This document shows positions 1 to 64,000 of a stretch of 64,000 nucleotides of DNA, piece after piece. The stretch spans positions 56,924-120,923 of the forward strand of contig CAVTUQ010000011.1 in the NCBI GenBank assembly GCA_963737905.1, written 5' to 3'. How positions within the stretch are numbered: the first letter of the stretch is position 1; each line of letters begins with the position of its first letter. This DNA comes from an uncultured delta proteobacterium (lineage in GTDB: Bacteria > Desulfobacterota > Binatia > UBA9968). The notes under the pieces are model-generated. The model did no database searches. It had not been told where the DNA came from and saw nothing but the letters and a program-made list of their open reading frames with translations. The translations under genes were made by a program, and so were the position numbers.

Positions 1-951
1 CATGGGGATCATTGTCCATAGCGGATTGCGAAACCGGTCGTGGCTATATTTTGGGCTGTCTCCCCGCATGGCGAAGTGGCGCATGGTTCCCTTCCCGGTA
101 TTGAAATGACCGTGCCACATGAGGTCTCCGGGCGAATAGACCGTGCCGACGTGAAACTCGTGTCGCACCCGGGGTTCGCCGTCTTTCCAGAGCATCACGT
201 AGCCTTCTCCCTGGGTGATGATGATCACGGCCCCGGGACCGTGGCGGTGAAAAGTGCTGCGGGACCCGGGGGGAAACTCCGACACGTGACAGCCGTAGGT
301 GGTGTCCGCCAGGGTGTAACGCATGTGTTTTACACCGTTGCCCTTCATCGGAAAATCATCGAGCACGAACTGATTGACATCCGGAACCAGATTGGTTTCC
401 CAATATCGGTCCGCCATATGTTTATTAAAGCGCAGAAACTCCTGCCCATCATGAAAACGGTCGCGGAAGTTAAACGGGTTGCGAAAGATAAAATCTTCAT
501 TGTGAAAAATATTGATCATGCGCGGGCAGGTGGTTCCGGCAAACAATCGGACCGGTTCGTCCCGGGAGCCGTTGAAATGTTGGTAAGAGGAGTTCAAGGG
601 AATGGCGAAGACCGCACCCGGTCCCCACTCGAAGGTCACTTTAGCGGTTCCCTCTTGCCACACCGAAGTGGCGCCCCGTCCTTTGACAATATAGATGATC
701 TCTTCAAAGAGGTGGCGCTGGGGTAGAGTTTGGCTGCCGGGCGGGATTTCACAGACATAGACGTCGGTTTGTTGTTGGTTGGCGAGATTGAGAAAGCAAC
801 CCGCGGCTCCCATTCTTTCCCAGCGGCCAAGCTCTAGTTCCATCACGTCGCTGACGACGTGCCCCCGGATGATTGGAATTCCTTCCTTGGCCTGCAGCTG
901 ATCGTAAGGCGTCGGTCCAAAGTCGAGATGCTCCCGAAAAGGCAAAAGCAT
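1..951 (-). CDS. Bicupin-domain protein, 3'-truncated by the window edge (missed by the ORF track); paralog of 20984..22111
   Basis: Manual minus-strand translation: ATG at 951 preceded by GGAGGAG; MLLPFREHLDFGPTPYDQ...EIPPGSQTLPQRHLFEEIIYIVKGRGATSVWQEG...HRHGPGAVIIITQGEGY...WHGHFNTG, open to position 1. Two cupin His motifs. Confidence 0.85.
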   Translation of the reverse strand, partial: MLLPFREHLDFGPTPYDQLQAKEGIPIIRGHVVSDVMELELGRWERMGAAGCFLNLANQQQTDVYVCEIPPGSQTLPQRHLFEEIIYIVKGRGATSVWQEGTAKVTFEWGPGAVFAIPLNSSYQHFNGSRDEPVRLFAGTTCPRMINIFHNEDFIFRNPFNFRDRFHDGQEFLRFNKHMADRYWETNLVPDVNQFVLDDFPMKGNGVKHMRYTLADTTYGCHVSEFPPGSRSTFHRHGPGAVIIITQGEGYVMLWKDGEPRVRHEFHVGTVYSPGDLMWHGHFNTGKGTMRHFAMRGDSPKYSHDRFRNPLWTMIPM

Positions 952-1175
952 GTTTGAGTCTCCTCCGCAGTTTCACATTTGTAAGCACAATCGTCCACCG
1001 GAGACAACCGATTCGCGATCTTGAGTATTGCGTGTCGAGGTTTGCTCGAACACTCACTGTCGCCGCCACTTTTTAGAGCAGTAACTGCATAAAAATTAGA
1101 CTCCGCACTACCCCAAACGGAACCATCTGAACTGCCAACCACTCATCGCGCAAGTAAAATCACGAAAGTGACTCT

Positions 1176-1191
1176 TGGTACGTTTTCTGCT
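1176..1191 (+). promoter_or_regulatory. Putative sigma54 (-24/-12) promoter upstream of glgP
   Basis: TGGTACGTTTTCTGCT matches TGGCACG-N4-TTGCW with correct GG/GC spacing, ~150 nt before glgP. Confidence 0.5.
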
Positions 1192-1339
1192 CCTTAACCG
1201 ATAAGTCAGCACGGAGGAGGTCCAATCCCTCCTGAGACTTTCTCCAACTCACCGCGGAGATGGTATTCGCTGCCGTCTCCCGGTGAGAAAATTTTCTGGC
1301 CAAATGGAAAACAACGCGTTAGGAGATTGAGACTCCTCG

Positions 1340-3049
1340 ATGCTACCCAGAGAAATGCGACCTGGCTCTATCGCGTACTTTTCCATGGAGGTTGGTCTCG
1401 ACCCTTCAATGCCCACCTATAGCGGCGGCCTCGGTATCCTTGCCGGAGATACCTTGCGTGCCGCCGCCGATCTCGGTCTCCCCATGATCGGCGTAACCCT
1501 TTTGCACCGCCAAGGTTACTTCCGCCAACACTTGGATTTGACAGGCAACCAGCTTGAGAGCCCCGCAGTTTGGAATTTTGAAGAGGTTCTGGAACCTATG
1601 GCGCCGCGTATCCTGGTGCCCATTGAGGGGCAACAGGTTCACCTTTGCGCGTGGCGTCACTTGGTCCGTGGCGTGTTCGGCCACACCGTTCCGGTTTACT
1701 TCCTCGATACCGGTCTCGAAGACAACAGTCCCGGAGAACAGAGCCTGACGGATTCGCTCTACGGTGGAAACTCTTACCACCGCCTGTGTCAGGAAGTCGT
1801 GCTGGGAATGGGCGGCATGGCGATGCTGGACGCCCTCGGCTTCAAGAACATCAATACCTATCACATGAACGAGGGACATGCCGCATTGCTGACCCTGGCG
1901 CTTTTAGAACAGCAAACAAACGGAGGGGGGCTGCCGGCGGCAAGCGATTGGGACAGAGAGGCGGTTCGACAACGCTGCGTCTTTACTACCCACACTCCGG
2001 TGCCGGCAGGGCATGACCAATTTTCTATTGATCTTATCAGCCGTGTTCTGGGGCCAGAACGATTGGCCGCCTTGGAGACAATGCAGTGTATGTCGAACGG
2101 CTCCCTAAACATGACCTATCTGGCACTGCAGCTGTCTCGTTACGTTAATGGCGTGGCCATGCGCCACGGGGAAATTTCCCGCAATATGTTTCCCCACTAT
2201 CCCATTGACTCCATCACCAACGGTGTCCACGCTTTGACCTGGACCTCCCTCCCCTTTCGCAACCTTTTTGATCGTTACATTCCGGAGTGGCGGCGCGACA
2301 ATTTCTATTTACGTTATGCCACAAAAATTCCGCTGGCAGATGTGCGCCGCGCTCACACCCTCGCCAAACGCGAATTATTGGCCAGGGTCGCCCAGCGCAC
2401 GGGAACCCATCTCGCCGAGAATGTCATAACGCTCTGCTTTGCCCGCCGAGCCGCAACCTATAAACGCGCCGATTTATTGTTCGAAGATCTCGAGCGCCTC
2501 AAAAGCATCGCCCAGCGGGCCGGCCCGTTTCAGGTGATCTACGGCGGGAAGGCCCATCCTCAGGATGACGAGGGGAAAGCCGTGATCCGGCGGATTTTCG
2601 AGTTTGCGGCCAGCCTGGGGGACAATGTCCGGATTGTCTATATAGAGAACTACGACATGGAGTTGGCTCGGTCGCTCTGCGCAGGAGTGGATCTCTGGTT
2701 GAACACTCCACAGAGGCCCATGGAGGCTTCTGGCACGAGCGGCATGAAGGCAGCCCTCAATGGCGTTCCGAGCTTGAGCATCCTGGACGGCTGGTGGATC
2801 GAAGGTCATGTGGAAGGGGTCACAGGCTGGGCCATCGGCGACCGCTACGACAGCGGGATTGACCTTGCCGAAGAGGCAAATTCTCTCTACGACAAACTGG
2901 AGCATGTCATTCTGCCCTTGTTTTACGGCCAGCCCGAGGCCTATACGGAGATCAGGCGCTCAACCATCGCGTTGAACGGCTCATTCTTTCACACGCAACG
3001 CATGGTGTTGCAGTATTTGCGGAATGCCTATTTGGGCGTTGAACCCTAA
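1340..3049 (+). CDS. glgP: Alpha-glucan (glycogen/maltodextrin) phosphorylase, short form
   Basis: AYFSMEVG, YSGGLGILAGD, HMNEGHAA, FARRAATYKRA, EASGTSGMK (PLP lysine), DGWW. Confidence 0.95.
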   Translation: MLPREMRPGSIAYFSMEVGLDPSMPTYSGGLGILAGDTLRAAADLGLPMIGVTLLHRQGYFRQHLDLTGNQLESPAVWNFEEVLEPMAPRILVPIEGQQVHLCAWRHLVRGVFGHTVPVYFLDTGLEDNSPGEQSLTDSLYGGNSYHRLCQEVVLGMGGMAMLDALGFKNINTYHMNEGHAALLTLALLEQQTNGGGLPAASDWDREAVRQRCVFTTHTPVPAGHDQFSIDLISRVLGPERLAALETMQCMSNGSLNMTYLALQLSRYVNGVAMRHGEISRNMFPHYPIDSITNGVHALTWTSLPFRNLFDRYIPEWRRDNFYLRYATKIPLADVRRAHTLAKRELLARVAQRTGTHLAENVITLCFARRAATYKRADLLFEDLERLKSIAQRAGPFQVIYGGKAHPQDDEGKAVIRRIFEFAASLGDNVRIVYIENYDMELARSLCAGVDLWLNTPQRPMEASGTSGMKAALNGVPSLSILDGWWIEGHVEGVTGWAIGDRYDSGIDLAEEANSLYDKLEHVILPLFYGQPEAYTEIRRSTIALNGSFFHTQRMVLQYLRNAYLGVEP

Positions 3050-3053
3050 CAGA

Positions 3054-3107
3054 TTGGAATACTGGAATGATGGATGTAAAACCCAAAATTCCAACACCCC
3101 ATTTCCC
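3054..3107. repeat. Degenerate 8-nt tandem/inverted repeat hairpin between convergent glgP and pfp
   Basis: TGGAATAC TGGAATGA TGGA ... CCAAAATT CCAACACC CCATTTCC; same unit family as 13785..13838. Confidence 0.55.
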
Positions 3108-4436
3108 CTAAAACCCACCGCCCAGGTCGGTCAGGACGTGCTCGAATTTTTTTCTGAATGCTTCTGTCGATAGCGGTTTTTCACCACTGGAAACAGCGCG
3201 CGCCAATTTTTCGAGACGTTCAAGATTTTCGAAATCCTCCCGTTCCAATCGAATCATATACTCGCGGGCCACTTTGTAGGCGGGCTTGGAGATGTCGACG
3301 GGCCGCACGGACGTCTTTTTTGTTCTCGAGTCCATGAGGTCTTCGAACTTGAGATAACGCAGCTGGCCGTCAACGATGCAGACGAGGGCTCCATCGATTC
3401 TTGATGTCGATTCGTCAGGGTTTAAAAGAAATTCCACCGCGCCATAGCCGAGGGTCTTCACGTACTCGCAATCAAAAGCTACCGGTGGAGCGCAACGAAG
3501 TTCATAACCGATGGTTTTGTGAACGATGGTAAGATTCTGGCCACGCTCCGCGAAACGCCGTTCAACCAGATTCTTCAAAATGTAAGCCAGATCAAGCTCG
3601 GCAAGGCGGAGATGGCCGTAGCTGTCGTGCAGAATTTGCACGCCCTCGATGCTTGTCAGCTCTTCCACAGGCATGCGTTCAAGCAACCCCTCGGCGATGA
3701 CCGCGACCCCATCATGTCGTTGCCATAACGCTTGCCGCTTTAAGATGGCGCCCTCCAAGAGATCTCCTACCGTTTTAAGGTGAACAGAACCGGGGAATTC
3801 CTCAGGTATCACGGAAAGTGTAGCGCCGGCGGCTTTGCCGACGCCGAGCGCTAGATGCCCTGCGGTTCGTCCCATGACCACAACAAAATACCAGCGATGC
3901 GTGGTGCGGGAATCCTCCATCAAGTTATGTACAATTTCAAAGCCGTGCTGGCGCGCTGTTTCAAAGCCGAATGTCGGCATTTCTCCCGGCAGCGGCAGAT
4001 CATTATCAATGGTCTTGGGGACATGACACACTCGAATCCTTCCGGCCGAGCACTTGGCCACCTGGCTCGCCGCGTACATCGTATCGTCGCCACCGATCGT
4101 TACCAGGTATCCGACCTGTAGCATTTTTAGGACGGCAACAACCTGTTCCATGTCCTTGGTTTTTTTGGTCGGGTTCGCGCGGGATGTGTTGAGAATCGAG
4201 CCGCCGGCGAAGTGAATCCGGGAAACGTCGTCGTGATCAAGAAGTTTGGTCCGGTCGATTCTTCCTTCCATCAGGTGAGAAAATCCGTCGTAAATCCCGA
4301 CGACCTGATGGCCGCGATTACCGGCCTCAAGGGTGACAGCACCGATGGCACCATTGATCCCCGGAGCCGGCCCTCCGCCAACGATGATGCCGACTCGATC
4401 TCTGCCGTCCGAAGGACGCGATGAATTAGCCGTCAT
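3108..4436 (-). CDS. pfp: Pyrophosphate-dependent 6-phosphofructokinase
   Basis: GGGPAPGIN, GGDDT (Asp = PPi type), PKTIDND (Lys = PPi type), MGRTAG, GYELR. Confidence 0.9.
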   Translation of the reverse strand: MTANSSRPSDGRDRVGIIVGGGPAPGINGAIGAVTLEAGNRGHQVVGIYDGFSHLMEGRIDRTKLLDHDDVSRIHFAGGSILNTSRANPTKKTKDMEQVVAVLKMLQVGYLVTIGGDDTMYAASQVAKCSAGRIRVCHVPKTIDNDLPLPGEMPTFGFETARQHGFEIVHNLMEDSRTTHRWYFVVVMGRTAGHLALGVGKAAGATLSVIPEEFPGSVHLKTVGDLLEGAILKRQALWQRHDGVAVIAEGLLERMPVEELTSIEGVQILHDSYGHLRLAELDLAYILKNLVERRFAERGQNLTIVHKTIGYELRCAPPVAFDCEYVKTLGYGAVEFLLNPDESTSRIDGALVCIVDGQLRYLKFEDLMDSRTKKTSVRPVDISKPAYKVAREYMIRLEREDFENLERLEKLARAVSSGEKPLSTEAFRKKFEHVLTDLGGGF

Positions 4437-4494
4437 GACTGCTATCGTCTCCGATTAATCTCACCGATCGTTTCGTTATTAATGTTTGTTCGAG

Positions 4495-4510
4495 CGCAAT
4501 TGACGTGCCA
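4495..4510 (-). promoter_or_regulatory. Putative sigma54 promoter for pfp
   Basis: Minus strand TGGCACGTCAATTGCG matches TGGCACG-N4-TTGC exactly, ~60 nt upstream of the start. Confidence 0.75.
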
Positions 4511-4794
4511 TACCCGGTTAACAAAAAGCCGCGGCCGCTAGCGCCGCCTCGGCCTATGACATCCGATCAAATAGTAACGAAAAAGTGATTGAATGTTGAA
4601 ACTTGCTCTAAAAATATGCAGCGGGTGACTGAATTCTCATCACGCGGAATGAGCTCTCCGGTCATTCTCTCCGAGAATACCTCTACCACGTGCGTCGCGT
4701 CGCGGAATAGAAGTTGCTTTCATTGAGTGACGAAAGTCTAATTTGCAGTGGCCGAAACTTTCTTTGAACCGTAGTATGCGGGGAACAATGAGTT

Positions 4795-5808
4795 ATGTCT
4801 ACCAAAATCGCCATTAACGGATTCGGCCGCATTGGCCGGCTTGCCCTACGCGCGATGCTCGAACGACACAAGCAAGAGATCGCTGTTGTCGCAGTCAACG
4901 ACATGGCTGACTTACAAACCAATGCGCATCTCTTCCGTTACGATTCAACTTACGGAATTTTTCCGGGGCGGATCGAGACGGACGAGGGAGTCTTGAAAAT
5001 CGACGATTGGGAGATCATCGTTCTCAATCAAAAAGACCCCCCGCGGTTGCCGTGGCAAGCGCTCGGCGTCGATATCGTTATCGAGTCCACCGGCGTCTTT
5101 ACCGACGGCGCTCAAGTGCGGGCCCATTTGGAAGCGGGAGCAAAAAAAGTCATCATCACTGCACCCGCGACGAACGAGGACATCACGTTGGTCTTGGGGG
5201 TCAATGACTCCGCCTACAATCCAGACAAACATCATATCGTTTCCAACGCCTCCTGCACGACGAACTGCTTGGCTCCGGTGACAAAAGTGCTGCAAGAGAT
5301 TTTTGGCATCGAGCGCGGGCTGATGACCACGACGCACTCCTACACCAACGATCAACGGACGTTAGACCTCATGCACAAAGACCTGCGCCGCGCGCGCACT
5401 GCGGCCATGAACATCATTCCAACCACTACGGGCGCGGCAAAAGCGATCGGCCTTGTGATGCCGGAACTAAAAGGCGAACTCCATGGACTGTCTCTCAGGG
5501 TGCCCACTTCCACTGTCTCCATTGTCAACTTGGTGGTCGACCTCGAGAAGCCTGCGTCAACCGAGGCCGTTAACGACGCTTTGAGAACCGCTGCGGACGG
5601 TGCTTTAAATGGCATCTTGGGTTTTTGCGACGAGCCACTGGTTTCGAGCGATTTCCGCGGCAACGCCGCGTCCTCAATCGTTGATGGTCCATCCACCGTA
5701 GTCATGGAAGGTAAAATGGCTAAAGTTCTATGCTGGTACGATAACGAGTGGGGCTACAGTTGCCGAGTGGGTGATCTGGCCGCCTTTATGGCTGAAAGAG
5801 AACTGTAA
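4795..5808 (+). CDS. gap: Type I glyceraldehyde-3-phosphate dehydrogenase
   Basis: INGFGRIGR, catalytic SNASCTTNCL, WYDNEWGYS. Confidence 0.97.
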   Translation: MSTKIAINGFGRIGRLALRAMLERHKQEIAVVAVNDMADLQTNAHLFRYDSTYGIFPGRIETDEGVLKIDDWEIIVLNQKDPPRLPWQALGVDIVIESTGVFTDGAQVRAHLEAGAKKVIITAPATNEDITLVLGVNDSAYNPDKHHIVSNASCTTNCLAPVTKVLQEIFGIERGLMTTTHSYTNDQRTLDLMHKDLRRARTAAMNIIPTTTGAAKAIGLVMPELKGELHGLSLRVPTSTVSIVNLVVDLEKPASTEAVNDALRTAADGALNGILGFCDEPLVSSDFRGNAASSIVDGPSTVVMEGKMAKVLCWYDNEWGYSCRVGDLAAFMAEREL

Positions 5809-5827
5809 CTCCGCGCCACCACCGAGT

Positions 5828-8595
5828 TTAACCGCTATTGCGAAGCCCCGCCGCGATACCGTTGATCGTCAGAAGGACGGCCCGCTTGATTCTCTCATCG
5901 GTGTGGCCGCTTCGATAACGTCTGAGGGCTTCACTTGAAGGTGATTGAGCGGGTCGATGTAGGGCACATGATTACGAAAACTGCGCGCGAGCCAAGGGTT
6001 ACAATCGAGTAATGCGGCTTGCTGGGTGATCGTTAGCAAGTGACGGATGCTAGACTGGATCTCCTGGCGGATACGGCCGAAGATGCGCTCACGCAACTCA
6101 TTATCGGGAACCAGATCGGCCTAAAGCGACGCGATGTGAATATCGCTTTTGGCCAGCACCATGTCCATGTTGGACAGTAACGTACTAAAGAAAGGCCAGC
6201 GGCCGTACATCTCGCGCAGTAGCTCCGTGCCGGCCGGCCCACGCCGCGCGAGGAAAGTATCCACCGCGGTCCCAAAGCCGTACCATCCCGGCAGCATAAT
6301 ACGCGCCAGCGACCAACTGAAGACCCATGGAATGGCCCGTAGGTCTTCAATGCACTCCAAGGTCGTTCGCGAGGCAGGTCGGCTGCCTGCATGGAGTTCC
6401 GCGATTTCGCTGATGGGCGTAGCCGCACGGAAGAAGTCGACGAACCCGGCAGTCTCATAAACCAGCGAGTGATACGCGCCGTAGGCTTCCTTCGACAGTT
6501 CCTCCATTGCCTCAAGGTAGGCATTCTCTACTTTTATACTGGGCCTCACCAATGTTGCCTCCAAGGTCGCAGCCACGAGGGTTTCCAGGTTTAGGCGACC
6601 GATGTCTGGATCGGCGTATTTGCTGGTAATGACTTCCCCCTGCTCGGTGATGCGAATCTGTCCTGATATCGTTCCCGGCGGCTGGGCTAGAATAGCTTGA
6701 TAACTGGGTCCGCCGCCCCGTCCTACGGTTCCACCCCGGCCGTGGAACAGGCGCAGCTTTAGACCATATCGGCGACACACTTCCACCAAACCGACCTCCG
6801 CCTTATACAATTCCCAGTTCGATGTTAGGTAGCCGCCCTCTTTGTTGCTGTCCGAATAACCCAACATGATTTCCTGCACATCTCCAGAGCCCGCCAGGAG
6901 CCGGCGGTACAGAGGCAAGCTCAAGAGTTCGTCCATGATCGCCGTCGATTGGCGCAGGCCGCCGATGGTTTCGAACAGGGGCACAATGTTCATGGCAAGC
7001 CCCGGTCGCTCGCCCGGACGCAGGAGACCCGCCTCCTTCAGTAACAACAGAGCTTCAAGCAGGTCGCTCATCGCCGTGGTGGTGGAGACAATGGTGGTCG
7101 GCAACGCTTCGCGCCCGTAGCGTTGGTGCAGTTCGGCTGCGGCGTCGAAGATCTGCAACTCTTTTTGCGTTTCGTCGCTATAAGAAGCGTGGGGAGAGCG
7201 CAGCAAGCGCGGCAGCATCAATTCCTCCAAGAGCCAGCGCTGCCGGTCGGATTCGTCCAGCCCACGGTATCCTTCGCGGCGTGCGCCCACAAGAAAAAGT
7301 TCGGCCACGACCCGTTCTTGCACCGAGCTATTTTGCCTGAGATCCAAAGGCGCCAGATGGAACCCGAACACCTGAACGGCTCGTCGCAGGGTGCGCGACC
7401 GGCCGCGCGCAATGCGACCGGAGCCGTGCCCCACAAGGGAATCGGCAATGATCTTCAGCTCTCGTCCCAGCTCCTCCGGGCTGGTATAGGGGTGAATGTT
7501 GGTATGCGGCGCCCTCTCCGCCGCGAGCGGGTCAAAGGCACGTGACGTCATGGCAATCCGGCTGTAGATTCCGCTTAACGCCAAACGGTAGGGTTCGTCG
7601 CGACGGTGCTCGGATTCGTCCGAAGAAAGCGCAGCAAGCTCTTGCAGCTCCGGAGTCACCTGCACGAGCCGGAGGGATTGCGAGAGTTCCATTCGCAGCT
7701 GACGAATTTGCGTCAGATAGAAGTCGAAGGCCACTGAGGACTGGCGGTAGAGCGCATAGCGGATAACGTCGTGAGTCACGTAAGGATTGCCGTCGCGGTC
7801 GCCGCCAATCCAACTACCCAACCGTAGGAAGCCGGGAACCTCAAACCGGGTGCTAGGCCAATGGACTTCGAGAAGATCTTCGAGCGCGCCGTAAAGCCTC
7901 GGCAGCTGCTCCAGAAAAGTCGTGCCATAATACGAAAGGCCATTGTCGATTTCATCGCTCACGGCAAGCCTCAATTCTCTCAGAATGCGGGTCTGCCAAA
8001 GAGTCAGAATACCCCGGCGGAGCCCTTCTTCGTTCAGCGCCTGTTCCTCCGCCGTGTGGCGAAATCGGTCGCGTCGATCGAGGAGAATGGCAATCTCCCG
8101 CAGGCAGTCGAGAATACTCTTACGCTGCACCTCCGTGGGGTGAGCGGTCAGAACCGGGGAGATCAAAGCGTTGCAAAGAAAACCCTGCAGATCTTGCGGC
8201 GCCACTCCGGCATCCGCTGCGCGCTTAAGGGCGATCGCCAAGCTGCCTTCCTGAGGGGGTGAGCCCGCCAATTCGTAGGCACGCCGGCGCCTGTTGTGGT
8301 GCAAGTCCTCGGCGATGTTGCTCAGCTGGGAAAAATAGGTAAACGCCCGGACCACCGACATGGTTGCGTCGCGACTCAATTCCCTGAGCGTCGTTCCGAG
8401 TTCGTCGCGCGCCTGCAAATCGCCATCCCGGCGGAAGCGAACGGCCGTCTGGCGAATGTGCTCGACCAGGTTGAAGGCCTCTTCTCCTTCCTGCTCGCGC
8501 AGATTTTCGCCAAGCAAACGTCCGAGAAGCCGAATGTCTTCTCGTAAGTGCAGGTCTTTATCGATAGCCGGATCGGGCCCTTCGTCGAGGTTCAT
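5828..8595 (-). pseudogene. ppc: Phosphoenolpyruvate carboxylase disrupted by an in-frame TAG and a 1-nt frameshift near the C-terminus
   Basis: ATG at 8595 with GGAGG; VLTAHPTE, WIGGDRDGNP, MLGYSDSNK, FHGRGGTVGRGGGP, LRAIPWVFSW. TAG at 6121-6123 reads ASL*ADLVPD. Frameshift near 5931, after which the shifted frame gives [34 protein letters not shown] (stop 5828-5830). Confidence 0.85.
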
Positions 8596-8869
8596 GGCGC
8601 CTCCGAAATCGCCGCTTTTCTCCGCCTTTCCAGGCGAGCTCGGTTTAGCCCCGGCCGATGTTTTGATTGCCAGGTCCGTTTCGAGAATTGGTTCCGCAAC
8701 TAAGGAACTTGGAGGCAAAACGCATACCAAAGACGTGTCTGAATAACCTGCGAGTGCTTCGAACAACCGCTGAAATTGAAGCTTATGCCTGAAAGGTTCT
8801 TTCCAGGCATAGGCCAGGTAGCCTTGATCCCCTGTTCGGTTTGCCCTATTTTACCCGCAAACTAGCGAG

Positions 8870-10498
8870 ATGAATCACTCGTCCAGAACTAGAAAGACTT
8901 CGCGACTGGCGAACTTCAAATGGTGGGAACGCGGCATCATCTATCAGATCTATCCGCGCTCGTTTATGGACAGCGACGGCGATGGCGTGGGAGATCTCGC
9001 CGGCATCCGGAGCAAACTCGCCTATTTGCAATGGCTCGGCGTTGACGCGATCTGGATCTCGCCCATCTATCCATCGCCGATGGCGGATTTCGGCTACGAT
9101 ATCAGCAACTACACCGATATCGATCCGATCTTTGGCTCTCTCAGTGATTTCGACATGTTGCTTGCCGACGCCCATGGACGCGGCCTGAAAGTGCTGCTCG
9201 ACTACGTTCCCAACCATACTTCGGATCAACATCCCTGGTTTCTCGATTCGCGCTCGTCGCGCGATAGCGCTAAGCGCGACTGGTACATTTGGCGCGATCC
9301 TAAAACGGGCGGCGGTCCGCCCAATAATTGGCTTGCAAATTTCGGCGGCGGCGCTTGGGAATGGGACGAGAAGACCGGGCAATATTACTATCACGCCTTT
9401 CTAAAAGAACAGCCCGATCTCAACTGGCGCAACCTTGATGTGCAGGAAGCGATGCTCAACGTGCTCCGCTTCTGGCTCGAACGGGGCGTGGACGGCTTCC
9501 GCGTCGATGTCATGCATCACATGGTCAAGGACGACGCGTTCCGCGACAATCCGAAGAATCCCGACTGGCGGCCGGGCATGTCGCCCTACCGCGAGTTGCT
9601 GACGACGTACACGGCTGACCTTCCCGAGGTGCAAGAGATCGTCGCAAAATTGCGCGGCGTCGTGGAAGAGTATAACGAGCGCATGCTGGTGGGTGAAATC
9701 TATCTGCCGATGGAACGATTGATGGCTTACTACGGCGCGAGCGGCAAGGGCGCCCACCTGCCATTCAACTTTCAATTGATTCAACTGCCATGGAATGCGC
9801 TGGAGATTGCGGCCGCGGTGGAGCGCTACGAGGCGCTGCTGCCCTCCTATGCTTGGCCGAACTGGGTACTCGGCAATCACGACAAATCCCGCATCGCCAC
9901 CCGGGCGGGGGCGGCTCAGGCACGGGTAGCTGCGATGCTGCTGCTAACATTGCGCGGCACACCGACGATGTACTGCGGCGATGAAATCGGCATGCATGAT
10001 GTCGTTATCCCCATGGAGCAGGTCCGAGACCCGTTCGAGAAGAACGTACCGGGTTTGGGGTTAGGCCGTGATCCCGAGAGAACCCCCATGCAATGGAGTG
10101 GCAGCGAGCAGGCAGGCTTCACTAGCGGTAGACCCTGGCTGCCAATAGCGGACGATTACCAAACGGTCAACGTCGCGCTGGAGCGCGACCGCGCGAGTTC
10201 GATTCTGACTCTTTATCGCCGTTTGATCGAGCTACGTCGCGCAGAGCCCGCTTTGTCGGTAGGAGGGTTTGCACCTTTACCGGTGCGCGACGATCTGATG
10301 GCTTATATTCGCAAGACAGATGATCGAAGGCTACTGGTCGTACTCAATCTCGGAGCAAGACCGGAAAGCTTTGGCATATCCGACTTGCAATGCCGCGGGT
10401 CCATGCTGCTTTCGACGTATCTCGATCGTGATCCAGATACGCTACGCGACAGACTCGATTTGCGCGGCGATGAGGGAGCGATTATCGAGTTGTTGTGA
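8870..10498 (+). CDS. GH13 alpha-glucosidase / oligo-1,6-glucosidase family
   Basis: YQIYPRSF, DFGYDISNY, VPNHTSDQHPWF, QPDLNW, GFRVDV (nucleophile), GEIY, GNHD, RTPMQW. Confidence 0.93.
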   Translation: MNHSSRTRKTSRLANFKWWERGIIYQIYPRSFMDSDGDGVGDLAGIRSKLAYLQWLGVDAIWISPIYPSPMADFGYDISNYTDIDPIFGSLSDFDMLLADAHGRGLKVLLDYVPNHTSDQHPWFLDSRSSRDSAKRDWYIWRDPKTGGGPPNNWLANFGGGAWEWDEKTGQYYYHAFLKEQPDLNWRNLDVQEAMLNVLRFWLERGVDGFRVDVMHHMVKDDAFRDNPKNPDWRPGMSPYRELLTTYTADLPEVQEIVAKLRGVVEEYNERMLVGEIYLPMERLMAYYGASGKGAHLPFNFQLIQLPWNALEIAAAVERYEALLPSYAWPNWVLGNHDKSRIATRAGAAQARVAAMLLLTLRGTPTMYCGDEIGMHDVVIPMEQVRDPFEKNVPGLGLGRDPERTPMQWSGSEQAGFTSGRPWLPIADDYQTVNVALERDRASSILTLYRRLIELRRAEPALSVGGFAPLPVRDDLMAYIRKTDDRRLLVVLNLGARPESFGISDLQCRGSMLLSTYLDRDPDTLRDRLDLRGDEGAIIELL

Positions 10499-10549
10499 AC
10501 TTGCGGGAGTATGGAGTCAGATGAGACAGCCGGCCGGGTAAGGGTTCGA

Positions 10550-11554
10550 TCATCTTCCCGCCCACAGTTTGTCAAAGAAACCGCTTTTTTCCATTCCATC
10601 AACGTAGCGCCGGTCGATAAGATCTTGCGGCCTGATCTTTTTTGCCCGGGGATCGACCTTTGCGGTTTCATCGAGGATCGCCTGAAACGCTTCCGTCTTG
10701 AATTCTAACCTCCGTTCCATGACCTTGATTTCCTCGTCGTAGGCGGCGTCCAGCAACTTTCGGTCGCTTATGCGCAATTGTTTTCCAAGAACCTTGTAAG
10801 TCAATTCCTTATCCGTGAACATGATTTTCACCGCTTCCGCCATCACGCGCACAAACCTTTCGATGACCGGCCCGCGCGTGCGGATCGAGGAGCGGCGTGC
10901 CACCAAGGTCGCTGCGGCAAAAGGAATATGAAGGTCGGGCCCATACACGACATAACGGAAACCCTGAGCCGTAGCCTTAGCGCCGCCGGACGGTCCGGTC
11001 ATCGTGGCGGCATCCACTGCGCCGCTCAGCAATGCTGCAAGATTCTCGACCTGGCCGCCGGTCTGGATGAAATTTACATCGGTGGGCCCCATGCCGTATT
11101 TTCTCAAGGCCTGAATCACAAAATAATGGGAGTTGCTGCCGAGCCGAGTCAAGCCCAGTTTCTTGCCTTTGAGATCCTCGGGGCTTTTGATATCGGGCTT
11201 TCCCAGGATACTGTGGGTCAAGGTGTTCTTGGCGCTGGCTACGAATATCAATTCCGTGACTCCTTGAGTGAAGGCGCGTGTGATCGATTCCCCGCCCGTA
11301 ATAGCGACTTCTCCATCGCCGCTGAGCATGGCTGCGGTCACCATGGCGGCAGAGGAGATAAAAACAAGTTGAAATTCTAAATCATATTTCTTGAATAGCC
11401 CGACCTCATCGGCGATCCACGGCATCGACTGGGACATCGTACGAGCCGAGTGAATGCCGACCAGTTTATCCGCGGCGATTGCAGCGGGAACCAGGACTGC
11501 GAGAGTGAGAAAGATGACGGCGGCGCAACACCCATTCCCAAGCCGAATCTTCAT
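10550..11554 (-). CDS. ABC transporter substrate-binding protein, NMT1/THI5-like
   Basis: Signal peptide ending AIAA-DK; GLFKKYDL, IKSPEDLKGKKLG, ALLSGAVDA; RBS AGGAGG. Confidence 0.85.
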   Translation of the reverse strand: MKIRLGNGCCAAVIFLTLAVLVPAAIAADKLVGIHSARTMSQSMPWIADEVGLFKKYDLEFQLVFISSAAMVTAAMLSGDGEVAITGGESITRAFTQGVTELIFVASAKNTLTHSILGKPDIKSPEDLKGKKLGLTRLGSNSHYFVIQALRKYGMGPTDVNFIQTGGQVENLAALLSGAVDAATMTGPSGGAKATAQGFRYVVYGPDLHIPFAAATLVARRSSIRTRGPVIERFVRVMAEAVKIMFTDKELTYKVLGKQLRISDRKLLDAAYDEEIKVMERRLEFKTEAFQAILDETAKVDPRAKKIRPQDLIDRRYVDGMEKSGFFDKLWAGR

Positions 11555-11660
11555 GAGGACAACCTCCTGAACAAACTACCTGCGCGAACTCTTAGCTCCG
11601 TAGGACGACAATTTCAGCACCGACGCGACGTTATCAAAAAAGGCCCGATGCTCTCCCTTT

Positions 11661-12047
11661 TCAAACACCCATTCCCTGAGGATCATGGATCTCGAGCTTA
11701 TTGCCGTCCGGATCTAAAAAATATGCCTGTCTGCCCCAAAAGACACCGTCCCGGCGATCTTCCATATGGAATATTTCGACTCCGTTTTGTTTGAGAAATT
11801 CCACCGCAGGCTCAAAGTCCTCCGCCGCAACCTTGAAAGCGTGATGCACAGGGGTTTGCTCCAGAGAGTCGTACTTTACCGGAGTGTCCTTTGCCAGGAT
11901 AAAGTAATCGTCGCCGCACTTGAGGAACACCATGCGGGGAGTTTTCTGCACGATTTTCATTCCCAGAAGCTCGCTGTAGAATTTCGCGCTTCGCTCCAGA
12001 TCTGTCACTGGAAGACTGAAGTGAATGACACCTTGGGTCTTAACCAT
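11661..12047 (-). CDS. VOC (glyoxalase/bleomycin resistance/dioxygenase) family protein
   Basis: HFSLPVTDLERSAKFYSELLG, HHAF, YFLDPDGNKLEI; RBS GGAGGAGG. Confidence 0.9.
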   Translation of the reverse strand: MVKTQGVIHFSLPVTDLERSAKFYSELLGMKIVQKTPRMVFLKCGDDYFILAKDTPVKYDSLEQTPVHHAFKVAAEDFEPAVEFLKQNGVEIFHMEDRRDGVFWGRQAYFLDPDGNKLEIHDPQGMGV

Positions 12048-12277
12048 TGTTTACCTCCTCCGTGCCTGCGGCAGATGGCACTTCTGCAAGACCGACGTTA
12101 GTCTTGGCTATTTTGATTCCAATCATCCTTCTCTTGTCAGAGTCCCTGAATTACCTCGCTTTGCTTCCACTTACAAGTCTCTGCGCGACACCGCTCAATT
12201 CATATCGGTACTGACACAGGCGATGCCTCGTGATATGCAAGGGGAAACATTAGCAGAAAAAAGTTGGAGGCTGATTT

Positions 12278-13780
12278 ATGAAAACCGAGAACTGCGACGT
12301 GCTCGTCGTCGGATTCGGCAATGCAGCTCAGGCCGCCGCCGTGGCGGCGCATAATGCTGGAGCTCAAGTCCTGGTCTTGGAAAAAGCGCCGCAGACAAAA
12401 AAGGGCGGCAACACATGGTTTAGCCACGGCGCTCAGTTCCGTCATACTCACAACGGGGTCGCAGACGAAAAACCGTTGCTGCCCCACGTAAGCGAAAGCG
12501 AGTGGGAAAAAATCGATCTTCCTCCTTACACCAAGGACGAGTTTTACGCCGACTTGATGCGCGTGACGCGGGGGCGGTCCGTGCCTGAGCTGGCTGAATT
12601 GCTGGTCAACGAGTCCTACCCAACGGTGAAGTGGATGCAAGAAATGGGTATCCAGTGGGAAATTCTCTACAGCGCGGCAAAGCCCGAAGGAGAACGCTTT
12701 CGCTGGCATCACGGCAGTAGCTTCGTCCATTCTAAAGACGGCGGTGGCGGCCTGGTCGAGATGTGGCATCGCATTATCGACGGCAAGAAGATTCCGGTCC
12801 GGTTTGAAACCGCGGCCGCACGCATCCTGACGAATGAAAGCGGTCGGGTTTACGGCGTGGTCGTAGAGAGCCCCGAAGGATTCAGCGAGATCCACTGTAA
12901 AGGATTGGTTCTGGGCAGCGGCGGCTTCTCCGCCAATCCGGCGCTCCGTGCTCAATTTCTCGGCAGCGGCTGGGACCTCGCCAAGGTGCGTGGCACCAAG
13001 TACAACACCGGTGACGGGATTCAGATGGCCCTTGATATCGGCGCGCAACCCTTTGGCCACTGGAGTGGTGGCCACGCCACCCCCATCGACGCCGATGCGG
13101 GCGACTACGAAGGCGGATTTCTCGATCCGGCGAACCGCCGTTATCGCACCCACCGTTACGCCTGGCCCCTCGGCATCATGGTTAACACCGAAGGGCGCCG
13201 CTTTATCGACGAGGGCGAAGACTTTCACGCCTATACCTATGCCAAGACCGGCGCCGAGATTCTCAAGCAGCCCGGCGGCATCGCGTACCAAATATTTGAC
13301 GAAAAGCTAAAAGAAGCGGTGACTCGTTATCTCTACGACGGGGCGACTCCCGTCATTGCCAACTCCATTAAAGAGTTGGCGGAGATGCTGGAGATCAACC
13401 CCGACGCTCTAATGAAGACCGTCGAGGAGTTCAATAATGCAGTCATAGAAGACCGCCCGTTCAACGAGCTCATCCGCGACGGCCTCGCTACCAAAGGGAT
13501 TTACCCACCCAAATCCAACTGGGCGCAAAAGCTCGATACTCCGCCTTACACCGCCTATGCCGCTACGTGTGGCTTAACGTTTACCTACGGCGGCCTCAAG
13601 ATAACCACCGATTGCCAAGTTTTGAACCGCTCGGACCGCCCGATCCCGGGACTTTACGCGGCGGGTGAACTAACGGCTGGGTTCTTCTATTACAACTATC
13701 CCAGCGGATCGGGACTTCTGCGCGGCGCCGTGACCGGAAAAATTGCCGGCACCAACGCCGCAAGCCACTCGCAAGAATGA
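12278..13780 (+). CDS. FAD-dependent oxidoreductase, tricarballylate dehydrogenase TcuA-like
   Basis: DVLVVGFGNAA, GGNTWFS, GSGGFSAN, GDGIQMA, RFIDEGED, TFTYGGL, GLYAAGE, YPSGSGL; RBS GGAGG. Confidence 0.8.
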   Translation: MKTENCDVLVVGFGNAAQAAAVAAHNAGAQVLVLEKAPQTKKGGNTWFSHGAQFRHTHNGVADEKPLLPHVSESEWEKIDLPPYTKDEFYADLMRVTRGRSVPELAELLVNESYPTVKWMQEMGIQWEILYSAAKPEGERFRWHHGSSFVHSKDGGGGLVEMWHRIIDGKKIPVRFETAAARILTNESGRVYGVVVESPEGFSEIHCKGLVLGSGGFSANPALRAQFLGSGWDLAKVRGTKYNTGDGIQMALDIGAQPFGHWSGGHATPIDADAGDYEGGFLDPANRRYRTHRYAWPLGIMVNTEGRRFIDEGEDFHAYTYAKTGAEILKQPGGIAYQIFDEKLKEAVTRYLYDGATPVIANSIKELAEMLEINPDALMKTVEEFNNAVIEDRPFNELIRDGLATKGIYPPKSNWAQKLDTPPYTAYAATCGLTFTYGGLKITTDCQVLNRSDRPIPGLYAAGELTAGFFYYNYPSGSGLLRGAVTGKIAGTNAASHSQE

Positions 13781-13784
13781 GCCA

Positions 13785-13838
13785 TGGAGTACTCGAGTAG
13801 TACAATGGGATTTCAGCACTCCAATACTCCAACACCCC
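13785..13838. repeat. Degenerate 8-nt tandem/inverted repeat between the TcuA-like gene and etfB
   Basis: TGGAGTAC TCGAGTAG ... CAGCACTC CAATACTC CAACACCC. Confidence 0.55.
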
Positions 13839-13902
13839 CGAAGATCTGTGTCTAAACTTGAACGCAGTTTCTGAACACGCTGCCTAAGGAGCATTCTTTC
13901 AC

Positions 13903-14670
13903 ATGAATATCGTCGTCTGCTGCAAAGCCGTGCCAGGTTTGGTAACCGATTTAAAAATCGCTGCCGATGGCAAAACGATCCAATATCAGGGCCAGCTACT
14001 CGCCATCAATGAGTGCGATGAATACGCTCTGGAGGAAGCTCTAGCGCTCAAGCGCTCCCACGGCGGGCAAGTGACGGCGATTTCAATGGGGAACATAAAA
14101 GCTCTGGATATTTTGTACTATGCGCTGGCAAAGGGCGCCGATAGGGCCGTCCGCGTCGACTGTGAAAGTCAGGACCCGCGGGTTGCGAGCACGGTCATAG
14201 CAGCGGCTCTGGGAAGGCTCGACTTTGATCTCGTGCTGACGGGAACGCAATCGCGTGACACACTGGGCGGTCAAGTCGGAATTGCTGCCGCAAACCGGCT
14301 CGGGATTCCATTCGCTTACGCTGTCGTGGAAGTCGAAGCGGGTGAGAACAGCACTATCAAGGTGCGCAAAGAACTGGGGAGCGGACGCTATGCCAAAGTC
14401 GAGCTGATGTTGCCGGCGCTCCTATGCGTACAGACGGGCATCCAACCTCTTACCTTCGTTCCTCCTGCGCGCCGGATTCGCGCGCGGCAACAGCCCGTGA
14501 CATCCTTTTCATTGGCAGATCTGGGCTTGCAGACGGATCAGCTGGCCCCACAGGGCTACCGCTTCGTGGGTGTTCATCCGCCCGAACGCACACACCAGGC
14601 GGAGCTACTGCAGGGCAGCCCACAAGAAATCGCCGCTGCATTGCTCCATAAAATTCAGGAGAGTCTCTAA
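13903..14670 (+). CDS. etfB: Electron transfer flavoprotein beta subunit
   Basis: MNIVVCCKAVP, INECDEYALEEAL, ALAKGADRA, DLVLTGTQSRD. Confidence 0.92.
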   Translation: MNIVVCCKAVPGLVTDLKIAADGKTIQYQGQLLAINECDEYALEEALALKRSHGGQVTAISMGNIKALDILYYALAKGADRAVRVDCESQDPRVASTVIAAALGRLDFDLVLTGTQSRDTLGGQVGIAAANRLGIPFAYAVVEVEAGENSTIKVRKELGSGRYAKVELMLPALLCVQTGIQPLTFVPPARRIRARQQPVTSFSLADLGLQTDQLAPQGYRFVGVHPPERTHQAELLQGSPQEIAAALLHKIQESL

Positions 14671-14674
14671 AACC

Positions 14675-15670
14675 ATGTCGCGCGATATCCTCGTATTGGT
14701 GGAACACTTGGCCGGTAAAGTCGATTCGCTGTCGTCCCAGCTGCTGGCTATCGGTCAGCGGCTCGCCGCAGAAACGAAAGGTGAGTTGGTGGCTGCGGCC
14801 ATCGGACATCAGATGGAGAATATCGTTGATGCGCTCCAGCACCATGGACCCGATAGAATTCTTGTCGTCGACGATCCCGCACTAACTTTGGCCGGCGCGG
14901 AAGTGCAGGCGTATGTCTTTGCCGAACTCGCGCGGCAGTTAGATCCCCGCTTGGTGCTCATCGGCTACAGCCTCGTCGGAATGGAGTTGACTCCGGCCAT
15001 CGCAAGCAAACTTGGGATGAACGCGCTGACCAATTGCGTGAATATAGAGCTTTGTGACGGTGCAGTGAAAGTGACGCGGCCATTGTTTGACGGCACAATG
15101 CACGCGCAGATTTCCCTGGAAGCGAACGCTACCGCTGTGGTAGCCCTGCAAAAGGGGTCGGCTCCTGGAAAAACGCCACAGGCTAAACAGACTCTCGTGC
15201 AATCGATAACAATAGACGTCAATACTATTCCCTGTCGCAGCCGCGTGCTAGAAATCACCGAAGAGCCCAAGGGTGATGTCGATCTTACCAAGGCGGAAAT
15301 CATCGTCGCCGTCGGTCGGGGGATCGGCGACAAAGAAAAAATCCACTTCACGGCGGAACTGGCCGAGGCTCTCGGCGCGACTCTAGCCTGCTCCCGGCCC
15401 GTAGTAGACGTCGGATGGCTGCCCCGCGAGCGGCAGGTGGGGGCTTCCGGGAAAAGCGTAGCACCGAAAGTTTACGTTGCCTGTGGCATTTCAGGTGCCA
15501 TTCAGCATTTAACCGGTATGAGAGACTCGAAGCGGATCATCGCCATCAACAAGGACCCGAACGCTCCGATCTTTCAGGTGGCCCATATCGGCGTGGTTGG
15601 CGATTTGTTTGAAATCGTCCCGGCTCTGACTAACGCGGCTCGGGAGGCCAGACAACCTAAAACGCACTAG
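14675..15670 (+). CDS. etfA: Electron transfer flavoprotein alpha subunit
   Basis: Start reassigned to MSRDILV, 4 nt after etfB; IIVAVGRG, CSRPVVD, QVGASGK, GISGAIQHLTGM, AINKDPNAPIF. Confidence 0.93.
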   Translation: MSRDILVLVEHLAGKVDSLSSQLLAIGQRLAAETKGELVAAAIGHQMENIVDALQHHGPDRILVVDDPALTLAGAEVQAYVFAELARQLDPRLVLIGYSLVGMELTPAIASKLGMNALTNCVNIELCDGAVKVTRPLFDGTMHAQISLEANATAVVALQKGSAPGKTPQAKQTLVQSITIDVNTIPCRSRVLEITEEPKGDVDLTKAEIIVAVGRGIGDKEKIHFTAELAEALGATLACSRPVVDVGWLPRERQVGASGKSVAPKVYVACGISGAIQHLTGMRDSKRIIAINKDPNAPIFQVAHIGVVGDLFEIVPALTNAAREARQPKTH

Positions 15671-15745
15671 ACTGGAGGTGTGAATTCAAAATATTGAGTG
15701 CTGAGGCAGCACGATTTTGGTGCAATTAAGAACCCGAATACAGTC

Positions 15746-15907
15746 CTATCTTCGTAGGGCATAGCGCAGCTCAAGCTCCGAGATGTTCCCCGGGCTATTG
15801 AGAGACGCCCAGCTTGTGCCTTTCGGTATAGGATCTGCCGAAATCAACGAAACTAACGATATGAGAACGAAAAGACTGGCTAAAAGTGCGGTCGTTATAT
15901 CCTTCAT
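15746..15907 (-). CDS. Small (53 aa) putatively secreted/membrane protein
   Basis: ATG at 15907 after a G-rich RBS (GAGGGGGG); MKDITTALLASLFVLISLVSLISA-DP... resembles a signal peptide. Confidence 0.4.
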   Translation of the reverse strand: MKDITTALLASLFVLISLVSLISADPIPKGTSWASLNSPGNISELELRYALRR

Positions 15908-16069
15908 AGAAGCCCCCCTCAGCTTCCCCGGTATATACTGACCTTTTAGACGTTGGCTTAATAAAAAGGTTAACGGACTTCGATTGCTACTAAAATTCCA
16001 GCCCACAACCCAAATCCGCCACAAGTTCGGCTTGATACTTTACAGCGTCCCCCGACCCGGTACGGGAAA

Positions 16070-16945
16070 TCAATAGTCAAAGCTCGACGAGACCTTTCGA
16101 GAAGTCGGCGATCCATTGACGGTACGGGACTGCTGCAGCGCGGACCTGGTTTTGGGCCCTAACATTCCGTCCACAGGGCCTGGATCAAAACCGGCCGCTC
16201 TGAGCTGCGTCTGGAGAATCCGGATTTCATCTCTACTGGGAGAGTTGTCTGCTGCTGTGTCTAGTTTATCGGCATCATCCCTACCGGCCTCTCTGGTTTG
16301 AGCAGCTTTGGATGGCGCGGGCTGAATCTGCTTTTCGGATGCGGGAACTAAACTCGGCATTCTGTCTGACGTTTGAACTTGATTCTCCAGAGTCGCCGGC
16401 AAGTCCTTGACCGTCGTGCATCCCGATTGAAAACGGAGTAGCGCGGCCTTCGTTTTGAAACCCATGACCCCGTCGACGGGTCCTACATCGAAACCGGCGT
16501 CCTTCAGACGCACCTGGATCAGCCGGACCTCGTCTCTGTTAGAAACTTTATCCACCGACGTTTGCATCTCCCCCGATTGCGGTAAGATTTCGCCTGTTGA
16601 ATTTTCAAAAAGATCCTTCAAGTTCGTGCATCCTGATTGCAACCGGCGCAGTGCCGCGATGGTTTTAGCTCCCAATGCTCCATCCACAGGTCCGGGATCG
16701 AACCCGGCCGCTTTCAGCTGTGCTTGCATCAACTTTATTTCCTGTTTGCTCAGAGTTTTTTTAGCTGCGCCAGCGAGTTCATTTCTCGCTGGTTCTACGG
16801 GCGCTGGCGCGCTCGATTCGGCCGGTGATATTTCGGCAGTTGGAAGCGTCGGTATTTCCGCCACCTGAGAATCGTTGTCTTCGGTCACAGTCGCACACGC
16901 CGACAGAAAAACGAAAAACACCACAGTAGATAAGGTCCTGGCCAT
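16070..16945 (-). CDS. Lipoprotein with three peptidoglycan-binding (PG_binding_1) repeats
   Basis: ATG 16945 with GAGGAG; lipobox LSA-C; three copies of Q..L..AGFD.GPVDG..G.KT..AL. Confidence 0.85.
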   Translation of the reverse strand: MARTLSTVVFFVFLSACATVTEDNDSQVAEIPTLPTAEISPAESSAPAPVEPARNELAGAAKKTLSKQEIKLMQAQLKAAGFDPGPVDGALGAKTIAALRRLQSGCTNLKDLFENSTGEILPQSGEMQTSVDKVSNRDEVRLIQVRLKDAGFDVGPVDGVMGFKTKAALLRFQSGCTTVKDLPATLENQVQTSDRMPSLVPASEKQIQPAPSKAAQTREAGRDDADKLDTAADNSPSRDEIRILQTQLRAAGFDPGPVDGMLGPKTRSALQQSRTVNGSPTSRKVSSSFDY

Positions 16946-16981
16946 GAAATTCTCCTCTTTTATCTGCATCCGCCAACAAGA

Positions 16982-16997
16982 AGCAAGTGACATGCCG
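16982..16997 (-). promoter_or_regulatory. Putative sigma54 promoter for the PG-binding lipoprotein
   Basis: Minus strand CGGCATGTCACTTGCT; GG/GC spacing correct; ~37 nt before the ATG. Confidence 0.6.
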
Positions 16998-17259
16998 GTT
17001 ACAAGCAAGAAAAAAGACTTTGCAAAATAGCAACTTGAGGGGTTGCCGGGAGTCGAGCTCTTGCCAACGACGACAGACTTGTCGGCAAATGACACTAAAT
17101 GGTTCGCTTCAAAGCGCTGTGGTGGAGTGACGGTAGATATCTCCCTCGTCTCGCACCTTTTTGAAAGTCAAACATTACGTTGGCGCGAGCAAAAAGCACG
17201 ACAAGCCCATCCGGGCCTTGCCAAAACGTGTCAGCCTCGTCGCGTCGATTTTAGGTCGA

Positions 17260-19752
17260 CTAACGTTTGAACAGCTGGTCTAGCCCTTTGCGGATGAGTT
17301 CTTCTGTGGAATTTTTCTTTTTTTCCCTCTTCTGATCCGAAAGCGGTGGTTGCGGCCCGGTCTCCCCCGAAGGGGCGGACCGTTCCTTGCCCAGAAGTCT
17401 TTGTTGAAGCTCCTCGGCTCCTTTACGCATGAAACCGCGCTGGACCATCTTACCTAAGTAACTGGCGTCTGGTCTGGCTTTTAGATTAGGGAGGGTGCCG
17501 GTCAGGGCAAAAGGCACTTCGAACTGGTTTTGATTGTTGAACATATAAGTCACTTCCCGAGCGGAGCGTCCCAGGTCTGCCGATAAGCTTTGGGAAAGAA
17601 CCAGTGCCGCCTGGAAATCCGCCCGCTTTTCAAAATCCACCCAACCATTTCCCTGTACTGTATAGTCGGCGGCCGCTATGCGCAGATCTTTGATGTTCAT
17701 CCGCGCATCCGCCAGATCAAACAGCCCCCTCAGTTCTTTGAATTTCGTATCCTTGGCCTCGAAGGTCTCGGGATACTTCTTTCGTACCTGCGGATTGATC
17801 AAAGACGTAAGACCTGGGATGCCAGTAATACTGGAGAGGACGCTATCAGCAACGTTAAAATCGAGCAGCGCCCCCTGCAATACCTCTGCTTGGCCTTGAC
17901 CGCGCAGACTTGCTTTGATGTCATTCCAGTCTTTTCCGCTCCCGGAAATCTTCATGTCAGCGTTGAGCCGTCCCTGGATATTGCGGCTGCGCTTTGGATC
18001 CAAAGAACGATACAATTCACCGAGGTCGAGACCCTGCGCTTTTGATGCGGCAGAGAAACGCGGCGTGGGATTATTAAACGCATACTCTCCGTCGCCTTGT
18101 ACCGAGCCGTTGAGAGCAGTGACACGTAGATTTCGAAGGCTCGCGATTTTCTTCTCGAGGACGAGGTTCGTCCCAAGGTCCTTGTAATTGATCTTGTAGA
18201 GCGTTCCCAGGGCGGAGGCGAGCTTTCCCCGAAATGTAAGCGCCCCGTCTTGAGCGCTCAAGGTTCCCTCGCTGCTCAGGTTCTTGATCACATCCGCCTT
18301 CCGATCTTCGGGTAAAGACGCTTGAAAGTCCGCCGGCCATATCTCTGGAGTTGAAAGCCTATAGGTAAACGTGAGAGGCGAAAAGCGATCGATCTCCGCC
18401 GCCAGGCGGATGCGCGAGTTCCCCAAGCTCAGGGTAGTATCTTTAAGCACAGCCTTCTGGCCGGTAAAGTCGATCCTGGTATCTAGATCTTTGATGGGCT
18501 TTGGAAACTGGGGTGGTTTGGCACTGACTCCGGAGAGAGTCAGGGTGCCCTGGATCTGTGGCATCGCCCCCTTCCCTAGCTTTCCCTGGACGTTAGTCTT
18601 CTGGATCTCTAAATTCCCTGAAAGTTGATAGTCCGCAAGAAGCGGAATTATTTTCTCCCAACCGTCCAGAGAGAAACGGTTGGAAGCGAGCGAGAGATTC
18701 AGCACTGGAATATCTCCGAGGCTGATATCTCCATTGCCAGTCAGCTCCATGGTATTCAGTTTCGCTTTCATTTGTCCCAAGCGAAGCAGGCCGTTTTTTT
18801 CGTATTGGGCATCTGCAGAAACGACGAATGGAATTCCTCGAGCTTTGCCCAGAGTCTTGCCTACGTTCAGTGCTGCGCCAGTCCCGTCTAAAGCGCCTTT
18901 TAGGGAAAGTTTCTTCATGGTGCCCTTTAGCCGTAGGTCCTTGACTGTCAACATTCCCGACAGATCCATGTCTTTAGGCAACGCCGCCCTCACGGCGGGC
19001 AAGGTCGACTGCAACTTGCCGAAGTCCAGTGATTCGATATCGACTTTGCCGTCCACAGGAACATCACTGAAGTCGGTCTGCGAGCCGACGGGTCCAATCA
19101 AAGCCTGCAGCTTGAAATTCTGCTTTTCAGAGAACACAGCGGCCGCCAGCTCCGCGGAGAAAGGCCGCTTCAGATCGAAATCTTTCACTTTGAAATCGAT
19201 CTGATTCGCGCGAAAATCGGTCCCTGCTTTTTGATCCAGATAGTGTACCTCTCCGCCGGAGACATCGACCATCGCGATCAATAGAGCCGGCGAGGCCTTC
19301 TGCTCTTTTTCCTTTTCGGCCTTGCCCGGCTCTTTCTGTTTTTCCTTATTGTCCTTATTGTCCTGGCCGATGGTGGAGAAGTTGAACCTGCCTTCTTTAT
19401 TTCGAATGACTTGGATAATCGGTTTGTGCAGGATCAACCGCTTGACTTGAAAATCCTTACGCAAGAGAGGCAGTAGCTTTACGTTGATCTGAAGATCTTC
19501 GGCGTGAACAAAATGACTCGATGAGAAGGACGGGTCGTCGGACATGGTAAAGTTACTGAGCGTTAGTCCGACACCACCCCATAATGTCACTCCCACGTCG
19601 CCTACCGACACCTTGCGTCCCAACGCGCGCTCTGCCTGGCCGAGAAAATAGTCTTTATTTCGATTGATCAGCGAGTTCAGGTTCAGCAGAGCCAGAACCA
19701 CGACAGCACAAAATGCAAACAAGACGGCGCCCATTACAATCCACTTGCGCAT
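17260..19752 (-). CDS. AsmA family protein
   Basis: N-terminal TM anchor, ALGRKVSVGD, VKLLPLL, P.I.VIRNKEGRFNFS, long amphipathic beta repeats, C-terminal PFALTGTL. Confidence 0.85.
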   Translation of the reverse strand: MRKWIVMGAVLFAFCAVVVLALLNLNSLINRNKDYFLGQAERALGRKVSVGDVGVTLWGGVGLTLSNFTMSDDPSFSSSHFVHAEDLQINVKLLPLLRKDFQVKRLILHKPIIQVIRNKEGRFNFSTIGQDNKDNKEKQKEPGKAEKEKEQKASPALLIAMVDVSGGEVHYLDQKAGTDFRANQIDFKVKDFDLKRPFSAELAAAVFSEKQNFKLQALIGPVGSQTDFSDVPVDGKVDIESLDFGKLQSTLPAVRAALPKDMDLSGMLTVKDLRLKGTMKKLSLKGALDGTGAALNVGKTLGKARGIPFVVSADAQYEKNGLLRLGQMKAKLNTMELTGNGDISLGDIPVLNLSLASNRFSLDGWEKIIPLLADYQLSGNLEIQKTNVQGKLGKGAMPQIQGTLTLSGVSAKPPQFPKPIKDLDTRIDFTGQKAVLKDTTLSLGNSRIRLAAEIDRFSPLTFTYRLSTPEIWPADFQASLPEDRKADVIKNLSSEGTLSAQDGALTFRGKLASALGTLYKINYKDLGTNLVLEKKIASLRNLRVTALNGSVQGDGEYAFNNPTPRFSAASKAQGLDLGELYRSLDPKRSRNIQGRLNADMKISGSGKDWNDIKASLRGQGQAEVLQGALLDFNVADSVLSSITGIPGLTSLINPQVRKKYPETFEAKDTKFKELRGLFDLADARMNIKDLRIAAADYTVQGNGWVDFEKRADFQAALVLSQSLSADLGRSAREVTYMFNNQNQFEVPFALTGTLPNLKARPDASYLGKMVQRGFMRKGAEELQQRLLGKERSAPSGETGPQPPLSDQKREKKKNSTEELIRKGLDQLFKR

Positions 19753-20047
19753 GCGATATCTCTCCCGTGCAGGAAACGTTGATCTCGACCACTTTCAGCC
19801 CGGAGTGTGAACCGGCTAGAGGAATGAGAGCGGTCGTGTGGTCCAATTTCCATTTTAGTCGAAAGACACCCCTGAGTGAAGAGGAGAAGCTCGCGCCGAA
19901 TAAAATAAACTTCCGTGAATGCAGGCATGCTTGCCAAATCAAGTTTTCTCCTTTATGAGATGGCTTGCCTTCATAAACCGGCAATCCGGAGACCTCTGTT
20001 TATGACTTTCAAAAACGCATCCTGTTTTTGCGCTTGGGGTTCGGTAC

Positions 20048-20746
20048 TTGGTCATGAGTAACGCGGAAATCACGGTACTCAGCGCGGGCGCGGTTCAACC
20101 CGGGATGGTCAATGTCACTCACGCGTTCCGCCGTGACACCGGCTGCGACGTAAAGGTCACTTTCGCCACTGCCCCGGTGATTCTTAAACGCATCGGCATC
20201 GCTGAAACCCCGGATGTCGTCATCGCGCCGCCGGCTATATTGGACGATTGGGTCAAAGCTGGCAAAGCGGCTCAAAGCGATCGGGTCACAGTTGGCCGGA
20301 TTGGAGTGGGGGTGATGGTTCGCGACGACGCCAGTCGACCGAAGATTGCCACCGTCGATGAGTTCAAACAATCTCTCCTCAGTGCCGAATCGGTAGTTTA
20401 CAATCAGGCGTCAACCGGGATCTATCTAGAAAGGCTATTCGAGCGCCTGGGAATCATGGAACAACTGAAAGCCAAGACGACGCGTTATCCGGACGCCGCA
20501 GCCGTGCTCGAGCACATTCGCAAAGGCAAGGGCAACGAAATCGGCCTCGGTGCGATCACCGTCATCATCGAAGGCGAACGCAAAGGACTCAAATTCGTCG
20601 GCCCTCTACCACCAGAGATTCAGAACTACACGACTTATGCCGCTACTATTACCGCGACATCTCTTTCGGATGCGGCGCGAGAGTTTGTCCGCTACCTCAC
20701 CGGGCCTGCGGCACAAAAAACATTCGCCGCAGCAGGCATCGAATAA
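20048..20746 (+). CDS. ModA-like (SBP_bac_11) substrate-binding protein; no in-frame signal peptide
   Basis: AEITVLSAGA, PDVVIAP, GRIGVGVMVR, STGIYL, VGPLPPEIQNYTTY. Confidence 0.8.
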   Translation: MVMSNAEITVLSAGAVQPGMVNVTHAFRRDTGCDVKVTFATAPVILKRIGIAETPDVVIAPPAILDDWVKAGKAAQSDRVTVGRIGVGVMVRDDASRPKIATVDEFKQSLLSAESVVYNQASTGIYLERLFERLGIMEQLKAKTTRYPDAAAVLEHIRKGKGNEIGLGAITVIIEGERKGLKFVGPLPPEIQNYTTYAATITATSLSDAAREFVRYLTGPAAQKTFAAAGIE

Positions 20747-20872
20747 AAGTGGAGAAGAGATATGCCGATTTTTTCCCGGAAAGGGTGAGAAACCACCTGG
20801 AGGACAAATCTACTCGGGTAAGGCTTCCGGCGGCAAAATTCGCCGCGCAGATCCTCAACTGGCGCGAAAAGA

Positions 20873-20981
20873 GTTCAAATTGTTCCAGTCGTTGAAATCT
20901 TTCAAACCGTCGGACCAGAGAGCAGTGCAGGACCCGTGAATCAAACATTCGGGCCTTTGAACGTTTTTGAACGGCTTGAAC
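20873..20981. repeat. 9-nt periodic inverted repeat between convergent genes
   Basis: GTTCAAATT GTTCCAGTC GTTGAAATC TTTCAAACC ... TTTGAACGT TTTTGAACG GCTTGAAC. Confidence 0.6.
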
Positions 20982-20983
20982 TA

Positions 20984-22111
20984 TTATAGATTCGGCATCT
21001 CGCAGGGCACTCCTGTTTTCTTCATTTCACCTTCGTAGTGTTTCCGGATATGCGGATCCTCGTCGCCGTACTCTATCAATGTGCCGCCGCGCTTCACGTC
21101 AATATAGACTCCGTCTTCACTTCGCTTGTCGGCAATCTTAAAGCCGATGGGATGAATTCGGCTGCCATAACGAATCGCCAGATGGCGCGCGCCTTGCGGC
21201 CCGGTATTAAAGTGCTGATGGAACCAACCGCCGGGCGGACAATAGACGCTTCCCTCCTTCCATTTCACCTCCACGACTTCCTCGCCGTGACCGGTTTGAT
21301 AAGGCTGGATTCCCAACTCTTTCGACCAGAGCAGGACATAGCCCGACGACTGCAATCCCAATAAAATCGCCCCCGGGCCGTGGTAGTGAGCTTTGTGATA
21401 ACGCCCCGCCGGCCATTGGGCCAGATGGCCGATCAATCCATTGCCCGCCAGCTCGAACTGGGTGATGCGGACTCCCGCTCCTTTGACCTCTCTCTGATCC
21501 AAAGTCGCCGACTGAATGTCCATGATGAAGTTTGTTTCCCAGATGTGCTGCATGCCCGACTCGTAGCGCTTCTGTCCGACGTTGAAAAACCCGTCGGCAC
21601 CCGAGTAGCGATCTGAAAAGATATAGGGACAATCAAAAACGAAATCCTGATTGTGAAAGACGTCCATGACTAGAGGGGCGTTGGTGACAGCCAAAAACTT
21701 AACCGGCTGCCGACCGCCGTTGATCAGCCGATGCCAACTATTGAGCGGCGGAGCGAAGAGGCTCCATGGCCCCCACTCGAACATCTGCTTGCGCCCGCCT
21801 TCCTGCCATACTTCCGTAGCTCCCTGTCCGCTCAGGATGCAAATCACCTCTTCGTAAAAATGCTTTTCCGGTTCCAGCGCGCCACCGGAGGGGATTTCAG
21901 CCACGTACATTCCCGTCACTCCCTCCATCCCGTAAAGATTGATCAAGGCCGCCCTCCCTCCGAGCCGTGGCCAATAATCCATCTCGACTTCGCGCACGTC
22001 TTCAATACCATAGCCATCCACGACAGGGATCCCCTGACGCGCCATCCACTGGAAATAAGCGGTCTTCTGAAACGCAGCCATTAAGTCTCTCATTCGCTCA
22101 TTTAGTGACAT
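20984..22111 (-). CDS. Bicupin-domain protein
   Basis: EKHFYEEVICILSGQG...PLNSWHRL and HKAHYHGPGA...WFHQHFNTG; GTG start with GGAGG. Confidence 0.85.
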   Translation of the reverse strand: MSLNERMRDLMAAFQKTAYFQWMARQGIPVVDGYGIEDVREVEMDYWPRLGGRAALINLYGMEGVTGMYVAEIPSGGALEPEKHFYEEVICILSGQGATEVWQEGGRKQMFEWGPWSLFAPPLNSWHRLINGGRQPVKFLAVTNAPLVMDVFHNQDFVFDCPYIFSDRYSGADGFFNVGQKRYESGMQHIWETNFIMDIQSATLDQREVKGAGVRITQFELAGNGLIGHLAQWPAGRYHKAHYHGPGAILLGLQSSGYVLLWSKELGIQPYQTGHGEEVVEVKWKEGSVYCPPGGWFHQHFNTGPQGARHLAIRYGSRIHPIGFKIADKRSEDGVYIDVKRGGTLIEYGDEDPHIRKHYEGEMKKTGVPCEMPNL

Positions 22112-22469
22112 AACCCCTCCCTATTCCCGTGAGGCGGCAACCTGTGTTTGCCGTGCATTTTTAACTTCCTTATCCAACAACCTTGTTCTTACGTCAACTT
22201 CATTAGTATAGCGGTGGGTTTTCTCTTGTTCACGCCTTCTACCCAGACGCCTCACGCTCGTGACTGCGCTTTTTTACCTCTTGCTATTGCATAGCGGTAC
22301 AAATAGAGTCATGTTCTAGATCACCGTCATCAATGAAGGGCAGCACAGTACTATTAGGTGTAACGTCCTTTTTCGTCTCTTTGCCTGCGTGTCGCACAAT
22401 AGGTCTTCGAGCTTTACTCCGTCGAGAACTCCGGCAGCCAATCGATTGTTTCATTTCTAACTCGCAGCT

Positions 22470-22907
22470 GTGAAACCCGCCCTACGAGTAAGGCAAGTTT
22501 CTTCGAGAAAGGAGCTAGAGAACGCTTATAGCATTCGCACACGCGTATTTGTAAGAGAGCAAGGTGTCCCGGAGGCGATTGAAATGGATCGCGACGACAA
22601 GCGCGCGCTTCATTTTCTCGCTTTCGCCGCGGAAAGAGCGGTGGGGACAGCAAGGGTTGTCATGCGTTACCGCAAGGCAAAGATAGGACGTATGGCGGTG
22701 CTAAAAGCCTATCGCGGGAGGGGCATCGGAACGAAGCTTTTAAAGCGAGCCATCGTGATGGCGAAAAAACAGGGCGCGCTACAGATTTATCTCCACGCTC
22801 AAGTTCCCGTGATTGGTTTCTATGAGGCTATGGCCTTTCAATGCGTCGGTCCGGTTTTTAAGGAAGCCGGAATCCCGCATCGAAAGATGATTTTGGTGCA
22901 GCGATGA
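22470..22907 (+). CDS. GNAT family N-acetyltransferase (ElaA/YjcF-like)
   Basis: IRTRVFVREQGVP, IGRMAVLKAYRGRGIG, LHAQ..VIGFY, EAGIPHRKM. Confidence 0.9.
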   Translation: MKPALRVRQVSSRKELENAYSIRTRVFVREQGVPEAIEMDRDDKRALHFLAFAAERAVGTARVVMRYRKAKIGRMAVLKAYRGRGIGTKLLKRAIVMAKKQGALQIYLHAQVPVIGFYEAMAFQCVGPVFKEAGIPHRKMILVQR

Positions 22908-23173
22908 GCGAAAAAGAATTGACCGTTTTCAGATGTGTCTGCTCTCAAAAGATCGACTTCTCCAGGATTTTTTCATCCGCTGAATAACTTCTGGTGGCTG
23001 GGCAAGCAACGGTTTGCCCAAAGCTTTCAAGCGCGTCGCCGCTCACAGGATTTGGCTCCACTCCGTCAAAACGTCTCCGGCTTGACCGACCACGTAAATT
23101 CTCGTAGTGTCCGGCCAGCCGCTGCGATGAGCGGATCGATCATCCCAAGCCTAGACCCTTTTCAGGAGCGTCT

Positions 23174-24175
23174 GTGATGGACTGCGACAAATTCCTTTCT
23201 GAGAATAAAACGTTCTGGATCTTGGTAATCAGCACGATCCTGTTGTGCGTTTTCTACAAGTCTGCCGCGGGCGCGGATAAAATAACAATGGCGTTCTCGG
23301 CGATTGCACCCACTCAGGGGGTGTTATGGGTAGCGGACGTAGGCGGACTTTTTAAGAAGAACGATCTTAGCGCAGAAATTATTTATACGCGAGCGGCGAT
23401 TGAAACGCTGGTGGCGGGGGAAGTTGACTTCGCACAGATGACAGGAGCGCTCATGTCCTCTGCCAGGCTGCAAGGAGCCGATCCTGTGATGATTGCCGGT
23501 GTCCAGGATACTCTGGAGGATCGGCTGATCGTCAGGCCCAACATCAAATCCATGGAGGAACTCAAAGGAAAACGCATCGGTGTCTTTCGTTTCGGATCGG
23601 CCTCGCATCTGCGCTTGCTATACGTCCTCCCGCGCTATGGTTTGAGCGAGCGGGACGTCACTTTGCTTCAGGTCGGCGATACTCCGGAACGCCTGATCGC
23701 ATTATCGGCAGGTTCGATCGATGCTACGCTTCTCTCGCCTCCGGACCACCTCGAGGCGTTGCGCTTGGGCGCGAAGATATTGCTCAATCTGCGCGACTTC
23801 AAGGTGCCTTTCCAAGGCACGGGTTTGGTGACGACCCAGCGCGTTCTTGTAAGAAAGCGCGATGTCGCAAGACGCGTTCTTAGATCGTACGTAGAGGCGA
23901 TCCACCTGGTGAAAACCAATCCCGATATCTCCAAAAAGGCCTTCGCCAAGTACCGCCAGACCAAAGACGACAAACGGCTGGAAGACGCCTACCAAACTCT
24001 CCGTGACATCGTTAAACCCAAGCCCTACCCTTCTATCGATGGTTTTAAAACCATTATTCAAGATGCGAGCGAAAGGATTCCCGCTGCAAGGGCTGCCAAC
24101 CCAAAAGATTTCATTGACGTCACTTTGTTGGAAGAATTGGATCGTTCGGGATATATCGATGCGCTCTATAAATGA
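23174..24175 (+). CDS. ABC transporter substrate-binding protein, NMT1/THI5-like
   Basis: Signal peptide; GLFKKNDL, IKSMEELKGKRIGV, ALSAGSIDA, LEELDRSGYIDALY; paralog of 10550..11554. Confidence 0.85.
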   Translation: MMDCDKFLSENKTFWILVISTILLCVFYKSAAGADKITMAFSAIAPTQGVLWVADVGGLFKKNDLSAEIIYTRAAIETLVAGEVDFAQMTGALMSSARLQGADPVMIAGVQDTLEDRLIVRPNIKSMEELKGKRIGVFRFGSASHLRLLYVLPRYGLSERDVTLLQVGDTPERLIALSAGSIDATLLSPPDHLEALRLGAKILLNLRDFKVPFQGTGLVTTQRVLVRKRDVARRVLRSYVEAIHLVKTNPDISKKAFAKYRQTKDDKRLEDAYQTLRDIVKPKPYPSIDGFKTIIQDASERIPAARAANPKDFIDVTLLEELDRSGYIDALYK

Positions 24176-24432
24176 GGCTTGGCGGTCCTTGGTTCTCAGG
24201 GAGACACAATGAAATACAGCAGCGATCGTATTTTAATCACCCCTTGGCAAATCTTTCAGTAAAGATGGAACCGTCAGCGACGCGGAACTCAAATTTCACG
24301 AGCAACACATTCAAAAACATGGAAAAGCAAGCGGCGATACATCGCCTGGCAAGATAGCTGATCTTTCGCCTGCTTCTGACCAAATCCGCGGGGAACCGAG
24401 TCCATAACTGCCCCTCCATCCTTATGTTTAAA

Positions 24433-24786
24433 CTAGGACTGCGCGTACTTTCGATAAATCATGTCTGTCTTGGCAGCCATGATGAAATCGTTTTTATGCA
24501 GGTTGCGGATCTTGTGGGTCCACCAGGTGACCGCGACCTTGCCCCACTCCGTGGTCAGGCGAGGATGATGACCTTCTTTTTCGGCTTCTTCGCCGACCGC
24601 GTCGGTGAAGGCGATGGCGTCTTTAAAGTTTTTAAATTTGAACAGCCGATCCAACTTGGGAATGCCGTCTTCAGTGATCATCTGCCACTCCGGTATCTGG
24701 GGTTGTAATCCTCTGATCTCTTCGGCGGTCACCGACGGCGCTCCGACTCGGCAGGCCTCGCATTTTTGTTCGGTGAGTTCTTCCAT
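24433..24786 (-). CDS. phhB: Pterin-4-alpha-carbinolamine dehydratase
   Basis: CEACR, FKFKNF, AEKEGHHP, WWTHKI..LHKNDFIMAAK. Confidence 0.92.
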   Translation of the reverse strand: MEELTEQKCEACRVGAPSVTAEEIRGLQPQIPEWQMITEDGIPKLDRLFKFKNFKDAIAFTDAVGEEAEKEGHHPRLTTEWGKVAVTWWTHKIRNLHKNDFIMAAKTDMIYRKYAQS

Positions 24787-24820
24787 ATCTCCGTTCCTCC
24801 GTTACTTGAACGACTGCGCT

Positions 24821-25876
24821 TTACAATCGCGGCATCACCTCTCGGGCGAACTGTTCCATCGATTCCTTAACCCAAAGGTGCGGCACGCTGCCAATATTGT
24901 GCCAGGTGAGAAAATGCGTCGCGCCCGTCTTTTCCACGAGTTCACGTAATTTTTCCAAGGCGAAGCTCGAATCGCCGACCACGGCATGCTGGCCGCAGAC
25001 GGTTTCGTAGGTGACGGGCAGGCCGGCGCCGCTTCTGCCGAGGCGTGCCGGCAATTCCACGCCACGGCGAGTCAACCAGTCGATATAGTCACTACGCATA
25101 TCGGCGATCGTCTTGAAGTAGCTCATGATCCCCTCCTCGGCGCGCGCTTTGGCCTCGGCCGTGGTCTTAGCCAGATGCATTGGAACCAACAAGCCCAGCT
25201 CTTTTTCATTTCGATCATATCCGTGCTTTTGCAATCCCGCCCAATAAACGTCGGCGAAGTCCGTCACCTGCGCGGGCGTTCGGGTGTGGATGGGAACCAA
25301 TAAATTGACGCCAAGGCGGGCGCCGACTTCCACGCCCTCCAAAGAACTCGTCGCCATATAAAATGGCGGCAGAGGATGCTGCACGGGTTTGGGATTCACG
25401 ACAACTTGGGGAATCTGAAAAAACTTGCCTTCAAAGGTAAGAGCTTCTTCCGTCCACGCCTTGCGGATAATGGTGAGACTTTCCTCCATGACTTCATGGG
25501 TCTGCTTGTGATCGACGTCAAAACATTCATAAACGCGACTGTGAGGATGACCGCCGCCAGCAGCAAAATCCATCCGCCCGTGGCTCAAGAGATCGAGCAT
25601 CGCCGACTGTTCCGCAAGGTGCACCGGGTGGTGAACCGGCAGCGTATTGACAGCGACGCCAAGTCGCAGTTGCCGTGTCCTTTGCGCGACAGCCCCGAGC
25701 ACTACATAAGGGGCGGAAAGAAGCGAAAATTTTGGTTGGCAGTGGATCTCCGCAATCCAAAAGCCGTGGAAACCCAGTCGATCCGCCAATTCCGCTTGAT
25801 CCAAAAATTCATTCAATCGCACATATGGGGAGGCACCCGCCGGACACTGGATTTCTGTAAAAAGACTAAATTTCAT
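24821..25876 (-). CDS. LLM-class (luciferase-like) flavin-dependent oxidoreductase
   Basis: ADRLGFHGFWIAEIH, VAQRT..LRLG, LAEQSAMLDLLSHGR, PKPVQHPLPP, FAREVMPRL. Confidence 0.9.
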   Translation of the reverse strand: MKFSLFTEIQCPAGASPYVRLNEFLDQAELADRLGFHGFWIAEIHCQPKFSLLSAPYVVLGAVAQRTRQLRLGVAVNTLPVHHPVHLAEQSAMLDLLSHGRMDFAAGGGHPHSRVYECFDVDHKQTHEVMEESLTIIRKAWTEEALTFEGKFFQIPQVVVNPKPVQHPLPPFYMATSSLEGVEVGARLGVNLLVPIHTRTPAQVTDFADVYWAGLQKHGYDRNEKELGLLVPMHLAKTTAEAKARAEEGIMSYFKTIADMRSDYIDWLTRRGVELPARLGRSGAGLPVTYETVCGQHAVVGDSSFALEKLRELVEKTGATHFLTWHNIGSVPHLWVKESMEQFAREVMPRL

Positions 25877-25934
25877 CTGAACAGGTTAGGAACGACCGCT
25901 TCCGTTGCCTATAGCGTCCCCGGTTACCACGACT

Positions 25935-27536
25935 CTACCATCCGAGTGCATAGGCTTCTCGTCGGGGATCGGCGCCTCCCATCCACGTTCCCGTGTTATC
26001 GTCTTTGACGATGACCTTAGCGCTGCCGAAGGACCAGCGATCCACTACGGAAACTTTGTGGCCCTGCCTGCTTAAACGGTCGATTACTTGCGCGTCAAAA
26101 CCTTCTTCCATCCGCAAGTGCTCGGGAAGTTGATCCCGTGGCGGCGTGCCCGGCTGGTGGCTCCAGCGCGGATCTTCAACTGCCGCTTGAGGATCCATTC
26201 CCAAGTCCAATATATTATGGAGAACCTGAAGATTTGTTTGCGGCTGCTCGTCAGCGCCAGGGCTCCCTCCCACCGCAAAAAACTCACCGCCCTTGAAGAC
26301 CATATAGGTATTCAGCGTATGCGCGGGCCGTTTGCCCGGTTTTAGCGAGTTCGCTTTGCTTGAATCGAGCCCGAAGCTGCAAAGCCGATTGTTCATGATA
26401 ACGCCCGTCTCCCCGGCGATTACGCGAGACCCAAAGGGCGCGAAGACACTTTGGATCAACGAAATCGCGTTGCCGTCGCGGTCTGTGGCGCAGAGATAGG
26501 TGGTGTCGCCCCCCAACGCGGTAGCAGCGGTTTGGGACCGGTGAATCACATCGGTAAGGAACTCTCGTCGCTTTGCCGCATACTCCTTCGAAACCAGCAT
26601 TGGAATTTTTGGATCGCCGAACGCGGGGTCTTCCAGGTGCCGGATGCGATCTTCAAAGGCGAGCTTCTTAGCTCCCACCTGATAGTGAATGCTATCAGCG
26701 CGTTGAATCCCTCCCGCCTGGAGCGGCCACGCCTCGATGATATTCAGCATTTCGAGAACCATGAATCCCTGAGAGACCGGGGGCTGTTCGAAGACTACAT
26801 AATCCCTATAAGGAGTACTGAGGGGTTCGAGCCACCGCGCTACATTGCCCTGAAAATCGTCCTGCGCGAGCACGCCGCCTTCGGCTTTCAGTGTTCGGCA
26901 GATAGCCTCCGCAACCTCGCCGCTGTAAAATCCATCACGGCCATTGAGTGAAATCTTTGCCAGTACGTCTCCCAGCCCTTTTTGAACGATAAGTTTTCCA
27001 GGCGTGGGCTCCCCGATCGGTCGGCGAAAATAACGGTCAACCCAGGGAAACTCCGAGCTCAACTCCTCAATCGCCTCCGCCAGTTCCAGATGGAGCGGGA
27101 ACCCGCCGCGGGCGAGAGTAATCGCGTCAGACGTGAGCCGGCTCAGATCCTGAGTGCCATATTTTCTGTGAAGTTCGAGCCATCCATCGACCGCCCCGGG
27201 CACCGCCACGCTCAACGGACCCGAAGTCGGAACACTCTTCAGTCCCTGTTCCCGAAAATAGTCGATGCTTGCCCTGGCAGGCGCCGGGCCACTGGCGTTA
27301 ATCGCCTCGACCTTTCCGTTCTTTTCCATAAAGACCAACGCAAAAAGATCCCCGCCAGGACCGCACGCTTCGGGCTTCACCACCGCCATCACGAACGCCG
27401 CCGCAAGGGCCGCATCGATCGCATTACCACCTTCCTGGAGGACTTTAACTCCGGCCAACGCTCCGAGACTGTGACCTGCCGAAACCATTCCGTTTCGTCC
27501 CATAATGACGGGGCGCGCCGATTTATTGAAGTTCAT
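25935..27536 (-). CDS. ggt: Gamma-glutamyltransferase-family Ntn hydrolase
   Basis: GGNAIDAA, GGDLF, VPGAVDGW, autoproteolytic GDTTYL, PGKRPAHTL, GGADPRR. Confidence 0.88.
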   Translation of the reverse strand: MNFNKSARPVIMGRNGMVSAGHSLGALAGVKVLQEGGNAIDAALAAAFVMAVVKPEACGPGGDLFALVFMEKNGKVEAINASGPAPARASIDYFREQGLKSVPTSGPLSVAVPGAVDGWLELHRKYGTQDLSRLTSDAITLARGGFPLHLELAEAIEELSSEFPWVDRYFRRPIGEPTPGKLIVQKGLGDVLAKISLNGRDGFYSGEVAEAICRTLKAEGGVLAQDDFQGNVARWLEPLSTPYRDYVVFEQPPVSQGFMVLEMLNIIEAWPLQAGGIQRADSIHYQVGAKKLAFEDRIRHLEDPAFGDPKIPMLVSKEYAAKRREFLTDVIHRSQTAATALGGDTTYLCATDRDGNAISLIQSVFAPFGSRVIAGETGVIMNNRLCSFGLDSSKANSLKPGKRPAHTLNTYMVFKGGEFFAVGGSPGADEQPQTNLQVLHNILDLGMDPQAAVEDPRWSHQPGTPPRDQLPEHLRMEEGFDAQVIDRLSRQGHKVSVVDRWSFGSAKVIVKDDNTGTWMGGADPRREAYALGW

Positions 27537-28596
27537 AATCCTCCTCTAAACCGAGAATCTTCTGGGCGTTGCCGCCAAGGATTTTTCCCTTTTCATCTTT
27601 GCTTAGCTCCAGTCCCTCGATAGCTTTCAGACTGTTTTTGACCAGGAGGCAGCCTTCTTCGGGGCCGTACGGATAATTGGTCCCGAGTACAAGTCTGTCG
27701 ACTCCAAAGAAGTCTTTCACACACCTTAATGTCGACGCGGGGTGATCCGCAGTGTCGACGTAAAATCGCCTAAATGAATCAAGCGGGTTTTCCTGTAATC
27801 CATATCTCTGCCTGATTTCCTCAGTGCGGCCGCTGTAGATATTGATCGCCCGCTGCGCGAAGAAAGCCAGCACTCCGCCCACGTCGGCCACGACAAAGTT
27901 GATCTCCGGAAACCTTTCCAACACTCGGCCATAGACCAAGCGGGTCATCGCCACCGTACTGTCAAAAGCCCAGCCGAAGATCAAGGTCGGCATGATATCG
28001 ATTCCTGTGGCCTCGGTAGCTAACGGAGCGGTGGGATGGATATAGACGGGCAGCTTGTATCGTGCCAGCCGTTCATAGATCGGAAACAACTCTTCACGGT
28101 CGAGGGGTTTTCCGTTGAGATTCGCGAAAGAGCCAAAGCCCCGCAGTCCCAGCTCGTTGATACTTCGCTCCAGCTCATCGAGTGAATTCTTAATTGAGGA
28201 GGTCGGCAAAGTGAAAAATCCGATAAAGCGCTTAGGGTGTTGCCGACAAATGGCTGCCACAGCATTGTTGGCAATCTTGGCTAGGCTGATAGCGCCGTCG
28301 CCTTCAAAACGGTCTGCGCCGGGAGCCGGAATGGTCAACACATGAATATCAATCCCCAGCTGATCCATGTGGGCCAATCTACGCTCGATATTTTGCCCCT
28401 GGAAGGTCGCCGTGTTGATGCGGCAGCGGAGCTTCTTGTCGTAAAAGTAAGTCATGCCGCTGTGCGGATCGGGGGCTTCCAACACCACCGCACCGTCGAG
28501 GCGTTGCATCTCCTCAATATAGGCTTCGGGGAAAATATGGGCTTGAAAATCGACGACCATAAGCCGATCCGGATCAGGGCGTGAAAGCACAGGCAC
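27523..28596 (-). CDS. Amidohydrolase_2 (ACMSD/LigW-like) protein with atypical active-site residues; start may be 28560
   Basis: MDQLGIDIHVL, ELERSINELGLRG, PVYIHP, LERFPEINFVVADVGG, LVLGTNYPY. Confidence 0.85.
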   Translation of the reverse strand: MPVLSRPDPDRLMVVDFQAHIFPEAYIEEMQRLDGAVVLEAPDPHSGMTYFYDKKLRCRINTATFQGQNIERRLAHMDQLGIDIHVLTIPAPGADRFEGDGAISLAKIANNAVAAICRQHPKRFIGFFTLPTSSIKNSLDELERSINELGLRGFGSFANLNGKPLDREELFPIYERLARYKLPVYIHPTAPLATEATGIDIMPTLIFGWAFDSTVAMTRLVYGRVLERFPEINFVVADVGGVLAFFAQRAINIYSGRTEEIRQRYGLQENPLDSFRRFYVDTADHPASTLRCVKDFFGVDRLVLGTNYPYGPEEGCLLVKNSLKAIEGLELSKDEKGKILGGNAQKILGLEEDYELQ

Positions 28597-28611
28597 GGTG
28601 ATGCTTACAGA

Positions 28612-29649
28612 CTAAAGGCCGTACAGCGCCCTGGCATTGTCATCCAGAATCTTATTGACGATCTCAGGCGGCACCGTACCATCTTCTTTGAGTTTGCGAA
28701 GCGCCAGGATCTCGGAAGAGGTATCATTGTGGCCATAATCCGTACCGATGACCAGCTGATCCTCTCCCGAATATTTCAGCACATAAGGGAGATCGTCATC
28801 GGTTTGGCACGCCACGTAGATTCGGTTTTTTCGCAGCACATTCCCCTTGTCCACGTGCTTTCCGCCCCGTTCGAACCGTCTGGCAAAGTCATGAATCGCA
28901 TAGGGCACCCACTGAGAGCTTACCTCGATGAAAGCGAATTTGGTCTTGGGAAATTTGTCCGGGATCTCATGGAAGATCAAGGCGTGGAACGAGCCCACCA
29001 CAGCGAGTTTGAATTTGGAAAACCCGCATTCGTTCAGGAAAAAATCATGCACGGCAAAGCTCCCCGTGGCCGAGTGCACGCAGACCGGCAAATCCAACCG
29101 CCCCGCTTCTTCATAGAGAGGGAAAAAATGAGAGTCGCTGAGGCGCTTGTCCCCTTCGAGACCGCGCATGAATATACCGCAGGCGCCGTTCTCTTTGGCG
29201 AAGCGAGCCTCCTCCAGCGCTTTGTCCATCGTGAGCAGCGGTAATACGGCCACCCAGCGCAACCGCTCCGGTGCACGCTTCCAGATATCGACGAGCCAGC
29301 GATTGTAGCTTCGGGTCACCGCCAGTTCCAACTCCGGCCGGCGTGTGAACGGCCGTAAAAAAATAGTCGGATAGAGTACCTGCACATCGACGTCTAGCTC
29401 GTCCATGTGCTTGAGGCGCGCGTTGATATCGTCCATTTCCCTAGCTTCTTTCGGGGTCTCGTGGCCGACATTGCGCGCCTTTCCGATATAGACACTATCG
29501 ATCAGCCACGACTCACCGCCGGTACTCGGGTCGTCCGGTGTCGCCACGATGCGGGGCCTGTATTCTCGCTCCGACTCCAACAGGTAGTCCCAGGTTCGTT
29601 CCGTTTCTAAAACGTGGGCATCGGAATCAATAACTGCCATTTCTGTCAA
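28612..29649 (-). CDS. Amidohydrolase_2 family protein
   Basis: IDSDAHV, MDELDVDVQVLYPT, YNRWL, PVCVHS, GTDYGHND, DNARALY. Confidence 0.88.
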   Translation of the reverse strand: MTEMAVIDSDAHVLETERTWDYLLESEREYRPRIVATPDDPSTGGESWLIDSVYIGKARNVGHETPKEAREMDDINARLKHMDELDVDVQVLYPTIFLRPFTRRPELELAVTRSYNRWLVDIWKRAPERLRWVAVLPLLTMDKALEEARFAKENGACGIFMRGLEGDKRLSDSHFFPLYEEAGRLDLPVCVHSATGSFAVHDFFLNECGFSKFKLAVVGSFHALIFHEIPDKFPKTKFAFIEVSSQWVPYAIHDFARRFERGGKHVDKGNVLRKNRIYVACQTDDDLPYVLKYSGEDQLVIGTDYGHNDTSSEILALRKLKEDGTVPPEIVNKILDDNARALYGL

Positions 29650-29855
29650 CCTCCAAATCTCGGCTTGGCCAACGATTGCTTAGGCCCGGCCCGTTCCGTC
29701 TTAGAACCGACGGAGCTATTGCAACCCTGGCAGGTGTAATCATACAACTCGCCGTCCGGCAGCACCAAAAGCAAGCGTTCTCTTACCGGCATCGCTCTGC
29801 GGCAATTGTTACAGTAAAGCAACGCCGCGTTGAATTGATCGAAAGACTGCTCCAT
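29646..29855 (-). CDS. Small zinc-ribbon protein (CxxC...CxxC)
   Basis: YCNNC...LLLVLPDGELYDYTCQGC; lies 16 nt after fusA2 and overlaps the next gene by 4 nt. Confidence 0.75.
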   Translation of the reverse strand: MEQSFDQFNAALLYCNNCRRAMPVRERLLLVLPDGELYDYTCQGCNSSVGSKTERAGPKQSLAKPRFGG

Positions 29856-29871
29856 AAGAAACTCTCAACTC

Positions 29872-31971
29872 TCACGCCTTATGTTCGCCATCTGCGGCCT
29901 GTCTTGCTTTCGCCTCCTTGATCACCTTTTCCGCCAGATGAGGCGGCAACTCCTCGTAGTGAGAAAACTCCATCTGGAATTCTCCTCGCCCGCTGGTAAG
30001 AGCTCGCAGGTCGGGCGCATACTTCAAGACTTCCGACATGGGCACTTTTGATTTTATAACCTGATTGTGCCCCTTCGTGTCCATGCCGATCACTTTTCCG
30101 CGACGGCTGTTCAGATCACCGATCACGTCGCCCATGCTTTCGTCGGGCACGGTGATTTCCATGTTCATGATCGGTTCGAGAATTACCGGCTTGGCCTTCT
30201 CAACGGCGCTTTTAAACCCGAGGGACCCGGCGATTTTGAACGCCATGTCCGACGAGTCCACGTCGTGATAGGAACCGTCATAGAGCCTTACGCGCACATC
30301 GACCATCGGATATCCGGCGATCACCCCTCCGGTCATGGCTTCCCTGATCCCTTTCTCCACTGCAGGGATATAGTTTCTCGGAATGGCGCCACCCACAATC
30401 TCATCGACAAACTCGAAACCCTTGCCATGGGGAAGCGGTTCGATTTTGATCCAGGTATCGCCGTACTGCCCCCGTCCGCCGGTTTGCTTTTTCAACCTTC
30501 CCTGGGCGCTCGCACTGGCCCGGATGGTTTCTTTGTACGGAACCTTGGGGGCCTTGAGGACGACTTCGGCGCTGTATTTGCGCTTCAGCTTTTCGACGAT
30601 GATCTCGACATGCTGCTGTCCCATGCCCGAAAGGATAAAATCGCGCGTTTGCTCATCACGATGGACCTCGATGGTCGGGTCTTCTTCCATTATTCTGTGC
30701 AGCCCCTGGGGCACTTTCTCTTCGTCCGCCTTGCTTTTGGGTTCGAGCGCAAAAGAAATAACCGGCGAAAAATGCACCGGCCCTTCATACTGGATCGGTG
30801 ATTTCTCGTCGCACATCGTATCGCCGGTGGAAACATCTTTCAATTTCGCGGCCGCTACGATATCACCGGCGGAAGCTTCCTTAACGATCTCCTGTTTCTT
30901 TCCTTCTAGACGGAACATGTGCCCGATTTTCTCTTTGACTTGCTTATTGGGAACATAGCAGACACCATCCGACGCGATCTTGCCGGAAACCACGCGCATG
31001 ACGGAGAGTTTTCCCGCAAACGGATCGATGATCGTCTTGAACACGTAGGCGGAAAACGGAGCGGTGGGTTGCTGGGCCCGTTTTTCCACCTCGCCGGTGA
31101 TCGGGTTCGTGCCTTCGACTTCGTCTTCGTCCAAGGGCGACGGCAAATAGTCAATGACGGCGTCGAGCAATTGCTGAATTCCGATCTGCTTGAGTGCCGA
31201 GCCGTAGAGAACTGGATAGAGTTTTCCCTGTCGCGTTTGCTCGCGAATGGCTTTTTTCAGCTCCTCCGTCGATATCTCTTTACCCTCCAGATATTTTTCC
31301 AGAAGCTCGTCGTCACTTTCCGAAACACCTTCCATCAGTTTTTGGCGCATCTCCTCCGCAGTACCTTTGAGATCGGCCGGAATTTCCCCTTCGGCAAATT
31401 TTCCAGTGTCTCCTTCATAGACGCACGTTTTCATGGAGAGCAGATCCACGACTCCTTTGAAGTTTGCCTCGACACCGATGGGCATTTGGAGGTGAATCCC
31501 TTTGATTCCTAAACCTTCCAACATCGAATCGATACGCTCGACGACGTTGTCTTGCTCATGGTCCATCTTGCTTGCGAACAAAAGCCGACTGATCCGGTTA
31601 TCATTGGCCCTGTCCCACAATCGTTCGGACTCAACCCTAAGGCCCACGGAGGGGTTAAGCACAAACACGGCACCGCCGAAAGCGCGCATGGCATTGATCG
31701 AATCCGCCAGGAAAGCGGCGTAGCCCGGCGTATCGATCAATTGGCAAGGATATTTCTTCCATGGCAACGTATGAAACGCCGAGGAGATCGACACGTAATG
31801 TTTTATTTCTTCCGGCTCGTGATCCAATACCGATGTGCCCTCTTGAACCTTTCCCAACCGTTGCGTCACCCCCGCCGCAAACAGCATGGCTTCCCCTAAC
31901 GAAGTTTTTCCTGAGCCGCCTTGACCCAGAATGCCGACGTTACGAAGTTTCTCCAGCTCCGCTGTAGCCAT
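29872..31971 (-). CDS. fusA: Elongation factor G-like protein (EF-G2 type)
   Basis: Full EF-G domains (KQTGGRGQYG, DGSYHDVDSS, LEPIM); variant G motifs GQGGSGKT, DTPGY, SKMD. Confidence 0.9.
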   Translation of the reverse strand: MATAELEKLRNVGILGQGGSGKTSLGEAMLFAAGVTQRLGKVQEGTSVLDHEPEEIKHYVSISSAFHTLPWKKYPCQLIDTPGYAAFLADSINAMRAFGGAVFVLNPSVGLRVESERLWDRANDNRISRLLFASKMDHEQDNVVERIDSMLEGLGIKGIHLQMPIGVEANFKGVVDLLSMKTCVYEGDTGKFAEGEIPADLKGTAEEMRQKLMEGVSESDDELLEKYLEGKEISTEELKKAIREQTRQGKLYPVLYGSALKQIGIQQLLDAVIDYLPSPLDEDEVEGTNPITGEVEKRAQQPTAPFSAYVFKTIIDPFAGKLSVMRVVSGKIASDGVCYVPNKQVKEKIGHMFRLEGKKQEIVKEASAGDIVAAAKLKDVSTGDTMCDEKSPIQYEGPVHFSPVISFALEPKSKADEEKVPQGLHRIMEEDPTIEVHRDEQTRDFILSGMGQQHVEIIVEKLKRKYSAEVVLKAPKVPYKETIRASASAQGRLKKQTGGRGQYGDTWIKIEPLPHGKGFEFVDEIVGGAIPRNYIPAVEKGIREAMTGGVIAGYPMVDVRVRLYDGSYHDVDSSDMAFKIAGSLGFKSAVEKAKPVILEPIMNMEITVPDESMGDVIGDLNSRRGKVIGMDTKGHNQVIKSKVPMSEVLKYAPDLRALTSGRGEFQMEFSHYEELPPHLAEKVIKEAKARQAADGEHKA

Positions 31972-31993
31972 AACTATAGGATCCTTCCTGCTT

Positions 31994-32788
31994 TTATTTG
32001 TGCGCCCTAGCCTTCACTTCCTGCAAGGAATTCCTTTCATAAATGATGCGTAGTCCTTCCAAGGTCAGGAATTCATCGACTTCGCCGATGCTGGAACATT
32101 CGGACGCCACCAGAGGCGCCAATCCTCCTGTAGCGACGACTTTGGCCTGAACGCCGTTTTCCTTCTGTATACGCTGAACCAGACCGTCCACGAGACCCAC
32201 ATAGCCGAAAAAAATTCCCGCTTGGATGGAGTTGACGGTATTTTTTCCCACGACTTCTTTAGGTTTGACAATCTCGATTCTCGGCAGTTTCGAAGCTCTT
32301 TGAAATAACGCCTCCAAAGAAATCAACAGGCCCGGCGCGATCGCCCCGCCGATGTATTCCCCCTTTTTGGATATGAAATCCACCGTCGTCGCGGTACCAA
32401 AATCCACGACAATACAGGCGTCGCGATATTTCTCAAAGGCCGCAATGCCGTTGACAATGCGATCGGCGCCGACGTCCTTGGGACTATCATATAAAATGGG
32501 CATCCCCGTCTTGATCCCGGGACCGACCATGAGAGGTTCGAGCTCGAAAAACTTGGTGGCCAGCTCCTGGGTAACGCTGACCATAGGCGGGACGACACAG
32601 GAGGCGACGATAGAATGAATCTGGTTGCACCTGAACCCCTTGGAGGAGATGAGATGCGAAATGATCACGCCGTATTCATCGGCCGTTCGTTCCGCCTCGG
32701 TCAGCAAACGCCAATGGGTGATCAGTTTTTTGCCCTGATAGAGACCCAGAACAATGTTGGTGTTGCCGATATCGATCGCTAAAAGCAT
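31994..32788 (-). CDS. coaX: Type III pantothenate kinase
   Basis: [36 protein letters not shown]. Confidence 0.95.
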
Positions 32789-32799
32789 ACTCTTGCAAT

Positions 32800-33639
32800 T
32801 CAATCTTCTATCGGAACCACGTCACCGGCGACAATTCGATGACGTTTTCCTTGCCCGTCCTCTAAAATGAGGGCTCCGTCTCTATCTATCCCCTTGGCTG
32901 TTCCGACCATGATGTGGTCCGTCATTTCGACTCGAATCGCTTTCCCTCGCAGCGCAAAAAAGGCTTCCCAGCGTAGGGCGAGGGCATTAAAGCCCACCTC
33001 TTCGAGTTCTCCATAGCACCTGTCGAGGTCCTGAATCAATCTCCGCATGAACGCCTCACGGCTGACGTTTTTTTGGGTCAGGGCCAAAATCGAAGTCGCG
33101 CGTTCGCGAATCACTTCCGGCATTGATGCCACCGGATAGTTCAGGTTGACGCCGATGCCAAGAATCACGAATTCAATCCGCTCGGAATCACAAGACGATT
33201 CGGTCAAGACTCCCGCTAGCTTCTTACCTCCAGCCAAAATATCGTTGGGCCATTTGATAGTCGGCGACGTCCCGATAAACGAGGCAATAGTATCCGCCAG
33301 GGCTACGGCAGCCATCAAGGTGATCTGAGGGGCACGGGCCGGAGGTAGCTGCGGCCGGAGGATCACGGAAAAGTACAGGTTCACGAAAGGTGGAGATATC
33401 CAGGTTCTGCCCAAACGGCCACGACCGCGAGTCTGGGTTTCGGCAAAGATAACCGTGCCCTCGTCCGCTTCCTGTTCGGCAAGCCGTCGGGCGTAAGCAT
33501 TGGTGGAGTCGAGTTCCGAAAAATAGTGGAGATTCGTTCCCAGACGTTTCGTCGCCAGACCATCCCGAACTTGCTGGAGTTGGAGCGGTCGCTTTATCCG
33601 CACAGACCTTTGCCTATTATCCGGCTCAAGAACGCGCAT
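32800..33639 (-). CDS. birA: Biotin--protein ligase without N-terminal HTH
   Basis: [33 protein letters not shown]. Confidence 0.95.
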
Positions 33640-34480
33640 TCATCGTTATCTTCATATTAAAATCAACCACCGGCGCCGAATGGGTCAGCGCACCCGACGA
33701 GATGAAGTCGACGCCCGTCTCGGCCACCTGGCGAATAGTCTCTAATGTGATGCCGCCTGAGGCCTCGACCCAAGCGCGTTTGTTCACCCATCGGACCGCC
33801 TCCGCCATTTGCGTGATCGTCATGTTGTCGAGCATGATCACGTCCGTCCCGGCTTCGATCGCTTCTTGAACCTGCTTGAGATTTCCGGCTTCCACTTCGA
33901 CTTTGGCCATAAAGGGAGCATGACGCCTCACGGCTTTGACTGCCTCGGCAATCGACCCTGTCGCCTCGATATGATTGTCCTTTACCAGCGCGGCATCGTA
34001 TAGACCGATGCGGTGATTCGTTCCACCCCCCATGCGCACGGCGTACTTTTCCAAAGTCCGAAGTCCCGGTGTCGTTTTTCTGGTATCCAACACCTTGCAC
34101 GGAAGATCTTTAACGGCGTCTACATATTTCCGTGTCAGTGTCGCTGTTCCCGATAAACGCTGGAGGAAGTTCAAAGCCGTTCGTTCGGCCAGTAACAGCG
34201 CGCGAACAGGACCTTCGGCTTCCGCTACAACCTTCCCGTTCTTCACTTGGCTGCCATCCTTGGCGAGAAGGCGCACCTCCACTTTCGGATCGATAAAGTA
34301 AAAGATTCGATCCAAAAGCACCAATCCCGCCACAACGCCATCTTTCTTGGCGCGGAACAGCCCCTTGCCTTGGGATTCCGCTGAAATGGTCGCCATGGTC
34401 GCTAAATCGCCGGCACCAATATCTTCATCTAACGAGTCGCGAATCAATCTTTCGATCTGGGGACTGACCAGGATATCCAT
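33626..34480 (-). CDS. nadC: Nicotinate-nucleotide pyrophosphorylase (carboxylating)
   Basis: EDIGAGD, ERTALNFLQRLSG, DTRKTTPG, HRIGL, VIMLDN, EASGGI; ATG 34480 with GAGG (alternative GTG 34501). Confidence 0.95.
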   Translation of the reverse strand: MDILVSPQIERLIRDSLDEDIGAGDLATMATISAESQGKGLFRAKKDGVVAGLVLLDRIFYFIDPKVEVRLLAKDGSQVKNGKVVAEAEGPVRALLLAERTALNFLQRLSGTATLTRKYVDAVKDLPCKVLDTRKTTPGLRTLEKYAVRMGGGTNHRIGLYDAALVKDNHIEATGSIAEAVKAVRRHAPFMAKVEVEAGNLKQVQEAIEAGTDVIMLDNMTITQMAEAVRWVNKRAWVEASGGITLETIRQVAETGVDFISSGALTHSAPVVDFNMKITMNARS

Positions 34481-34497
34481 GATACCTCGTTCCTTCC

Positions 34498-37239
34498 TCA
34501 CTCAATTTCCCGCAGCCATTCCAGGCTCCGGTTTAGGGCACGCAGTTTTTCATTGTGCTGCGTCGACTTCTCCTGTTCTTTTTGAATCACCTCGTCCTTC
34601 GCTTTGGCTAGAAACTCCGGGTTGCAGAGCTTCTTTTGAACCCGCGAAAGCTCTTCCTCGACCTTGCGCACCTCTCTGCCCAATCTCGCTCGCTCTTCCT
34701 CAGGCTTGATCATGTCTCCAAGGGGAAGATAAATTTCCGTGCCGCCGATCATCGCTGTGGCAGCGCCCTTAGGCCGCTCCCCTGAAGTCTGATAGGTAAC
34801 GGATCCGACTCGGGCCAGCGACCGGACATAGGACTCTTGATCCCGCAGAAACGACAGATCTCGTTCCGGGCCGTAGAAGATAACCTTAACCTCTTTGCCT
34901 GGTGGACAATTCATTTCAGTGCGCAAGTTTCTAACCCCACGAATCACCCCCATGAGGAATTCCATCCGTTTCTCGGTTTCCTCATCGAGGCATAACGGAT
35001 CACTCTGCGGATAGGGTTGCAACATGAGACTCCGCTGACTTTTGGCTAAGGCCTGCCAGATCTCTTCGGTCACAAAGGGCATGATTGGATGAAGCAACAA
35101 TAAGATCTGCTTTAGAACTTCCAGAAGCGATTGCTTGCTTTTCTCTGAATCTTCGCTGAGCTTTCCGCTCAAAGAAAGCTTGCTCATTTCAATATACCAG
35201 TCACAGAACTCATGCCAGGTGAACTGGTACAAAATATTGGCATAGTCGTTGAACCGGTAGGATTCAACGGCTTTTCGAGCCTCATGGATGGTCGACGCGA
35301 GTCGCGAACGGATCCACCGCTGCGCAAAACCGAGTTCGTTCCCGTCGGATACCGCTGGCTCAAAACCTGACGTGCTGTCGGAATCCGATAGGTTCATAAG
35401 CACGAACCGCGCCGCGTTCCAGAGCTTGTTCACGAAATTCTGATACCCGGCAATACGCTCTTCGGCCAGTTTGATGTCGCGACCCATGGCGGCCATGGCT
35501 GTCAAGGTAAAACGGAAAGCATCGGTGCCGTATTCTTGCATGACGTCGAGAGGATCGATGACGTTCCCTTTGGATTTGGACATCTTCTGCCCTTCTTCGT
35601 CGCGCACAAGGGCGTGAATGTAAACGTCACGAAACGGAACATCATCCCTGAACTTGAGCCCCATCATGATCATCCGCGCCACCCAGAAAAACAAAATATC
35701 GAAGCCCGTGACCAGAGTGGATGTCGGGTAGAAGTTTTTGAGATCCTGCGTCTCCTGCGGCCAGCCCAACGTTGAAAATGGCCATAGGCCGGAGGAAAAC
35801 CACGTATCCAAAACGTCGGGATCCTGAATCAATTCTTTTCCCCCGCATCGTGGACAACCGCTGGGTTTCTCCCGAGCCACGATGGGCCGGGCGTCCTTCG
35901 TAAGAAGGTATTCACCCTTGTTCCCATAAATGACGTTACTTGAATCGCAAGCGACACAATACCAAGCCGGTATCTGATGCCCCCACCAAATCTGCCGCGA
36001 AATGCACCAATCCTTGATGTTTTCCATCCACGCAAAATAGGAATGGCTCCAACCTTCCGGGATGATTCGAATCTTGCCTACCCTCACCACTTGTATCGCC
36101 GGCTCCGCTAACGGTTTGATGTTCACGAACCATTGCGGCGTCAAATAAGGTTCGACCACGGTCTGGCAACGGTAACAACGGCCCACGGCATGGCGGTACG
36201 GTTCGACTTTTTCGAGAAAGCCCTTGTCTTTCAGCTCCGCGATGATTAGCTTCCGTGCGTCAAACCGATCTTTCGAGTTGTAGCGGTCGATCCAATCGCC
36301 CTTTTCGCCGCGGGAACTAAACGCGGAACCATCGATTCCCATATCCGCGTCAAAGATGCTGATTCGGTCGAGTCCAAAGCGGTCACCGATTTCAAAATCA
36401 TTGAAGTCGTGCCCGGGCGTAATCTTCACCGCCCCGGTTCCGAATGTCCGATCAACATAGGCATCAAAGAGCAACGGCACGACACGATCGGTGATGGGCA
36501 AACGAATCTTTCTGCCAGCGAAGTGTTGGTAGCGCGGGTCTTCCGGATGGACTGCCACAGCGGTATCACCGAGCATCGTTTCCGGCCGCGTGGTCGCGAC
36601 AATAATCGCCTCAGATGGATCGTCGGCCAGCGGATAACGGATGTACCAGAGGCTACCTTCCGATTCCTCATGAACCACTTCGATATCGGCTAGCGCCGTC
36701 TTGCAACGTGGGCACCAGTTGATGAGCCGCTGCGCTCGGTAAAGTAGGTCGTCCTCCCAAAGGCGAACGAAGGCTTCGCGCACGGCAAGAGAAAGTCCCT
36801 CATCCATCGTAAAACGCTCGTGCTCCCAATCGCAGGAAACGCCGAGCGCCTTGAGTTGATGGAGGATCGTGTTCCCCGCTTCTTTTTTCCACTCCCAGAC
36901 GCTTTCGATGAATTTCTCCCGTCCCAGCTCCGTTCGGGTTAGCCCTTGAGCCACCCAGCGGCGCTCCACGACGTTCTGGGTGGCGATCCCCGCATGGTCC
37001 GTCCCCGGAACCCAGAGAACCCGGTAGCCATCCATTCTCTTGTAGCGGCAGAGGATATCCTGGAGCGTGTTGTTAAGCGCATGACCCATATGCAAAGATC
37101 CGGTTACATTCGGTGGCGGAATGACCACGGAAAAATAAGGAGCCTTTCCTTCGGCCGGCCTAAATGCGCCCGACCTCAACCAATGGGCATACCATTTGGA
37201 TTCGACACTCTTGTGATCGTAGATCTTCGCTTGCTGCAT
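34498..37239 (-). CDS. valS: Valine--tRNA ligase
   Basis: PPPNVTGSLHMGHA, DHAGIATQ, ISRQIWWGH, KMSKS, C-terminal coiled coil. Confidence 0.97.
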   Translation of the reverse strand: MQQAKIYDHKSVESKWYAHWLRSGAFRPAEGKAPYFSVVIPPPNVTGSLHMGHALNNTLQDILCRYKRMDGYRVLWVPGTDHAGIATQNVVERRWVAQGLTRTELGREKFIESVWEWKKEAGNTILHQLKALGVSCDWEHERFTMDEGLSLAVREAFVRLWEDDLLYRAQRLINWCPRCKTALADIEVVHEESEGSLWYIRYPLADDPSEAIIVATTRPETMLGDTAVAVHPEDPRYQHFAGRKIRLPITDRVVPLLFDAYVDRTFGTGAVKITPGHDFNDFEIGDRFGLDRISIFDADMGIDGSAFSSRGEKGDWIDRYNSKDRFDARKLIIAELKDKGFLEKVEPYRHAVGRCYRCQTVVEPYLTPQWFVNIKPLAEPAIQVVRVGKIRIIPEGWSHSYFAWMENIKDWCISRQIWWGHQIPAWYCVACDSSNVIYGNKGEYLLTKDARPIVAREKPSGCPRCGGKELIQDPDVLDTWFSSGLWPFSTLGWPQETQDLKNFYPTSTLVTGFDILFFWVARMIMMGLKFRDDVPFRDVYIHALVRDEEGQKMSKSKGNVIDPLDVMQEYGTDAFRFTLTAMAAMGRDIKLAEERIAGYQNFVNKLWNAARFVLMNLSDSDSTSGFEPAVSDGNELGFAQRWIRSRLASTIHEARKAVESYRFNDYANILYQFTWHEFCDWYIEMSKLSLSGKLSEDSEKSKQSLLEVLKQILLLLHPIMPFVTEEIWQALAKSQRSLMLQPYPQSDPLCLDEETEKRMEFLMGVIRGVRNLRTEMNCPPGKEVKVIFYGPERDLSFLRDQESYVRSLARVGSVTYQTSGERPKGAATAMIGGTEIYLPLGDMIKPEEERARLGREVRKVEEELSRVQKKLCNPEFLAKAKDEVIQKEQEKSTQHNEKLRALNRSLEWLREIE

Positions 37240-37243
37240 GGGA

Positions 37244-37756
37244 TTACTTCGTTCTACTCTGCTGTATGTTGCTTTTCCTGCGCTCCGGTGGCTCAGCTAC
37301 GACATCCACCAACTCAATGATTTGTGGCCCAGCGGCCTCAGCGATCTTTGGTTCTTTTGCGCTCCTTTGCTCCATTGCCGTCATGCTCGCGGTCCCATTT
37401 TCCTTTGAGGACGACCTGTCAAGACACCTTGCTATAGCTGACTGCAGGGTGTCCTTCTGAATCGGGCTGGTGAGCACAACGAGTTTATCGCGACCCGCGG
37501 CTTGGCCCGCCCCGATATCGTCGATCCATACCGTGGGAACCTTCCATTCCCGCAGTTTACGTAGGTGCTCGCCCCTCGACTCACCTGTCGCGCGGAACAC
37601 CGCCGAGTCAATGATAACCAAATCGAATTCCTTCGCTACCGACGCGTTGCTGTCCGAGAGCAACGCAGCCAATTGAACTTCATGATCCGGGAAAAGAGCC
37701 AGGCTTATCGCCTGTCGCAATATGTTCCTCGGTGCAACAACCAGGATCCTACTCAT
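37244..37756 (-). CDS. Hypothetical protein with degenerate receiver-like N-terminus and acidic IIELVDVV motif
   Basis: RILVV..., FDLVIID, LTSPI...L..AI follow the receiver pattern but lack the acidic pair and Lys; ends 4 nt before valS. Confidence 0.65.
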   Translation of the reverse strand: MSRILVVAPRNILRQAISLALFPDHEVQLAALLSDSNASVAKEFDLVIIDSAVFRATGESRGEHLRKLREWKVPTVWIDDIGAGQAAGRDKLVVLTSPIQKDTLQSAIARCLDRSSSKENGTASMTAMEQRSAKEPKIAEAAGPQIIELVDVVAEPPERRKSNIQQSRTK

Positions 37757-37787
37757 GCGCTATGCAAAACCTCGCTCAAACCTTATC

Positions 37788-37816
37788 TTGACAACCTTTC
37801 GACCCCAAGTTACATA
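37788..37816 (+). promoter_or_regulatory. Putative sigma70 promoter of tRNA-Leu
   Basis: TTGACA-17 nt-TACATA. Confidence 0.55.
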
Positions 37817-37849
37817 AGGATACGAAGGACAACGCGCTTTAATTCAGAT

Positions 37850-37936
37850 GCGAAAGTGGCGGAATTGGTAGACGCGCAGGATTCAGGATCCTGTGGGGTA
37901 ACACCCGTAGGGGTTCGACTCCCCTCTTTCGCACCA
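37850..37936 (+). tRNA. tRNA-Leu(CAG)
   Basis: Acceptor GCGAAAG/CTTTCGC-A-CCA; anticodon arm CAGGA-TTCAGGA-TCCTG; long variable arm; GGTTCGACT. Confidence 0.96.
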
Positions 37937-38121
37937 GATAAAATTTAGCACACACGCCCCGTTTTCTCTAACGTCTACATTCTTTCTTAATCGAACTGTA
38001 GATGCGGAGATTTGCTCATCGCCCGCGCGCGCACAGGTCGTCATCGATGGGCAAGGAGCAGGATGAGCTGATTCTCGGTGGCAGAAAAACGGCCGCCTAC
38101 AATATTAGGTAGAATGACACG

Positions 38122-38463
38122 GTGAAAACAATGAAACCCTCGAGGAGTTTCTTGCTGATCGCACTGTTGACTATAGCAGCGACCGCGTGCTCCAAAGAAT
38201 CAGAGCAGTCGGGTGAAAGTCCGGACTGGAAAAGAGGCAGAGCCGTTTACGTTGCCAATTGTGTGGCCTGTCATAATAACGATCCGTCAAAAGATGGCCC
38301 CATCGGCCCCGCCATTAAAGGCTCACCCCCAGCGTTGATTGAATCTCGGGTTCTGCGCACCGAATATCCCCCGGGATATCAACCCAAACGCAACACGAAG
38401 GTAATGCCTACATTTCCATTCCTTAAAACTGAGATTCCCTATCTCGTCGCCTACTTGCGTTGA
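38122..38463 (+). CDS. Monoheme c-type cytochrome, probable lipoprotein
   Basis: Lipobox-like ATA-C, CVACH heme motif, GPIGPAIKG, distal VMP. Confidence 0.88.
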   Translation: MKTMKPSRSFLLIALLTIAATACSKESEQSGESPDWKRGRAVYVANCVACHNNDPSKDGPIGPAIKGSPPALIESRVLRTEYPPGYQPKRNTKVMPTFPFLKTEIPYLVAYLR

Positions 38464-38467
38464 CAGG

Positions 38468-39169
38468 CTACCTTAAAAGAGCTAGCGCCAACACAAAGAA
38501 GATTCCCGTCAGCAAGAAACCCACCCACAGAGCACCGGAAACGGAGTCCAAGGGTTTCTTGGTAGCGCCTTGGGTTCCAACCAACGAGTTATACTCCACC
38601 ACGGCGATGATAATGAGAGCTATCAACCAGAAAGTGCCGTGGGCAGCCGCTGGTCCAACCAGTCCGGGATAATGCATCGCGGCTCCCATGAAAAAGAGCA
38701 TAGGTATGGAGAACACCGTATTGGTCCTCGACGCTAGCCCGGCGCGCCGCCCCGCACCCGCGGCGGCAGGTAAGGGCTGCCCTCCCTGCGCGACTTGATT
38801 CGCCGATGCGATGACAATCTGCTGTTTTGGCCAGATCACAAGCCATACATTTAAGAACATTATGGTGCCCATGAGGCCGCCGAGAGTGATGGCGACGCCG
38901 TACTGTGAGAGGAAAAACGCTTCGCCTCCCATTGTGTGGATTCGAATCAGATACATTAAAATTCCGGCCAGGAAAGTGAACATCGCGCCCCAACGAAACC
39001 ACCAAAGAGCCCGCGGAACCAATTTTTGAATCATGCCGGTTCGAACGCCCGCCTCGGTTTCAGCAAAGAACGGCGTCTGCACTAAGTTAAAATAGTACAG
39101 GATTCCGATCCAAGTAATACCCGCCAAAAAATGAATCCACCTTAGAAAAAAATGAATTTGTTCTTCCAT
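38468..39169 (-). CDS. Urate_ox_N (PuuD N-terminal-like) integral membrane protein, no cytochrome c domain
   Basis: RWIHFLAGITWIG..YYFN, WWFRWGA, GTIMFLNVW.VIWP.Q, SRTNT..SIPMLFFM; RBS GGAGG. Confidence 0.8.
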   Translation of the reverse strand: MEEQIHFFLRWIHFLAGITWIGILYYFNLVQTPFFAETEAGVRTGMIQKLVPRALWWFRWGAMFTFLAGILMYLIRIHTMGGEAFFLSQYGVAITLGGLMGTIMFLNVWLVIWPKQQIVIASANQVAQGGQPLPAAAGAGRRAGLASRTNTVFSIPMLFFMGAAMHYPGLVGPAAAHGTFWLIALIIIAVVEYNSLVGTQGATKKPLDSVSGALWVGFLLTGIFFVLALALLR

Positions 39170-39512
39170 AGCTCTCCCTCCTTCTACCTGTCATAGACAC
39201 CAACCGGCCACAACCACTTTGATCAGATTGTTTTATATATTAAGGGACAGTTATTTTTGTCAAGGAAAAAAGCACAGGCAATCGACAAACCAGAGGGTCT
39301 GCATTGCTAGGGCGCGGGAATCTCGCAACCTCATCACGATCAAACCATCCCGTGTCTATTCTCTCCCGCAAATTCACGAACGGCGATCCGGATCCGCAAT
39401 CTTTTAAGCGATTATGTGCTTGACCTGACTATAGAACTATGCCATTTTCCGTGCTATCTTTTTTACGCCGCCGGATGGAGTTTTTCTGATTCGAGAAACA
39501 AAAAGTAAGGCC

Positions 39513-40529
39513 GTGAAAGCTACCGTTGGCGTAGCTCCTGAAACTCGACGCAAAATCCCTTGCCTTGAGGGATCGAACGACCCTTCTAGTTTTGTAACTG
39601 ACGAACTGCAACTTGTCGAGGACAACCTGATTCGGGCGATCCGCTCCCGCGAGCAAACGCTCACGGATATTGCAGCTCACTTGATTTGTGGCGGGGGGAA
39701 AAGAGTTCGGCCGATGGTCACTCTCTTGGCTTTCAACGCTTTCGGGGGCAAAAGAACACAGGACATTGTCGACATCGCCACCGCTATAGAGCTCATTCAT
39801 ACCGCGACACTGCTCCATGACGATATCATTGACAGAGCGGAAACCCGGCGCGGCAAGGAGTCTGCCTATAGGAAATTTGGACTCAAAAACACTTTGGTGG
39901 CGGGGGATTTTCTCTTTATTAAAGCGTTTGAGTTCGCGGGAAAGTTCGATGAGACGGTCGTGGAGTGGACAGCGGATGCTTGCGCACTGTTAACTGAAGG
40001 GGAAACGCTTCAAGGTTATTTCAATCGCAATTGTACTGTTACTCTTGAGGACTATATCGAAATCGTAAAGCGCAAGACCGCCTCCTTATTTCAAACGGGC
40101 GCGAAAGTCGGAGCGTATCTTGCTGGCGCAAATTCCGCATTGGTGGAAGAAACCCATCGCTATGGGCTCAACATGGGAATCGCCTTTCAAATGGTCGATG
40201 ACATTCTTGATGTGGTGGGCCATATCGACCTTCTGGGCAAGCCCACGGGCATGGACCTCCGAGATGGGAATCCTTCGTTGCCGATTATCTTGGGACTCAA
40301 AGCAGAGCAGACTGCAGTTTGCGAGGCCTTTCAGAGCGCGCAACCCACGGAAGCACTGGTGATTGCAGCCCTTGACGCCATCAAATCCGGGCCCTTTATC
40401 CAACAGGCCAAATCCATATCCCGTGCCTATGCGGAAGAGGCGCTCAAATCGATTAGGAAGTTTCCTCCATCGCTCTATCGCAATGGGCTCAAGACCCTTG
40501 TTCAGTTGATTATAGATCGAGACTTTTAA
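39513..40529 (+). CDS. Long-chain polyprenyl diphosphate synthase (IspB/HepT-like)
   Basis: GGKRVRP, HDDIID...RRG, KTASLF, FQMVDDILD, GKPTGMDL. Confidence 0.92.
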   Translation: MKATVGVAPETRRKIPCLEGSNDPSSFVTDELQLVEDNLIRAIRSREQTLTDIAAHLICGGGKRVRPMVTLLAFNAFGGKRTQDIVDIATAIELIHTATLLHDDIIDRAETRRGKESAYRKFGLKNTLVAGDFLFIKAFEFAGKFDETVVEWTADACALLTEGETLQGYFNRNCTVTLEDYIEIVKRKTASLFQTGAKVGAYLAGANSALVEETHRYGLNMGIAFQMVDDILDVVGHIDLLGKPTGMDLRDGNPSLPIILGLKAEQTAVCEAFQSAQPTEALVIAALDAIKSGPFIQQAKSISRAYAEEALKSIRKFPPSLYRNGLKTLVQLIIDRDF

Positions 40530-40587
40530 GTCACGGCACTGCAGTTATTCACCCTTTTTCGCGCGTGCCCCACAGTTTTAGATCCCA

Positions 40588-41319
40588 GTGATGCCATCCC
40601 TGGATAGTTCACGCGATCGCGCCGTTCAGGCCATGTTCGACAGAATTGCGGGACGCTATGACTTCTTGAATCGTGTTATCAGTTGTCGCCTGGACACTCT
40701 CTGGAGACGCAAAGCGATAAACGAGGTTCTGAAAAGCGGGGAGCCGCTCATTCTGGATCTCGGTGCGGGCACCGGTGATCTTACGTTCGCCGCAGTCAAG
40801 GAGATCACAGGCAACGGGCGAATCATCGGCCTGGATTTCTCGTTGCAGATGCTTCAACTGGCCCATTCCAAGCAACGCGGTGCTACGCATGGCGGCAAAG
40901 CGCATTTTGTTCAAGGCAACGCAATGTTTCTGCCATTCAAGGACTGCCTATTCGATGGGGTCATGACCGCGTTTGTGTTGCGCAATGTGTCAGATCTCTC
41001 CATGTTGTTCGCTCAGGCGTTTAGAGTCCTAAAAAACGGCGGAAGATTCGTGTCGTTGGATATGTTTCCGCTATCAAAGACCTGGTTTTCAGCCTTTTAC
41101 TCGCTATACTTTTACCGCTTGGTCCCGTGGATCGGTGGACTTCTGGCTCACGATCATGGCGCCTACCGGTATTTAGCCGAGTCCGTTGAAAACTTTTATT
41201 CACCGCAAGAAGTCGCGGCGCTTCTCGAACAAGCTGGTTTCGTGCGGGTGCGCATTCGAAGGTTTCTCAACGGGGCAGTTTGCATGCATGTGGCTGAGAA
41301 GCTTGGCTCAGCGCCGTAA
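40588..41319 (+). CDS. ubiE: Ubiquinone/menaquinone C-methyltransferase UbiE/MenG
   Basis: MFDRIAGRYDFLN, LDLGAGTGD, LRNVSD, AYRYLAES. Confidence 0.9.
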   Translation: MMPSLDSSRDRAVQAMFDRIAGRYDFLNRVISCRLDTLWRRKAINEVLKSGEPLILDLGAGTGDLTFAAVKEITGNGRIIGLDFSLQMLQLAHSKQRGATHGGKAHFVQGNAMFLPFKDCLFDGVMTAFVLRNVSDLSMLFAQAFRVLKNGGRFVSLDMFPLSKTWFSAFYSLYFYRLVPWIGGLLAHDHGAYRYLAESVENFYSPQEVAALLEQAGFVRVRIRRFLNGAVCMHVAEKLGSAP

Positions 41320-41333
41320 CCATCGTAAACGCT

Positions 41334-42164
41334 ATGCGGAGTTTTTCCAGCAGTTTTCTCCTGTTTTTCTATCAGATCGCGTTGGGGGGTCTCTTCGGGC
41401 TCGCCGTGACGCCCTTTCACGAACTCGAAAGAGCATTCTATAAATCAACAGCCGGTGTTTTGTTTGTCATAGCGGTGTTGGGGTTCTGGGGAAAGAGCCG
41501 TCTGTACTGGCAGAGCATCTCCGCTGAAAGTAGCTTTGCTAGCCTAGCAGAGATCCTATTTCATGGCTTGTTTGTGATCTGTTTTGCCGCCTACATGATC
41601 TCTCTCTGGGGTGAAAATCGAGAATTCAGGGCACGGAGTTTTGCCGCCTGCCTGCTCTGCGGCTTGACCGGACTCATTTTCAGCGCTCATGGCTTTTACC
41701 AGGCTCCCTTCCTGTCCTTCGAAACTTTCGTTTACCCCATGACGTTTTTCTTGTCCGCGCTGCTCCTCGGGACCGTAACCGTGGGGATGTTACTCGGTCA
41801 TTGGTACCTCATTGATACGGGTCAGAGCCTGGATCCGTTTATCCGGACATACAAATTTTTCGTCGTTGCGCTGCTGGTGCAAACGATGTTTCTATTCGTT
41901 TCGCTGATCACGCTTTATAGGTTCGGCGTATCAAGTAGTGTGATCGGCCTAGAACGTTTGTGGTTGGATCACCCCGCGCTTTTGCTCACGCGAGTCATCT
42001 CCGGCCAAGCCGCGCCGTTGATCTTGTCTTGGATGATCTGGCGAACACTGGTGATCCCGCACACCATGGCGGCGACGGGTCTTTTTTACATCGCGCTGTT
42101 AGGCGTTTTCGTAGGAGAGATTCTAGGAAAACAGATCTTGGCGCTGACCGCGCTACCGTTTTAG
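41334..42164 (+). CDS. Polytopic membrane protein of unknown function (GHWYL motif)
   Basis: About 8 hydrophobic segments; MLLGHWYL, HTMAATGLFY; 14 nt after ubiE. Confidence 0.75.
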   Translation: MRSFSSSFLLFFYQIALGGLFGLAVTPFHELERAFYKSTAGVLFVIAVLGFWGKSRLYWQSISAESSFASLAEILFHGLFVICFAAYMISLWGENREFRARSFAACLLCGLTGLIFSAHGFYQAPFLSFETFVYPMTFFLSALLLGTVTVGMLLGHWYLIDTGQSLDPFIRTYKFFVVALLVQTMFLFVSLITLYRFGVSSSVIGLERLWLDHPALLLTRVISGQAAPLILSWMIWRTLVIPHTMAATGLFYIALLGVFVGEILGKQILALTALPF

Positions 42165-42179
42165 CGCAACCATACCGAC

Positions 42180-42455
42180 TTAGTCAGACAATTGAGGATA
42201 GGTCTTGATCTTCGTAATTCGTAAGCCGCCCGAGGTCCACCCCAGATCGTATCCAATCCGCTCCCCCTCCCGGAGATCGAGCGGGGTCTTTGCTTCACCG
42301 GAGAGAGTGACCAAATCATAAGAGAAGCGAACTTCTCGCCCGCTCTCGGTCCGAACGACTCCCATATTGTTTGATGGGAAAAGCTTAACTATCACACCGT
42401 GGTGATAGTAATCCTCGTCGCGGGACCGGGATGGGTTTTCCTGATTGTCACTCAT
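42180..42455 (-). CDS. Small protein with degenerate cold-shock/OB-fold-like pattern
   Basis: GVIVKLFPSNNMGVVRTESGREVRF...LREGERIGYDL resembles the CSD pattern G.VKWF...GFI...L.EG..V.F. Confidence 0.6.
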   Translation of the reverse strand: MSDNQENPSRSRDEDYYHHGVIVKLFPSNNMGVVRTESGREVRFSYDLVTLSGEAKTPLDLREGERIGYDLGWTSGGLRITKIKTYPQLSD

Positions 42456-42594
42456 GATTTATTTTTGGGACTTTTGTAGATTGGCATCGACGGGAGGAAA
42501 AAAAATGTGTCTTGCCGTTCCAACGGGATCTGAAGACGCCCGCGGCCGCCGATGATCATAGCCGTGCGCGAAGGGCAAAAATTCAGCGTAAAAG

Positions 42595-43107
42595 TCACGC
42601 CTTTAAGGATTGCTCTTGTCCCGCAATTCGGCCCTGAAGTTCCATCAAGCCGTCCAGAACCGCTTCAGGCCGTGGAGGACATCCTGGAACATACACATCG
42701 ACTGGAATGATACGATCAATTCCCTGAACCGTCGCATAATTATCGTAAAAACCACCGCTCGCGGCACAGGCACCAAATGCCATCACCCACTTGGGCTCGG
42801 ACATTTGCTCGTAGACACGCTTCAGGACCGGGGAAAGTTTGTGATTGACCGTGCCTATGACCATCAATAGGTCCGCCTGCCTTGGGCTGAAGCGCGGCAG
42901 CAGAGCACCGAAACGGTCGATATCGTAAGGCGACATCGACAGAGACATATACTCCATCGCGCAGCAGGCTGTCGCGAACGGGTATGGAAACAGTGAATAC
43001 TTCCGCGCCCAACCTACCGCCTTGTCCACACGAGTCAGCACAACGGAATCCGCCAGGAGCGCCTCTGGGCCCGTTTTTGATTCAATCGAGGAGTTCGCAG
43101 CTTGCAT
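42595..43107 (-). CDS. nuoB: NADH-quinone oxidoreductase subunit B (stand-alone)
   Basis: TACCAMEY, SPRQADL, YEQMSEPKWVMAFGACA, VDVYVPGCPPRPE. Confidence 0.93.
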   Translation of the reverse strand: MQAANSSIESKTGPEALLADSVVLTRVDKAVGWARKYSLFPYPFATACCAMEYMSLSMSPYDIDRFGALLPRFSPRQADLLMVIGTVNHKLSPVLKRVYEQMSEPKWVMAFGACAASGGFYDNYATVQGIDRIIPVDVYVPGCPPRPEAVLDGLMELQGRIAGQEQSLKA

Positions 43108-43193
43108 GAGCTTACGGTACTACTTCCCCCTCAGCTAAACAATAATGGGGCTATGAAAACGTCGCGAGGGACGATTGCTACATGTCAACGCCG

Positions 43194-43394
43194 TTAAAGC
43201 TTGACTACATTGATGGCCTGCGGCCCCTTTTCTCCCTGTGCGATTTCAAATTCCACCGATTGGCCTTCGTTGAGGGTTTTAAATCCGTCCCCTTGGATCG
43301 CCGTGTAGTGAACAAAAACGTCACCGCCGCCTTCTTTCTCGATAAAACCATATCCCTTGGAGTTGTTAAACCATTTTACTTTACCAGTTGCCAT
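43194..43394 (-). CDS. csp: Cold-shock protein
   Basis: [31 protein letters not shown]; RBS GGAGG. Confidence 0.96.
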
Positions 43395-43532
43395 TGCTTA
43401 GAACCTCCCGATCCACGTTGCTTCAACTCCCATGCGAATTTTGAGTCTCGTAGTTGTGCACCTCTCCCACCCCCGCGACCCGCGTTTTTGAACTCCATGC
43501 AAGTCTGGACGATCCTTTCTGTAGGGACGGAC

Positions 43533-43560
43533 ATTAGATAAAGCTGTGTATCGTTGTCAA
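43533..43560 (-). promoter_or_regulatory. Putative sigma70 promoter of csp, implying a ~130-nt 5' UTR
   Basis: Minus strand TTGACA-16 nt-TCTAAT. Confidence 0.5.
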
Positions 43561-43663
43561 GACAAAATTTTCTGTCGAATGCCTCAGCATCTCTGCGGTG
43601 GCTATCGCTGCCAAGCCCCCCCTTCTCCTCCCAAGGAGGGCAAAACGCAGCGGTCGGAGCTTT

Positions 43664-43827
43664 TTGGGGGACTACACATTGTAACGCTCTCGATGGTCAC
43701 TCGTATCAAGGAGACTTATCGTATGACTATCGCCCTGTGGGTTGGTCCGGCGAGAAAGGTAATCGTCGCCTCCTTTGAAAGGGGTTGCACCCTGGAATGC
43801 TCCCACAATACCCCGCAAAGTCCCCAA
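43664..43827 (-). ncRNA. Candidate rod-shaped structured RNA (family unknown)
   Basis: Nested end-to-end pairing on the minus strand: GGGGACU/AGUCCCC, UAUUGUGG/UUACAAUG, UCAAAGGAGGC/GUCUCCUUGA, GAUUA/UAGUC, UCGCC/GGCGA. A TAGAAT -10 element (43836-43841) lies just upstream. Confidence 0.45.
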
Positions 43828-43980
43828 TTGCGCTAATTCTAGGAGGCGCCCAGAATTGAATCTTCAGTATTCCTGGGGGACCAAAGATCTTTGCCTATTC
43901 TTTAAGCAACCGCTAACCAACTGAATCCAATAGTGAAATTCATATGGCGGCATGATTTACGTCGAGAAAACTATTTTATA

Positions 43981-44009
43981 TTGACTTCGGGTGCTTTTTT
44001 CATTATAAA
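43981..44009 (+). promoter_or_regulatory. Putative sigma70 promoter of thrB
   Basis: TTGACT-17 nt-TATAAA. Confidence 0.6.
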
Positions 44010-44099
44010 TGGCTTAGTTAGCGTTTGAATGATCGGATAGTCTTGGTCGGAAAGAGGGCTCTCCCGCGTCGGTCGGTAGGTGATCTAGAAAGCAACCGG

Positions 44100-45122
44100 A
44101 TGGCCATTTACACTGAAATCACGAAAAAGGATGCGACGAAGATCGTGGAGGAGTTCACTCTCGGTGATCTCGTATCCTGTTCTGGGATCAAGAATGGTTC
44201 GGTGAACACGCACTACCTGCTGGAAACCAAGCGGGGTCGATTTTTCGCCAAGATCGACGAAATCAAGAGCGAACTTGAGGTAAAGCAAGAGCTAGACCTA
44301 CTGTTTCACCTCAGGAAACAAGGTTTCCCTTGTCTACAACCACTGAAAACCAAAACGGGAAGATACTACATCGAGTATAGGGGTAAATGTCTCACAGTGA
44401 GTCGCTATCTGGACGGCATGGAACTCCCAATCGACTCTCTCACCGCAAACCATCTAGGTATTCTCGGTCACACATTGGCCAACCTGCATCTAATCGGAAG
44501 AAGCTACAAGAAGGGGATCGATAACCGCTTCGGATTCAGCCGAATCGTGGCAATCTACCGGGAGGTGCGTCGACAACTCCCCTCTCACTTGAGAAACATC
44601 GTTCGGGTCTTGGATGATGAATTCTCCTACCTCGAGAATTACCTTGACAACAATCTGCCCAAGGGAATTATTCACGGAGATTTCTTCCCGGACAATGTAA
44701 AGTTCAAAGGCAGTCGGTTGGTTGGGGTGGTGGACTTCGAAGCCGCATGCAGGGGGAAACTCATTTACGATCTCGCTACCGCGGTCAACGCGCTTTGTTT
44801 CGTTGACCAGCGTTACCGCATTGACCGCTTCGAAGCCTTGATTTCCGGCTATGAAGGTCTCCGGCCTCTCTCTCTACCGGAATGGGATTCGTTTCCCAAC
44901 GAGTTACGTTTTTCCGCCTTGCGGTTTACGGTCACGCGAATTAAGGATTTCTATCTAAGAAAAACAGATGACAGCCAGCGGATCTACAAAGACTTCAAGG
45001 AGTTTTACGATAGGCTGTTGGTCCTTAGGCGGGAGAAGAGTGGCGGTATGGAGGACATACTCCTCGCTATGGCAACCGGATACGATTACCGAAAATACCA
45101 GAAATCGAAGCCTTCCAAATAA
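44100..45122 (+). CDS. thrB: Homoserine kinase type II (APH-like)
   Basis: MAIYT, GI..G..NT.Y, LANLH, LPKGIIHGDFFPDNV, VDFEAAC, LRFTVTRI.D. Confidence 0.85.
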   Translation: MAIYTEITKKDATKIVEEFTLGDLVSCSGIKNGSVNTHYLLETKRGRFFAKIDEIKSELEVKQELDLLFHLRKQGFPCLQPLKTKTGRYYIEYRGKCLTVSRYLDGMELPIDSLTANHLGILGHTLANLHLIGRSYKKGIDNRFGFSRIVAIYREVRRQLPSHLRNIVRVLDDEFSYLENYLDNNLPKGIIHGDFFPDNVKFKGSRLVGVVDFEAACRGKLIYDLATAVNALCFVDQRYRIDRFEALISGYEGLRPLSLPEWDSFPNELRFSALRFTVTRIKDFYLRKTDDSQRIYKDFKEFYDRLLVLRREKSGGMEDILLAMATGYDYRKYQKSKPSK

Positions 45123-45126
45123 TACT

Positions 45127-45573
45127 CTACATCCCCGGATGATCGGTTCTACGCATGCCACTCAGTGTGCTCATTTTCTTCTGCGCATCGCGACGGATAA
45201 GCCGAATCAAGGACCATAACATCAGCAGAACCCCGCAAAGAAACAACGTCCGTCCGCCCGTCAATACCACGTAAAAGAAGTTGAGTTTCACCCTCGCCGC
45301 GTTGTACTTCTCCCTATCTTCGTTGATGCGGCGGAGCACCTCTTCGTTTTTCTGATGATCGAGCTCCTGAAAGCTTCTGTAGGACTCTTCCAAGCCGGTT
45401 TGTTCGGTTCGGTGTAACAGGTTCTGATATTTGGTTGTCTCAACGGCACCCACCACCCAGTTGCCGATTCCCAGCACTAAACAGACAATCCCCGCTAGGA
45501 GTAAATAACTCGAGTAGATATCACGCGCCTTCACTTTATCTATCCGTCTAACAGAATTCCCGGTTAGGGTCAA
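45127..45573 (-). CDS. Hypothetical two-TM membrane protein (start uncertain)
   Basis: Two hydrophobic helices flank a charged helical segment; fills the gap between thrB and the riboswitch promoter. Confidence 0.6.
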   Translation of the reverse strand: MTLTGNSVRRIDKVKARDIYSSYLLLAGIVCLVLGIGNWVVGAVETTKYQNLLHRTEQTGLEESYRSFQELDHQKNEEVLRRINEDREKYNAARVKLNFFYVVLTGGRTLFLCGVLLMLWSLIRLIRRDAQKKMSTLSGMRRTDHPGM

Positions 45574-45585
45574 TTTTACATAGCC

Positions 45586-45614
45586 TTGACACGCCGCGGC
45601 TACTGGGGTACGGT
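45586..45614 (+). promoter_or_regulatory. Putative sigma70 promoter of the SAM-riboswitch operon
   Basis: TTGACA-17 nt-TACGGT, ~20 nt before riboswitch P1. Confidence 0.55.
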
Positions 45615-45635
45615 CACCCCCAAGTAGTGTCTGGA

Positions 45636-45749
45636 CACCTTATCCAGAGTGGTGGAGGGAGCGGCCCTTCGAAGCCACAGCAACCGGTTTCTGAAAACGG
45701 AAGGCGGTGCTAATTCCTGCCCCCTTAATTCGGGGGGAAAGATAAGGTG
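45636..45749 (+). promoter_or_regulatory. SAM-I (S-box) riboswitch aptamer
   Basis: P1 CACCTTATC/GATAAGGTG; conserved ATCCAGAG, GGAGGGA..GGCCC..GAAGCC, CAGCAACC, GGTGCTAATTCC, GAAAGATAAG. Confidence 0.95.
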
Positions 45750-45754
45750 AGGTT

Positions 45755-45800
45755 AAGCCTCTTCTTATCTTTAAGTTAGATTGGGAAGAGGTTTTTTTTT
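45755..45800 (+). terminator. Riboswitch expression-platform intrinsic terminator
   Basis: Stem AAGCCTCTTCTTA/TGGGAAGAGGTTT followed by T9; CTTATCTT in the 5' arm can alternatively pair with AAGATAAG of P1 (antiterminator). Confidence 0.85.
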
Positions 45801-45805
45801 AGCGG

Positions 45806-47896
45806 ATGTTCCCTTTGAATACTCGTCTTACCACAGACCAGATCGAGCGCTACAGCAGGCAGATCATGATCCCCGATCTCGGCGGTAAGGGACAGATACG
45901 GCTCCGGCAAGCTCGAGTTCTAATCATAGGGGCCGGTGGCCTAGGCTCACCGGCGGCCCTCTATTTAGGGGCTGCAGGTGTCGGGACTCTCGGCCTGGTC
46001 GATCCTGATCGTGTGGAATTGTCGAATCTACAACGCCAAATCCTCCACACCACGCTTGACCTCAGCCACCCGAAGGTAGAATCGGCCAAGGATAAAATCA
46101 GCAAACTCAACCCAGAGGTGGAAGTCGTCATCTATCCCGTCCGGCTCGAAGAAGACAACGGCGCCGCTATCTTTTCGGGGTATGATTTTATCGTTGACGG
46201 CAGCGACAATTTTCCCACCAAATTTTTGGTTAACGATCTTGCGGTGAGTATGGACATTGCTTTTTCTCACGCCGGAATCGTCCGTTTGCAAGGACAAACG
46301 ATGACCGTCGTGCCTCGGAAAAGCGCCTGCTATCGTTGTCTGTTCAGAGAGCCACCTCCTCCCGGAGAAATATTGAATTGCCAGCAAGCCGGTATACTCG
46401 GAGCCGTTGCAGGTACCATGGGTTCGATCCAGGCAACCGAAGCGATTAAGTATCTTGCCGGCTTTGAGGAAGGATTGCTGACGGATCGATTGCTGACGTA
46501 CGACGCAAAATCGATGAAATTTCATATGATAGACGTAAACAGAGACGTTCATTGTGCCGCATGTGGTGTAGAACGGATCGCACGGCGAGTGTCTCCCCAA
46601 GCACCTAAAACGCAAGCAACGGAAGGGATAACCATGAGCTTCGTTAGAGGGCTCCAATGCAAGGAATGCAGGCAGGAATATCCAAAAGAGCCGCTGCACG
46701 TGTGCGAAACCTGCTTCGGTCCTCTGGAGATTGTGTATGATTATGACGGCATCAAAAAGTCCATCAGCCGTGAAAAGATCGCCTCCCGTGACAAAAGCCT
46801 GTGGCGCTATCGCGAACTACTGCCCATCGATGGAGAACCGCAGGCGGGTCTTTATTCGGGCTTTACCCCTCTCGTCCGCGCCCGGAGGCTCGGCGAAGCG
46901 TTGGACGTCAAAGAACTCTACATCAAAGATGATTCAGTGAACCACCCCACTTTTTCATACAAAGATCGCGTTGTTGCTGTTGCGATATCAAAGGCCATAG
47001 AGTTCGGATTCGACACCGTCTCCTGCGCGTCGACTGGAAATCTCGCCAATGCAGTCGCGGCCCACGCCGCGAGAGCTGGGTTGAACTGCTACGTTTTTAT
47101 CCCCGAGGGCCTGGAACAGGGGAAGATCGTCGGGTCCGCCATTTATGGACCCAAAACCGTCGCGATCAAAGGAAATTACGATGACGTGAATCGGCTCTGC
47201 AGTGAGATCGGCGACAAATACGGCTGGGCCTTTGTCAACGTCAATCTGAGACCCTATTACTCAGAAGGCGCCAAGACGCATGGCTTCGAGGTGGCGGAAC
47301 AGCTTGGCTGGAAGCTTCCCAAACACATTGTCGTTGCATCCGCCGGGGGAACGATCCTGCCCAAGCTTGCAAAGGCTTTCAAAGAATTGATTAAAGTCGG
47401 TCTGGTCGAGGATACCGGCTGTAAGATTTATTCCGCTCAAGCCGCCGGCTGTGCCCCGATCATCAACGCGCTCCAAGAGGGAACTGATTTGATCAATCCC
47501 GTGAAACCAAACACAATCGCGAGCTCCATCGCTATTGGAAATCCGGCAGACGGCCACTATGTCCTTCAAGCCCTGCGGGAGTCGGGCGGATGGGGCGAAA
47601 GCGTCACCGACCAAGAAATTCTCGAAGGGATCAAACTGTTGGCCCAGACCGAGGGAATATTTACCGAGCCAGCGGGTGGAACCGAAGTGGCTGTGACCAA
47701 GAAACTCATCCAAAAGGGCAGAATCCCCCGGGACGAGTCCCTCGTCATTAGCATCACCGGCAACGGGTATAAGACTCTGGAAGCGGTCGCGGGCAGTGTC
47801 GAAAAGCCGTTGACCATCAATGCGACCCTGCGAAACTTCGATGACCTTTACCAACAGCTCAACCCGACGGTTACAGCAAAAGCCGCGAGCGGTTAG
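45806..47896 (+). CDS. In-frame fusion of a MoeB/ThiF E1-like adenylyltransferase (aa 1-~255) and a threonine-synthase-like PLP enzyme (from Met277 at 46634)
   Basis: RYSRQ, GAGGLG, SNLQRQ, DGSDNF, CYRC/CAAC zinc site; then CKEC/CETC, LWRYRELLP, PTFSYKDR, ASTGN, IAIGNP, ITGNGYK. No stop between the domains. Confidence 0.9.
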   Translation: MFPLNTRLTTDQIERYSRQIMIPDLGGKGQIRLRQARVLIIGAGGLGSPAALYLGAAGVGTLGLVDPDRVELSNLQRQILHTTLDLSHPKVESAKDKISKLNPEVEVVIYPVRLEEDNGAAIFSGYDFIVDGSDNFPTKFLVNDLAVSMDIAFSHAGIVRLQGQTMTVVPRKSACYRCLFREPPPPGEILNCQQAGILGAVAGTMGSIQATEAIKYLAGFEEGLLTDRLLTYDAKSMKFHMIDVNRDVHCAACGVERIARRVSPQAPKTQATEGITMSFVRGLQCKECRQEYPKEPLHVCETCFGPLEIVYDYDGIKKSISREKIASRDKSLWRYRELLPIDGEPQAGLYSGFTPLVRARRLGEALDVKELYIKDDSVNHPTFSYKDRVVAVAISKAIEFGFDTVSCASTGNLANAVAAHAARAGLNCYVFIPEGLEQGKIVGSAIYGPKTVAIKGNYDDVNRLCSEIGDKYGWAFVNVNLRPYYSEGAKTHGFEVAEQLGWKLPKHIVVASAGGTILPKLAKAFKELIKVGLVEDTGCKIYSAQAAGCAPIINALQEGTDLINPVKPNTIASSIAIGNPADGHYVLQALRESGGWGESVTDQEILEGIKLLAQTEGIFTEPAGGTEVAVTKKLIQKGRIPRDESLVISITGNGYKTLEAVAGSVEKPLTINATLRNFDDLYQQLNPTVTAKAASG

Positions 47897-48018
47897 AAAT
47901 TCATACGTTTATCGGGTGCGGTGTCGCACCGCCCCATTTCGCGAAGGATTGTATCAAGAGTCGTAATTACAAAGTTTTCAGCTATTATTTCTTCTATCGA
48001 TCCGAAGGAGGTTATGCT

Positions 48019-48306
48019 ATGCCAGTGCAAGTTCGTGTTCCCACCCCGCTCAGAAAGTTCACTCAGGGCGCCGATGAGGTTAGCGCGCAGGGCGCCAATA
48101 TTAAGGCGTTAGTAGACGATCTTGAGAAGAATTTCCCCGGCATCAAGGAACGGATCTGCGATGAAACCGGAAAGATCCGCCGTTTCGTAAACGTTTACCT
48201 CAACGGCGACGACATCCGTTTTTTACAAAACCTGGAAACCGGACTGAAAGAGGGAGATAATATTTCTATTGTCCCGGCCATTGCCGGGGGCGCTAATTCT
48301 CACTAG
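48019..48306 (+). CDS. Ubiquitin-like sulfur carrier (MoaD/ThiS/CysO family) with C-terminal GG-ANSH extension
   Basis: VRVPTPLRKFT, RRFVNVYLNGDDIR, VPAIAGG-ANSH; RBS AAGGAGG. Confidence 0.93.
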   Translation: MPVQVRVPTPLRKFTQGADEVSAQGANIKALVDDLEKNFPGIKERICDETGKIRRFVNVYLNGDDIRFLQNLETGLKEGDNISIVPAIAGGANSH

Positions 48307-48314
48307 AGCGGACG

Positions 48315-49316
48315 ATGGCACGAGCCACACCTAATCTCCGATTGGTTTCGGTCCCGCCAGCAGAGCTGAAGAGAGCCGAATCCGTCCTGGATCTGATCGG
48401 CGATACTCCTTTACTGGAAATCCGAAACCTCGCGGAAGGGCTGCCGGCCAGGGTTCGAATTTTTGCTAAACTGGAAGGATTCAATCCGGGCGGATCAGTT
48501 AAGGACCGGGCAGCATTGAGAATGGTCCAAGAGGGAATTCGTACTGGAAATCTTCGACCGGACAAGACAATTTTGGATTCCAGCTCGGGAAACACGGGGA
48601 TCGCACTTGCCATGATCGGTCGCGTGTTCGGCTATCCCGTGGAATTGGTGATTCCGGAAAACGTGAGCAGGGAACGGAAGCAAATCATTTATGCCTACGG
48701 CGCAAAGATCATCTATAGCGATCCGTTGGAAGGCTCCGATGGCGCCATCCGTCTCTGCAGAAAAATCCTCGCCGAAAGCCCCGATCGCTATTTCAAGCCG
48801 GATCAGTACTTTAATCCAATGAATCCTCAGGCCCATTATGAAACTACGGGTCCGGAAATCTATCGGCAAACTCAGCAAACCATTACCCATTTCATCGCGG
48901 GCATCGGCACGGGCGGAACCCTTATGGGCACGGGCCGATATCTCAAGGAGAGGAATCCAAACATAAGAATTATCGCAGTGGAGCCCGATGATGCACTTCA
49001 TGGCCTCGAAGGGCTCAAGCACATGGCCAGTTCCATTGTCCCCGGCATTTACAAGGAAGAAGAATTGGACGACAAGATCTCTGTTTCCACCGAGGACGCG
49101 TATGCGATGGTTTATCGTTTGAGCCAGGAAGAAGGAATTTTAGTTGGCCAGTCATCGGGCGCAGCCATGTTTGCGACTTTGAAGCTGGCACGCAAACTCC
49201 GCGAAGCCACACTCGTTACGGTATTCCCCGATTTCGGTGACAAATATCTCAGCACAAATCTCTGGGTCGGTTGGCGTGACCGGATGGCGGTCGGTAACCT
49301 GTCATTTTCCATCTAG
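48315..49316 (+). CDS. cysM: Cysteine synthase family PLP enzyme (CysM-like)
   Basis: IGDTPL, KLEGFNPGGSVKDR, SSGNTG, HYETTGPEI, GIGTGGT, GQSSGAA, FPDFGDKYLS. Confidence 0.88.
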   Translation: MARATPNLRLVSVPPAELKRAESVLDLIGDTPLLEIRNLAEGLPARVRIFAKLEGFNPGGSVKDRAALRMVQEGIRTGNLRPDKTILDSSSGNTGIALAMIGRVFGYPVELVIPENVSRERKQIIYAYGAKIIYSDPLEGSDGAIRLCRKILAESPDRYFKPDQYFNPMNPQAHYETTGPEIYRQTQQTITHFIAGIGTGGTLMGTGRYLKERNPNIRIIAVEPDDALHGLEGLKHMASSIVPGIYKEEELDDKISVSTEDAYAMVYRLSQEEGILVGQSSGAAMFATLKLARKLREATLVTVFPDFGDKYLSTNLWVGWRDRMAVGNLSFSI

Positions 49317-49340
49317 ATCCGAAATGGATCAGGGCAAATG

Positions 49341-49811
49341 TTATTGAGAGGTCGCTGAAATAGATAAGACCAAGACTCCGCCTTCATGCGGAGGGCCTCC
49401 CAGCAGAAAATTTCCCCCGTTTTTGAGCCGTACGGTCGTATCCACGACGGGTTTATCGCCATGCTGTAAACGCACTTTCAAGGCGAGCTGTTTGTTCCGA
49501 AACTCCTGAGGCGTTACAACGAGAGAGCGCCCGCCGGGAATATCAAATACGGCGTTCCCTTGCCAAGCAACGTTCTGAGTTTCCTCTTTGAGGAGTCGGT
49601 AAGAGCGATATTTCATGACCTTCAGCTGATTTTTCACCGTATTCAGCTTTGGATCGATTTCATCGCTTTGATTGCTGGCCAAGATCGTCCCAATCTTGAC
49701 GCGGACCGTCTGGGAAGTGTTTTCCGCGGAGTTTACAGGACAAGCCGCTGCGAGATACATCAGCCAACTAAAAAGAAGGGCTCGTTTCAGTAGTCTCCTC
49801 AGAGGACTCAT
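49341..49811 (-). CDS. Hypothetical exported protein, third gene of the ECF cassette
   Basis: Start reassigned to ATG 49811 (GAAGG RBS); signal-like N-terminus; YRSYRLL, LLGGP; overlaps the anti-sigma 3' end. Confidence 0.65.
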   Translation of the reverse strand: MSPLRRLLKRALLFSWLMYLAAACPVNSAENTSQTVRVKIGTILASNQSDEIDPKLNTVKNQLKVMKYRSYRLLKEETQNVAWQGNAVFDIPGGRSLVVTPQEFRNKQLALKVRLQHGDKPVVDTTVRLKNGGNFLLGGPPHEGGVLVLSISATSQ

Positions 49812-50301
49812 TTTCACCTTCTTGATTCTGATACAACCAAATGACAGTTGTTTTCGTTTCGTCCTCGCGCAACAACGCAACGCTGCGTCCGTGAGCGTCA
49901 ATAGATTCGACGGCTGCAAAGTTGTTTCGTTGTGGCCCCAGCTTCCAAAAGGAATCCAACGAAAGCACACCGAGTAGAATCACGATCACCGCGGGGACAG
50001 CCCAAGCGAGTCCCGGCCCTGCAAATATAGAGCGGGCCCATTCCCTGAGTTGTTCATGCCAACTCCGCTTTTCTGCGATTCGTTCTCGGACCCCCGCCCA
50101 GAACGGCTCGAAAGCAACCCGCGGCACGTTCGACACCCAAAGGTTCTTCAGCGAGGAGTGTAATTTCTCCAGTTCACGTCGCTCTCCGTCGCAGGGTCCG
50201 CAGCTTTCCAGATGCAAGCGAACCGCTTCGGCGTCGGATGCGCTTAACTCACCGTCCAGCCACACCCCCAGCGACTCTCTTGTGAACTTACAGTCTTTCA
50301 T
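49768..50301 (-). CDS. Zinc-binding (zf-HC2) membrane anti-sigma factor
   Basis: C...LDGEL...HLESCGPC motif, one TM helix; ATGA overlap with the sigma gene. Confidence 0.88.
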   Translation of the reverse strand: MKDCKFTRESLGVWLDGELSASDAEAVRLHLESCGPCDGERRELEKLHSSLKNLWVSNVPRVAFEPFWAGVRERIAEKRSWHEQLREWARSIFAGPGLAWAVPAVIVILLGVLSLDSFWKLGPQRNNFAAVESIDAHGRSVALLREDETKTTVIWLYQNQEGENESSEETTETSPSF

Positions 50302-50852
50302 AAAAACGCGCTTAACTTTTCCTGAAGCTTTTTCCGTGCGTAATGAAGGCGGCTCATGACGGTTCCTTCAGAGCAGCCCAAAATCTCTCCGATATCTTTG
50401 TAGGAAAGACCCTCGACAGTTCTTAGTATGATGACGGCCTTGTGTTCTGGAGTCAAATCGTTTATCGCGGCAACCAGTTTTTCTCTCAGTTCTCGATCGT
50501 GAACATCCGAAAATGGGTCCTTAGCCACTTCATTTTGCTCCTCCAAGATTCCATCCATGGTTTCCCGAAAATCCAGCGGGTTTCTTTTCTGCCGCCGCTG
50601 CGAGTCAATCGCAATATTTACGGCGATACGGTAGAGCCAAGTATAGAAGGAAGACCCGCCTTGAAAACTCTTGATTTTTCTATAGGCTCGAAAAAAGGCT
50701 TCTTGAGCGACCTCTAGAGCATCCTCCCGGTTACGGAGCAAACCGACGATCACAACATAAATTTTTTGGTGATATCTCAAGACAAGTTCCTGGAAGGCCC
50801 CCATCTCTCCGGCCTGGCACTTCTGGACCAGCTCCCAGTCGCTTGACTCCAC
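50298..50852 (-). CDS. rpoE: ECF RNA polymerase sigma factor
   Basis: AFQELV.RY, DALEVAQEAF, FYTWLYRIAVN, GLSYKDI, GTVMSRLHYARKKL. Confidence 0.92.
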   Translation of the reverse strand: MESSDWELVQKCQAGEMGAFQELVLRYHQKIYVVIVGLLRNREDALEVAQEAFFRAYRKIKSFQGGSSFYTWLYRIAVNIAIDSQRRQKRNPLDFRETMDGILEEQNEVAKDPFSDVHDRELREKLVAAINDLTPEHKAVIILRTVEGLSYKDIGEILGCSEGTVMSRLHYARKKLQEKLSAFL

Positions 50853-51021
50853 AATAGCCCTACTTTTTAGACGTCTCCCGCAGAAGTTTATTCAGCGCTT
50901 ATCGGTGATAACCAGATGATTTAGTGCAAGAAACTTGAATTTTTCGCGTATTCCCTTAAAATCAGATTGATTTCCTTACACTTTCAGCACCTGGCCTCTC
51001 GATCAAACAGAGGACTCATTT

Positions 51022-51987
51022 ATGATTGTTCGCTGCCCGAGTTGCAAGACCACCTACAAAGTAGCCGACGCCCTGGTGAAAGATACGAACCCGGCGTTTC
51101 GTTGTTCCCGTTGCAAGTATACCTTCGAGCGTGAGTCGGTGGAGACACCCGAAAAAGCTGTCGACAGAACACACTCCCCGGAGCAGCTCTTTTCAAAAAC
51201 CCCGGTAGAGCAGGAATTGACCTTTACTTTCGCTTCCAAAAAACAAGACGGAGAAACTCAAAAAGAATTCATCAATCCGCCAAGGCAAAGCTTCGAATTT
51301 CCGGCCAGAGATCAAGGCGAGCCTATGAGTACCGTTGAATCAACGCCCGATGAACCTGAAGGCATTTCACCTCAACCGTCTCTGTCCCAACCGCTTCCAC
51401 CGGCCCGGGAAACGACAGATAACGTCCTGTCCCTTGAACCCTATCGTGACCAGCCCGCTTCCACCGTGCCTTTTCTAACTCTCTTTGGGCTCCTTCTAAT
51501 GCTGTTTGCGTTCGCGACAGCCTTTCATGTGGCCCACCCCAAAGCCTCGGAGGAAATCGTAAGGTCGATTCCTTTGGTGGGACCGGCCGTGCTCAAGAAT
51601 AATCGTCTTAAAAACGGCGTTGCGCTCCAATCCCTGCGCGTGGGTCACCAAACAATCCAAGGGAACCGGGAGGTCCTGGTGGTTACCGGGATCGCCCAGA
51701 ACCAGAACCCAGTTGTCATTCGCGAAGTTCGCGTTGCCGGCCAACTCTACAATTTAGACGGAAAAGAAATAGAGCACCAGGTGATCTGGATTGGCAATGC
51801 CATCTCGTCCAGAATCATCCGCGGGATGACGGTGCAGGACATTTCCGATCTTCAACGTCTCAAACCCCTGAAGAATTTCGAAATACCCCCGGGAGACTCG
51901 ATTCCGTTCACTATCGTTTTTTTGAAATCAACGAAAGAAATAAGACACTTCACCTGCGAAGTCCTTGGAGCTGAAGGTGTCGCATAG
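51022..51987 (+). CDS. Zinc-ribbon (MJ0042-type) / DUF3426-like membrane-anchored protein
   Basis: CPSC...RCSRC, low-complexity linker, one TM, C-terminal beta domain (VVTG...N, IPPGDSIPFTIVF). Confidence 0.8.
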   Translation: MIVRCPSCKTTYKVADALVKDTNPAFRCSRCKYTFERESVETPEKAVDRTHSPEQLFSKTPVEQELTFTFASKKQDGETQKEFINPPRQSFEFPARDQGEPMSTVESTPDEPEGISPQPSLSQPLPPARETTDNVLSLEPYRDQPASTVPFLTLFGLLLMLFAFATAFHVAHPKASEEIVRSIPLVGPAVLKNNRLKNGVALQSLRVGHQTIQGNREVLVVTGIAQNQNPVVIREVRVAGQLYNLDGKEIEHQVIWIGNAISSRIIRGMTVQDISDLQRLKPLKNFEIPPGDSIPFTIVFLKSTKEIRHFTCEVLGAEGVA

Positions 51988-51992
51988 AGAAG

Positions 51993-52184
51993 TCATTCCT
52001 TAGAGCCGTTTTTGCCAGGGTTCTCTTTTGGCGTGATATCGATCTCGTCTGGTTCTTTGACAGCCTTGCGAAATTTTCTAATCGCAGCGCCAAAGCTTTC
52101 ACCAAGATCAGGCAACCGGCGATTAAATAGAACCACGACAATGATGAGAATGACCAGCAACTCACCGATTCCCAGACCGAACAT
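51993..52184 (-). CDS. tatA: Twin-arginine translocase TatA/E
   Basis: MFGLGIGELLVIL..VVLF...LPDLG...G.AIRKFRKA. Confidence 0.9.
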   Translation of the reverse strand: MFGLGIGELLVILIIVVVLFNRRLPDLGESFGAAIRKFRKAVKEPDEIDITPKENPGKNGSKE

Positions 52185-52275
52185 GCTTCCCCCTTATGAG
52201 CAATCTAATTGACCCAGCCTTTCATTTGCAACCCATTATTTGCCAAGTGTGCGGGTCGTGAAGTAGTATACTTCT

Positions 52276-53076
52276 GTGGCTTATCTGAGTACTCCTCTGC
52301 TACGTTTCTTTGCCGCTTCCCTCGCCCTCCATCTCCTCTTGCTGCTGTTATGGGCAAACCCTCCGGTTCGCTCTAGAGCCCAAGAATCCATCTCTGTTTC
52401 TCTGCTTCCTCCCCCACCTCCGGAGGAAAGTACTAGCAAACCCGCCGCTCCCGCTGCGAGAGAAGCCCCCCGCCGCCCATTAAAGGCACCTCCTGCCAAG
52501 ATCGCCAAAAAAAACTCGCCGCTCCTCCGACAGCAGACCTCGATCCCTAAACAAAAGACCGTCGCCCCACAAGAACTACCCGCACAAAAAGAGCAACCAC
52601 GAGAAGAAACTCGTCCTCCTACGCGAGAACAGATCCCGGACAAGGCCATCATCGCCGAGCGGCCTTTGCCGACTCTCAAAGAACTACTTCCGCCGGTGGG
52701 TTGGTCGGCCGACGCAAGAGGCCGCGGGACTGAGGGGGCGGTCCGGCTCGACACGAAAGATCCTCAGTACGTTACCTATTTTAACAGCATCAAGCGGGCG
52801 ATCGAAGTGGTGTGGCAATATCCAGAACTTGCACTCCGGTATGGACTCCAGGGACGACTTCTATTGGAATTCTCTATTCTTGGTAACGGGGACCTCGATA
52901 ACGCAAAGATTGTCCGCTCCTCAGGGTCCAACTTACTTGATGAAGAAGCATTGCGCGCGGTCAGAGCCGCCGCCCCATTTGGCCCTATACCGCCCTGGCT
53001 TGGCAGAAACCGAATCGACATCGTTGCAAGCTTTGAGTATTTGGACAACCGTTTGAATTACCGTGTCATGCCCTAA
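52276..53076 (+). CDS. TonB-family energy transducer
   Basis: SLALH TM motif, Pro-rich linker, WQYPELA..GLQG, RSSG..LLDEEAL.AV..AAPF. Confidence 0.88.
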   Translation: MAYLSTPLLRFFAASLALHLLLLLLWANPPVRSRAQESISVSLLPPPPPEESTSKPAAPAAREAPRRPLKAPPAKIAKKNSPLLRQQTSIPKQKTVAPQELPAQKEQPREETRPPTREQIPDKAIIAERPLPTLKELLPPVGWSADARGRGTEGAVRLDTKDPQYVTYFNSIKRAIEVVWQYPELALRYGLQGRLLLEFSILGNGDLDNAKIVRSSGSNLLDEEALRAVRAAAPFGPIPPWLGRNRIDIVASFEYLDNRLNYRVMP

Positions 53077-53121
53077 ACGGGCGGCAAGTGCGTCAGGCAC
53101 TAGAAGCAAAGAATCGGCGAA

Positions 53122-54600
53122 TTATTCGACCCCACCCTGAGCTGGATCCCACCTCAAAATCGGTTTTCTAGCGGCTCTGGCTTCATCGAGACGCCTGACC
53201 GGTGTCGAGTGAGGCGCGGTTTTGACGACGTCGGGATTCTCTTTGGCTTCCTGTGCGATGGCGAGCATCGCTTCCACGAACGCATCCAACGTTTCCGGAG
53301 TCTCGGTTTCGGTGGGTTCAATCATGAGCGCGCCGGAAACAACTAACGGGAAGTAGATCGTAGGCGGATGAAACCCGTAATCCAAAAGACGCTTGGCTAT
53401 ATCGAGAGTGCTGACCCCATATTTGTGCTGGTGCCGATCCGTAAAAATGCATTCGTGCATACACGGCTCCCCATAGGCGATCTGATAACTCTTTTCCAAC
53501 TTCTTACGAATATAATTCGCGTTGAGAAGCGCCATCCGACTCGACTCCTCAAGCCCTCCCCCACCTAGGGAAATGATGTAGGTGTAGGCGCGGACCAGGA
53601 TACCGAAATTACCAAAGAAGGATCGCACCCGTCCGATCGACTTGGGACAATCCTCAAGCAATTTGAACTCGTGATTTTGCCTAACAATCCGCGGCACGGG
53701 CAAGTACTCAGATAGCCCTTCTTTGACCGCTACGGGCCCTGCACCCGGACCGCCTCCCCCGTGGGGCGTGGAAAAGGTCTTATGAAGGTTCATATGAAGA
53801 ACGTCAACCCCCATGTGGCCGGGTTTCGCGATACCCATCAACGCGTTCAGGTTCGCACCGTCGAGATAAAGCAATCCTCCCTTCGCATGGACGACCGCAG
53901 CGATGGCCTCAATATCTCCTTCGAAAAGCCCTAGGGTGTTGGGGTTCGTAATCATTACAGCGGCGACCTCCTCATCCATCACTTTCGCAACCGTCGCCGC
54001 GTCGATGATACCTCGCGCCGTGGAAGAAATTTGAACAACGTCGTAGCCGCAAAGAGTCGAGCTGGCGGGATTGGTTCCGTGCGCTGTGTCTGGGACGATA
54101 ATTTTCTTACGCGGATTTCCTTTCTCAGTTAAACAGGCGCGAATCAACATCAATCCTGTGAGTTCGCCCTGAGCGCCCGCGGAGGGCTGCAAACTGATGC
54201 CGTCCATCCCACTGATTTCGATAAGCATGCGTTCGAGGTCATACAGTAGCTCCATGGCACCTTGAAGAATCTCGACGGGAGCCAGCGGATGAATTTGGGC
54301 AAACCCTGTAAATCGCGCCGTCACCTCATTGACCTTCGGATTGTATTTCATGGTGCAGGACCCCAGTGGATAGAACTGGCTCTCAATGGCGAAATTTCGA
54401 TGCGAGAGGCGTGTAAAATGGCGCAACACTTCCAACTCTCCCAATTCGGGAAAGCCGGGAAGATCCTCGCGCTGGAACGCCGCGGGAATCAGCGTTTGGC
54501 CTTTTTCACTCTCCGCGGGCCAATAAAGACCACTCCTCCCGGGTGACCCGCTTTCGAAAAGAAGTTTCGGGACGCCCACTTCAGTCTGCGGTTTAGTCAC
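53122..54600 (-). CDS. gcvPB: Glycine dehydrogenase (decarboxylating) subunit 2 (start uncertain, 54600-54639)
   Basis: YPLGSCTMKYNP, QPSAGAQGE, AHGTNPAS, HKTFSTPHGGGGPG, MIEPTETE. Confidence 0.95.
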   Translation of the reverse strand: MTKPQTEVGVPKLLFESGSPGRSGLYWPAESEKGQTLIPAAFQREDLPGFPELGELEVLRHFTRLSHRNFAIESQFYPLGSCTMKYNPKVNEVTARFTGFAQIHPLAPVEILQGAMELLYDLERMLIEISGMDGISLQPSAGAQGELTGLMLIRACLTEKGNPRKKIIVPDTAHGTNPASSTLCGYDVVQISSTARGIIDAATVAKVMDEEVAAVMITNPNTLGLFEGDIEAIAAVVHAKGGLLYLDGANLNALMGIAKPGHMGVDVLHMNLHKTFSTPHGGGGPGAGPVAVKEGLSEYLPVPRIVRQNHEFKLLEDCPKSIGRVRSFFGNFGILVRAYTYIISLGGGGLEESSRMALLNANYIRKKLEKSYQIAYGEPCMHECIFTDRHQHKYGVSTLDIAKRLLDYGFHPPTIYFPLVVSGALMIEPTETETPETLDAFVEAMLAIAQEAKENPDVVKTAPHSTPVRRLDEARAARKPILRWDPAQGGVE

Positions 54601-55939
54601 TGATGACTCGGACAAGACGTTCAATCTCCTCTCTCTCATTCATTTCCGTTACACAGACGAGCAAGCAGTCATTGAGTTCCGGATACCATTGGCCCAGGGG
54701 TACGCCGGGGACAATTCGCTCCGCGGCGCAACGGCGCAAAAGACTCTCCAAGTTGCTCGCGCGCAGAACAAATTCATTGAAGAAAGCTCCGGAAAAGCAA
54801 GCTTCGATCTGCGGGCGGCTAATGAGACGATCCCGCGCATCGTGCGCGCGCGATACATTGACCTCTGCAAGCCGGCGCATGCCGCTCTTTCCCAAAAGGG
54901 ACATAAAGACAGTTGAGGCAAGCGTACATAAGGTTTGACTGGTACAGATATTGGACGTCGCCTTCTCCCGGCGGATATGCTGCTCACGGGTAGCCAGGGT
55001 CAACACGAACCCGCGCCGACCTTCCGTGTCGACGGTCTCTCCTACCAAACGACCCGGCAGGCTACGCACAAACTTTTTCTGAGAGGCGAAGAAACCATAG
55101 CCCGGGCCGCCCAATGTCATCGGAACGCCCAAACTCTGTCCCTCGCCCACCGCAATATCCGCACCCCATGCCCCGGGGGGCTTTAGGAGACCTAACGCCA
55201 AGGGTTCCGGTGTTACGGTAATGAGCTGGACGTCGTGCGCCGCGCAAGCGGCTTGAATCGGGGCCAGGTCCTCGATGATACCGAAGAAATTGGGATAGCC
55301 TACGATGACGCACATCGACTGATGATCAAGTTTGCGCGTGAGTTCTGCCACGTCCGTCGCCCCGCTAGCGTCGAACGGAATCTCATCTAGCTGCATGTCA
55401 TCTAAATTCTTCAAGTACGTCGCTATAACCGCGCGATAGTGGGGATGCAGCGCTCTGGACATCAAGACTCGCCGTCGGCTCAGGGGCTGGATACGACGCG
55501 ACATAAGGACCGCTTCGGCCGCCGCGGACGCCCCGTCATAAACTCCGGCATTGGATATTTCCATCTGGGTGAGCTGACAGATCAAAGTCTGATATTCGAA
55601 CAGAGCCTGGAGAGTACCTTGGCTGACTTCCGGCTGGTAAGGCGTATAAGAAGTAGCAAACTCCGAACGGGAGATGACGGCATCCACAGCGCTGGGTATG
55701 AAATGATGATAGATCCCCCCTCCGAGAAAAAAACTCCAGTCCAACGCAGTGGCATTCCTCGACGCTAGCGCCGCTAGACGGCGGCGAACCTCCAGCTCGG
55801 TTAAACCTCCGGGAAGGTCGATCTTTGCACGATTGCGGAGCGTTTCGGGGATGTGACGGTACAGCTCCTCGATGGCATCGATTCCAATTGTGCGGAGCAT
55901 CTGCTCCTGATCGGAAGGGGTGTGGGGCGTGTAGCGCAT
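54593..55939 (-). CDS. gcvPA: Glycine dehydrogenase (decarboxylating) subunit 1
   Basis: MRYTPHT, YTPYQPEVSQG, YDGASAAAEA, TREQHIRREKATSNIC. Confidence 0.95.
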   Translation of the reverse strand: MRYTPHTPSDQEQMLRTIGIDAIEELYRHIPETLRNRAKIDLPGGLTELEVRRRLAALASRNATALDWSFFLGGGIYHHFIPSAVDAVISRSEFATSYTPYQPEVSQGTLQALFEYQTLICQLTQMEISNAGVYDGASAAAEAVLMSRRIQPLSRRRVLMSRALHPHYRAVIATYLKNLDDMQLDEIPFDASGATDVAELTRKLDHQSMCVIVGYPNFFGIIEDLAPIQAACAAHDVQLITVTPEPLALGLLKPPGAWGADIAVGEGQSLGVPMTLGGPGYGFFASQKKFVRSLPGRLVGETVDTEGRRGFVLTLATREQHIRREKATSNICTSQTLCTLASTVFMSLLGKSGMRRLAEVNVSRAHDARDRLISRPQIEACFSGAFFNEFVLRASNLESLLRRCAAERIVPGVPLGQWYPELNDCLLVCVTEMNEREEIERLVRVISD

Positions 55940-55947
55940 TCGTGGAG

Positions 55948-56397
55948 TTATTCCTCCTCCTCGTCCTCCCCTTCGTCTTCTTCGTCCTCCTCGTCCTCGT
56001 CGTCCTCCTCCTTTTGCTGCTCTACGTATTCCGCGTATTCCTCTGCAGTCATGAGATCCTTGAGGTCCTCTTCATCCGTCATTTCAACGCGAATCATCCA
56101 TCCATCGCCATAGGGATCGTCGTTAATCGTTTCTGGGTTGTCCGGCAGCACATCGTTCACTTCAAGAACCGTTCCACCCACTGGTGCGTAAACGTCGGAG
56201 ACCGCTTTAACCGACTCGACGGCTCCGAACGGATCATCTTTGACAACCTTTTCCCCTACCTCCGGCAGTTCCACATAGACGATATCGCCTAGTTCTTCTT
56301 GGGCGAACTCTGTGATGCCGATCGTGGCGGTCGTGCCTTCGACCAGCACCCACTCATGTTCTTTGGAATATTTTAGGCCTTCGGGAAACTCCATCAC
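55948..56397 (-). CDS. gcvH: Glycine cleavage H protein with a long acidic tail
   Basis: [29 protein letters not shown] (lipoyl Lys), DPYGDGW. Confidence 0.96.
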
Positions 56398-56431
56398 TAA
56401 CCTCCTTAAACATTGCGCAATGCTTCCGTCG

Positions 56432-57523
56432 TTACCGCCGGTAAAACGGCAAAGGAACTATTTTGGTGCGAGCTTTTCGCCCACGAATTTCCACTTCAAT
56501 TGTGTTGTCCAGTAGCGCTTCTTCGATGGTCACATAGGCGAGGGCAATCGCTTTCCCGAGCGTGGGAGACTTCGTGCCACTCGTTACGCGACCGATGGAT
56601 CTCCCATTCTTAAATAGAGGATACTCACTGCGCGCAATCCCCGGCTCCAAGAGTTCCAAGCCGACGAGCTTACGCCGGATTCCTTCCTCTTTCTGTTTGA
56701 GCAGGACTTCACGCCCCACGAACGGCCCTTTTGCCAACTTCGTCACCCACTCCAAACCGGCTTCCAGCGGCGTGGTCGTATCGTCCAACTCGTGGCCGTA
56801 CAACGGGTAAGCCTTTTCCAACCGGAGCGTGTCGCGGGCACCTAGACCCGCGGGTTCAAGCTCCATCGGCTCCCCACTCTTGAGTAGCGCATTCCATAAT
56901 CGCTCCGCCTCCGCGGAGCCGCAATACACCTCAAAGCCATCTTCCCCGGTGTAGCCCGTACGCGCTACAAGGCACCGGATCGACGATACATCTCCGAATG
57001 CGAAAAAGAAGGGTTTCATTTCACTCAGCCGGAGGGAGGTCAATGGCTGCAAGATCTTTTCAGCCAGCGGACCTTGGAGGGCCAGCTGAGCATAGCGAGA
57101 ACTGGCGTTTTCCAACTCCACGTTGCCTTCTGCCTGCTTCTCGATCCACGCGAAATCCTTATCACTGTTCGACGCATTGACACAGATTAAGAAATAGTTG
57201 GGCTCGATCTTGTAAAAAATAACGTCATCCACGATCCCGCCCTTTTCGTTCATGAGGAGATTGTACTGCGCCTGTTGCAGGTTGATCCGCGAGACGTCAT
57301 TCGCCGATATTTTTTGACATAACTCCAGCGCGCCAGGACCACGAATTTCAATTTCGCCCATGTGACTGACGTCAAAAAGGCCTGCCCGTGTCCGAACCGC
57401 CACATGTTCGTCAATCACGCCGCGATATTGAACCGGCATCTCCCAGCCAGCAAACTCCACCATCTTCGCGCCCGCGCGTTTATGCGCGCCGTAGAGCGGA
57501 GTCCTTTTTGTTCCTTGCGCCAC
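56432..57523 (-). CDS. gcvT: Glycine cleavage aminomethyltransferase T
   Basis: [39 protein letters not shown]. Confidence 0.96.
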
Positions 57524-57553
57524 TTTGTTCTCAAATCCCGACGAGCGGTCCTT

Positions 57554-58414
57554 CTACCTTTCCCGCTGGAGAGAGTCCTTGGCTGCCTTTAGCGTGTTGT
57601 AGAGAAGCATGCAGATCGTCATCGGACCGACGCCGCCGGGAACCGGCGTAATCCATGCAGCCCGCTCCTTGGCCGTTTCAAACTCTACATCGCCCGACAA
57701 CTTTCCGCTCGGGAGGCGATTCACTCCCACATCGATCACAACGGCACCGGGCTTGACCCAGTCGCCCCGCACTAAACCCGCCTTGCCGATGGCAACGACC
57801 AGAATGTCGGCGCGCGCCACCTCGTCCCGCAGGCTTACCGTCCGTGAATGACAAATCGTCACCGTTGCGTGCCGCTCGAGCAGCATGAGCGCCACCGGCT
57901 TGCCGACGATATTGCTGCGACCCACAACCACGGCATTCTTTCCCTTGGGATCGCAACTGACTGATTCCAAAAGCTTCATGATTCCCATGGGGGTGCAGGG
58001 CTTGAAGCCATCACCGCCCAGCAGCAACATTCCCTGACTGACGGGGTGAAAACCATCCACGTCTTTGTGCGCAGAAACCGCTTCGAGAATCTTCTCTGAT
58101 CGAATATGAGCGGGCAAAGGAAGCTGGACCAGGATACCGTGGACATTTTTGTCTTTATTGAGACTGTGAACCAGCCCCAACAACTCCCTCTCGGATACCG
58201 TCGCGGGAAGCAAATGTTCGTAAGACTTTATCCCCACTTCTTTGCAGGCTTTTTCTTTGTTCTTCACATAAATGTGAGAGCCCGGATCATCCCCAACCAA
58301 CACCACACCCAGTCCGGGTACCAGCCCCCAACGTCGCTCAAGCCCCTCCACGTCTTCTTTGATTTGTTTCTGCACTTCTTTGGCGACAGCTTTACCGTCT
58401 ATGATCGATGCCAT
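57554..58414 (-). CDS. folD: Methylene-THF dehydrogenase/cyclohydrolase
   Basis: [45 protein letters not shown]. Confidence 0.97.
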
Positions 58415-58749
58415 GATTTACTCCGTAGCAAAGGATTGAAAAAACCTATACCGAAAAATTTTTTTTTGTAAAGACAGGACGTTCTTATTGGCATGACATG
58501 GAGACACCCAAAGGTCAACCCCCAAAACTCTATTCTACGGTTGGTTAAATCAACGAACTCAATCAGCAAATTGCCCTAAGCAAAACTCTAGAATCTCGCG
58601 GCCAAAACCATGTTTGCAGCCGAGTGGACCAGACGTATAAACAACAGGTTTCCAGGGAGAAATAGCCGCCGCCGGGAATCTATCTTTCTTTGCTGGCTTC
58701 TGATAAGAAATGGCAAATTCAATAGTAACGAATGAAAACAGGAAGCGCT

Positions 58750-59844
58750 ATGGACACGCCACGAACGCTGGAAGAAATCAAGAACGATATTCGTAGCCGA
58801 GTGGGCCATCGAGCGCCGTTCAATCATGCCGACAAACAAGACGCCGAAGAAGCTCTTTCAAAGTTAAATAGCGTGGACGCTGAGGCCTGGGCCGCGGTAT
58901 GGAACGAGTTGGGAGCGCGATGGGAGGAAAAGGCCCGCCGGGCAGAAGCCGGCGGCAAGCGGGATGAAGCAAAACAAGCTTACCTCAAGTCGTTCGGCTA
59001 CTATGGCATCGGCCGCCACCCGTTCCCCAGCACTCCCGGTAAACAGCACGCCTATTTGAAAGCCCGCGAGATGCATCTGGCGGCATCGCGCTATTTCGAT
59101 ATCCCACTTGTGCGCATTGCGATTCCCTTTCATGGCAAAGAGATTGTCGGCCATCTCCGCTTGCCGAAGGAAACACCCGCGCCCCTCGTCATGCACTGGG
59201 GCGGCATCGACAATTGGAAAGAAGAGCGCCACACCTTCGCGGAACGGTTCGTCAAAGAAGGATGGAGTTGTTTGGTGCTCGATAGTCCCGGGACCGGTGA
59301 ATGCCCCATGCTCGCATCCCCCGATGCCCATCAGGTTCATGTTGCCGCGCTCGACGCTATGCTGAAGCGTTCCGAGATCGACCCTGACCGGATCGCAGTG
59401 GTGGGCGCCAGCTTCGGGGGCTATTGGGCCACCAAGCTGGCCCATGTTGAACCAAAACGTCTACGCGCAGTGGTGAATTGGGGCGGCGGCATTCATTCTT
59501 TTTTCCAGCCCGAGTGGCAAGAGCGTTCCCGCAATGCAGACTCTTATTTATTCGATCTCATTGAGGCGCGGGCCAACCTGTTCGGGAAGAAGACGATGGC
59601 CGAGTTGAATCAAGTGATGCCCGCTCTGTCTTTGTTGACTCAAGGTTGGTTGGATAAACCCAGTGCACCCATACTGTTGGTCAACGGCAAAGAGGATAGA
59701 CAGGTACCGGTAGAAGATTTTTACCTCTTGCTGGAGCATGGTAATCCGAAGACGATTCGCCTCTTTCCAGGAGGCCACATGGGAAATATCCCATTGGTCT
59801 TTGAAACGGTCATTCCATGGCTGCATCAAAAACTGGACAAGTGA
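58750..59844 (+). CDS. Alpha/beta hydrolase, FrsA / 2,6-dihydroxypseudooxynicotine-hydrolase-like (start 58732 or 58750)
   Basis: GGIDNWKEE, DSPGTGE, nucleophile GASFGG, NGKED, GGHMG. Confidence 0.82.
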   Translation: MDTPRTLEEIKNDIRSRVGHRAPFNHADKQDAEEALSKLNSVDAEAWAAVWNELGARWEEKARRAEAGGKRDEAKQAYLKSFGYYGIGRHPFPSTPGKQHAYLKAREMHLAASRYFDIPLVRIAIPFHGKEIVGHLRLPKETPAPLVMHWGGIDNWKEERHTFAERFVKEGWSCLVLDSPGTGECPMLASPDAHQVHVAALDAMLKRSEIDPDRIAVVGASFGGYWATKLAHVEPKRLRAVVNWGGGIHSFFQPEWQERSRNADSYLFDLIEARANLFGKKTMAELNQVMPALSLLTQGWLDKPSAPILLVNGKEDRQVPVEDFYLLLEHGNPKTIRLFPGGHMGNIPLVFETVIPWLHQKLDK

Positions 59845-59846
59845 AT

Positions 59847-60101
59847 ATGAGCCTTTATCAACTGCAAAAACTCATTTACCACGTGAACCGCGACCCATCC
59901 CAACATGAACGCTACCGCCAGGATCCCGCCGCGTTCGTTCAAGGCTACGAGCTCACCGAAGAGGAAAAAAGTGCGGCCCTTAATGTTGATGTGCGAAAAC
60001 TTTACACTCTCGGGGTTCATTCTCTGCTATTGCGACCGTTCACCTTGTTGCACAAAGTTTCCAACGAGGACTACGCCAAGAGCCTGGCAGGATTGGAGTA
60101 A
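59847..60101 (+). CDS. LigA-like small subunit of an aromatic ring-opening dioxygenase
   Basis: MSLYQLQKLIY, DP.AFV.GYELTEEE..A, LY.LGVH.LLL; 3 nt before the LigB-like gene. Confidence 0.8.
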   Translation: MSLYQLQKLIYHVNRDPSQHERYRQDPAAFVQGYELTEEEKSAALNVDVRKLYTLGVHSLLLRPFTLLHKVSNEDYAKSLAGLE

Positions 60102-60104
60102 ACC

Positions 60105-60923
60105 ATGCCCGTCGTTTTTGCCTGCGCCGCGAGCCATGCTCCGGGTATGACCGCGTGGACCGAAGCCGCTCCCAAGGACCAATCGGACAGATTTCTTGGC
60201 AGCTATCGAAAGCTGGGCGAGATGCTCGCCGCCTCGAAGCCCGATGCCCTGGTCGCGGTCACCGTAGAGCACTGGGCCAATTTTTTTCTTAACCATATGC
60301 CGGCCTTCTGCATCGGACGCGCCGACCACTATGACGGTCCAGTGGAAGAGTGGCTCAGAATTCCCAAGGCGCGCGTCCCCGGCGATCCACAGTTGAGCGC
60401 GGAATTACTCGAAGCTTGTCTCGACGGCGGTTTTGATCCGACGTTCTCCGACGAACTCTACTTCGATCATGCCACGATGTTGCCGTTGCATTTCCTCAAT
60501 CCCAACCTGGCGGTTCCAGTGGTACCCGTCATCATCAACACCCTCACGGCGCCGATGCCGACACCCAAGCGATGCTTCTCCTTTGGACAGTTTCTCGGAA
60601 GAAACTTGGAGGGATCCGAAAAACGAATCGCCGTCATCGCCACGGGCGGCCTGTCCCATTGGCCGGGAGAAGCCAAGCATGGAAAGATCAACGTTCCTTT
60701 CGACAGGAAGTTTCTTGACACCTTGATCTCGGGCGACCGAGCGAAATTGACGGAATACTCTCATGAAGAGATCAATGTCGAAGCCGGTTCCGGGGGCCAT
60801 GAAATTAGAACCTGGATCGCTCTCGCGGGAGCGCTGCCCGAGTGGAGAGCGGAACTGCTCGCCTACGAACCGGTCGTGCCCTGGGCCACGGGCTGCGGCT
60901 TGGTTGTCTTCAGCCGTTCCTAA
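60105..60923 (+). CDS. Class III extradiol dioxygenase, LigB/MhpB-like
   Basis: ASHAP, EHWANFF, DHATMLP, TGGLSHWPG, HEIRTW. Confidence 0.9.
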   Translation: MPVVFACAASHAPGMTAWTEAAPKDQSDRFLGSYRKLGEMLAASKPDALVAVTVEHWANFFLNHMPAFCIGRADHYDGPVEEWLRIPKARVPGDPQLSAELLEACLDGGFDPTFSDELYFDHATMLPLHFLNPNLAVPVVPVIINTLTAPMPTPKRCFSFGQFLGRNLEGSEKRIAVIATGGLSHWPGEAKHGKINVPFDRKFLDTLISGDRAKLTEYSHEEINVEAGSGGHEIRTWIALAGALPEWRAELLAYEPVVPWATGCGLVVFSRS

Positions 60924-60955
60924 TCCCGGGACCATCTGCCTTTGAAAGTCGGGGC

Positions 60956-61945
60956 ATGCGCTTTAGCCTTCACAGCGTTCACGGTGGCGTCAGGAACATC
61001 GATGAAATACATACACGCGCGCAGCGCGCAGAAGCACTCGGTTACGACGGCATTTTCTTAGGCGAAAGCCATTTGAGCTCCATCGACTCATTCCAGACCC
61101 TCGCCACCTGCGCGATGCTGACAAACCGAGTGCTTCTCGGGATCGCCGTCACCAACATGGTATTCCGCCACCCTACGGTCCTCGCGGGCGCAGCGGCCTC
61201 GCTCAACGAGATCTCTAAAGGCCGGGCCCTATTGGGATTGGGCACGGGAGATGGCCCGGTATACTCCCAAGGACGGAAAGCCACGCCTCTTGATGAATTC
61301 GAGACCGGCGTCAAAATGATTCGCGATCTGGTTCAGGGTAAGCCTATGACTTTCCCCAAGGGGGAAGTTGGGATTGCCTTCAATCTCCGTCCAGTGCCGA
61401 TTTATGTTTCCGCCGAAGGGCCCAAAGGGCTGCGACTCGGAGGCCGCTCAGCGGATGGCGTGATACTCGGAACGGGCTTTGATCTCAACGTTCTTGATTG
61501 GGCGCGCCAGAGAATCTCGGAAGGCGCCGGCGAGGCAGGTCGTCCAGACAGTGAAGTCGCTCTCATCGCCGCCGGCATGCTCTCGGTCCGCGATGACGGC
61601 CATGAAGCGCGCCGCATCGTCCGCAATCGCATCGCCAACCGGGCGCACCATAACTTTCGCTTTACCCTAGAAACCGTGCCCCCGAAACAATTGGAAGGAA
61701 TACAAAAATTCATGGCCGGCTTTGACGTTATGAGGCCGATGGAAGACAGGGTCGATCCCGATCTCGTTAACGATTATCTCGTTCACCGCTTCTCTATCGC
61801 CGGCACACCGGAGGAATGCATCGAGAGAATCGAAGAGCTGCGCGACGCCGGGATCGAACACCTCATGCTCACACCGGCGCGCAAAGTTTATCACGAAAGT
61901 GTCGAGACGTTTGCCGCGAAGGTGATACCGCACTTCAGAAATTGA
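60956..61945 (+). CDS. LLM-class flavin/F420-dependent oxidoreductase
   Basis: AEALGYDGIFLGESH, GIAVTN..RHP, SLNEISKGRALLGLG.GD, AEGPK, FAAKVIP. Confidence 0.88.
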   Translation: MRFSLHSVHGGVRNIDEIHTRAQRAEALGYDGIFLGESHLSSIDSFQTLATCAMLTNRVLLGIAVTNMVFRHPTVLAGAAASLNEISKGRALLGLGTGDGPVYSQGRKATPLDEFETGVKMIRDLVQGKPMTFPKGEVGIAFNLRPVPIYVSAEGPKGLRLGGRSADGVILGTGFDLNVLDWARQRISEGAGEAGRPDSEVALIAAGMLSVRDDGHEARRIVRNRIANRAHHNFRFTLETVPPKQLEGIQKFMAGFDVMRPMEDRVDPDLVNDYLVHRFSIAGTPEECIERIEELRDAGIEHLMLTPARKVYHESVETFAAKVIPHFRN

Positions 61946-62009
61946 AAGTGTTGTCACACTGTAAGATCCGCGGCAAAGGCCCATCCGGACAGCGCTCGAA
62001 CTCAAAACG

Positions 62010-62043
62010 CAAAAGGCCGCTGCGTGGTGCCAGCGGCCTTTTG
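62010..62043. terminator. Bidirectional intrinsic terminator between convergent genes
   Basis: CAAAAGGCCGCTG-loop-CAGCGGCCTTTTG perfect 13-bp inverted repeat. Confidence 0.8.
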
Positions 62044-62071
62044 TCTTTCCTCTGATTTTTGAAGGTCCGAT

Positions 62072-62902
62072 TTACGACGTCACTTCCCACCAGTTCTTGC
62101 TAACATCGCTGAAGATAAAGAATGCCCGCCCGTTCTCCTCTTCCAGATCCCATAATTCGCTGACCCCGACTTGCTTGCCGTTCGTCGAAAACTCTTTGTG
62201 AGCGTCTTCGACTTCCTCCGGAGTGGCCACTTTCAACGTGAAACGATTCGCCGGCGACAAATAGTCACGGCGCGTCGTCGGCAGGACGACGATATACCAA
62301 GGCGTGTTTGGATGCTTGATATAGGTCGACATCCGCCCACCTCCGACAATCTGGAGCCCCAGTACTTCTTCTAAGAATCGATCGTTGGTCGGCTTGTCAT
62401 CACAATCGAGCGTTCCATGGGTCATCGCTTGCGGAATATATCCCCGGCCCGGAAACTTATCCTCCGTAAGGGGTGTCGTCCAGTGCGGCGCGGCGATGGT
62501 TCGACCGTGTTTCACGGCCTGTGGATTATAGTATTCGATTTCAAGATCGTTGCCGCCCGGTTCCTTAAAGTAAACGGAATAGGCAAAATGCGCTTCGTGC
62601 GGCTTTGTCACACTCTTTATGTTGTATCGGGCCTTGTGATCCGATAGGTACTCGTACGCCTTCGGGATCTCCTTAGAGGCGCCGACCCGAAAACCATAGT
62701 GATTCGTGTGCGGCTTGTTCGCTGCGGTCGGACCGCCTTCGTGCACAATCAAGCGCCACTCGGTGTTCGGATGCTTGACGACCGCTTCTTTCTCTTTCCG
62801 CTCGACAACCTCCAGCGCGAGCAAGTCGGTAAAGATCGGCAGAGTCTCGTCCAACGAACGGCATTCGTAGTGCCCGTTGATAAGTCCTACCGGTTTAAGC
62901 AT
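62072..62902 (-). CDS. Two-domain VOC family protein
   Basis: ATG 62902 with AGGAGG; repeated HP(N)T.W..V domains, NHYGF, YFKEPGGNDLEI, FSDVSKNWWEV. Confidence 0.82.
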   Translation of the reverse strand: MLKPVGLINGHYECRSLDETLPIFTDLLALEVVERKEKEAVVKHPNTEWRLIVHEGGPTAANKPHTNHYGFRVGASKEIPKAYEYLSDHKARYNIKSVTKPHEAHFAYSVYFKEPGGNDLEIEYYNPQAVKHGRTIAAPHWTTPLTEDKFPGRGYIPQAMTHGTLDCDDKPTNDRFLEEVLGLQIVGGGRMSTYIKHPNTPWYIVVLPTTRRDYLSPANRFTLKVATPEEVEDAHKEFSTNGKQVGVSELWDLEEENGRAFFIFSDVSKNWWEVTS

Positions 62903-63076
62903 CGTTGCCCTCCTGAATTCTTTGATGATGCGGCATCTCAACCTTATTATTAGGAAAAAGCCTCATTCATGTCAATCGGCGGTCAGCGGCATTGGCGATC
63001 TTCATCTCCATGCCGGATTTTGTTAACGACATTAGCTTGCGCGGCTCGGCTTGGCAGCTTAACATAGGGATAGAGC

Positions 63077-63781
63077 ATGCGTTGTTACGTCATTGGAGAT
63101 ATCCATGGATGCCTTGACGAGTTGCGCTATCTGGTCGAAGGCCTTCCTCTTGAATCCGGCGACCGGCTGGTTTTCTTGGGCGACTATGTCGACCGGGGGC
63201 CGAACTCAAAAGGCGTACTGGCTTATATCCTGGAATTGCAGAGACAGGACGATCTGGAGCTCATTTGCCTAAAAGGTAATCACGAGGACATGTTTTTGGC
63301 GTATCTGGGTTTGCCAGGGCAGCACGGAGACATGTTTTTATACAATGGCGGATACGCGACTTTAATCAGTTATGGAGTGAAGTCCAAACAGTCATCGTTA
63401 AATGAGATAACTTCACAGATCTCTCCAGACCATATCGACTTTCTCAAAAACTTGAGAACGTATTTCGTGATGGAGCCATTCATCTGTGTCCATGCCGGCA
63501 TTCACCCGTCCAAACCCCTGGCAAAGCAAACTCCAGCCGATCTTCTCTGGATCCGCGATGAGTTTATCCATAATCCTCACCGACTTCCCTACACGGTACT
63601 TTTTGGACACACTCCCCGGAGTTCAGTGCTTTTTGATCTACCCTATAAGATCGGGCTCGACACCGGCCTTGTTTACGGCAACAAGCTAAGTTGTTTGGAG
63701 GTCGTTGAGAGAGTGCTGTATCAAATCAGCCGCGGCCAGAAGGACGTCAAATGCATGGCGGCTGCGGACCAATGGAATTAG
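63077..63781 (+). CDS. PPP-family metallophosphoesterase (Ser/Thr phosphatase-like)
   Basis: GDIHG, GDYVDRG, GNHE, VHAG, FGHTP, DTG. Confidence 0.92.
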   Translation: MRCYVIGDIHGCLDELRYLVEGLPLESGDRLVFLGDYVDRGPNSKGVLAYILELQRQDDLELICLKGNHEDMFLAYLGLPGQHGDMFLYNGGYATLISYGVKSKQSSLNEITSQISPDHIDFLKNLRTYFVMEPFICVHAGIHPSKPLAKQTPADLLWIRDEFIHNPHRLPYTVLFGHTPRSSVLFDLPYKIGLDTGLVYGNKLSCLEVVERVLYQISRGQKDVKCMAAADQWN

Positions 63782-63841
63782 ACTTCGCCATTCCCAAAGC
63801 TTGATCTTTTTTCCAGCCCGTCATACTTTACATTGCCACGT

Positions 63842-63918
63842 GGCGGTGTAGCTCAGTTGGTCAGAGCACGCGGCTCATATCCGCGGCGTCGACAGTTCGA
63901 ATCTGTCCACCGCCACCA
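63842..63918 (+). tRNA. tRNA-Met(CAT), elongator type
   Basis: GGCGGTG/CACCGCC-A-CCA acceptor with a G1-C72 pair (not initiator); anticodon arm CGCGG-CTCATAT-CCGCG; GTTCGAAT. Confidence 0.93.
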
Positions 63919-64000
63919 AATTTCCCCCATAGAATTCCGCTGGTTTATCAACAAATTTGCAAGTTCTGCCATTTTTCGATTGATGTCGTTTTGTGCAGTT

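Follow-up and report, generated by a model that had tools for sequence, protein, structure and literature searches.

A SAM-I riboswitch operon of a Candidatus Binatia genome with a putative MetM-type homocysteine synthase and a cysteine synthase that may share its sulfur carrier

Why does a gene annotated as threonine synthase lie behind a SAM-I riboswitch, between an E1-like gene and a ubiquitin-like carrier? The question is raised by a 64,000-nucleotide stretch (the window) from the genome of an uncultured soil bacterium of Ca. Binatia. The operon itself is real and consists of a SAM-I riboswitch with its terminator followed by genes for an E1, a ThrC-like enzyme, a ubiquitin-like carrier and a CysM. 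The initial annotation proposed that the ThrC-like protein replaces the gamma substituent of O-phosphohomoserine and that one carrier serves both it and CysM. Our analysis indicates that homocysteine is most likely made by a published sulfur-carrier route and that cysteine is probably made off the same small carrier; on balance we favor four separate, SAM-repressed genes for protein-thiocarboxylate-dependent sulfur amino acid synthesis through MetM and CysM. Sequence, gene order, conservation, phylogeny and distribution are the lines of evidence from which we infer this pathway. Because completeness of the assembly is 87% and contamination 6.7%, genes absent from the window genome are treated as soft evidence.

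The riboswitch leader and its surroundings

The aptamer (45637..45748, + strand) matches Rfam RF00162 with 90.1 bits against a cut-off of 44.4 (E 3.7e-20) and is the sole SAM-I match in the window genome; a blastn match at its position occurs in 44 of the 47 related loci that could be evaluated. Its expression platform contains an intrinsic terminator (45755..45800, + strand; -17.5 kcal/mol, z -4.0), formed by a hairpin at 45755-45794 and a run of nine U, and none of 200 shuffled sequences was equally stable. The 3' strand of P1 can also pair with the 5' arm of the terminator in a competing antiterminator hairpin (-17.1 kcal/mol, z -2.5, 3/200 shuffles), and the two hairpins are mutually exclusive, as in the platform of a SAM-I riboswitch. 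The leader was thus correctly recognized from the outset, and it is predicted to be OFF with SAM bound: high SAM would stabilize P1, the terminator would form and transcription would stop. By eye, a candidate sigma-70 promoter can be seen ahead of it (45586..45614, + strand) with a perfect -35 hexamer, a 17-nt spacer and a weak -10, which a consensus scan did not report because the -10 matches at only three of six positions. That scan missed the long terminator and returned promoter and terminator sites no more often than in shuffles (6 versus 4.0; 8 versus 7.4). Contigs from an RNA run (X11) overlap parts of the operon, and such contigs do not give level, strand or co-transcription.

A homoserine kinase was originally placed one gene upstream and was taken to feed the ThrC-like enzyme. 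Its position stands, as does its identity as a ThrB_alt-like kinase of the APH type (44100..45122, + strand), the single such match in the window genome, which scores under both NCBIfam homoserine kinase cut-offs (209 versus 271 and 205 versus 256 bits). What does not stand is its membership in the operon, which we rejected: it lies outside the riboswitch unit, a gene on the opposite strand intervenes, and thrB adjoins the operon in only one of 40 evaluable loci. The kinase occurs in 39 of 41 related genomes and is beside the operon only in the window genome (G000) and its same-genus relative G001. It may still supply substrate, and a HomK-like gene beside hom on contig C7 is a second possible source of O-phosphohomoserine. 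The intervening gene (45127..45573, - strand), between thrB and the riboswitch, encodes a hypothetical protein of 148 aa with no NCBIfam or Pfam family; it adjoins the operon only in L061 in the related-locus comparison and is outside the system.

The carrier and the cysteine synthase

The carrier (48019..48306, + strand) is of the MetO/CysO type and matches ThiS (PF02597) and moaD_arch (TIGR01687), and as a member of the ThiS/MoaD family it agrees with the MoaD/CysO-like carrier first described. It is 53% identical to an actinomycete MetO-like and 51% to an actinomycete CysO-like protein. Since its end reads GG-ANSH, with Gly-Gly at residues 90-91 and then a four-residue tail, the carrier needs trimming. 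A JAMM protease gene lies away from the operon on contig C19 (Pfam Prok-JAB, 62 bits; no NCBIfam family at E 1e-12), and a Mec-like JAMM protein with an intact HSH..D motif is present in 39 of 41 genomes. Neither the tail nor the protease figured in the initial annotation. Three other ThiS-family matches in the window genome lie in moaE, thiG and aldehyde-oxidoreductase-type contexts, and no second free carrier of the MetO/CysO type was found in that genome.

The last gene (48315..49316, + strand) encodes a cysteine synthase with the motif G[LI]EG[LM]KH, an invariant K235 and a C-terminal tail ending in FSI. It belongs to the CysK/CysM family, as initially annotated, and passes the cut-off of cysKM (TIGR01136) and falls under that of cysM (TIGR01138). 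In a tree of 29 rows (without L099_3849, branch 10), with Nonomuraea and Tsukamurella CysM as actinomycete proxies, its clade has support of 100/99, and joining it with actinomycete CysM is rejected by the AU test (p 0.010), which places the window CysM outside the mec-cysO-cysM actinomycete clade. An AlphaFold model (mean pLDDT 85) returns the CysK/CysM fold in fold searches; its tail, residues 310-333, is below 50 and neutral on tail gating. The FSI ending of the Binatia tail resembles DFSI, the CysE peptide that blocks CysK, and the tail might control access to the active site until it is displaced by the carrier. K235 aligns with an Arg of actinomycete CysM and also with a basic residue of the sulfide/thiosulfate-type CysM, so that it leaves the substrate undecided. 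We take the O-phosphoserine-binding Arg of actinomycete CysM to be Arg220; PMC9547175 makes no mention of that residue.

Several lines of evidence suggest that this enzyme draws on the carrier. Directly 3' of the carrier lies cysM in 38 of the 39 loci that could be evaluated, and the 39th has it in a comparison of 56 loci. In a 150-genome sample from another phylum, distant from the host, a carrier, JAMM or E1 gene is found within 1.5 kb of all 19 members of the window CysM clade versus one of ten CysM of other clades. A MetM-like gene is in the cluster of 13 of these 19, each with one carrier match (13/13), and the remaining six are without it; because five of these six keep the carrier beside CysM, CysM itself looks like a carrier client. 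The best plasmid match sits in a cysM-mec-moaD-moeB cluster on an Aliarcobacter plasmid, with carrier and CysM, no MetM-like gene and no other carrier client in view.

The alternative that survives best is that the MetM/MetO branch holds while CysM works independently of the carrier, as an O-acetyl- or O-phosphoserine sulfhydrylase that uses sulfide or thiosulfate and is merely co-regulated, or has another task in the cluster, for example supplying cysteine or S-sulfocysteine as sulfur source for carrier loading. In its favor, the window CysM falls outside the actinomycete clade, and both sequence and fold searches place ordinary O-acetylserine sulfhydrylases of the CysK type above M. tuberculosis CysM. 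The window genome has CysE, CysK and CBS-like genes, with cysE over its cut-off in 35 of 41 genomes, and sulfur-assimilation genes often cluster anyway. A supplier role would suit the rhodanese-less E1, which requires a donor, and in L251 a SAM-I riboswitch precedes an E1-carrier-CysM set without a MetM-like gene. Against these points stand the 19/19 versus 1/10 linkage to carrier machinery, the five genomes in which carrier and CysM (with JAMM and/or E1) occur without a MetM-like gene, and the Aliarcobacter plasmid. We consider carrier-independent CysM rather unlikely, and the window CysM probably uses the same carrier as MetM. The proposal that one carrier serves both enzymes thereby gains the support of gene neighborhood and one carrier per cluster, and it is still argued from gene arrangement.

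The ThrC-like enzyme and the E1 ahead of it

The ThrC-like gene (46634..47896, + strand; 420 aa), annotated as threonine synthase, has its own ribosome-binding site and is very probably a MetM, a carrier-dependent homocysteine synthase, judging from its tree position, loop motif and distribution. In a tree of 26 proteins it groups with 14 carrier-linked homologues at 100/100, apart from seven ThrC of the hom-thrC or plant type. That clade includes a Nonomuraea protein (locus L129) encoded behind a SAM-I riboswitch and ahead of a GG carrier; among the 120 matches listed for the Nonomuraea protein, the named ones are Streptosporangiales. The substrate loop of true ThrC, NS(V/I/L/M)NxxRxEGQKT, is not present in the window protein, which instead has the type VN(V/I)N(L/V/I)RP(Y/F)YxEG(A/S)KT. 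The Ser and Arg of the true-ThrC loop serve phosphate binding.

Homologue distribution points the same way. The window protein is not the only ThrC of its genome, since a plant-type ThrC is encoded on contig C17 (E 2e-165 to PDB 1e5x), as it is in 29 of 41 genomes; a Bacillus-type ThrC is present in eight of nine regions taken from other genomes, with hom and/or homK alongside in those eight. Searches found no MetA in the one genome searched, that of the window, no MetX over the cut-off in any of 41 genomes and neither a MetY gene nor MetX-level activation in the window genome. They did find MetH on contig C27 and a plant-type cystathionine gamma-synthase (CGS) in the window genome. The MetM-like gene is missing in five of 41 genomes and broken in two, and all seven are among the 17 genomes with plant-type CGS, whereas each of the 24 genomes without it retains an intact MetM-like gene (Fisher p 0.008). 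When only genomes with a separate ThrC are counted, the gene is intact in 21/21 without CGS and 9/16 with CGS (p 0.001; kin not independent). Neither branch is obligatory in this host, because CysE, CysK, CBS-like and plant-type CGS genes are already encoded. Tree, motif, second ThrC, missing MetA and MetX and CGS-complementary distribution all support the gamma-replacement activity originally proposed.

Such a system is known: according to the available parts of the sources, the thiocarboxylate route to homocysteine of S. albulus MetM/MetO/Mec/MoeZ was published in 2024 (Hasebe et al. 2024, AEM 90:e01247-24; via GapMind 2026, PMC12172450), which bears out the initial annotation's mention of a Streptomyces ThrC-like enzyme and its carrier. 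The window has the same architecture, with a SAM riboswitch ahead of a ThrC homologue that adjoins a MoaD-like carrier, and its genome has the partners: the JAMM protein on C19, the E1 in the operon and a rhodanese-MoeB protein on C7. The tie to the characterized S. albulus MetM (UniProt A0A059WBP2; its carrier MetO, A0A059W7F4) would thus run through architecture and the Nonomuraea proxy.

It is quite unlikely, in our judgment, that threonine synthesis is the main activity of the ThrC-like protein, or that it makes both threonine and homocysteine, with the carrier serving CysM alone. Its scores over the NCBIfam thrC cut-offs (TIGR00260, 293 versus 167; PRK08197, 306 versus 303) would fit that role; none of the 14 NCBIfam families listed is a MetM-named model, and MetM is, in the part of GapMind 2026 available, described as frequently misannotated as threonine synthase. 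In vitro, a homologue from Microcystis (51.6% identity to S. albulus MetM) acts as a threonine synthase, and it was considered to fall short of full MetM function in vivo (PMC12172450, in part). A second ThrC was not recognized in four of 41 genomes, namely G031, whose region is of another subfamily, and G012, G014 and G033, the closer look at ThrC-less genomes having covered those other than the last three. Yet the operon is under SAM-I control, a separate ThrC is present in the window genome and in 37 of 41, loss of the MetM-like gene follows CGS rather than ThrC, and the substrate loop is altered, all of which favors MetM.

The E1 gene ahead of it (45806..46608, + strand; ThiF PF00899) encodes a rhodanese-less adenylyltransferase that aligns to ThiF/MoeB/Uba4 structures and keeps the N-terminal Arg, the glycine-rich loop, SNLQRQ, both CxxC and the NC/SC cysteine, the residue set of an active stand-alone ThiF/MoeB E1. 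As assembled, it runs on into the next gene as one 696-aa frame with ThiF and PALP domains, which the initial annotation took for a fusion and a new architecture; the open frame is there in the assembly, but as biology we rejected the fusion. It is seen in 0 of 29 related loci and 0 of 56 in a second set that shares genomes with the first. Compared with G001, the window is without one base between 46585 and 46586. Two contigs of other studies (~97-98% identical) bridge the junction, and because both carry one extra base at 46584-46585, the E1 stop is restored, the ancestral-frame TAA being at 46606-46608. A missing base in the CCCC run near 46595 was also considered and rejected, since both the reads and the comparison with G001 put it at 46585/46586. 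In a reverse test, the window assembly is frameshifted in 7/100 genes versus 0/105 for others, and the ThrC-like part still has a Shine-Dalgarno-like site and a start codon of its own (ATG at 46634). The fusion is almost certainly not a conserved feature but an assembly error or a mutation private to this strain, and a one-base assembly error is the likely explanation. We consider it very improbable that the fusion is instead genuine, newly evolved and expressed in this strain to channel carrier to MetM as soon as it is loaded, given the unfused relatives and bridging contigs and the intact internal ribosome-binding site, even though the frame is open across all 696 codons and the nearest strain (run X1, 99%+) has no cover at 45996-46687, so that a deletion is not directly disproved in the window strain itself.

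A proposed route and its relatives

In the pathway we propose, the C19 JAMM protease would trim the ANSH tail and expose Gly-Gly. The E1 would, as its ThiF/MoeB family suggests, adenylate the carrier, and a sulfur donor acting in trans, perhaps the rhodanese-MoeB protein encoded on C7, would convert it to carrier-COSH. By inference from S. albulus MetM, the ThrC-like PLP enzyme would eliminate phosphate from O-phosphohomoserine and add carrier-COSH at the gamma carbon to give carrier-homocysteine. By analogy with actinomycete CysM, CysM would add the same carrier-COSH to an aminoacrylate, derived from O-phosphoserine (our preferred guess) or O-acetylserine, to give carrier-cysteine. The JAMM protease could then free homocysteine or cysteine and recycle the carrier, and MetH would complete methionine.

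In Wolinella succinogenes (HcyS/HcyF/HcyD/MetY), homocysteine is built on a tailed carrier from O-acetylhomoserine via MetY. The likeness to HcyS lies in a tailed carrier trimmed and recycled by a JAMM protease; the difference is that neither MetY nor MetX-level activation was found in the window genome. As far as the available sources go, the S. albulus system resembles ours in placing a ThrC homologue and a small carrier after a SAM riboswitch, in its likely substrate, O-phosphohomoserine, and in encoding the required JAMM protein (Mec) in trans. The window operon additionally has an E1 without a rhodanese domain and a cysteine synthase, and the Binatia host has, in plant-type CGS, a second route from O-phosphohomoserine. 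Compared with the actinomycete MetM/MetO system, most relatives' operons also carry an additional NIL-domain gene, and the window operon has a single carrier, in contrast to the two separate loci (L129, L188) of the actinomycete Nonomuraea. M. tuberculosis CysO/CysM/Mec+/MoeZR, in the portion of PMC3227635 available, likewise pairs a cysteine synthase with a neighboring GG carrier and includes E1 and JAMM, and its CysM shares the aligned basic residue and extended C-terminus; the window CysM differs in its separate clade and SAM-I control, and the window carrier in its tail, which needs trimming, and in apparently being shared with MetM. Operons of ThiS/MoaD, E1, JAB and cysteine synthase were predicted by Iyer, Burroughs and Aravind in 2006 (row 4c; PMC1779556, in part) for Chloroflexus, Acidobacteria, Bacteroidetes and others. 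Their cysteine synthases are probably of the same clade as the window CysM. The E1 is rhodanese-fused there and rhodanese-less here, and threonine synthase has no occurrence in the available part of that text, where the link to MetM is therefore absent.

Each half of the proposal, the MetM route and the carrier-dependent CysM route, is already published; our literature searches, which covered sources other than the full text and supplements of Hasebe 2024, found no combination of MetM, CysM and carrier. The broader view is that a widespread, uncharacterized CysM clade, ranging over Binatia, Chloroflexota-labelled genomes and Campylobacterota and independent in origin from actinomycete CysM, shares a thiocarboxylated carrier with MetM under SAM-I control, making the carrier a branch point of sulfur between cysteine and homocysteine; we hold this to be evenly balanced. 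If true, many genomes with a second 'threonine synthase' and without MetA or MetX would possess a full route to methionine, carrier-dependent cysteine synthases would have evolved independently a second time, as a family outside actinomycetes, and one carrier with two PLP enzymes would make the partition of sulfur between cysteine and homocysteine a testable question. In Binatia, MetM and plant-type CGS would be alternative O-phosphohomoserine routes that replace each other.

The riboswitch operon and its relatives

The SAM-I aptamer at 45637-45748 (90.1 bits) is the only copy recovered by a scan of the source genome, G000, whose contig C11 holds the window. Downstream of it come a terminator (z -4.0) and a rival hairpin that takes the 3' strand of P1, predicted to be the usual OFF switch arrangement. 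Farther on, ThiF and PALP domains share a 696-codon frame, after which lie a 95-aa MoaD-family carrier ending in GG-ANSH (48019..48306) and, last of the operon, a 333-aa cysteine synthase (CysM, 48315..49316). This core gene order is kept among related loci; in a set of 50 loci with a close E1 gene directly 5' of the ThrC-like gene, drawn from 80 fetched, the riboswitch is present in 44 of the 47 evaluable and cysM lies 3' of the carrier in 38/39. The riboswitch, terminator and gene families of the initial annotation stand; its E1 fusion as biology and its thrB as operon neighbor do not.

The layout varies in places. At L251, a locus of genome G083 (which has no MetM-like match), a SAM-I riboswitch precedes E1-like, carrier, CysM and second E1-like genes. 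In nine loci (L072, L073, L076, L079, L080, L087, L088, L093, L094) the MetM-like gene and the carrier are separated by 3-5 kb of unrelated DNA, and several of their carriers stop exactly at GG. Two E1-like genes, some divergent, flank the cluster in L086, L101, L103, L104, L108, L237 and L238, often with APS kinase and ATP sulfurylase next in line; the window has one intact E1. An 85-aa gene 3' of cysM in 32 of 37 loci (L049:8661-8918 and most relatives), which we take to be a NIL (ACT-like) domain, is missing after window position 49316, in L061 and apparently throughout G000; NIL-like domains are fused C-terminally to the carrier in L244-L247 and to the JAMM (Mec-like protease) domain in L105. 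The window also holds a stand-alone nuoB-like gene (42595-43107, minus strand; PRK14817 over cut-off) and plus-strand tRNA genes at 37850-37933 and 63842-63915.

The ThrC-like gene as a probable MetM-type enzyme

GapMind 2026 describes S. albulus MetO, Mec, MoeZ and MetM as a thiocarboxylate route with experimental support that leads from O-phosphohomoserine to homocysteine, with threonine synthase a frequent misannotation of MetM; a SAM riboswitch lies upstream of S. albulus metM (PMC12172450). Our proxy for this enzyme was Nonomuraea locus L129, where a SAM-I riboswitch (68.7 bits) is found with a GG carrier and a ThrC-like gene of 53% identity. In a 26-protein tree, with groups set beforehand by gene context, the window protein (46634..47896) groups with the L129 protein at 100/100, away from ThrC of the hom-thrC and plant types, and the substrate loop is consistently distinct between the MetM-like and true ThrC groups. 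On contig C17, G000 encodes a separate plant-type ThrC whose loop is canonical; it also encodes MetH. MetA was not found in G000, nor was MetX, for which 0/41 genomes passed a cut-off that controls also failed; at the E threshold MetX matched in 7/14 controls versus 3/41 genomes here. Together with loss only in the company of cystathionine gamma-synthase (CGS), these results support the proposal of a MetM-type O-phosphohomoserine enzyme. The protein also passes the NCBIfam thrC cut-offs, and a cyanobacterial homolog made threonine in vitro and was not fully MetM in vivo (PMC12172450); a side activity is plausible.

The strongest point for the MetM reading is a natural experiment among 41 genomes. 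The MetM-like gene is absent from G002, G008, G013, G017 and G020 and broken in G025 and G027; plant-type CGS occurs in all seven, and the gene is intact in 24/24 genomes that lack this CGS. Because plant-type thrC and CGS genes are neighbors, their effects were separated: with a separate ThrC and no CGS the MetM-like gene is kept in 21/21, with both in 9/16. The p-values of this pattern, 0.008 and 0.001, overstate it, as kin are non-independent and several genomes incomplete. Loss tracks methionine redundancy, not threonine redundancy, and plant-type CGS, another way from O-phosphohomoserine to methionine, seems to make MetM dispensable. CGS is found in 17/41 genomes and plant-type ThrC in 29/41; in G000 the two are directly adjacent, thrC first, at C17:8277-10870 (L033; best PDB matches 1e5x and 1i41).

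The broken genes are a copy with 5 internal stops at 58% identity (G025:C1:3364954-3366174) and a split copy (G027:C1:510054-511309), each in a genome with plant-type CGS. Two further ThrC-family genes of other subfamilies, with a TLKEPYR-type loop and one of them frameshifted, lie at C4:172262-173455 and C40:86712-87958 of G000; relatives have several such genes per genome.

The E1 junction and substrate supply

The initial annotation described E1 as fused to the ThrC-like protein, an architecture found in 0/29 loci from related genomes and 0/56 loci with E1 directly upstream (overlapping sets). Aligned to G001, a congeneric genome, the window lacks one base at 46585/46586, and a TAA lies at 46606-46608 in the frame used by G001; the ThrC-like part retains a ribosome-binding site and ATG at 46634. 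Among four sequencing runs checked, two yielded a contig bridging the junction (X5 DNA and X11 RNA, from different studies, about 97-98% identical), each with one additional base at 46584-46585; the junction is uncovered in X1, the closest strain, and X3 lacks depth at this position. The G000 assembly is indel-prone: from 141 ORFs in 20 regions of G001/G002, 100 had a clear G000 orthologue, 7 of which are frameshifted in G000 (6 also with a stop inside the aligned piece), and the reverse test gave 1/106, the fusion itself. In our reading the fusion arose through misassembly or, at most, is a private mutation. Given the 7/100 rate, other calls of fused or split genes in G000 warrant the same check.

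The kinase placed beside the operon as thrB (44100-45122) was likewise rejected as an operon member: it sits 5' of the riboswitch, an opposite-strand gene intervenes, and it adjoins the operon in its own genus only (1/40 loci). It scores under both homoserine kinase cut-offs, and a ThrB_alt-like kinase occurs in 39/41 genomes. Either this kinase or a HomK-like gene on C7 may be the O-phosphohomoserine source. The latter follows hom (frameshifted in the assembly) at C7:374965-377708, giving G000 two candidate homoserine kinases, HomK-like and ThrB_alt; a Bacillus-type thrC lies beside hom/HomK-like genes in 8 relatives.

The carrier is 53% identical to actinomycete MetO-like and 51% to CysO-like proteins, and the remaining three ThiS-family matches in G000 each have their own gene context. 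Use of the carrier would require removal of its ANSH tail, and C19 encodes a JAMM protein of a Mec-like type found in 39/41 genomes. Lacking a rhodanese domain, E1 (45806..46608), which retains ThiF/MoeB motifs, would depend on a sulfur donor acting in trans; C7 encodes a rhodanese-MoeB protein. Judged from ORF sequence and tblastn, C2:437595-440321 and C38:81063-86219 hold cysD/cysN/cysC-like genes together with sulfite/nitrite reductase and siroheme genes beside an Rrf2-like regulator, a likely sulfide supply.

The CysM clade and a proposed shared carrier

Window CysM falls in a clade (100/99) with homologs bearing G[LI]EG[LM]KH. In a 29-row AU test, its union with the mec-cysO-cysM enzymes of actinomycetes is rejected (p 0.010), which places it outside that family; it may still work in the same way. 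The residue aligned with invariant K235 is an Arg in actinomycete CysM and likewise basic in ordinary CysM. For a distant sample we took 150 genomes of the phylum that includes G041 (titled Chloroflexota); 40/151 had a match at E 1e-85, and 30 loci were fetched, with G041's Binatia-like contig excluded and 10 weaker matches left out. A carrier, JAMM or E1 gene lies within 1.5 kb of 19/19 clade members versus 1/10 other CysM. A MetM-like gene lies within about 4 kb in 13 of the 19, each of these clusters having one carrier match, and 5 of the 6 others still have a carrier beside CysM; of the 19 regions, 15 were scanned for SAM-I and 7 had it. The best plasmid match is located in cysM-mec-moaD-moeB.

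Counting against carrier use by CysM, G000 also has CysE, CysK and CBS-like genes, and ordinary sulfhydrylases are the top matches by both sequence and fold. A CBS-like gene and a cystathionine gamma-lyase-like gene (split over three reading frames as assembled, whole in G001) at C1:24335-26885 are a probable reverse transsulfuration pair. The CysM C-terminus (49251-49316) ends F(S/A)I in 35/37 core loci, resembling the CysE tetrapeptide DFSI, which binds CysK (PMC9547175). The CysE of G000 (L187) has no terminal Ile. The tail could possibly be a built-in active-site plug; its AlphaFold confidence is below 50, and it is missing in distant clade members.

We infer every catalytic step here by analogy with the S. 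albulus (GapMind 2026) and M. tuberculosis (PMC3227635) pathways. E1 would adenylate the trimmed carrier, which would then be thiocarboxylated; the MetM-type enzyme would join it to O-phosphohomoserine and CysM would join it to a serine ester, with the JAMM protease freeing homocysteine or cysteine and SAM turning the operon off.

Both half-pathways, MetM homocysteine and CysM cysteine, are already published, and carrier-E1-JAB-cysteine synthase operons were predicted by Iyer et al. 2006 (PMC1779556). The literature covered, to which neither Hasebe 2024 nor most subscription papers belong, contained no account of MetM and the present CysM clade on one carrier. The initial interpretation is supported in part, and what remains of interest is the proposed shared carrier and the uncharacterized CysM clade, not the fusion.

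Follow-up and report, generated by a model that had tools for sequence, protein, structure and literature searches.

The E1-like gene of ThiF/MoeB type and the ThrC-like PLP enzyme gene which read as a single open frame in the window, the whole stretch of 64,000 nucleotides analysed here, are very probably an adjacent gene pair that is joined in this assembly alone, a private accident and not an evolved fusion. In the mechanism which would account for the joint, one T is absent from the 3' tail of E1, a poorly conserved part of the gene, between positions 46585 and 46586; without this T, the E1 frame would miss the stop codon TAA at 46606-46608, cross the 25-base spacer and arrive in frame with the next ATG, and the 'internal RBS and start' would be those from which the ThrC-like gene is normally translated. 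A real recent deletion and a consensus error of the assembly are about equally likely as the origin of the missing base. Neither for the gene family nor for near-identical populations is the joined frame confirmed by the sequences compared. Taken at face value, it would mark the first fusion of an E1 with a carrier-using PLP enzyme and be an argument for protein-thiocarboxylate channeling, but the evidence says otherwise, and a one-base event in a single assembly such as this one would mislead annotation and domain-architecture surveys.

The joined frame as read in the assembly

The junction comprises the following features:

45806..47896, + strand: joined open reading frame, ThiF/MoeB and ThrC-like PLP enzyme, 696 aa, internal stops 0
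46585..46586, + strand: missing-base site, with a T present between these positions in relatives
46586..46633, + strand: the 16 codons unique to the joined frame, consisting of the frameshifted E1 tail and the former intergenic spacer

A sequence-only reading of this DNA had stated that no stop separates the MoeB domain, ending in HCAACG, from the ThrC-like domain, and the 696-aa frame is indeed unbroken as given. The two domain assignments made in that reading agree with profile searches, in which Pfam places ThiF at residues 16-250 and PALP at residues 352-652 of the joined product, while the NCBIfam model PRK08197 (threonine synthase) matches residues 277-663. The MoeB part was also rightly described as devoid of a rhodanese domain, as no NCBIfam model of MoeB, UbaA or MoeZ aligns beyond the ThiF part. 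The motif HCAACG occupies residues 249-254 and is followed by a linker of 22 residues, close to the 20 or so estimated before. The sequence GGAAGGG at 46621-46627 is separated by six nucleotides from the ATG at 46634, which is the codon of residue 277.

In the alignment of the junction, the window reads GCACGG-CGAG and the same-genus genome G001, which possesses an extra base, reads GCAAGGTCAAG. As read from this alignment, the open joined frame rests on the one base absent between 46585 and 46586. The codons unique to the joined frame were derived by frame arithmetic from the sequence coordinates, and the segment that they occupy holds the ancestral stop TAA 46606-46608, now out of frame, as well as the Shine-Dalgarno sequence GGAAGGG.

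Separate genes in the relatives

In 19/19 related-genome loci (17/17 if the unpublished genomes G006 and G012 are left out), E1 is closed by a stop of its own and the ThrC-like frame opens at an ATG homologous to 46634. The genes are equally separate in 75/75 metagenome loci covering the junction (80 were retrieved, five of them without junction coverage) and in all five distant genome loci where E1 immediately precedes the ThrC-like gene, which amounts to 0 fused junctions among 99 (19 related-genome, 75 metagenome and 5 distant adjacent loci). The ThrC-like start is kept in each of the 94 related-genome and metagenome loci, in every case after a motif of the GAAAGGA/GGAGG type. The ribosome-binding site and start proposed earlier at 46634 thus match the stand-alone ThrC-like start throughout both sets, and the internal ATG is not a chance occurrence, since it is aligned with the ThrC-like gene start in all junction-covering relatives. 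Among the 41 genomes searched, a stop-free match across residues 1-696 was obtained in this assembly (G000) alone.

The best 120 near-length database relatives are all stand-alone, single-domain proteins of 416-447 aa with 85-92% identity. Among the best 150 of 45,442 matches, drawn from 1.84 billion representatives, ThiF and PALP occur together only in P0132, which was rejected as a fused relative, being a singleton in which the C-terminal third of ThiF and the protein's own end align as noise; no sound fused relative was found among these best 150 matches.

Three contigs, X1, X3 and X7, about 98% identical to the window, bridge the junction. They stem from three studies, one of them an RNA library, and none from the source reads of the assembly. 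All three carry an extra T after 46585, with which E1 ends at TAA 46606-46608, a codon at which no difference is listed; none of the three matches the window exactly. The contigs of a fourth run, X2, likewise not the source of the assembly, end at 46568 and resume at 46604, one loose end being adapter-like, and as non-bridging sequences they are uninformative on the indel. An exact-pattern scan of metagenome and genome contigs for either junction allele, with a pattern of 46570-46605 that included two degenerate letters and one optional base, gave no match and is uninformative on the fused allele. The true activating/transfer fusion with channeling, which had been offered as one of two explanations of the joint, is not supported by these comparisons: the relatives all have separate genes, and the base found in the near-identical contigs is an indel which restores the stop in the linker.

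A recent deletion or a consensus error

The other explanation offered, a recent stop-loss, stands in part. The separation of the two genes is lost in the sequence and the old ribosome-binding site and start are retained, but this is due to the loss of one base from the E1 tail and not to a substitution of the stop codon; furthermore, the loss may be an error of the assembly consensus instead of biology, as G000 has other private frame breaks.

The deletion could be real and very recent, giving rise to the 696-aa fusion and probably also to free 420-aa MetM, and be tolerated without being selected, a reading that we place somewhat below an even chance. Conserved E1 elements end with the second CxxC (residues 250-253), and the deletion lies 3' of it, in a tail whose length and sequence differ from one relative to another; both domains are left intact. 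Strain-level substitutions cluster near the junction (46575, 46588, 46610 and 46625), and stretches of this kind often differ by indels; between the window and G001, 18 gaps were counted in 4.2 kb, all of them within spacers or gene tails. As indels are common outside conserved gene bodies, a real one-base difference in this unconstrained stretch of 74 bases is not unlikely. The bridging contigs all differ from the window, so that the population from which the assembly derives could truly carry the fused allele, and a fusion would arise easily, as relatives with a frame offset of 1 between the two genes (32 of the 75 metagenome loci) reach offset 0 on the loss of one base. On the other hand, both genes lie in the same frame, with only a stop codon and a short spacer between them, in 25 of the 75 metagenome loci and seven of the 19 genome loci, and yet none of the junctions is fused, which suggests that fusions are not kept. 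Nor did an independent sequence with the deletion allele turn up, though the allele scans matched neither allele. If the deletion is real, a gene fusion would have been caught at birth in this population. One mRNA would then give a 76-kDa E1-MetM protein, by translation through the old spacer, and free MetM initiated at the old Shine-Dalgarno sequence and ATG, both active, with E1 tethered to the consumer of the carrier thiocarboxylate; this reading as a whole, the real deletion included, we consider rather unlikely.

Nearly the same, still tentative, weight falls to the reading in which the T was lost through an error of consensus or assembly and the organism keeps the two genes apart as its relatives do. 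Besides the presence of the T in all three near-identical bridging contigs, frame breaks elsewhere in the assembly point in this direction. In a screen of ORFs of at least 200 aa from the complete same-order genome G025 against G000, seven of 135 orthologues were split across frames in G000, with about nine frame changes. In the reference, the Pfam domains of all seven are full-length. The seven are housekeeping genes which a free-living cell is expected to require, namely ilvD, nuoD and five others, among them an Lhr helicase and two aminotransferases. In G000 the broken ilvD is at C25:330152-330165 and the broken nuoD on C5 around 70735-70810. Most relatives lack the ilvD break, the homologue giving one unbroken match in 18 of the 20 other genomes that possess ilvD. 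In addition, a Cys/Met PLP gene at C1:25747-26876 is spread over three frames in G000 and intact in G001, runs of 424 T and of 57 G occur in the assembly, and its marker completeness is 87% although it consists of only 46 contigs. Against a consensus error it can be held that, at about nine frame changes per about 150 kb of conserved coding sequence, an error in just this stretch of 74 bases is rare a priori, that the site of the missing T is located outside any homopolymer and that the remainder of the window looks clean. The other 52 ORFs of the window have full-length domains and include no broken gene, so the assembly is not error-ridden in the window. When the homopolymer context at the frame breaks of G000 was inspected, no clear pattern emerged.

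Direct screens between G000 and G001 were approximately symmetric, with three credible splits among 54 in G000 and one to three among 68 in G001 besides the focal gene. Two of the five splits initially scored in G000 with G001 ORFs as query contained stops inside the aligned pieces and were discarded as probably spurious antisense ORFs. This pair of genomes alone does not show G000 to be the worse one, and the G025 screen is the more telling.

The operon and its riboswitch

With the two genes taken separately, the predicted operon order is SAM-I riboswitch, E1, MetM-like enzyme, MetO-like carrier and CysM-like enzyme. The features of the locus are:

44025..45122, + strand: homoserine-kinase-like APH-family gene, 365 aa, Pfam APH 1e-30, outside the riboswitch unit
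45637..45748, + strand: SAM-I (S-box) riboswitch aptamer, RF00162
45755..45800, + strand: expression platform, a terminator hairpin followed by a nine-U run, from RNA fold and sequence
45806..46585, + strand: E1-like adenylyltransferase in its native frame, residues 1-260, ThiF/MoeB type, rhodanese absent
46634..47896, + strand: ThrC-like PLP enzyme, 420 aa, N-terminal Cys4 zinc ribbon, PALP 8.5e-67
48019..48306, + strand: carrier of ThiS/MoaD type, 95 aa, MetO/CysO-like, ending in ...AIAGG-ANSH, Pfam ThiS 2.2e-16
48315..49316, + strand: CysM/CysK-family PLP enzyme, 333 aa, PALP 7.2e-74

The riboswitch matches RF00162 over the full model (1-108 of 108) with 90.1 bits against a gathering threshold of 44.4 (E 6.9e-21) and, with its full-length aptamer, terminator hairpin and U-run, shows no notable difference from the Rfam family. 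It is located upstream of E1 in 18 of the 19 related loci, the 19th being truncated at its 5' end, and in eight of 20 distant loci. The segment 45735-45808 folds with -21.8 kcal/mol (z -2.9), and two of 200 shuffles fold equally well. A simple terminator scan reported a small inner hairpin at 45749-45761 only and missed the terminator because of its large loop. The homoserine-kinase-like gene scores below the NCBIfam cut-offs (NF003558, 208.9 bits against 271; TIGR00938, 205 bits against 255.9) and is a possible supplier of O-phosphohomoserine.

The E1 protein covers profile positions 1-236 of 238 of Pfam ThiF with 1e-77 and shares 93-94% identity with the E1 encoded by a gene of its own in G001. 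The motifs GxGxxG (IGAGGLGS), CYRC, NCQQAG and CAAC can be read in it, of which we take the first to be nucleotide-binding, CYRC and CAAC to be the two CxxC zinc motifs and NCQQAG to contain the loop cysteine. The carrier matches the NCBIfam models SAMP1 (59.7 bits) and MoaD family (54.6 bits) and is found downstream in 18 of the 19 related loci, the match in the remaining one, L004, being cut at the locus end. Within 48285-48300 its tail, too, shows a one-base difference from G001. The CysM-like gene follows in 16 of these loci, and the other three end earlier. Elsewhere in the assembly, unlinked to the operon, are encoded a rhodanese-ThiF ORF of 389 aa (C7) and a JAMM ORF of 163 aa (C19). 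In G000, MetX and MetA were not found, nor was a MetY above the cut-off.

A MetM-type reading of the PLP enzyme

A MetM/MetO/MoeZ/Mec route in Streptomyces albulus was reportedly described by Hasebe et al. in 2024 (Appl Environ Microbiol 90:e0124724). In the available portions of PMC13759103, its bioRxiv version and PMC12172450, this thiocarboxylate route of 2024 leads from O-phosphohomoserine to homocysteine, and a SAM riboswitch is mentioned upstream of S. albulus metM (PMC12172450). The present locus is a predicted further member of the MetM/MetO route. We propose that its PLP enzyme is better read as a homocysteine synthase of MetM type than as a threonine synthase, with the carrier thiocarboxylate as the putative donor.

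In the most likely working scheme from riboswitch to homocysteine, the S-box riboswitch would let transcription past the terminator at low SAM. The tail that follows GG in the carrier would be trimmed by a JAMM protease encoded elsewhere, upon which the E1 would adenylate the C-terminal glycine of the 95-aa carrier, and a sulfur donor acting in trans would turn the carrier adenylate into the thiocarboxylate. From this thiocarboxylate and O-phosphohomoserine the MetM-like enzyme would produce homocysteine, while the CysM-like enzyme may make cysteine likewise.

An ordinary threonine synthase as the PLP domain, in an operon that serves no homocysteine route, appears quite improbable, even though the curated model PRK08197 is matched with 305 bits, just over its cut-off of 303, and TIGR00260 with 291 bits, and the nearest solved structures by sequence are all threonine synthases, with no MetM among them. 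The operon is controlled by a SAM riboswitch and not by a threonine signal, here and in 18 of the 19 related loci, a sulfur carrier follows it in 68 of 80 distant loci, and G000 encodes a second ThrC paralogue, 36% identical, at G000:C4:172256-173422. In the available text by GapMind's authors, MetM is said to be often misannotated as threonine synthase, and in a paper M. aeruginosa ThrC is given as 51.6% identical to S. albulus MetM (UniProt A0A059WBP2). The ThrC-like protein of the window is 59% identical to the Microcystis novacekii homologue L101, and it is via this homologue only that the link to S. albulus is made.

Known sulfur-carrier systems and the joined frame

The MetM-type reading agrees with the S. 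albulus route, as far as the available descriptions of it go, in a ThrC-homologous PLP gene beside a carrier of ThiS/MoaD type, a preceding SAM riboswitch, a genome that encodes E1 and JAMM candidates for acting on the carrier, and a homoserine-kinase-like gene nearby. Unlike that route, for which the descriptions name MoeZ as the E1, the window has a dedicated, rhodanese-less E1 immediately upstream of the metM-like gene, and its operon closes with a CysM-like gene; the two systems are likened through descriptions and not through direct sequence comparison. A family of uncultured bacteria (relatives labelled Binataceae or Deltaproteobacteria) retains the order riboswitch-E1-MetM-carrier-CysM, and the metM-carrier pair is present in many phyla. 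The locus would thus extend the thiocarboxylate route from O-phosphohomoserine, and it draws attention to annotations as 'threonine synthase' that are probably wrong.

As in E1-rhodanese fusions of the MoeZ and MOCS3/Uba4 type, the joined frame combines an E1 core with a partner of the same sulfur relay, but while those fusions are conserved across lineages, the joint of the window occurs in none of the 99 junctions and bridges the two domains with plain spacer DNA. It is highly improbable that the E1-PLP fusion evolved under selection and channels the thiocarboxylated carrier to the transfer enzyme, since the open frame, the existence of natural E1 fusions such as the rhodanese-ThiF of G000 itself and the one carrier shared by the E1 and PLP activities are outweighed by the absence of fused junctions and of a sound fused match among the best 150 database matches, by a linker of unaltered spacer in which the Shine-Dalgarno sequence, the ATG and the out-of-frame TAA are all retained, by unfused populations of 98% identity and by a variable gene order, with E1 downstream of the carrier in 11 of the 16 distant loci holding E1.

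In the CysO/CysM/MoeZ/Mec+ cysteine route of Mycobacterium tuberculosis, the thiocarboxylate of the carrier donates the sulfur and the PLP enzyme acts on an O-phospho amino acid. The window shares with this route a CysM-family gene directly after the carrier gene, but its operon is SAM-controlled and not cysteine-controlled and includes a ThrC-like enzyme. The CysM-like protein of the window falls below the cysM equivalog cut-off (TIGR01138, 361 bits against 394) and above that of the cysKM subfamily (TIGR01136, 351 bits against 344).

A reading frame joined by one missing base

The open reading frame that joins an E1-like ThiF/MoeB part to a ThrC-like PLP part is real in the assembly, but it reflects the accidental loss of a single base, private to this assembly or population, rather than an evolved architecture. 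The sequence-only reading had found no stop between the two domains, which is correct for the sequence as given.

45806..47896, plus strand: joined ORF, 696 stop-free codons
Residues 16-250 of the joined ORF, plus strand: ThiF domain (Pfam)
Residues 352-652 of the joined ORF, plus strand: PALP domain (Pfam)

Residues 285-308 give a weak zinc-ribbon-like Pfam match, and the NCBIfam threonine synthase model PRK08197 matches residues 277-663 with 305 bits against a cut-off of 303. Because the NCBIfam models MoeB, MoeZ and UbaA match the ThiF part alone, the E1 part is without a rhodanese domain, as had been noticed. The motif HCAACG occupies residues 249-254 and is followed by 22 residues up to M277 (ATG 46634), six bases 5' of which lies GGAAGGG (46621-46627). 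The internal ribosome-binding site and start proposed at this place are real; in all 19 loci from relatives (17/17 when L005 and L010, of the unpublished genomes G006 and G012, are left out) a stop closes the E1 gene, and an ATG aligned with M277, preceded by a GAAAGGA/GGAGG-type motif, opens the ThrC-like gene.

Relative to G001, a genome of the same genus (93-94% identity at the protein level), one base is absent between 46585 and 46586 (GCACGG-CGAG versus GCAAGGTCAAG). Four public runs with near-identical DNA, all as Logan contigs and none of them the source of the assembly, were compared over 46200-47000. Three contigs from three studies bridge the junction (X1 record 3, X3 record 6 and X7 record 7, the last from an RNA library), while the contigs of run X2 do not. 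All three carry an extra T after 46585, along with 9-14 other differences from the window over 549-746 bases, none of which is listed at 46606-46608. With the T restored, the E1 frame continues past codon 260 and is closed by TAA 46606-46608; as in G001, ATG 46634 then follows a 25-base spacer at a frame offset of 1. Residues 261-276 are therefore the translated frameshifted tail and former spacer, Shine-Dalgarno included. The deletion site is 3' of the second CxxC, which is the last conserved element of the E1 part. Of the recent stop-loss that had been suggested, the recency and the retained start signals stand; the event itself is the loss of one base, by deletion or by a consensus error, that leaves the TAA unchanged.

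Deletion or assembly error

Under either reading the loss of the T is private and recent, and whether it is a real mutation or an assembly error is close to an even call. The window's own assembly, G000, contains other broken frames. We screened 291 ORFs of at least 200 aa from twenty 20-kb stretches of G025, a complete genome of the same order, taking at least 50% identity as orthology; among the 135 with an orthologue in G000, 124 were full, 4 partial and 7 split into abutting pieces in different frames, with about 9 frame changes in all. In G025 the Pfam domains of all 7 are complete.

Genes split between frames in G000
C25:330152-330165: ilvD (dihydroxy-acid dehydratase)
C5:59764-62302: two adjacent aminotransferases
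C5:69869-71007: nuoD (NADH dehydrogenase 49-kDa subunit)
C14:77989-82334: Lhr helicase, in three frames
C7:309883-310636: haem-oxygenase-like gene
C19:113133-113868: dienelactone hydrolase

The dehydratase is unbroken in 18 of the 20 other genomes having it and split in G000 and G010; its match spans two contigs in G003. A Cys/Met PLP gene (MetB/MetY family) at C1:25747-26876 likewise lies in three frames and is an intact 404-aa ORF in G001, and G000 also holds a 424-T run and a 57-G run, all of which argues for an error. In favour of a real deletion, the window's 52 other ORFs show domains at full length, no homopolymer lies at the site, frame discrepancies between G000 and G001 are roughly symmetric, and indels between these genomes are common in gene tails and spacers (4.2 kb holds 18 gaps, all outside conserved gene bodies); strain-level substitutions, moreover, cluster in the junction stretch. 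A second member of the Cys/Met PLP family is intact at C17:9713-10861. The two long runs, and further G-runs of 23 and 14, look like technical artefacts.

Separate genes in relatives

A true fusion channelling the thiocarboxylated carrier is contradicted by orthologous loci, where the genes are split in 19/19 from genomes, in 75/75 metagenome loci covering the junction (80 loci, 71-93% identical) and in 5/5 distant loci with E1 directly upstream. These sets may partly overlap, because a MAG and a metagenome contig can represent the same DNA. The distant set, retrieved with an alignment of the ThrC-like domain, comprises 80 loci spread over many phyla; 16 of them have an E1 gene within 3 kb, which lies directly upstream in the 5 and comes after the carrier in 11. 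In the 19 genome loci the distance from E1 stop to ThrC-like ATG ranges from -29 to +267 bases, with both genes in the same frame in 7 and in different frames in 12. Among 41 genomes (the window's own and 40 relatives), a stop-free match over residues 1-696 occurs in G000 only; in six relatives a single frame matches over the whole length but contains one to seven stops, and the remainder give two separate adjacent matches.

Among 5.8 billion clustered proteins, limited to lengths of 382-1218 aa, the best 120 matches are all 416-447 aa long, have 85-92% identity and span 59-63% of the query, namely the ThrC-like part. A profile-free scan covered 1.84 billion representatives; one protein among the best 150 of its 45,442 matches, the singleton cluster P0132, has both ThiF and PALP domains. 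Its alignment is sound over query residues 28-190 and from 277 on. Between these parts, and where P0132 itself ends, the alignment is noise, the signature of frameshifts, and the protein was rejected as a natural fusion. Other database proteins combine a ThrC-like part with a C-terminal LeuA allosteric domain (P0233, P0238 and P0260; 611-619 aa), a C-terminal PadR domain (P0197 and P0202; 491-496 aa) or an N-terminal homoserine dehydrogenase fragment (P0216).

Operon and pathway

44025-45122: homoserine-kinase-like APH gene, upstream, outside the riboswitch unit
45637-45748: SAM-I riboswitch aptamer (RF00162, 90.1 bits, gathering 44.4)
3' of the aptamer: hairpin and nine-U run ending five bases before the ATG of the joined ORF
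48019-48306: ThiS/MoaD-type carrier, 95 aa, C-terminus AIAGG-ANSH, downstream
48315-49316: CysK/CysM-family enzyme, 333 aa, downstream

The RNA of 45735-45808 folds with -21.8 kcal/mol (z -2.9). This operon of E1, ThrC-like, carrier and CysM-like genes with its SAM riboswitch is conserved among relatives: the riboswitch is 5' of the E1 gene in 18/19 loci (the remaining locus is truncated on its 5' side), the carrier gene is downstream in 18/19 (in one the match is truncated where the locus ends), and 16/19 have the CysM-like gene downstream as well. In distant phyla the carrier gene follows the ThrC-like gene in 68/80 loci, and a SAM riboswitch precedes the latter in 8 of the 20 scanned among the 80 fetched.

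The underlying system is probably of a recently described kind, the MetM/MetO thiocarboxylate route. In Streptomyces albulus, O-phosphohomoserine is described as being converted to homocysteine by a thiocarboxylate route with the MetO carrier, MoeZ, Mec and MetM, MetM being 'often misannotated' as threonine synthase (Table 2 of PMC13759103; Appendix 4 of its bioRxiv version; PMC12172450) and a SAM riboswitch being mentioned upstream of metM (PMC12172450). The window shares the ThrC-like enzyme, carrier and riboswitch; away from the operon, G000 encodes a single JAMM protease and a single rhodanese-ThiF protein. The locus appears to match this route, with an indirect link to the Streptomyces proteins via a Microcystis homologue, to which the ThrC-like protein is 59% identical; the published identity of the M. 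aeruginosa protein to S. albulus MetM is 51.6%. From family knowledge and context we infer how the operon may work: at low SAM the riboswitch would let transcription pass the terminator, the E1 would adenylate the carrier's C-terminal glycine once a JAMM protease has removed the residues after GG, a sulfur donor acting in trans would turn the adenylate into a thiocarboxylate, and the ThrC-like enzyme would combine this with O-phosphohomoserine to give homocysteine, while the CysM-like enzyme may form cysteine likewise. MetX and MetA were not found in G000 and no MetY scored above cut-off, an absence that is soft at a genome completeness of 87%. Another contig carries a second ThrC-like gene with 36% identity, and the homoserine-kinase-like gene falls under both curated homoserine kinase cut-offs (209 versus 271 and 205 versus 256 bits).

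Between that gene and the operon lies a 148-aa minus-strand ORF of no family. On the other side of the same gene, about 900 bases (43107-44025) separate it from an isolated nuoB-like gene on the minus strand (42595-43107) and contain just two ORFs (119 and 96 aa), neither of which matches Pfam.

Carrier ends vary. The window's runs to GG-ANSH, and versus G001 (GGC-stop) one T is missing after 48291 (48285-48310), the second one-base difference at a gene 3' end in this operon. Relatives have GG and one variable residue (C, R, Y, V, Q, S, L or N) in 14 of 17 loci with a complete end, and 44 of 86 tails read end exactly at GG. Among the distant loci L041-L120, the carrier frame runs past GG into a conserved extension of ~80 residues (...YLTYPQ.LIKEP...) in about six, and in one it continues into ThiF-like sequence, a possible carrier-E1 fusion.
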